In this document: positions 1 through 22,544 of the stretch, one piece after another
How the letters are laid out: every line of letters starts with the position of its first letter
How positions within the stretch are numbered: the first letter of the stretch is position 1
Source of the DNA: Candidatus Heimdallarchaeota archaeon
Lineage (GTDB): Archaea > Asgardarchaeota > Heimdallarchaeia > Heimdallarchaeales > Kariarchaeaceae
NCBI GenBank assembly: GCA_015523565.1
Contig: WAKA01000134.1
Location: 1 to 22,544 of the forward strand
Direction: 5' to 3'
Length of the DNA: 22,544 nucleotides
Made by a program: the position numbers and the translations under genes
The notes under the pieces: generated by a model
The model's input: the letters and a program-made list of their open reading frames with translations, nothing else
What the model was told of the DNA's origin: nothing
Database searches by the model: none

Positions 1-225
1 CTCTTTACAATTTGTGGCATTGACTCGTTTAAATGTGATTAACTACAATGCTTATTCTGCCTAATTTCCTACAAACGTGGGTTTTACGAAAATTGTGAAA
101 AGGAAAAAAAGAAATCAAATATCCAAATTAAGGTCTTTTGTCAGTTAATCTTTCACAAATCACACAAATTTCAATTAATGTAGGTAAAACGAATGTTTTT
201 TTTATAGTTTTGCACTAAGGGTTTA

Positions 226-2727
226 ATGAAGGATAGTGTAACACTTTTCGTCATTATATTATTTCTCCCATATGCCTCCTTTTCCTACACCCCTCTTATC
301 ATGGGAAAAGGAGTGGGGGTCTCCTTAACCATGACAAACTCTTTGATAATTCATGGTGATGGTGATCTCCTAAATAAAACCGCTCAATTCGGGTGGTCAG
401 GAACAGGATCTGTCTTGGATCCCATAATCATTTCCAATCTTGAGATTGTGTTTGACAATTGGAGTCTCAATGCAATAGAAATTTCAAATGTATCATTGAG
501 TATAGTGATAAAGGATTCATTTCTAAATGGTTCTTTTCTTAATGGAATTTCTCTTTCCAATGTCTCAAGTGTGTCTGTCATGAGTTTGAATGTCACAAAC
601 TTTTCAGGAACTGGTATTTCTGTAAAGGGCTTTGGCAATGAAACTTTTACATTGGAACATTCATTTATCTCTGCAAATGGCAATGCAATAGATGCGTACA
701 ATTATTCTGCAATTTCCATCTCAGATTCACAGTTGAATGGTCAAAGAGGGATACGTTGCCAATTTTCAGGATGCGGGATCTTTAGAAATACAATAAGTGC
801 TAAGACTGGCTATGGCATTTACATTAACTATCCTTTTAATTTTGAAATAGCAAATAATTCCATTAGTTCTGAAACGAATGGCATTGATATTTACTCTTAC
901 TCACAACCATTGCAAGTAAATCCCGTTTTTGTTGTATCACAAAACTTGATTGTGACCAATTACTATGGCATAACGGCATATTTTACTCCTTTTTTGAATA
1001 TTACTGGAAATACCGTTTCAGGTGCCTTCTATGAATCAATTTACACATATTATACCTCAAATATGACCATTGATGACAATCATCTTGAATTTGGTGGAAT
1101 ATTTGTCAATCCCATAGAAACTGCAATATTTTCCATGAAAGGAAATACATTGGCTGGCATACCGATTTTCTATGGCAATGGCATTAATGACATGACCTTG
1201 ACTGATGTAAGCCAAGTATTTCTAATCAACTCATCAAATATTGATATTGACTCAAATATTCTGCAAATAAATACCGATGCTATTACCCTCATTAATTCAA
1301 CATCCATCTCAATAACTGGTTCTGTTTTAAACACTAAAAAAACAGGAATAACTGCTGAACACGTCAATGGTCTGACTGTTGAAGATCTTGTTTTTTCTGG
1401 AAATCAGGCATTTGACATTACTGATTCTGCAAATCTCATTCTTGCTTCAAATTTGATCAATGAAGAGTCTCAATCAAGGTATTATTCTGTCTCAAACATG
1501 CTCATACAAAATAACATGATCAATGGATATTTTGGATATTTGTATAATGCATCCCATGTCACAATTGAATCAAACCGTGTTTCAAACAATGATTTTGATG
1601 ACTATCCTATCCTTGATGGTGTTTTAATGGATATGCTTAACATTCGCGACAATTACCTGAGTGGTGGTGAAGACGGATTTGTCTTGGATTCTATTTTCAA
1701 TTCTACAATTTCATCAAATGTGATCTTGGAATCTGGCGGCACTGCCCTTCAATTTTCTTCATCATCAAATGTGTCCATTGTGAATAACATCATTGTTAAC
1801 CATCAAACAGGAATTTTAGGATCATTCTCCTCTCATGTTGTAATTTCTGATAATTGGGCATTTAATACATTGACAGGGGTCGAATTATCTGTGGCAGACA
1901 CTGCCCTGATATTCGGAAATGACCTTGATGGTTTTGATTTTGGAATATCTTTGCAAGATATCAGTAATTCGTCCCTATTCTCAAATATTTTTGTATCACC
2001 CAACAAAATCTCACGAATAAAGAACCTCTCAAATGTATCATTCACTTTCAATGATTTTGTCCAATCGGTTCCATTTTCTGTGATGATGGATAGTAGTTCT
2101 GGAAATTTCGCGAATGTAACTTTTGACCAAAATTACTGGTCTGGATATGAGGCAAATGACACCAATTCAGATGGCTTGGCAGATGATCCATATGAGGTTT
2201 ATCAAGGTGTTTTTGACAACAATAGCCACATTGATGCAAACAACGACCCAAGAAACGATATTCTTGTCATTCCAGACAATCTTGTTTTAATTGCAGAGGG
2301 CTCTCCCCAAGAGATATGTTGGACGATCAGCAATCTTCTGATTGCACCATATTCCCTTTTTGCCGATGGTGTCTTAATTGACGAAGGGTATCTCAATTCT
2401 TCCCAGTTCTGCTATTCGTTCACCCCTGCTGCAAATAAAAGCTCAACTGTGAATCTTTTGGTTCATGGGTACCTTGATCTAATCCAATCAAGTGTTGTCA
2501 TTATTCCTGCACCTTCAACCTCAACCCTGACGTCTATTTCGGAAACAACAAATCTAGAGACTATTACTGTTACAAAAACAGCTGAAGGACTTCCGTCTTT
2601 CTCTTCTTCTAGCTCTGTTGAATCATCCACATCTGAAACATCACCTTATCCATTGTTCTTTTTCTTGCTTACATTGTTTCTTGTCCCATATTACAAAAAA
2701 AGGAGGAACAAACTAAATGAAAATTAA
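226..2727 (+). CDS. Cell-surface right-handed beta-helix (NosD/PbH1-repeat) glycoprotein with C-terminal membrane anchor
   Basis: N-terminal signal peptide; motif GWSGTGSVLDPIIISN; Asn/Ile/Ser-rich parallel beta-helix repeats; NosD-type C-terminal motif NYWSGYEANDTNSDGLADDPY; Ig-like segment; Ser/Thr linker; TM helix and KKRR tail; more than 20 N-x-S/T sequons. Confidence 0.85.
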   Translation: MKDSVTLFVIILFLPYASFSYTPLIMGKGVGVSLTMTNSLIIHGDGDLLNKTAQFGWSGTGSVLDPIIISNLEIVFDNWSLNAIEISNVSLSIVIKDSFLNGSFLNGISLSNVSSVSVMSLNVTNFSGTGISVKGFGNETFTLEHSFISANGNAIDAYNYSAISISDSQLNGQRGIRCQFSGCGIFRNTISAKTGYGIYINYPFNFEIANNSISSETNGIDIYSYSQPLQVNPVFVVSQNLIVTNYYGITAYFTPFLNITGNTVSGAFYESIYTYYTSNMTIDDNHLEFGGIFVNPIETAIFSMKGNTLAGIPIFYGNGINDMTLTDVSQVFLINSSNIDIDSNILQINTDAITLINSTSISITGSVLNTKKTGITAEHVNGLTVEDLVFSGNQAFDITDSANLILASNLINEESQSRYYSVSNMLIQNNMINGYFGYLYNASHVTIESNRVSNNDFDDYPILDGVLMDMLNIRDNYLSGGEDGFVLDSIFNSTISSNVILESGGTALQFSSSSNVSIVNNIIVNHQTGILGSFSSHVVISDNWAFNTLTGVELSVADTALIFGNDLDGFDFGISLQDISNSSLFSNIFVSPNKISRIKNLSNVSFTFNDFVQSVPFSVMMDSSSGNFANVTFDQNYWSGYEANDTNSDGLADDPYEVYQGVFDNNSHIDANNDPRNDILVIPDNLVLIAEGSPQEICWTISNLLIAPYSLFADGVLIDEGYLNSSQFCYSFTPAANKSSTVNLLVHGYLDLIQSSVVIIPAPSTSTLTSISETTNLETITVTKTAEGLPSFSSSSSVESSTSETSPYPLFFFLLTLFLVPYYKKRRNKLNEN

Positions 2728-5251
2728 ATCTATTTCAATCTTCTTCTTAATACTTGTCTCTGTTGCACCGTCCCCATCATGGATGATGAACATGGCTCCC
2801 ACTTCTCCAATTCAAATCAAAAGGATTACAAACCAATTATTCATTATTTCTGGCAATCAGCAACTTTTGGATATGGCTCAAAACATGAGCTGGCCTGGAG
2901 CAGGAACATTTGACGATCCCATTATCATTTCAAATTCCGAATTTTTCTATGATAACTATGGTGGCACAACTGCATGGTCATTTTTCAAAACTACACTCTA
3001 CGTGCGCTTTGAAAATGTTGTCTTCAGAACCACTGAAACCACCAATTTCGAAGCTATGTTCTGGGCAATCGCATCAAAACATATTGAATTCAATAATACA
3101 AAGTTTATAGGTCCTGTAAATGGTGCTGCCTTACGAATAAATGCTGATGGTTTTGCAGATCAATCTACCCCAATATCTATTCATGATAGCTACTTTGACA
3201 CTTCTCCTTGGGCAATTGATGTCTTTGAGGCACATGATGTCAGTATTATAAAAAACACAATTGGTGCGACTAGTGGTGTCTTTATTCTTCGGACAGAAAA
3301 TGTTACTGTTGAAAAAAATTGGATAGTTTCTAATCAATATGGGATATATGCAAGTGAAAGTTTTGGCACAAATATTGTGGGAAATTCTATATCCTCAACC
3401 AATAAAGGTATTTGGGGAAATCTCTTGGAACTTCCAACTGTCAATGAAAATTCCATCAGAACAAAAATTGGCAGGGGAATTTCACTAAGTTCAACAGATT
3501 ATGCAGAAATTGATTCAAACATTGTTCATTCCCCTACAATTTCCATATCTGCCTATTCTTCATCAAATTATACTCTCACAAATAATGACTTGCATGGTGG
3601 TGGTATCGGAATAAACTTTGACAATAAAATCTATTGGCCGCTCAACGTGTCTGGCAATACTCTCAATGGGCTCAATGTCCTTTATGACATAGGGGGTCGA
3701 ACTTCCGATAAAGGAGGCGTCTATTCCCAAGCTTTTCTTATTGAAACCAAGAATGTGGCTTTTAAAATCGATGGACGAGGCATCGAAGACACTGCTGTCA
3801 CTATTATGCATTCCGATAACATTCAAATCACTGGTGGAAACATCTCAAAGGCTTTTACTGGTATTGAAATATTTAATTCTTCGCGAATTTCCATCTCAGA
3901 CCTCGACATTAGACATGTCTATGAAGGAATTGCTGTTTCGCAATCCACTTATATCTCTATCCAAAATGTATTTTTTGAAAACATTCAGGACTCCGCAATT
4001 TCTTTCTACAATGTTAACTATTCTGAAATATTTCAAAATATTCTTTATGATGGCTCATTTTACTATGCATATAAAGGTAACAATGTGTTAATTAGACATA
4101 ATGTGTTGATAGGCAACAATTTAGACGATTTGATCTCTTCTTCCTATTCAAAATCAGTAAAAATTTTGGGAAACTATTTTGATAACGGTGAAACTGCAAT
4201 CTCCAGCAATGAGGTAGATGCCCTTTCCATATATGGAAATACAATCTTAGACATGAGTACTTTTGCATTAACTCTTTATAACACCTACAATGTTTCTATC
4301 TCCAAAAATTACCTTTCCACCTTTGGGTTTGGAATCCTCCTTTATTCCATTGTGAACCTTACCTTTTTTGATAATCTCCTCGATGCATATCTCGGAAATG
4401 GATTGTATGGATCTTATATTGACATGGCACTCGTGAGTAGAAACATCTTTCGTGGAGATGGCGGAATGGATTTCTATTCCGTTACTAACTCGTCTATATA
4501 TAGGAACATTTTTGATACGAATGGACTACAACCTATAATCGACCTAATGGATGTGGACATTGAAATCGCAGAAAATGATTTTTATGGAAATTCAACTAAT
4601 TTTATTAAGCAAGATCAATCAGATGTGATTGTCCATAACAACTTTTGGGAACCATGGAGAAGTCCCGATGTCGATGCAAACGGTATTGTCGACTTGCCAT
4701 TCGATGCAGGCTCTAATATCACCGACCCAAAACCTATGGTCAACCCTAACTTGGATATAATTTTCACAACCATTGTAACTCCTGTAAGCAATGAGATAAA
4801 ACTGAAAGAAAACAATGGATCTGTAACTGTCTGGCACCTACAAACTTCCTTCCCGTCGTTATATGAGATCTATTTGAATGGGAGCATTTTTAGTTCTGGT
4901 CTGTTAAATTCGTCCATTTCATCAATTAGTTTAAACATAACCGATCTTAATCCAGGGATTTATGTATTTTCGCTTTGGATGTTTCTAGGCTCACAAGTAT
5001 TTGTTTCTACTATTGTTCTTTATCTTAATGCTTCACTTAGCACTCCTTTAACGACTACGGTCATCATATCAACAGTCATATCAAAAACTACGATTACAAC
5101 AACCATATCGACTGAAATGGGAACAATGAACAAATCATCAATTGTGACTACCAGCACGTCCTCATCCCCCCTCCCTCTTATAGCTGTTTTCATACTTCTT
5201 CCCACGGTGATTTTCTTCAGAAGAAAGAAGTCCCTCAATAAGAAACCTTGA
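2717..5251 (+). CDS. Paralogous cell-surface beta-helix (NosD/PbH1-repeat) glycoprotein with C-terminal membrane anchor
   Basis: Same architecture as 226..2727: SWPGAGTFDDPIIISN, beta-helix repeats, NFWEPWRSPDVDANGIVDLPF, Thr-rich linker, TM and RRKK. Overlaps the upstream gene by 11 nt. Confidence 0.85.
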   Translation: MKIKSISIFFLILVSVAPSPSWMMNMAPTSPIQIKRITNQLFIISGNQQLLDMAQNMSWPGAGTFDDPIIISNSEFFYDNYGGTTAWSFFKTTLYVRFENVVFRTTETTNFEAMFWAIASKHIEFNNTKFIGPVNGAALRINADGFADQSTPISIHDSYFDTSPWAIDVFEAHDVSIIKNTIGATSGVFILRTENVTVEKNWIVSNQYGIYASESFGTNIVGNSISSTNKGIWGNLLELPTVNENSIRTKIGRGISLSSTDYAEIDSNIVHSPTISISAYSSSNYTLTNNDLHGGGIGINFDNKIYWPLNVSGNTLNGLNVLYDIGGRTSDKGGVYSQAFLIETKNVAFKIDGRGIEDTAVTIMHSDNIQITGGNISKAFTGIEIFNSSRISISDLDIRHVYEGIAVSQSTYISIQNVFFENIQDSAISFYNVNYSEIFQNILYDGSFYYAYKGNNVLIRHNVLIGNNLDDLISSSYSKSVKILGNYFDNGETAISSNEVDALSIYGNTILDMSTFALTLYNTYNVSISKNYLSTFGFGILLYSIVNLTFFDNLLDAYLGNGLYGSYIDMALVSRNIFRGDGGMDFYSVTNSSIYRNIFDTNGLQPIIDLMDVDIEIAENDFYGNSTNFIKQDQSDVIVHNNFWEPWRSPDVDANGIVDLPFDAGSNITDPKPMVNPNLDIIFTTIVTPVSNEIKLKENNGSVTVWHLQTSFPSLYEIYLNGSIFSSGLLNSSISSISLNITDLNPGIYVFSLWMFLGSQVFVSTIVLYLNASLSTPLTTTVIISTVISKTTITTTISTEMGTMNKSSIVTTSTSSSPLPLIAVFILLPTVIFFRRKKSLNKKP

Positions 5252-5310
5252 GCGCACCTTATCGCATTCCTTTTTAAGATTGATGTGAATTGTCAATTGT
5301 CTTCAGTAGG

Positions 5311-5426
5311 TTTCACTAGTTTGGAACCACTTTAATCGATCGTTTCCTTTGCCCCTGTGGCAATCAACGACGATGCATAAATGCTTTGCTGCACTCTTTT
5401 TGTGAACGGTCGATTAAAGGTTGAAA
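5311..5426 (+). ncRNA. Putative structured cis-regulatory leader RNA upstream of the rpl32e operon
   Basis: 5330-5345 (CTTTAATCGATCGTTT) pairs with 5404-5419 (GAACGGTCGATTAAAG): 16 contiguous pairs, the only non-Watson-Crick ones being two U-G wobbles on the + strand. Encloses hairpin TTGCC-cctgt-GGCAA (5349-5363). Confidence 0.45.
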
Positions 5427-5447
5427 TGACGGTAGGATGTAATAAAC

Positions 5448-5960
5448 ATGAGTGACAGGAAAGAACGGTTGCTTAGGATCAAGGCCGAAAAAAACAGAAG
5501 AAGACCAAAGTTCCTGAGGTCTGAATGGCATCGGCTCAAAAGACTAAGAACCTCTTGGAGAAAGCCAAAGGGTATCGACAACAAGATGCGCCACAAACTT
5601 AAGGGAAAAAGGAAAATGCCCACCACAGGCTACAAGAATCCCAAGGAAGTTCGTGGTCTCCATCCCTCTGGTTTTGAAGTGGTTCGAGTCTTCAATCCCG
5701 ATGATCTTGAAAATGTAGATCCGGAAACGCAAATCGCACAGATTGCAAGGACAGTTGGAACCAAAAAAAGGATCGAAATCATCGAATTGGCTGAGGAATT
5801 GGACATTCACATCATCAATCCGCAAATTAGACGCCGTGAACAGGTTTTGGAGGAAGAAGAGGAGGTGCCTTACACAGAAGAGGACTTTGCCCTTGCTGAA
5901 GAGGAAGATGAAGATGTTGACCTTTCCGAAGCCATAGACGAGGAGGAAAGTGAAGAATGA
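5448..5960 (+). CDS. rpl32e: 50S ribosomal protein L32e (eL32) with acidic C-terminal extension
   Basis: RRPKFLRSEWHR...WRKPKGIDNKMR...GYKNPKEVRGLHPSG...IARTVG; position at the head of the L32e-L19e-L18-S5-L30-L15 order. Confidence 0.97.
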   Translation: MSDRKERLLRIKAEKNRRRPKFLRSEWHRLKRLRTSWRKPKGIDNKMRHKLKGKRKMPTTGYKNPKEVRGLHPSGFEVVRVFNPDDLENVDPETQIAQIARTVGTKKRIEIIELAEELDIHIINPQIRRREQVLEEEEEVPYTEEDFALAEEEDEDVDLSEAIDEEESEE

Positions 5961-6430
5961 CGGACGTACGTGCACAGAGACGAATCGCCGCAGAACTTAT
6001 GGGCGTCGGCATCAACAGAGTCTTGATCAAGGAAGAGTTCCTTGGAAGAGTGGCGTTGGCCTTAACTAGGAGTGATGTAGGTAAACTTATAACCAGTGGT
6101 GCCATTACAAAACGACGTGTTGTTGGTACCAGCCGAAGAAGAGCAAGAGAAAGACATCACAAACATAAAAGAGGTCAAAGAAAGGGACCTGGATCCAGAA
6201 AAGGTTCCAAAAATGCCCGTGAAAATCAAAAAAGGGTATGGATCAATAAGATCAGGGCTCAGAGAAAATACTTGAGAAAACTTAGGGATGAAGGCTACTT
6301 GACTCCCCATACCTATCGAAAATTGTACTTGCAAGCAAAAGGCAATCTCTTCAGAAGCGTCCGCTATCTGCACAACTACATTGCAGAAAGAGACCTTGCA
6401 AGTAAGAAACTGCCACCATTCCAGAGGTGA
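5957..6430 (+). CDS. rpl19e: 50S ribosomal protein L19e (eL19)
   Basis: QRRIAAELMGVGINRV, RKGPGSRKG, WINKIRAQRKYLRKLRD, YRKLYLQAKG; ATGA overlap with rpl32e. Confidence 0.97.
   Translation: MTDVRAQRRIAAELMGVGINRVLIKEEFLGRVALALTRSDVGKLITSGAITKRRVVGTSRRRARERHHKHKRGQRKGPGSRKGSKNARENQKRVWINKIRAQRKYLRKLRDEGYLTPHTYRKLYLQAKGNLFRSVRYLHNYIAERDLASKKLPPFQR
6425..6430 (+). promoter_or_regulatory. Shine-Dalgarno motif AGGTGA (also at 7025-7030 and 7657-7662 on +, and 10455-10460 on -)
   Basis: The same hexamer lies 3-8 nt upstream of four start codons and is complementary to the archaeal 16S anti-SD. Confidence 0.8.
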
Positions 6431-6435
6431 ATTGA

Positions 6436-7026
6436 ATGGCTCATGGTCCAAGATATCGTGTTCCTCTCAGAAGAAGAAGAGAGGGGAAAACCAATTACTA
6501 TAAAAGACGAGAACTCCTGAAATCAGGAAGAAATAGGCTGGTCGTTCGAAAAACTGCCCGAAACATCATTGTACAGTTTATCGAATCCGTTGCAGAAGGC
6601 GATAAGGTCCTGCTTGCAGTCACCAGCATGAAACTTCCTGAATATGGATGGAAAATCACTGGTGGCAATATCCCTGGTGCATACCTAACTGGTTATCTTG
6701 CAGGAAAAATGGCATTGAAGGCAGGAATTGAAGATGCAATCCTTGACTTGGGAACACAAGTGCCCCAGCATGGCACCCGACTCTTTGCCGCCCTAAAAGG
6801 AGTCATTGACGCCGGTGTTGACATCCCCGCTGGCGAAGGCATTTTCCCTGAAGAAAACATCATCAGGGGAGAACATATCAAGAACTATAGTCAAAGACTC
6901 AAGGAAGAGGACAAGGATCTTTACAAGCAAAGATTTGCAGGATACTTGAAAGCCAAACAGAATCCTGAGAAGATTGAGTCCTTCTTTGACAAGACTGTCG
7001 AGACAATCGACAAGGCATTTGCTTAG
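6436..7026 (+). CDS. rpl18: 50S ribosomal protein L18 (uL18, archaeal type)
   Basis: MAHGPRYRVPLRRRREGKTNYYKR...RLVVRKT...AYLTG; AGGTGA at 6425-6430. Confidence 0.97.
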   Translation: MAHGPRYRVPLRRRREGKTNYYKRRELLKSGRNRLVVRKTARNIIVQFIESVAEGDKVLLAVTSMKLPEYGWKITGGNIPGAYLTGYLAGKMALKAGIEDAILDLGTQVPQHGTRLFAALKGVIDAGVDIPAGEGIFPEENIIRGEHIKNYSQRLKEEDKDLYKQRFAGYLKAKQNPEKIESFFDKTVETIDKAFA

Positions 7027-7036
7027 GTGAAAAATT

Positions 7037-7657
7037 ATGAGTAGACCAATACTGGACGAGTGGGAACCCAAAACCAAACTCGGAAAAGATGTCATCGAAG
7101 GAAAAGTGACCAGCATCGAAGAAATCTTCAAGCAAGGTCGCGTCATCCGTGAATGGCAAATTGTTGACTTCCTGCTACCAAATATCGATGACCATGTTTT
7201 ACAAATCAAACTTGTCCAAAAAATGAGTAGGGCAGGAAGAAAGAGGCAATTCAGGGCAACTGCCGTTGTCGGTAACAAGGCAGGCTATGTCGGAGTCGGA
7301 GAAGCAAAGCTTAAGGAAGCAGGACCTGCAATCCGAAAAGCAATCCTGAATGCAAAATTGAATATCGCTCCTGTCAGAAGGGGCTGCGGATCATGGGAAT
7401 GTAACTGCGGTGGGAATCACAGCATTCCATTCAAAACACGTGGAAGCTGTGGATCCGTTCGTGTCGAATTGATCCCCGCTCCCAGAGGACTTGGATTGGC
7501 CGCTGGTGAAGTCGCCAAAACCGTTCTCTCATTCGCAGGCATTCAAGACATCTGGAGCCGAACATCGGGACAGACCTCAACTACCAGCAATTATGCAATT
7601 GCAACCTTTGAGGCTCTGAAGAATACCTACAAGGTACTCCCCCCAACCGAATGGTAA
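7037..7657 (+). CDS. rps5: 30S ribosomal protein S5 (uS5)
   Basis: [49 protein letters not shown]; AGGTGA at 7025-7030. Confidence 0.97.
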
Positions 7658-7670
7658 GGTGATGATGATT

Positions 7671-8147
7671 ATGGCAGAACAAGAAATTTATGCAATCATA
7701 AGGCTCAGGGGTGAACCTGACACGCATCACTCCATCAGGAAAACTCTCTCCCTTCTCAGGCTCCATAAAGTCAATCATGCTGTTGTCTATCCCAAAACAT
7801 CAAGTCTTGAGGGAATGCTCTTCAAGGCAAAAGACAAAGTCACTTGGGGAACTGTTGACAAGCCAACGCTTGTGCACTTGCTGAGAAAACGAGGAGAACT
7901 TATCGGTCGAAAGAGACTGACTGATGAGTATATAAATGAGAACACCGAATATGGCTCAATCGAGGAATTCGTTGATGCAATCTTTGAAGGAAAGGCAAAA
8001 CTGACTGACATCCCCGGATTGAAGCCAGTATTCCGGCTTTCTCCTCCACGAAAAGGTTTCAAGTCACTCAAACATTCATACAATGACAAGGGTGATCTTG
8101 GCTATAGGGGAGAAAATATGAAAAACCTGATTATGAGGATGGCGTGA
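7671..8147 (+). CDS. rpl30: 50S ribosomal protein L30 (uL30, archaeal long form)
   Basis: AIIRLRG...TLSLLRLHKVNH...VTWG...KPVFRLSPPRKGF...GDLGYRG. Start moved from 7659 to ATG 7671 because AGGTGA lies at 7657-7662. Confidence 0.96.
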   Translation: MAEQEIYAIIRLRGEPDTHHSIRKTLSLLRLHKVNHAVVYPKTSSLEGMLFKAKDKVTWGTVDKPTLVHLLRKRGELIGRKRLTDEYINENTEYGSIEEFVDAIFEGKAKLTDIPGLKPVFRLSPPRKGFKSLKHSYNDKGDLGYRGENMKNLIMRMA

Positions 8148-8149
8148 AA

Positions 8150-8614
8150 ATGACAGTCAGAAGATCAAGAAAAGTACGAAAACAAAGAGGCAGCAGATCC
8201 CATGGATATGGTGTCGTCAAGGATCACAAAGGAAAGGGAATGTCTGGTGGTGCTGGAAAGGCGGGTCTCTTCAGCCATCGATGGCTTCAGGCAATCAAGG
8301 AAGCCAAAAAAGCCCGAAGAAAAAACATCACAGGGAAATACGGGTTCATCAGACCCCAACAATACCTCAAGAAATACCCTGTCATCAATGTGTCCCACCT
8401 TAATGCATCAATCGATACTCTCGTCAAAAAGGGAAAGGCAACAAAGGAAGGTGACAAGTATGTCATTGACCTTTCCAAGCTTGGCATCAAGAAACTCCTG
8501 TCTCAAGGAGATATAACCAAGGCCATGGACATCACTGTTGAAATGGCAACAGAACGTGCCATCGCAAAAGTCGAAGAGGCTGGTGGATCAGTCACCCTCC
8601 TTGAAGAAGAATAA
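8150..8614 (+). CDS. rpl15: 50S ribosomal protein L15 (uL15)
   Basis: RKQRGSRSHGYG, GGAGKAG, INVSHL, AIAKVEEAGG. ATG 8150 preferred over GTG 8144. Confidence 0.96.
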   Translation: MTVRRSRKVRKQRGSRSHGYGVVKDHKGKGMSGGAGKAGLFSHRWLQAIKEAKKARRKNITGKYGFIRPQQYLKKYPVINVSHLNASIDTLVKKGKATKEGDKYVIDLSKLGIKKLLSQGDITKAMDITVEMATERAIAKVEEAGGSVTLLEEE

Positions 8615-8625
8615 GCATCAAATTC

Positions 8626-9021
8626 CTAATCTTGTTGATCATCTTTTCCAAACCATTCATCCAATTCCTCAACTTTTTCAACTGCGATCTTATGCCAATT
8701 CCCAATCAAATCAAGGATCTGCCTTTTCAGTTCACCAACATCTATGGCACTGTATTCATACCAATAGCCCCTTTTGCCTTCTGCACTGGTTTTCTTCCTC
8801 ATAACCAATTTGTTGTCTGTCAATGTCTTCAGGCACCTGTTGACCAGCACCCTGTCTTTTCGATTTAGCTTTTCCATGACAGCATTCACATCTGCATTCT
8901 TTAATTGCATCACTATTTCAAATGTCTTTAGTTCAATATAGTTTAACCCATATATGGTCTGCAGAAATTCCTTTAGGTCAAAATTGCCCTTAAAAAAAGT
9001 ACGTAAGGATGAAGAATCCAT
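8626..9021 (-). CDS. TrmB-like winged-HTH transcriptional regulator (COG3355-like)
   Basis: IYGLNYIELKTF...LNRKDRVLVNRCLKTLTDNKLVMRKK...RGYWYEYSAI...W pattern typical of this archaeal family. ATG 9021 preferred to TTG 9045. Confidence 0.75.
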   Translation of the reverse strand: MDSSSLRTFFKGNFDLKEFLQTIYGLNYIELKTFEIVMQLKNADVNAVMEKLNRKDRVLVNRCLKTLTDNKLVMRKKTSAEGKRGYWYEYSAIDVGELKRQILDLIGNWHKIAVEKVEELDEWFGKDDQQD

Positions 9022-9093
9022 TTCCTTTGTTAAGTACGTGTCCAATTTTAATAAGTTTTGTGAGCACTTTCATAAATAAATCGATTTGTTGCA

Positions 9094-9753
9094 TCATACA
9101 TTATTCAATTTCCAATCATAGGGTTTGTACTTGATCCTCAAATCGTCAATATTGGGGATATCACGCCTATATCGTTTTATGAATTGTTTTATCCCATATT
9201 CCCCTTGAAAATCCTTCTTGTACATCTTAAAAATTTGACTTACCTCCAGTGTTCCCTTTTCCAAATCAATTGTCACCTCGCTCGAATTTATGAACTCTGA
9301 TGTGAGATGCTCCAGATAATCTTCCAGATTCTCCTCAGTAAAAAGATCTGGGGGAAGAATTGGACAGCCAACGCTTCCACAATTAATGGCAAAGTGAATA
9401 CGCGGGTCCTTAAACTCTTTCCGTAATATCTTGTTTTCTAAACTCAATAAACTGACTTTTTGCCCTGCCACTTTGTGTTTCTCTATCACAAAGAACTTCA
9501 GTTTCCTAAAAAAGGACGTATTGCCATTCCAATTGGGGTCTTTCTTCAACTTCCCAAGAACTGATTTGAGCACCAACAGGTTATAGGCATTCAGCCAAAA
9601 CGCAAACTTTTCCTTATTTGAGTATCCGGAAATATCCTCTTCCTCAATCTGACGGATTAGGTTCCTAACCTCCTCATCTTGTTCCAGTTTTCCATAATCA
9701 ACCCTTCCATTTTTAATGTACGGTTTCAATATGGGCTTTTGATTCAATTGCAC
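9094..9753 (-). CDS. DUF547 domain-containing protein
   Basis: Signature motifs VDY, AFWLNAYN, DPRIHFAINCGSVGCP, SQIF, YDWKLN. Confidence 0.9.
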   Translation of the reverse strand: MQLNQKPILKPYIKNGRVDYGKLEQDEEVRNLIRQIEEEDISGYSNKEKFAFWLNAYNLLVLKSVLGKLKKDPNWNGNTSFFRKLKFFVIEKHKVAGQKVSLLSLENKILRKEFKDPRIHFAINCGSVGCPILPPDLFTEENLEDYLEHLTSEFINSSEVTIDLEKGTLEVSQIFKMYKKDFQGEYGIKQFIKRYRRDIPNIDDLRIKYKPYDWKLNNV

Positions 9754-9812
9754 ATTCCATATTCTGATTCCATAAATAAAAATATATTATTGCAAAAAAT
9801 GAACTTATTTGC

Positions 9813-10451
9813 TCAGTCCCTCTTTTTCCTTTTAATTAAAATTCCCCCCAATATTGGAACTAAAAACAATGATGATTTTTGGCTGGTCGTATTTGTATCT
9901 GGGGGTGTCAATACTCCTGTGCCTGATCGTACCTCCCCTTTGTAAAAAACAGAAAAGTAGACTTTGCTGTAATTATAATGGTGAGTGCATAATAATGAAG
10001 TGGTCAATGTTTGACAAGATTCCTCATATACGCTTTCATTCTTTACATTATCTGGAATTCTTGGAAAATAAGTTGGGACCTTAACTCTTGTTGTAACATT
10101 ATTCTCATCAATTGCAACCAGTGTAAAATTCCCATAATAGATTTTGGTCAAATTGGGATTCGTTGAAACTCCAAAGGTCGCGTCATATGAATACGGGGTA
10201 AAAAACTTTTCATGGGCTTTTGCAGTATAATTCCCACGTCTAGGAATCTGTCCATAAAAAAATCCTGGATTAAAACTGAAATTGAACTCAAAATAAAAAG
10301 TGATTTCCCCTTTGATATCCAACTTAATTTCTGCACTTGTCAATCTTCCTGACAAAAACATGGATTGTGGTGTCTGAGAAATTACACTTGGATAATGGAT
10401 TGTCAATACTATCAAAGTAAGGAAAATCCAACCTTCTTTGCAACTTTTCAT
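9813..10451 (-). CDS. Hypothetical exported protein with C-terminal hydrophobic anchor and basic tail
   Basis: Signal-peptide-like N-terminus; AGGTGA SD just upstream of the ATG; Tyr/Phe/Asn-rich body; ends in TTSQKSSLFLVPILGGILIKRKKRD. Confidence 0.7.
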   Translation of the reverse strand: MKSCKEGWIFLTLIVLTIHYPSVISQTPQSMFLSGRLTSAEIKLDIKGEITFYFEFNFSFNPGFFYGQIPRRGNYTAKAHEKFFTPYSYDATFGVSTNPNLTKIYYGNFTLVAIDENNVTTRVKVPTYFPRIPDNVKNESVYEESCQTLTTSLLCTHHYNYSKVYFSVFYKGEVRSGTGVLTPPDTNTTSQKSSLFLVPILGGILIKRKKRD

Positions 10452-10500
10452 GATTCACCTGTTTTTTACAGTAATATATATATATTGTTTGCAAGGATAC

Positions 10501-10968
10501 ATGCAAAAAAAATCCTTATTTTTGCTAATGATCATTTTTGTTGGAATGATTACAGTTTCTTCGGTACATGCAGAAACTGTAATCGATATCAATATGGGAT
10601 ATCGAAACTTAGCATATCATGAAGCATTATATGAAGCTGGACAATGTGCTAATGATAATGGCAATCCCACAGGAATTGATGAAATCAGCGATTCAGCAGG
10701 TAATCGATTTGAGTTTAAATGCATTGCTACAGATGTGCGTTATCGGGTTTTTTATGACTACATCAATGATATTGTTGATAGCGATGCAACACTTATCGAA
10801 CAAGTGGGTGAACTAATAATATATTCTGTAACTGACTCTGCTTTAACGATTACTGTAGCTATATTGCTTGGTTTTGGTGCAATAATTGGTGCTAGTTCTC
10901 CAAATGGTGCACCCACCTGTTTTCTGGGAATGCCTGATTTGGTTTTGGGACATATGTACCTCTGCTAA
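10501..10968 (+). CDS. Hypothetical secreted protein (155 aa, four Cys, hydrophobic C-terminal segment)
   Basis: From ATG 10501 there is a classical signal peptide MQKKSLFLLMIIFVGMITVSSVHA. The track's longer start at 10438 would overlap the divergent gene. Confidence 0.7.
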   Translation: MQKKSLFLLMIIFVGMITVSSVHAETVIDINMGYRNLAYHEALYEAGQCANDNGNPTGIDEISDSAGNRFEFKCIATDVRYRVFYDYINDIVDSDATLIEQVGELIIYSVTDSALTITVAILLGFGAIIGASSPNGAPTCFLGMPDLVLGHMYLC

Positions 10969-11019
10969 AAAATAACTAATTCTTTTTTCCAAAAATCTCA
11001 TGAATTTTCTATCACGTAG

Positions 11020-11039
11020 ATTTTATCTGTAGATAAAAT
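11020..11039. promoter_or_regulatory. Palindromic candidate operator ATTTTATCT-gt-AGATAAAAT
   Basis: Perfect 9-bp arms with a 2-nt spacer, immediately upstream of the small membrane protein gene and ypdA. Confidence 0.45.
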
Positions 11040-11055
11040 TATATTGGTTTTTGTG

Positions 11056-11283
11056 ATGAATTATATTATGGCTAGCAATGATCTTGCCTCACAGCACTTG
11101 ATGGAGATTGAGGAAAAAAAGAAGCAACAGCAACGTTTTGCAAGGGTGATTGGTCTTTTCCTTTTGATTTTTGGTGTCTTGTCCTTCTCTTTCAATCCCC
11201 CGCTCTCAATTTTTCTCATGGTCGTCTCTTTTCTTGTTATCCTTGTTCCAAATGTCACAACTGTTTTCAATATACTCATTTGA
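11056..11283 (+). CDS. Small hypothetical membrane protein (two TM helices)
   Basis: Charged N-terminus EIEEKKKQQQR followed by a helical hairpin (VIGLFLLIFGVLSF / LSIFLMVVSFLVILVP). Start uncertain (11044, 11056 or 11068). Confidence 0.6.
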   Translation: MNYIMASNDLASQHLMEIEEKKKQQQRFARVIGLFLLIFGVLSFSFNPPLSIFLMVVSFLVILVPNVTTVFNILI

Positions 11284-11331
11284 AAATATCTCTATCTCAT
11301 AAATTTTATTCTTCATACCATAACTCAAATC

Positions 11332-12378
11332 ATGGACAAGATTGATGTTGCAATTATTGGTGCTGGACCTGTAGGTCTTGCCGCTGCTATTGCCGCAAAA
11401 AGAAAGGGTTTATCATACATGGTGCTGGAGAAAGGAGTTATCGCAAATTCAATATTTCACTTTCCAACAAACATGGTTTTCTTTACAACAGCAGAGTTGC
11501 TGGAAATTGGTGGTCATCCCTTTCCATCAACATTAAGAAAACCGACGAGACAGATGGCTCTGGATTATTATCGGTTGATTGTAAAAAATGAAGGATTAAA
11601 TGTAAGGCTTTACCATGAAGTTCAATCAATCGAGGGGAAGGAAGGTGATTATGTCATTTCTGGTGTTTATTCAAAACATGGGCAGAGACATCCATTTGCT
11701 ATCACGGCTTCTTATGTAGTCATTGCAACTGGGTACTTTGACAATCCTGTTGGGTTGGGTGGCATACCTGGTGAATTCGGTTCCAATGTTAGTCATTACT
11801 ATAAAGATCCTCATCCCTATTTTGGCATGGATGTTGTAGTGATCGGAGCAGGAAACTCTGGTGCAGAGGCTTCCCTTGAACTCTATAGATGCGGCGCACA
11901 TGTAACTTTGATTCATAACCATCCCACTCCTCGTAAAACAATTAAATATTGGGTACTCCCAGACCTAATGAATAGAATCTCTGAAGGATCGATAAAATCG
12001 ATAATGCCTGCTGTTGTTAAATCTATTGATTTGGAAGGTGTTGTTGTTGAATATAATGATTCTATCGTTCGAGTTCCTGCTGACCATGTGTTCATATTGA
12101 CTGGCTTTCGCCCAGACACTACCTTTCTCTCTGCTGTTGGTGTTGAGCTTGATTCAAATGGGGTTGCCACCTTATCCGACAATTTTGAAAGTAATAGGGC
12201 TGGTCTTTTCCTTGTGGGTTCTGTAGGGTTTGGAAAGTTTACAAATTCTGTTTTTATTGAAAATGGGCGGATTCATGCAACAGTTGAAATCGATGAGATC
12301 TCTCGTCGACTCTCTGACCCTAATTATGTCCCCAAATGGCGTCCTCTTTCTCGGTCTGATGTTGCTGTAAATCATTAA
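11332..12378 (+). CDS. ypdA: YpdA/Bdr-family FAD-dependent disulfide reductase (putative bacillithiol disulfide reductase)
   Basis: GAGPVG FAD motif; LEKG...FPTNMVFFTTAELLEIG; KPTR..AL.YY; ATGYFDNP; VSHYYKDPHPY; GAGNSG; IKYWVLPD; TGFRPD; VFIENGRIHA. No TrxR CxxC. Confidence 0.88.
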   Translation: MDKIDVAIIGAGPVGLAAAIAAKRKGLSYMVLEKGVIANSIFHFPTNMVFFTTAELLEIGGHPFPSTLRKPTRQMALDYYRLIVKNEGLNVRLYHEVQSIEGKEGDYVISGVYSKHGQRHPFAITASYVVIATGYFDNPVGLGGIPGEFGSNVSHYYKDPHPYFGMDVVVIGAGNSGAEASLELYRCGAHVTLIHNHPTPRKTIKYWVLPDLMNRISEGSIKSIMPAVVKSIDLEGVVVEYNDSIVRVPADHVFILTGFRPDTTFLSAVGVELDSNGVATLSDNFESNRAGLFLVGSVGFGKFTNSVFIENGRIHATVEIDEISRRLSDPNYVPKWRPLSRSDVAVNH

Positions 12379-12393
12379 GCTTTTGCAGTATCG

Positions 12394-12706
12394 TATTTTT
12401 CGATATTCTCGTTTTTTTTTCTTTTGTTTTTATTCCTTTTATACTATTTATCTTCCCTATGTTTATTTTTCGATAATATCGATATTATCAAAAAAACGTT
12501 TCCATTGATTGTCTTCTTAATTGTTCATCGATTAATCATCGATGGGTTTTCGATGATGTCCTGTTGTAATCTGTGTGTCTTTTGTTTCTTGTGCCTTTAT
12601 TTCTTTTAACCTATTCGCTCTATCGGTTGTCTTTATCGATATTTTCGATTATTTCTGTGGATAGTTTTTTCACGAAATCTTTCATTGGGTATGTTTTTTC
12701 GATATT
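12394..12706. repeat. Dispersed TTTTCGAT repeats and nested palindromes in the convergent spacer after ypdA
   Basis: TATTTTTCGATA at 12394 and 12464; further TTTTCGAT at 12547, 12642 and 12696; perfect 18-bp palindrome GATAATATCGATATTATC at 12472-12489; CATCGAT-taatc-ATCGATG at 12526-12544. Confidence 0.55.
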
Positions 12707-12985
12707 TGCTGATACAACTGTTCCTCTCTTGATAATTCCTGAAAGCATTGTGGCCATTGCAATTGCCTGCTCTGGGTTTTTTCCTTGAAAAAGAATCATT
12801 GGTGGGTCTGGGTAGGTTGAATACGGTTTCATCACCATTGATCCAATTGATGGCTTCTTGTCGTATGCATAAACAACTACAACGTGCCCAAACAATAAGC
12901 AAGTTGCTTTTATGGAATATTCGTCGTTTATATTGTATCGGAAATTTACTGTTTTGGGAAAATCGTCTATTTCTTTATTCTCCAA
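12620..12985 (-). CDS. Hypothetical protein resembling proteasome assembly chaperone PAC4-like family
   Basis: 121 aa; beta-strands then PSIGSMV, LFQG, a helix (AIAMATMLSGIIKR), VVSANI and a C-terminal helix, which resembles the PAC3/PAC4-like layout as recalled. TTG start with GGTGGA SD; overlaps the upstream gene. Confidence 0.45.
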   Translation of the reverse strand: MENKEIDDFPKTVNFRYNINDEYSIKATCLLFGHVVVVYAYDKKPSIGSMVMKPYSTYPDPPMILFQGKNPEQAIAMATMLSGIIKRGTVVSANIEKTYPMKDFVKKLSTEIIENIDKDNR

Positions 12986-13191
12986 TAAAATCCACCTTTC
13001 TTTGCAGTTCTTTCAATTATCCCCTTTTTCATTAATTTCATCCCTGTTCTTATGAGATATGTTCCTGATTTGCATCCCTTACACAATTCAGGAAACTGAT
13101 CCATTGACTCGATAAGTTCGGTTGTGCTTATCTCTCTCCCTTTGGATTTAAGAATCATCAGAACACACTTCTCATTATCGCTTAACTCCAC
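12967..13191 (-). CDS. Small winged-helix protein with CxxC motif
   Basis: LSDNEKCVLMIL (helix 1), ISTTELIE (helix 2), CKGC, recognition helix then KLMKKGIIER...GGFYWRI wing. Confidence 0.65.
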   Translation of the reverse strand: MELSDNEKCVLMILKSKGREISTTELIESMDQFPELCKGCKSGTYLIRTGMKLMKKGIIERTAKKGGFYWRIKK

Positions 13192-13323
13192 ATGTTTACT
13201 TCAGTGCTCGTAATCAAAAGGAACGCGTTTGGTTTTTGACTAGTTGGAAATTTTCCGAAATGATAAAAATCACTCGAAGAAGTTAAAAGGATATTTTTAT
13301 TATGTCAACTAGAGGAACATTAG

Positions 13324-13545
13324 ATGATTAGGGCATACGTATTTATTACAACATCCGATGAAGACCAAACGATGGAAAAAGTCCGCCAAATGCCTGGCGT
13401 AAAGGAGGCGCATATTGTTTATGGGACATACAATATCCTGCTCATTGTAGAGGCTGAAAACTCTTCAGAATTAAAAAACCTGATTACCAAGGCCATTCGT
13501 CATATTGATGGAATTGTCAATACCATGACAACTATTGCCTTATAA
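13324..13545 (+). CDS. Stand-alone Lrp/AsnC ligand-binding (RAM) domain protein
   Basis: RAYVFI...PGVKEAHIVYGTYNILLIVEA...IRHIDGIVNTMT; no HTH. Confidence 0.9.
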   Translation: MIRAYVFITTSDEDQTMEKVRQMPGVKEAHIVYGTYNILLIVEAENSSELKNLITKAIRHIDGIVNTMTTIAL

Positions 13546-14248
13546 TTTCTGCTGTTTCATAGTCCACATAAAATTTGGTCTTTGTGTCAGGCATAAGCAT
13601 GATGGGATGTTTATATGGATCTATGACTCCATGTGCTTCTCTAAATGCCTTTGCCTTTTCCTTGCCTGTAAATATGACCAAATTTTCTTTTCCATTTTGT
13701 ATGGGGGTCGGTGTCATGCTTATTCTATAACTGGCTAGTTGCTCGACATAATATGCCTCAACCATTCGATTGCTGTTGAAATCAAAGCTGTTTGGGAAAA
13801 GGGATGCGGTATGGGTATCCTCGCCCATTCCAAAAATGCCTATATCAAAGCTTTGCCTGTTCAATCTATTCATCAGGTCTGTGGTGATATTGTTATATTG
13901 TGTTGCAGAAAGTTTTGCAGTTTTCTCATATGGGACATGGTTAAAATTTTTCAAGTTAGGAAGCTTTTCCATGATCATTCTGGCATTGGAATCTTCATGG
14001 TCCAGAGGAACCCACCGTTCATCGATTTGAATGGCATAAACCTTGTCCCAATCAATCCTTGTTTCAGAATTAAGCAATTCATAGAGCAATTGCGGTGTTT
14101 TTCCACCTGACAATGCCAAAAGGCAATTGGATCTTTCCTTGATTGTTTTGGTGATTTTATATGTAAGTATCTCTTTTAAAAAAAAGGAAATGGCTTCTAG
14201 GTCGTTAAGGGCAATAAACCTATAATTCCCGACCCTAAAGTTTTTCAT
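13532..14248 (-). CDS. pgl: 6-phosphogluconolactonase (DevB/Pgl type)
   Basis: LALSGGKTP, DERWVPLDHEDSN, GMGEDTHTASLFP, RISMT, G.EKA. AAGGAG SD before ATG 14248; adjacent to zwf. Confidence 0.93.
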   Translation of the reverse strand: MKNFRVGNYRFIALNDLEAISFFLKEILTYKITKTIKERSNCLLALSGGKTPQLLYELLNSETRIDWDKVYAIQIDERWVPLDHEDSNARMIMEKLPNLKNFNHVPYEKTAKLSATQYNNITTDLMNRLNRQSFDIGIFGMGEDTHTASLFPNSFDFNSNRMVEAYYVEQLASYRISMTPTPIQNGKENLVIFTGKEKAKAFREAHGVIDPYKHPIMLMPDTKTKFYVDYETAEIIRQ

Positions 14249-14399
14249 TAACTCCTTGCTACGGTTATATAATATCAAGCTTTTCCTTTTGCATTGCTTT
14301 AGTGTGTGTCGAATGGTATATTTGTCTTCATTTTGCTTTTTTTTTTGGCGAGGTAGAAAATTTTCAATATAGGTAAATTATTGGCGACTTGAAAACGTC

Positions 14400-15932
14400 T
14401 TGACAGAAGAAATTGATACTCCTGGTGTTCCCGACGGTACTGTCTTGGTCATATTCGGTGCCTCTGGTGATTTATCGCGTAGAAAATTGATGCCGGCACT
14501 ATATCATCTCTCCCGAGAGGGGCTCCTGCCACCCTGTTTGAAAATCATTGGACTTGGTCGGAGAATACAAGAAACAGAGGAATTTCGCCTCAAAATGAAA
14601 CATAGGGTGATTCAATATTGCTCACATAAAATGGAAGATCGCTTTTGGGGTCCAATTTCCAATTCCCTGTTTTCTATGAAAGCAGATTATTCTCAAGATT
14701 CAACCTTTGTTCTACTGAAACAAATAATTGAGGAAACTGAACGGCAATGGGGAAAGAAAGCAAACAAGTTGTTTTATTTTGCAACTTCCCCCAGCCATTT
14801 TGAGTTATTGGCGGAAAAGATTGCTGAATTTGGCATGAATGAGGAAACTAAAGAGACTTGGAGTCGGATTATTGTGGAAAAGCCTTTTGGACTCGACCTA
14901 AAAAGTGCAGATAGGCTCAATGCTTTGCTTAACAAGTATTATGATGAGGAACAGATCTTCAGGATTGATCACTTTTTGGGCAAGGAGGCGGTCCAAAATA
15001 TCTTGATCTTCCGAATGTCAAATATTCTTTTCCAGCCGTTATGGAACCGTGAATATATTGATCATATTCAAATCACCATTGCAGAGACCGTTGGGGTTGA
15101 GGGGCGAGTTGACTTTTTTGAACAGACTGGCGCTATAAGGGACATGATACAAAGTCATGCATTGCAGATACTTGCCTTTTTGACAATGGAACATCCCAGT
15201 TCTTTGGATCCTGAAGAGATACGCGATGAGAAAGTCAGGCTCTTTCGGGCAATAAGGCGTATCAAATCCGAGGATGTCCCCAAAATTTCCGTGCGTGGAC
15301 AGTATTCCGAGGGTGTTGTGAATTTTGAACTAGTTCCTGGTTATCTTGAGGAACCTGGTGTTTCAAAAGATTCAAAAGTTGAAACATATGCCGCGTTGAA
15401 ACTTTTCATTGACAATTTCCGATGGCGGGGTGTACCTATATATATTCGAACTGGTAAACGGATGGCGGCTAGGAAAACAGAGATATTCATTCAATTGAAA
15501 CAAGTTAAGGATGAAGCTATGCCCATGTTGCTTCAAAAGCAGAAGCCTATCCCGAACACAATCAGGATGGAGATCCAACCACGTGCTGGGATAGAAATAC
15601 AAATGGGCTGGAAACCACCTGGGCTTTTAACTGAAGTCGAACCCACTTCATTGACTATTGGCGGTAAAGCAATGCTGAAAGAACCAAAAGCATATGAGCG
15701 TTTATTGCTTGATGCAATGAGGGGTGATTCCACTCTTTTCATCAGGTATGATGAGATCAGGGAGATGTGGAAAATCGTTGATCCCATTATTAAGACATGG
15801 GAGAGGGAAAACAAAGAACTAAAGGAGAACAATATCCCCTTACCTAAATATCCTGCGGGTACTCAGGGTCCGAAAGTTGCAAAAGAGTTCATTCAAAAAG
15901 ACCATCGGAAATGGACAATCATTGAAAATTGA
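14400..15932 (+). CDS. zwf: Glucose-6-phosphate 1-dehydrogenase (canonical bacterial/eukaryotic type)
   Basis: IFGASGDL, GRR (NADP-type Arg), EKPFG, RIDHFLGKE, RDMIQSH, RGQY, RWRGVP..RTGK, AYERLL, YPAGTQGP. Confidence 0.97.
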   Translation: MTEEIDTPGVPDGTVLVIFGASGDLSRRKLMPALYHLSREGLLPPCLKIIGLGRRIQETEEFRLKMKHRVIQYCSHKMEDRFWGPISNSLFSMKADYSQDSTFVLLKQIIEETERQWGKKANKLFYFATSPSHFELLAEKIAEFGMNEETKETWSRIIVEKPFGLDLKSADRLNALLNKYYDEEQIFRIDHFLGKEAVQNILIFRMSNILFQPLWNREYIDHIQITIAETVGVEGRVDFFEQTGAIRDMIQSHALQILAFLTMEHPSSLDPEEIRDEKVRLFRAIRRIKSEDVPKISVRGQYSEGVVNFELVPGYLEEPGVSKDSKVETYAALKLFIDNFRWRGVPIYIRTGKRMAARKTEIFIQLKQVKDEAMPMLLQKQKPIPNTIRMEIQPRAGIEIQMGWKPPGLLTEVEPTSLTIGGKAMLKEPKAYERLLLDAMRGDSTLFIRYDEIREMWKIVDPIIKTWERENKELKENNIPLPKYPAGTQGPKVAKEFIQKDHRKWTIIEN

Positions 15933-16012
15933 CCGTGGAAATAAGATTTTCCAATTTGGCGCCCATCGTACAGTTCTTTAGAAAATTATTTGATTTTGAT
16001 TTGTTTCTTCAG

Positions 16013-17098
16013 TTATTTTTTGTAAATTGGTCCGTCCAATACCTCCGCTTCGATCAATCTGCCTCTAATGTCTACAAAAAATTTTGATCCTGGCTCTTTG
16101 TGACTGATCGGGACGTAAGCCATTCCAAAGCAGTCTTTTGTTAAGGGGGACATTGTCCCGCTTGTCACCACTCCCTTTTCCTCTCCATCTATTATGACCT
16201 TATATCCATGTCTTGGGACACCTCTTTTCAGTAGTTTGAACATGACTCTAAATCTCTCTATTTTCCCCTCTTTTTCAAGAACTGCCTGTTTTCCAATATA
16301 TCCTGGCTCTTTATCCTTAACCATGAATGGCTTAAATGCAAGACCCGATTCCAGCACATGTGTTGTCTCGTCAATGTCATTTCCATATAATGGATAACCT
16401 ACCTCCATTCTCAAGGTGTCTCTCGCTCCCAATCCACAGGGTTTTGCTCCAAGTTCAACAAACTTCTCCCAAAGTTCGGTGGCTCTTTTTGTTAGGTCGT
16501 CAACATCTTCTGCAAAAATTGTTATCTCTCCTCCATCTTCTCCTGTATATCCTGTGCCTGAAAAGAGAACCTTTATCCCATTAAGTGTGATATAGCCCGT
16601 TCTAAATCTTTTTGGGAGTTCGTCATTCGTGATTTTTGCCAATGTCTCCCTTGCGTTGGGTCCTTGTGCCGCAATCATGACGCTATTGGATTTGTCTGTC
16701 AATGTGACATCCCTGTTTTCCGCATGCTGTTTCATCCAATTCCATATCTTCTCCCTGTTTCCTGCATTGCATACTACAAGGAAATTATCTTGGTCAAATT
16801 TTGTGATGATCAAGTCATCCTTGAATCCTGCTTGTTCATTAAGCATGAATGTATATGCCGCTTGACTTTCTTTGACTGCCTTAATGTCCCTTGGCACAAG
16901 ATAGTCCAGAAAGGCTTGGGCGTCTGACCCACTTACAAAATATCTTCCCATATGGGAGACATCGAATATTCCCCAATTGTTCCGAACTGCCAAATGTTCC
17001 TCATTTATTGATGTATACCTGACTGGCATTTCCCATCCATTGAAATCAATTAATTCCCCATGTTTTTTATGCCAATCATAAAGAATGGTTCTTTTCAT
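16013..17098 (-). CDS. gcvT: Glycine cleavage system aminomethyltransferase T
   Basis: FNGWEMPVRY, EHLAVR, FDVSHMG, QGP, TGYTGEDGGE, GLGARDTLRMEVG..LYGND, VTSGTMSP. Confidence 0.96.
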   Translation of the reverse strand: MKRTILYDWHKKHGELIDFNGWEMPVRYTSINEEHLAVRNNWGIFDVSHMGRYFVSGSDAQAFLDYLVPRDIKAVKESQAAYTFMLNEQAGFKDDLIITKFDQDNFLVVCNAGNREKIWNWMKQHAENRDVTLTDKSNSVMIAAQGPNARETLAKITNDELPKRFRTGYITLNGIKVLFSGTGYTGEDGGEITIFAEDVDDLTKRATELWEKFVELGAKPCGLGARDTLRMEVGYPLYGNDIDETTHVLESGLAFKPFMVKDKEPGYIGKQAVLEKEGKIERFRVMFKLLKRGVPRHGYKVIIDGEEKGVVTSGTMSPLTKDCFGMAYVPISHKEPGSKFFVDIRGRLIEAEVLDGPIYKK

Positions 17099-17204
17099 GA
17101 TTACGGTTATTTGACTCTCCTTTTCAATTATTGTATCTTACCTCGTTTCGAGGGGAAATCGTTCATCTGAATGTTTTTTAACTCTATCTGCATTAGTTCT
17201 ATTT

Positions 17205-19130
17205 GTGGATTTGCCCCCCATCAATCCCATAGAGTTGAAAATAAAGGATAAGACGGTTTTTCTTTTTCCTTCTGTGCATAATTCGTTACCTTTTTGCGTT
17301 TCGTTACTTCAATTATTTGAAACTTCCACATTTGACAAGGTGTTATTGGAATTTCCAAGGGAACTTACGGGGACATACGGCTTTACCGTTAGAAGACTGC
17401 CTATTCCATCACTGATTCATAAGGAACAATCTGAAAACATTTCACTTCCTTCCCCTTCTCCTGTTTTTCCTGTTCATATGGGTGATGCCATTCATTTTGC
17501 CGCTTTTCTGGCAAGCAGGAAATCAATAGATGTTGAATTGATTGATCGGCTTGTCGATGTGTCCCCCGCTCTTTCTCTTTCATTTGACCCCTCTATGATT
17601 TCCTTCTTGAACTGGGGGACTTTTTTTTCAGAGTTTAAGATTTCGAGGCACTTGAAATCCGTACATTTTCTTAGGTCTATTGCCATGTCGGAATCCATAG
17701 CTTCCGCACTTTCTTCTGATACATCTTCTGTATTGGTAATAACTGGTCTTATGCATGTTCCTGTAATTGTTTGGTACCTTTCAACTTTTTATGGCGCTTC
17801 TGGTTTTGATATTCCTTACAGTTCTGAAATCTCAAATTATTATACGCAAGCTACTTCCCTTCCGAAAGTGGATGCTACTGATTTTATTGTTTCAGATATT
17901 CATCCCCACACATATTATCTTGTTTCCGGTGATTTTCCATTCCTTATTGGCAGGGTGGTTGAGTTGATGGATTATGATGTCTCTCCTGATCTTTTTAACC
18001 TTTTGCAGGATGCTTTTCTCATTGCAGGATCAATTTACAGTGAAAAGTTTGAAGATACGATTTCCCCTGCCACCTTAAAAAAAATAATGCAATATCTCCG
18101 AAATCTCACTTGGCTTGAAAATGCCGTTTTTCCATCTCTCTCCTCCGCAATTTTTGCGGCAAAGGGAATGGTTGATGATGATTATGCTTTTGAATTGTTC
18201 CGAATACTTATTTCATATCCCTTTTTCCCAAATGAGAATGAACGCCTTCCCTCTCAAGTGAAAATAATTCCAAATGAGGAAATCTCACAAACAATAAAAA
18301 TGACTTTTAAGAGAAGAATGAAAAGACCTGTTTTGAAACGTATCAAGAATTTTGAGGAGTTTATTAAGAGTCGTGAATTCGATGATTTGGATCCAATTCC
18401 TGAAGAGCTTTATCCTGGTCATTGGAAAGAGATTTGGGATCAATATTCCCCATTTTCAACAGTTTCATACCCTCCTGAAGATAAATATATCGAGAACTAT
18501 TTCCAGCATCTGCGAAAGAAAGGCCAAGAAATTCTCCAAGAGGAAAAATCCCGTATTGAAGAATTCAGGGTTAGTATGGAGGATGGGATTGCTTGGCGTG
18601 AGACCATTCGGAATCTTCATGAAAACAAAATTTTCGTTAAGCATGTTCCAAAGACAAAAGAAGAGATCGGTGCCTTGATAGTACAATTTGTGGAAAATCC
18701 AGATCCTATTGAATTTGATTACCACAGTGTTCTTTATGCAGAGCATGATCAGGAAAGCGACATTTCAATTGTTTCAACCTCTCCTGGTGACATCATTGTG
18801 GGACCTGGAATTACCCGAATAAAAATCGCCGCTGTTATTTCTGTTTTTCCACCTGAAGGATATGGTGTCCCCGTTCCAAAAAGTCAAGACGACTTGAAAA
18901 TTCGTCTGCTTTATACTGCGATGCGTATGGCTCGTTCAAAAAACATTTTATTGTTTTCTCCAAAACCCCCCTCTGCAATTCATAGGCATTTTATTGAAAG
19001 TGAAGGCTTTCGACTGCTTTATCATCCCATGTCGACACTTCCCAAGTCTTCCATGCATCGTTTGAGGATTATGCACCTTCTTGCCCATCCTGATTTGCGT
19101 GACATTGCTAGAGAATATATTGGCTATTAA
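17205..19130 (+). CDS. Conserved uncharacterised protein (N-terminal TraB/ChaN-like region; C-terminal PPED / AEHDQES / VGPGI motifs)
   Basis: 641-aa ORF with P.VH, VLLEFP, D-rich strand and GLMH in the N-terminal half; SYPPED..IE, DGIAWRETIRN, AEHDQES, VGPGI and LR..H.L in the C-terminal half. Confidence 0.75.
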   Translation: MDLPPINPIELKIKDKTVFLFPSVHNSLPFCVSLLQLFETSTFDKVLLEFPRELTGTYGFTVRRLPIPSLIHKEQSENISLPSPSPVFPVHMGDAIHFAAFLASRKSIDVELIDRLVDVSPALSLSFDPSMISFLNWGTFFSEFKISRHLKSVHFLRSIAMSESIASALSSDTSSVLVITGLMHVPVIVWYLSTFYGASGFDIPYSSEISNYYTQATSLPKVDATDFIVSDIHPHTYYLVSGDFPFLIGRVVELMDYDVSPDLFNLLQDAFLIAGSIYSEKFEDTISPATLKKIMQYLRNLTWLENAVFPSLSSAIFAAKGMVDDDYAFELFRILISYPFFPNENERLPSQVKIIPNEEISQTIKMTFKRRMKRPVLKRIKNFEEFIKSREFDDLDPIPEELYPGHWKEIWDQYSPFSTVSYPPEDKYIENYFQHLRKKGQEILQEEKSRIEEFRVSMEDGIAWRETIRNLHENKIFVKHVPKTKEEIGALIVQFVENPDPIEFDYHSVLYAEHDQESDISIVSTSPGDIIVGPGITRIKIAAVISVFPPEGYGVPVPKSQDDLKIRLLYTAMRMARSKNILLFSPKPPSAIHRHFIESEGFRLLYHPMSTLPKSSMHRLRIMHLLAHPDLRDIAREYIGY

Positions 19131-19466
19131 GAGAAGAATTTTGGAAAAGATAACAATAGACTGGTGAGAACAAACCATACTGAAATTTTGACTGGATCCC
19201 AAATATCCTATCAAATTGACGGCGATCAAAACCAAACAGTATATCCCAATTACATCTATGCCCTCTAATAGGCTGAGGACTAATAGTACGAAGCTCACAC
19301 GTAGTACTATCTCATGTAGTGTGTATTTCTTGAATTCAGGTTGCAATGGTGCCATTCCCACCAGATGGTCTCCAGTCAAAATCACAATTTCAAATATTGT
19401 CGTGGCAATTAGCCATGATAGCTTCTGTTGCATCTGCCAAGATTGCTAATTTTGTTTCCAGCTCAT
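19127..19466 (-). pseudogene. Probably disrupted membrane-protein gene downstream of padR
   Basis: ATG 19466 overlaps the padR stop (ATGA); in-frame TAG at codon 7 (19448-19446); the same frame continues as the hydrophobic 161-aa ORF; a TM-like tail in another frame ends at TAA 19129-19127. Confidence 0.35.
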
Positions 19467-19831
19467 TCATTTTCTATTCCCCCATGAAAATTATTTGTAA
19501 AGGTTGCAACGATCTCCTCCAAATTTTTTTGCATAAGTTCCATTGCTTTCCATCCTTCCTCTGTTGGATGGATGACTTTTCTAACCCTATTACTTTCAAT
19601 TTCATTGACAATCTTGACCATGCCTTTCTCCTGCAGGCGTGTAATTGTCGAATAAATGGTCGGCAAAGGGGGTGCGTTCTTCCATTTCTTCTCCAATTGC
19701 TTGTGTATTGAATATGCATGTGGTTTTTCAGTAGAGATGGCTGCCAAATGAAGGATTGCCAAATCTAGGAGTCCGCCCCTAATTCTTCCATTCCATTGCT
19801 CAACATACCGTTCCCAACCATTGTTTCCCAC
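19463..19831 (-). CDS. PadR-family transcriptional regulator
   Basis: RGGLLDLAILHL, HAYSIHKQL, TIYSTITRLQEKGMV, RVRKV...TEEG, C-terminal helix. Confidence 0.88.
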   Translation of the reverse strand: MGNNGWERYVEQWNGRIRGGLLDLAILHLAAISTEKPHAYSIHKQLEKKWKNAPPLPTIYSTITRLQEKGMVKIVNEIESNRVRKVIHPTEEGWKAMELMQKNLEEIVATFTNNFHGGIENE

Positions 19832-19858
19832 AATGCTATTGTATGTTTCATATATTAA

Positions 19859-19881
19859 AATATTATGGATGTCATAATATT
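19859..19881. promoter_or_regulatory. Inverted repeat AATATTATG-gatgt-CATAATATT, candidate PadR operator
   Basis: Perfect 9-bp arms in the divergent padR/hflX intergenic region, about 30-50 nt upstream of padR. Confidence 0.45.
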
Positions 19882-19945
19882 GTTATAATCATATTATTGG
19901 GTGGTTTCTAAATAGCTATATAGGTGACAAAATAACTAAAATTGA

Positions 19946-21184
19946 TTGAAAAAAGCAGTGCTGATCTCACATTTGCCGAAAAACGGTCCTCCTATCGATA
20001 AGGAGATTCATGATCTTGCTGAGGCGGCTGGGTATGAGATCCTTTATGAATTAAAGTATCGGGGCTCAAAAATCGATCGAATGAATTTTCTACCGCAATC
20101 ATGGTTGGAAGATTTGGAGTATGAAATCCAAGACTTGGATCACGAGGTAATGATTGTAAATCAAAGCTTAAGTCCATTACAAGTTTCAAGTTTGGAAACA
20201 CATTATGAAACAAGGGTCATTGACAAGATTATGTTGGTATTGGAGATTTTTGCCCAAAAGGCAAGTACAAATGAGGTAAAACTTCAGATTGAACTGGCGA
20301 ATCTTCTTTATACATATCCCCGTGCCCAATCGTCATTGCAACGAAACCTGATGAGTGAAAGACAGGCAAGAATGATGGGACGTGGTGAACAATTGAAAGA
20401 CATCGTAGAAGCCAATGTACGGCACAGGGTCGCCCAGCTTAAAAAGAAATTAGCGGAACATGAACGACGTACCCAATCGAGAAATGCTTCTGAGGCTCTT
20501 AAAATCCCAATTGTCGGTTTTTATTCGGCAGGGAAATCAACCCTTTTCAATTCCTTGACTGGTTCTGACATTCAAGAGGTTGATTCGATGGCATTTACCA
20601 CAATGTTTGCCAAAACTTCACGAACAAACATTTTTGGTTATCCCGTTGATCTTTTGGACACAGTAGGTCTTGTGGATCTGCCGAAAAATGTGCTGAATGC
20701 ATTCAACCAAATGTTGAAGCCAATACTGAATGCCCCTGTTGTAGTTATTGTCTTGGATTCAACGTTGAAGATTGCAGAACTGGCAAATCAACTGAAATAT
20801 ATTAAACGGGTATTTGTTGATAATGCACCCGATGCTGAAAGAAAGTATATTGTAGTTTTTTCAAAGACGGATCTTGTTGATTGGTCATTACTTAAAGGAA
20901 AAAGTGTTCTTGTTGAAGAGGAGGAGTGGCTTGTAGGTGCGCCTATTCTTTTTACTCAAAAAGATGATCCTGAAAAAATAAGAAGGGAATTTGTGGAGGT
21001 TGTTGAAAGGCTGATTGAAAGCGACTTGGTATATTTTGAATTTGATGATGTTTCTCCCAAACACCTTTCAAAATTCTATGAATGGGCACGGGTTGGTGAT
21101 GTTGTTTGGAACAACCATGGAACATGTAACATCAAGGGAGTTACAACACATAATTGGTTCGTCAAGTTAAATTCATTGGAATGA
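19946..21184 (+). CDS. hflX: Ribosome-associated GTPase HflX (divergent)
   Basis: LAEAAGYE, LSPLQ..LE, VIDK..LVLEIFAQKASTNEVKLQIELA.L.Y..PR, GRGE, G1 GFYSAGKST, G3 DTVG, G4 SKTD. Confidence 0.9.
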   Translation: MKKAVLISHLPKNGPPIDKEIHDLAEAAGYEILYELKYRGSKIDRMNFLPQSWLEDLEYEIQDLDHEVMIVNQSLSPLQVSSLETHYETRVIDKIMLVLEIFAQKASTNEVKLQIELANLLYTYPRAQSSLQRNLMSERQARMMGRGEQLKDIVEANVRHRVAQLKKKLAEHERRTQSRNASEALKIPIVGFYSAGKSTLFNSLTGSDIQEVDSMAFTTMFAKTSRTNIFGYPVDLLDTVGLVDLPKNVLNAFNQMLKPILNAPVVVIVLDSTLKIAELANQLKYIKRVFVDNAPDAERKYIVVFSKTDLVDWSLLKGKSVLVEEEEWLVGAPILFTQKDDPEKIRREFVEVVERLIESDLVYFEFDDVSPKHLSKFYEWARVGDVVWNNHGTCNIKGVTTHNWFVKLNSLE

Positions 21185-21497
21185 CACAGGAAGCAGTTCG
21201 TGTATGAACTCGGAATTATAACCAATGATCCCGAATTTGATCTGGTTATTGACCATTGTTTGTAATGATCATTTCAAATGTTTGTCAGTTTCATATCTGG
21301 TCAAATTAAGAATTACCGAAATTTCATTCAACTTTTTGGTTTACAAGAAAATCCACCACAATAGAAATTACTTAGCATAGGATGTGTAATAAATTCCATA
21401 TACTCCTCAAAAAATATTTGAAACTGATATTACTTGTATTCTTATGTCTTATTTTCGCATTAACTGTTATAGATTCTATATAGTTAAAAAAATTAAC

Positions 21498-22544
21498 GTG
21501 GAAAAAGAGATTAAGAATCAGAGATACCAAAAATTGGCAAAAAAAATACCGATGTTTACTCCTCTTCTAGCAATATCTTCTCTAAATTCTTCCGATATCT
21601 TCCAAAATGGAATTGAAATTCCTCTCTTTTTAAGCGGATTTGTAGGTTTAATAAATCTTCCCGTCTCCCAAGATAACTATATTCTTTCTGTTTATCTGTC
21701 AGTTGAAAATAATGGGGCAAGGGTGGTATCTCAAACAGTTTTTGATAAAATTACAGAAACTTTGACTTATAATTTTACCCAAATTTGGAGGAATATCCTT
21801 CAGGAACCAGTAAAGTTGGTCAAGAACAATCGAAGTCGAACTTACCTTAATATAGAAATCAGCTTCCCAATTTGGGATGTAAAAAGTCATGAAACACATT
21901 ATTGGATTGAACCTCTTTCATTAACAAAAGATCCCATTAAGATTTACAATTCAACGTCTTTTGACACTACTATCGTTGAAATCAAAAGAAGTTGTTTAGT
22001 TTCCCTAAAAAAAAGAATTCGAACTATTTTGAAAGAACATCTTTTTCTTATTGATTGCTTCAGATTTTTAACTTCTTCTGTTGATTACTCATTGTTTGAG
22101 GACGATCATTGGCTATCAATTCATGAATTTTTAAAATATGTGGAAAAATTAACTGCAGATTTTCTTCACAATAAGATCCGTCAAATTGATGTTTCTTATG
22201 CAATAAATAATTTGAATCGACTTTACTATGACTATTATATTTATGAGAAAGAGATAAGGGCTACATTTGAGTTTTACAGGGCTATTCTAGCGGGTTCTTC
22301 TCAAGATTTTACGGACAAATCGCTTTCAAAGTATTTTGAAGTGAATGAATTCGATGGAAATCTTTTCCAACAGATAATTGACAAATACCCTGAAGTCGGC
22401 GAGTTGATCAAAGCGGGGGAAACTTTGCTACATCACCCTGGACTCTCAAATCTAAGTGATTATACTCCGCTACTTGTTTCATTAATAAAGGCAATCGAGG
22501 TTTTATTAGCTCATATTACATTTGAAAAATTTAAAGATAAAGAA
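21498..22544 (+). CDS. Hypothetical protein, truncated by the window end (at least 349 aa), with a HEPN-like motif near the break
   Basis: Manual translation is stop-free from 21393 to the window end; possible starts are ATG 21444, GTG 21498 and ATG 21552. Ends ...ELIKAGETLLHHPGLSNLSDYTPLLVSLIKAIEVLLAHITFEKFKDKE. Missing from the track because it has no stop. Confidence 0.75.
   Translation, partial: MEKEIKNQRYQKLAKKIPMFTPLLAISSLNSSDIFQNGIEIPLFLSGFVGLINLPVSQDNYILSVYLSVENNGARVVSQTVFDKITETLTYNFTQIWRNILQEPVKLVKNNRSRTYLNIEISFPIWDVKSHETHYWIEPLSLTKDPIKIYNSTSFDTTIVEIKRSCLVSLKKRIRTILKEHLFLIDCFRFLTSSVDYSLFEDDHWLSIHEFLKYVEKLTADFLHNKIRQIDVSYAINNLNRLYYDYYIYEKEIRATFEFYRAILAGSSQDFTDKSLSKYFEVNEFDGNLFQQIIDKYPEVGELIKAGETLLHHPGLSNLSDYTPLLVSLIKAIEVLLAHITFEKFKDKE

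What the first reader, a model, noticed from the sequence alone, without database searches (positions are those of the whole stretch)
5311..5447. Candidate undescribed structured leader RNA heading a ribosomal-protein operon
Seen: a 16-bp helix (5330-5345 with 5404-5419) whose only deviations are two U-G wobbles on the + strand, which favours RNA-level pairing over a DNA palindrome. It can extend outward (AAC 5325-5327 with GTT 5420-5422, or TTTCA 5311-5315 with TGAAA 5422-5426). It closes a ~58-nt interior with hairpin TTGCC/GGCAA and a possible TGCA/TGCA pairing. It ends ~28 nt before the rpl32e ATG, and a TATA-like TTTTTAAG lies at 5271-5278. Established: ribosomal-protein operons are often feedback-controlled by leaders mimicking rRNA sites, and few archaeal examples are characterised (L1 is the classic one). 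Inference: since this six-gene block is detached from the spc cluster, it may have its own autoregulatory multi-branch leader bound by eL32, eL19, uL18, uS5, uL30 or uL15.
Basis: partly seen in the sequence, partly recalled or inferred. Interest (0 to 1): 0.72.

Follow-up and report, generated by a model that had tools for sequence, protein, structure and literature searches.

The report
Two-state RNA leader, Asgard ribosomal operon
The start of the messenger RNA for six ribosomal-protein genes in a family of Asgard archaea folds into a conserved, undescribed shape, probably a feedback sensor for one of those proteins, and in this genome a longer competing helix (the one first spotted) can pull that shape apart like a switch.

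Summary
The 16-bp helix is real, single-copy, and conserved with compensatory changes in five lineages. It is not the core of the element. Across 22 homologous rpl32e leaders from one Heimdallarchaeia family (Kariarchaeaceae-like), the conserved part is 5305-5374: hairpin P1 with a bulged purine, then P2/P3 around a C-loop-type 3x1 loop. Held-out loci keep 196 of 198 core pairs; double changes coincide 37 times on the tree (null 10.5). No Rfam family matches. In 10 leaders, this one included, a distal strand (5404-5419) pairs with the same 5' strand, excludes P2 and opens the P1 base; it is the favoured fold in 9 of 10. Not shown: ligand (uL18 leads weakly), start site, and output (translation or termination; a specific anti-SD pairing appears in 1 of 10). 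The scan reported this leader before on other DNA (e1-5423415). The genome's 5S rRNA gene is circularly permuted, also noted before.

The parts
5271..5278 (+). TATA-like T-run of the operon's own promoter (start site inferred near 5299-5304)
   Evidence: A matching T-run lies 30-40 nt before the first paired base in all 22 homologous leaders, whose upstream genes differ. Start site not mapped.
5305..5331 (+). P1 hairpin: basal pairs 5305-5307/5329-5331, bulged A5308, stem 5309-5315/5322-5328
   Evidence: 95.8% of cells paired, 9 of 10 pairs with two-sided changes on a sequence-only alignment; slid controls 38-40%. U5307-A5329 invariant.
5335..5374 (+). P2 (5335-5344 with 5366-5374, A5339 bulged), the proximal and family-wide pairing
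   Evidence: The GUUU/MAAC end of the helix is present in all 22 leaders.
5345..5365 (+). C-loop-type asymmetric loop (5345-5349 with 5363-5365) and P3 hairpin (5349-5353/5359-5363)
   Evidence: Family consensus U-CUC-U / A-Y-A fits the C-loop model UCACU/AAA (PMC8983868) and the H96 loop of this family's 23S. This genus has a variant, CCU opposite C.
5375..5403 (+). Variable linker with a pyrimidine tract (5394-5401); inside the multiloop when the distal helix forms, free when the core forms
   Evidence: 5-6 U per 10 nt in all 10 leaders of this type; sequence not conserved.
5404..5419 (+).
   Evidence: present in 10 leaders of 5 lineages, ending 23-33 nt before the start codon; 8 of 16 pairs with two-sided changes.
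5431..5437 (+). Weak Shine-Dalgarno-like stretch
   Evidence: Best hybrid with the family's 16S 3' end, -5.7 kcal/mol.
5448..8614 (+). Operon rpl32e (5448-5960), rpl19e (5957-6430), rpl18 (6436-7026), rps5 (7037-7657), rpl30 (7659-8147), rpl15 (8144-8614)
   Evidence: Pfam. rpl6 lies on another contig here and in the 10-contig relative G003.

Best explanation
An autoregulatory ribosomal-protein leader (r-leader) with two alternative folds. SHOWN by comparison: the 5' leader has a conserved, covarying core (P1 with a bulged purine; P2/P3 with a C-loop-type loop; the two features 12-13 nt apart), and in 10 of 22 leaders a second conserved helix competes for the same 5' strand. INFERRED: the core folds first as the RNA is made and binds a free protein of the operon. 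Without protein, the distal strand invades and forms the more stable 16-bp helix, which removes the site and encloses the pyrimidine linker (ON). With protein, the core is locked, the linker is free, and expression falls (OFF). My odds for the output: translation block 0.5, early termination 0.25, other 0.25. For the ligand: uL18 0.35, eL19 0.2, eL32 0.15, the other three 0.1 each. In short-leader relatives P2 ends at or next to the Shine-Dalgarno stretch, so binding could block the ribosome directly.
For: Covariation on sequence-only alignments. Held-out loci 196/198 pairs; 37 coincident double changes on the tree against a null of 10.5, maximum 18 of 2000. G-U over A-C. A model built without this genus finds 5302-5374 as the only hit in the genome, E 2e-5. 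Position after a TATA-like run with unrelated upstream genes. The distal helix wins the free ensemble in 9 of 10 (P 0.84-1.00). Locking the core costs 3.8-11.5 kcal/mol and raises the cost of opening the ribosome site in this genome by 2.2-8.6 kcal/mol. C-loops are protein-binding motifs (PMC2952876).
Against: No transcript, probing or binding data were obtained. No rRNA site of the six proteins matches the whole core. The best loop match, H96, is from my knowledge a uL3/uL14/eL24 site, none encoded here. The ribosome-site effect appears in only 5 of 10 leaders and beats shuffled linkers in only 1 of 10, not this one (p=0.52). This genus has a degenerate loop (U-C closing mismatch). Two family members (L131, L136) lack the motif.
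Confidence: 0.68

Rival explanations
1. An r-leader with one working fold: the core is the protein site, and the distal helix is a lineage-specific addition that sets stability or basal expression rather than acting as a ligand-driven switch.
For: 12 of 22 leaders have no distal helix. Partial hybrids of outer distal helix and inner P2 are possible in the models. No conserved output element.
Against: The distal strand keeps complementarity to exactly the conserved strand in five lineages, at a fixed distance from the start codon, and would destroy the site most of the time.
Confidence: 0.13
2. A cis-regulatory RNA whose ligand is not an operon product: another protein, a metabolite or ion, or temperature.
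For: Sensor-plus-competing-helix layout is shared with riboswitches (own knowledge). No clear rRNA mimicry.
Against: Found only before this ribosomal block. The known r-leader ligands are all encoded in the regulated unit, and several r-leaders do not mimic rRNA (PMC7247131).
Confidence: 0.1
3. A structural 5' element (stability or processing signal), or a small RNA released from the leader, with no feedback role.
For: The core sits at the inferred 5' end and is stable (z -3.5).
Against: Invariant unpaired bases and fixed spacing suggest recognition. In several relatives P2 runs into the Shine-Dalgarno stretch, leaving no room for a separate RNA.
Confidence: 0.07
4. A DNA feature or accident: MITE, palindromic protein site, terminator of the upstream gene, or chance.
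For: 27 helices of this size occur in the genome.
Against: Single copy; G-U bias on one strand; covariation; upstream genes differ among relatives; no terminator-like site.
Confidence: 0.02

Closest known systems
Archaeal r-leader candidates of Eckert and Weinberg 2020 (PMC7247131): S15-Halobacteria, S15-Methanomicrobia, eL15-Euryarchaeota, L4-Archaeoglobi
   Same: Lineage-restricted covarying RNA directly upstream of ribosomal-protein genes; predicted, not tested.
   Different: Other genes, lineage and fold. The paper never mentions L32, L18 or eL19. No Rfam hit here. A competing-helix module is present here.
Validated archaeal autoregulation: L1 leader of Methanococcus, L7Ae K-turn leader of Sulfolobus (own knowledge)
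   Same: Proposed feedback by a ribosomal protein on its own mRNA.
   Different: Those use a clear rRNA mimic or K-turn. No K-turn here, and no L1 or L7Ae gene in the block.
C-loop motif (23S H38, H50, H96; thrS mRNA), PMC8983868 and PMC2952876
   Same: Long strand of three bases starting with C, one base opposite, U-A closing pairs; same loop bases as H96 in this family's 23S.
   Different: Geometry not determined. The motif is generic, so it does not name the ligand.
Switching bacterial r-leaders, such as the L20 leader of Bacillus subtilis (mechanism from own knowledge; PMC6097659 listed, not read)
   Same: Protein-bound core competes with an alternative helix.
   Different: Unrelated sequence and fold; no intrinsic terminator here.
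Plant 5S rRNA mimic P5SM, bound by L5/uL18 (PMC3378873)
   Same: Precedent for uL18 reading a regulatory mRNA element.
   Different: P5SM controls splicing and resembles 5S openly; resemblance here is limited and not significant.

Membership tests
r-leader (Eckert and Weinberg criteria) | Consistently upstream of ribosomal-protein genes | tested here: met
   All 23 locus hits at E<1e-4 lie before rpl32e; one significant hit per genome.
r-leader (Eckert and Weinberg criteria) | Secondary structure supported by covariation | tested here: met
r-leader (Eckert and Weinberg criteria) | Transcribed with the downstream genes (start site upstream) | tested here: inconclusive
r-leader (Eckert and Weinberg criteria) | Bound by a protein of the operon, with feedback | not testable with these tools
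   Needs binding and reporter assays.
r-leader (Eckert and Weinberg criteria) | Mimicry of the ligand's rRNA site (optional) | tested here: inconclusive
   No whole-motif hit in 23S, 16S or 5S; loop matches H96; 5S likeness not significant.
Any Rfam family | Model match | tested here: not met
   None over the element in the window at E<=1; none in 8 homologous loci at E<=0.5.
C-loop motif | C first in a 3-base strand, short opposite strand, U-A closing pair | tested here: met
   C first in 22 of 22; CYY strand in 20 of 22; upper U-A in 19 of 20 scored.
C-loop motif | Two crossing non-canonical pairs in 3D | not testable with these tools
   Indirect only: the third base and its cross-strand partner change together (C with A in most, U with C in genus g1).
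RNA switch | Two mutually exclusive conserved helices | tested here: met
   10 of 22 leaders.
RNA switch | A defined output element that changes between states | tested here: inconclusive
   Ribosome site more closed in 5 of 10; specific in 1 of 10.
MITE | Dispersed copies with target-site duplications | tested here: not met
   orthologous position in relatives.
5S rRNA gene | 5S helices and loops | tested here: not met
   The real, permuted 5S gene is on contig C61.

The most novel reading that the evidence does not exclude
A riboswitch-like, two-state ribosomal leader in Asgard archaea, read by a protein with no known prokaryotic r-leader (uL18 sensing 5S rRNA supply, or the archaeal-eukaryotic eL19 or eL32), which arose as this gene block left the spc cluster, and whose bulged-purine element is shared with the different leader of the sister family.
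Probability: 0.35. Interest if true: 0.75.

Novelty: new variant of a known kind. Interest (0 to 1): 0.6.

Why it matters
Few cis-regulatory RNAs are known or even predicted in archaea (PMC7247131), and my searches of the held library found none for Asgard ribosomal operons (that library is incomplete). This one has strong comparative support, is about 70 nt, and has six candidate ligands, so it can be tested in vitro without culturing the organism. A positive result would add a new RNA-protein feedback pair and show how a broken ribosomal gene cluster regains dosage control in close relatives of eukaryotes. Short and long leaders in one family would let a simple blocking site be compared with a switch built on the same core.

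Tried and rejected
1) The element as the family's missing 5S rRNA, prompted by 0 of 12 RF00001 hits: rejected; the 5S gene is elsewhere and permuted. 2) Mimicry of the 5S helix II bulge: rejected; that bulge is A, C or U in this family, with other flanking pairs. 3) The same strand order as the permuted 5S gene as evidence for uL18: dropped, since earlier scan notes predict that the mature 5S is rejoined. 4) Sister-family leader against 5S loop B: a 9 of 10 match, but 5-11 of 67 control rRNA windows reach it. 5) A conserved specific anti-SD: seen by eye, held only in L112 under shuffling. 6) A small upstream ORF (ATG at 5373): start not conserved. 7) K-turn: no tandem G-A pairs in the consensus. 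8) Intrinsic terminator: none. 10) Genome-wide model scans lose known positives (G001, G003, G006), so 'no hit in other families' is weak. 11) Row L017 of alignment A8 had wrong coordinates and was ignored. No protein-complex job was run; it cannot model RNA.

Full report
Observation. The helix 5330-5345/5404-5419 has 14 Watson-Crick and two U-G pairs. It is single-copy and far stronger than shuffles of the downstream segment allow (-21.0 against -6.8 kcal/mol, p=0.001). The six downstream genes are eL32, eL19, uL18, uS5, uL30 and uL15. The gene for uL6 is on another contig here and in a 10-contig relative, so the block is detached. Record titles of relatives (Heimdallarchaeota RS678, Kariarchaeota FT_008) point to a Kariarchaeaceae-like family; the family name is my inference.

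What is conserved. I gathered 22 distinct leaders from genomes, metagenomes and assemblies. P1 is a hairpin whose base is an invariant U-A pair, a bulged purine and a G-C pair. P2 and P3 follow, separated by a 3x1 loop. On alignments made from sequence alone, P1 is 95.8% paired with 9 of 10 pairs changed on both sides. The whole core is 94.4% paired with 16 of 23 pairs so changed; slid controls give 33-50%. I wrote the structure down before fetching 11 further loci, which keep 196 of 198 pairs. There, two P1 pairs helped place the anchor, and two degenerate leaders (L116, L120) were left out. On a tree of eL32, 5' and 3' changes coincide 37 times; re-paired columns give 10.5, at most 18 in 2000 trials. 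G-U outnumbers A-C 21 to 2, so the constraint is on the RNA of the + strand. The two features lie 12-13 nt apart in all 20 scored. A covariance model built without this genus finds 5302-5374 as the genome's only hit. Rfam has no match.

The loop. Its consensus, U-CUC-U opposite A-Y-A, fits the C-loop model quoted for bacterial 23S 2680-2684/2725-2727 (PMC8983868) and has the same loop bases as H96 in six 23S genes of this family. C-loops are protein-binding sites (PMC2952876). In this genus the third base is U and its cross-strand partner C, a joint change that would suit a non-canonical contact. The geometry is inferred, not shown.

It occurs in 10 of the 22 leaders, in five lineages, ending 23-33 nt before the start codon (p<=0.002 in nine, 0.051 in one). 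Eight of 16 pairs show two-sided changes. It uses the same 5' strand as P2 and takes two basal pairs of P1, so it dismantles both conserved features. It dominates the computed ensemble in 9 of 10 leaders; locking the core costs 3.8-11.5 kcal/mol, 3.8 in this genome. Four other long leaders have no such helix, and in eight short ones P2 ends within 6-19 nt of the start codon, at or next to the Shine-Dalgarno stretch.

Where it sits. A TATA-like run lies 30-40 nt before P1 in all 22 leaders, and the upstream genes differ among relatives. The core is therefore probably the first thing transcribed. No reads could be examined.

Mechanism. Shown: a conserved core, a conserved competitor, and their mutual exclusion. 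Inferred: the core folds first, a free protein of the operon holds it, and otherwise the distal strand invades. The output is the weak link. Locking the core raises the cost of opening the ribosome site in five leaders (here by 2.2-8.6 kcal/mol) and leaves five unchanged. Shuffled linkers of the same composition do as well, except in L112. The linker is always pyrimidine-rich, which suits loose pairing with a purine-rich ribosome site or a U-rich archaeal termination signal. I favour a translation block because the short leaders place P2 at the ribosome site.

Ligand. Not identified. The first gene is a poor guide, and primary rRNA binders are the usual ligands (PMC7247131). uL18 binds 5S helices II-III and loops B-C (PMC1976436) and reads a regulatory mimic in plants (PMC3378873). 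The sister family has a different short leader before rpl32e, often still behind rpl6 but with its own TATA-like run. By eye it holds the same U-A/bulged A/G-C step and a strand like its 5S loop B, but that likeness is not significant. The model finds no match in rRNA. H96 shares the loop, but from my knowledge is bound by proteins not encoded here. uL18 leads at about 0.35.

Comparison and novelty. It works like an r-leader and meets the two comparative criteria used for published candidates; binding and start site are untested. It is not a member of any Rfam family, and my literature searches found no such element. The short notes I could see do not mention the two-state layout or the C-loop.

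Side result. RF00001 found no 5S gene in 12 genomes of the family. The gene exists, circularly permuted, on contig C61: model positions 45-120 come before positions 1-55 (each half scores weakly alone), and the helices covary. A model of it hits 44 of 47 genomes of the order. PMC8813620 states that 5S genes could not be predicted in the closed Heimdallarchaeum genomes. The scan has reported this many times.

Verdict. A real, undescribed, conserved RNA leader; probably autoregulatory; probably two-state in this lineage. New variant of a known kind; interest 0.6.

Noticed in passing
G000:C61:19086-19213 (L165:1587-1714): The genome's 5S rRNA gene is circularly permuted (3' part first, helix I closed by a loop). 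A model of it hits 44 of 47 genomes of the order and 85 of 151 of the phylum; I did not check each distant hit for permutation. Already reported by the scan.
   Followed up: yes
G001:C18:33448-33702 (L172, L173); L162: A second, tandem 5S copy in G001 is split by about 100 nt; G065 has tandem permuted 5S units.
   Followed up: no
L017-L019, L022-L030, about 55 nt before rpl32e: The sister family has its own conserved short leader (UAGC ... GUAACAUU) after an internal TATA-like run, often right behind rpl6. It seems to share the U-A/bulged A/G-C step of P1. No Rfam match.
   Followed up: partly
L115:451, L133:301, L135:1507: rpl32e in this clade has no in-frame ATG; an AUU lies at the usual position 5-9 nt after the Shine-Dalgarno stretch, a probable non-canonical start.
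   Followed up: partly
L131, L136: Two related family members lack the leader motif and have longer eL32 proteins (252 and 198 aa).
   Followed up: no
window 5252-5256 and homologous promoters: A CGCG or GCGC box lies about 15-25 nt before the TATA-like run in more than half of the 22 promoters; possibly a promoter element or factor site.
   Followed up: no
window 5830-5960: eL32 has an acidic C-terminal tail of about 40 residues beyond the Pfam domain; relatives are similarly long.
   Followed up: no
L123, L127, L129, L131: In some relatives the block lies next to the uL1-uL10-P1 genes, divergent or in tandem.
   Followed up: no
window 226-2727 and 2717-5251: Two tandem large proteins ending in a Ser/Thr linker, a hydrophobic helix and a basic tail; the second has NosD/beta-helix Pfam hits.
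   Followed up: no
window 13532-15932: Divergent ORFs that read like 6-phosphogluconolactonase and glucose-6-phosphate dehydrogenase, a bacterial-type oxidative pentose phosphate pair; judged from the translations only.
   Followed up: no
L138 about 3497-3557; L147: The 23S gene has an insertion of about 60 nt after H96-H97, where Asgard expansion segments are described; the G009 16S gene has an insertion of about 160 nt.
   Followed up: no
G000, last contig with a tRNA call (listed just before C233), 83934-84023 (-): ARAGORN calls a tRNA with a stop anticodon; may be a false call or an intron-containing tRNA.
   Followed up: no
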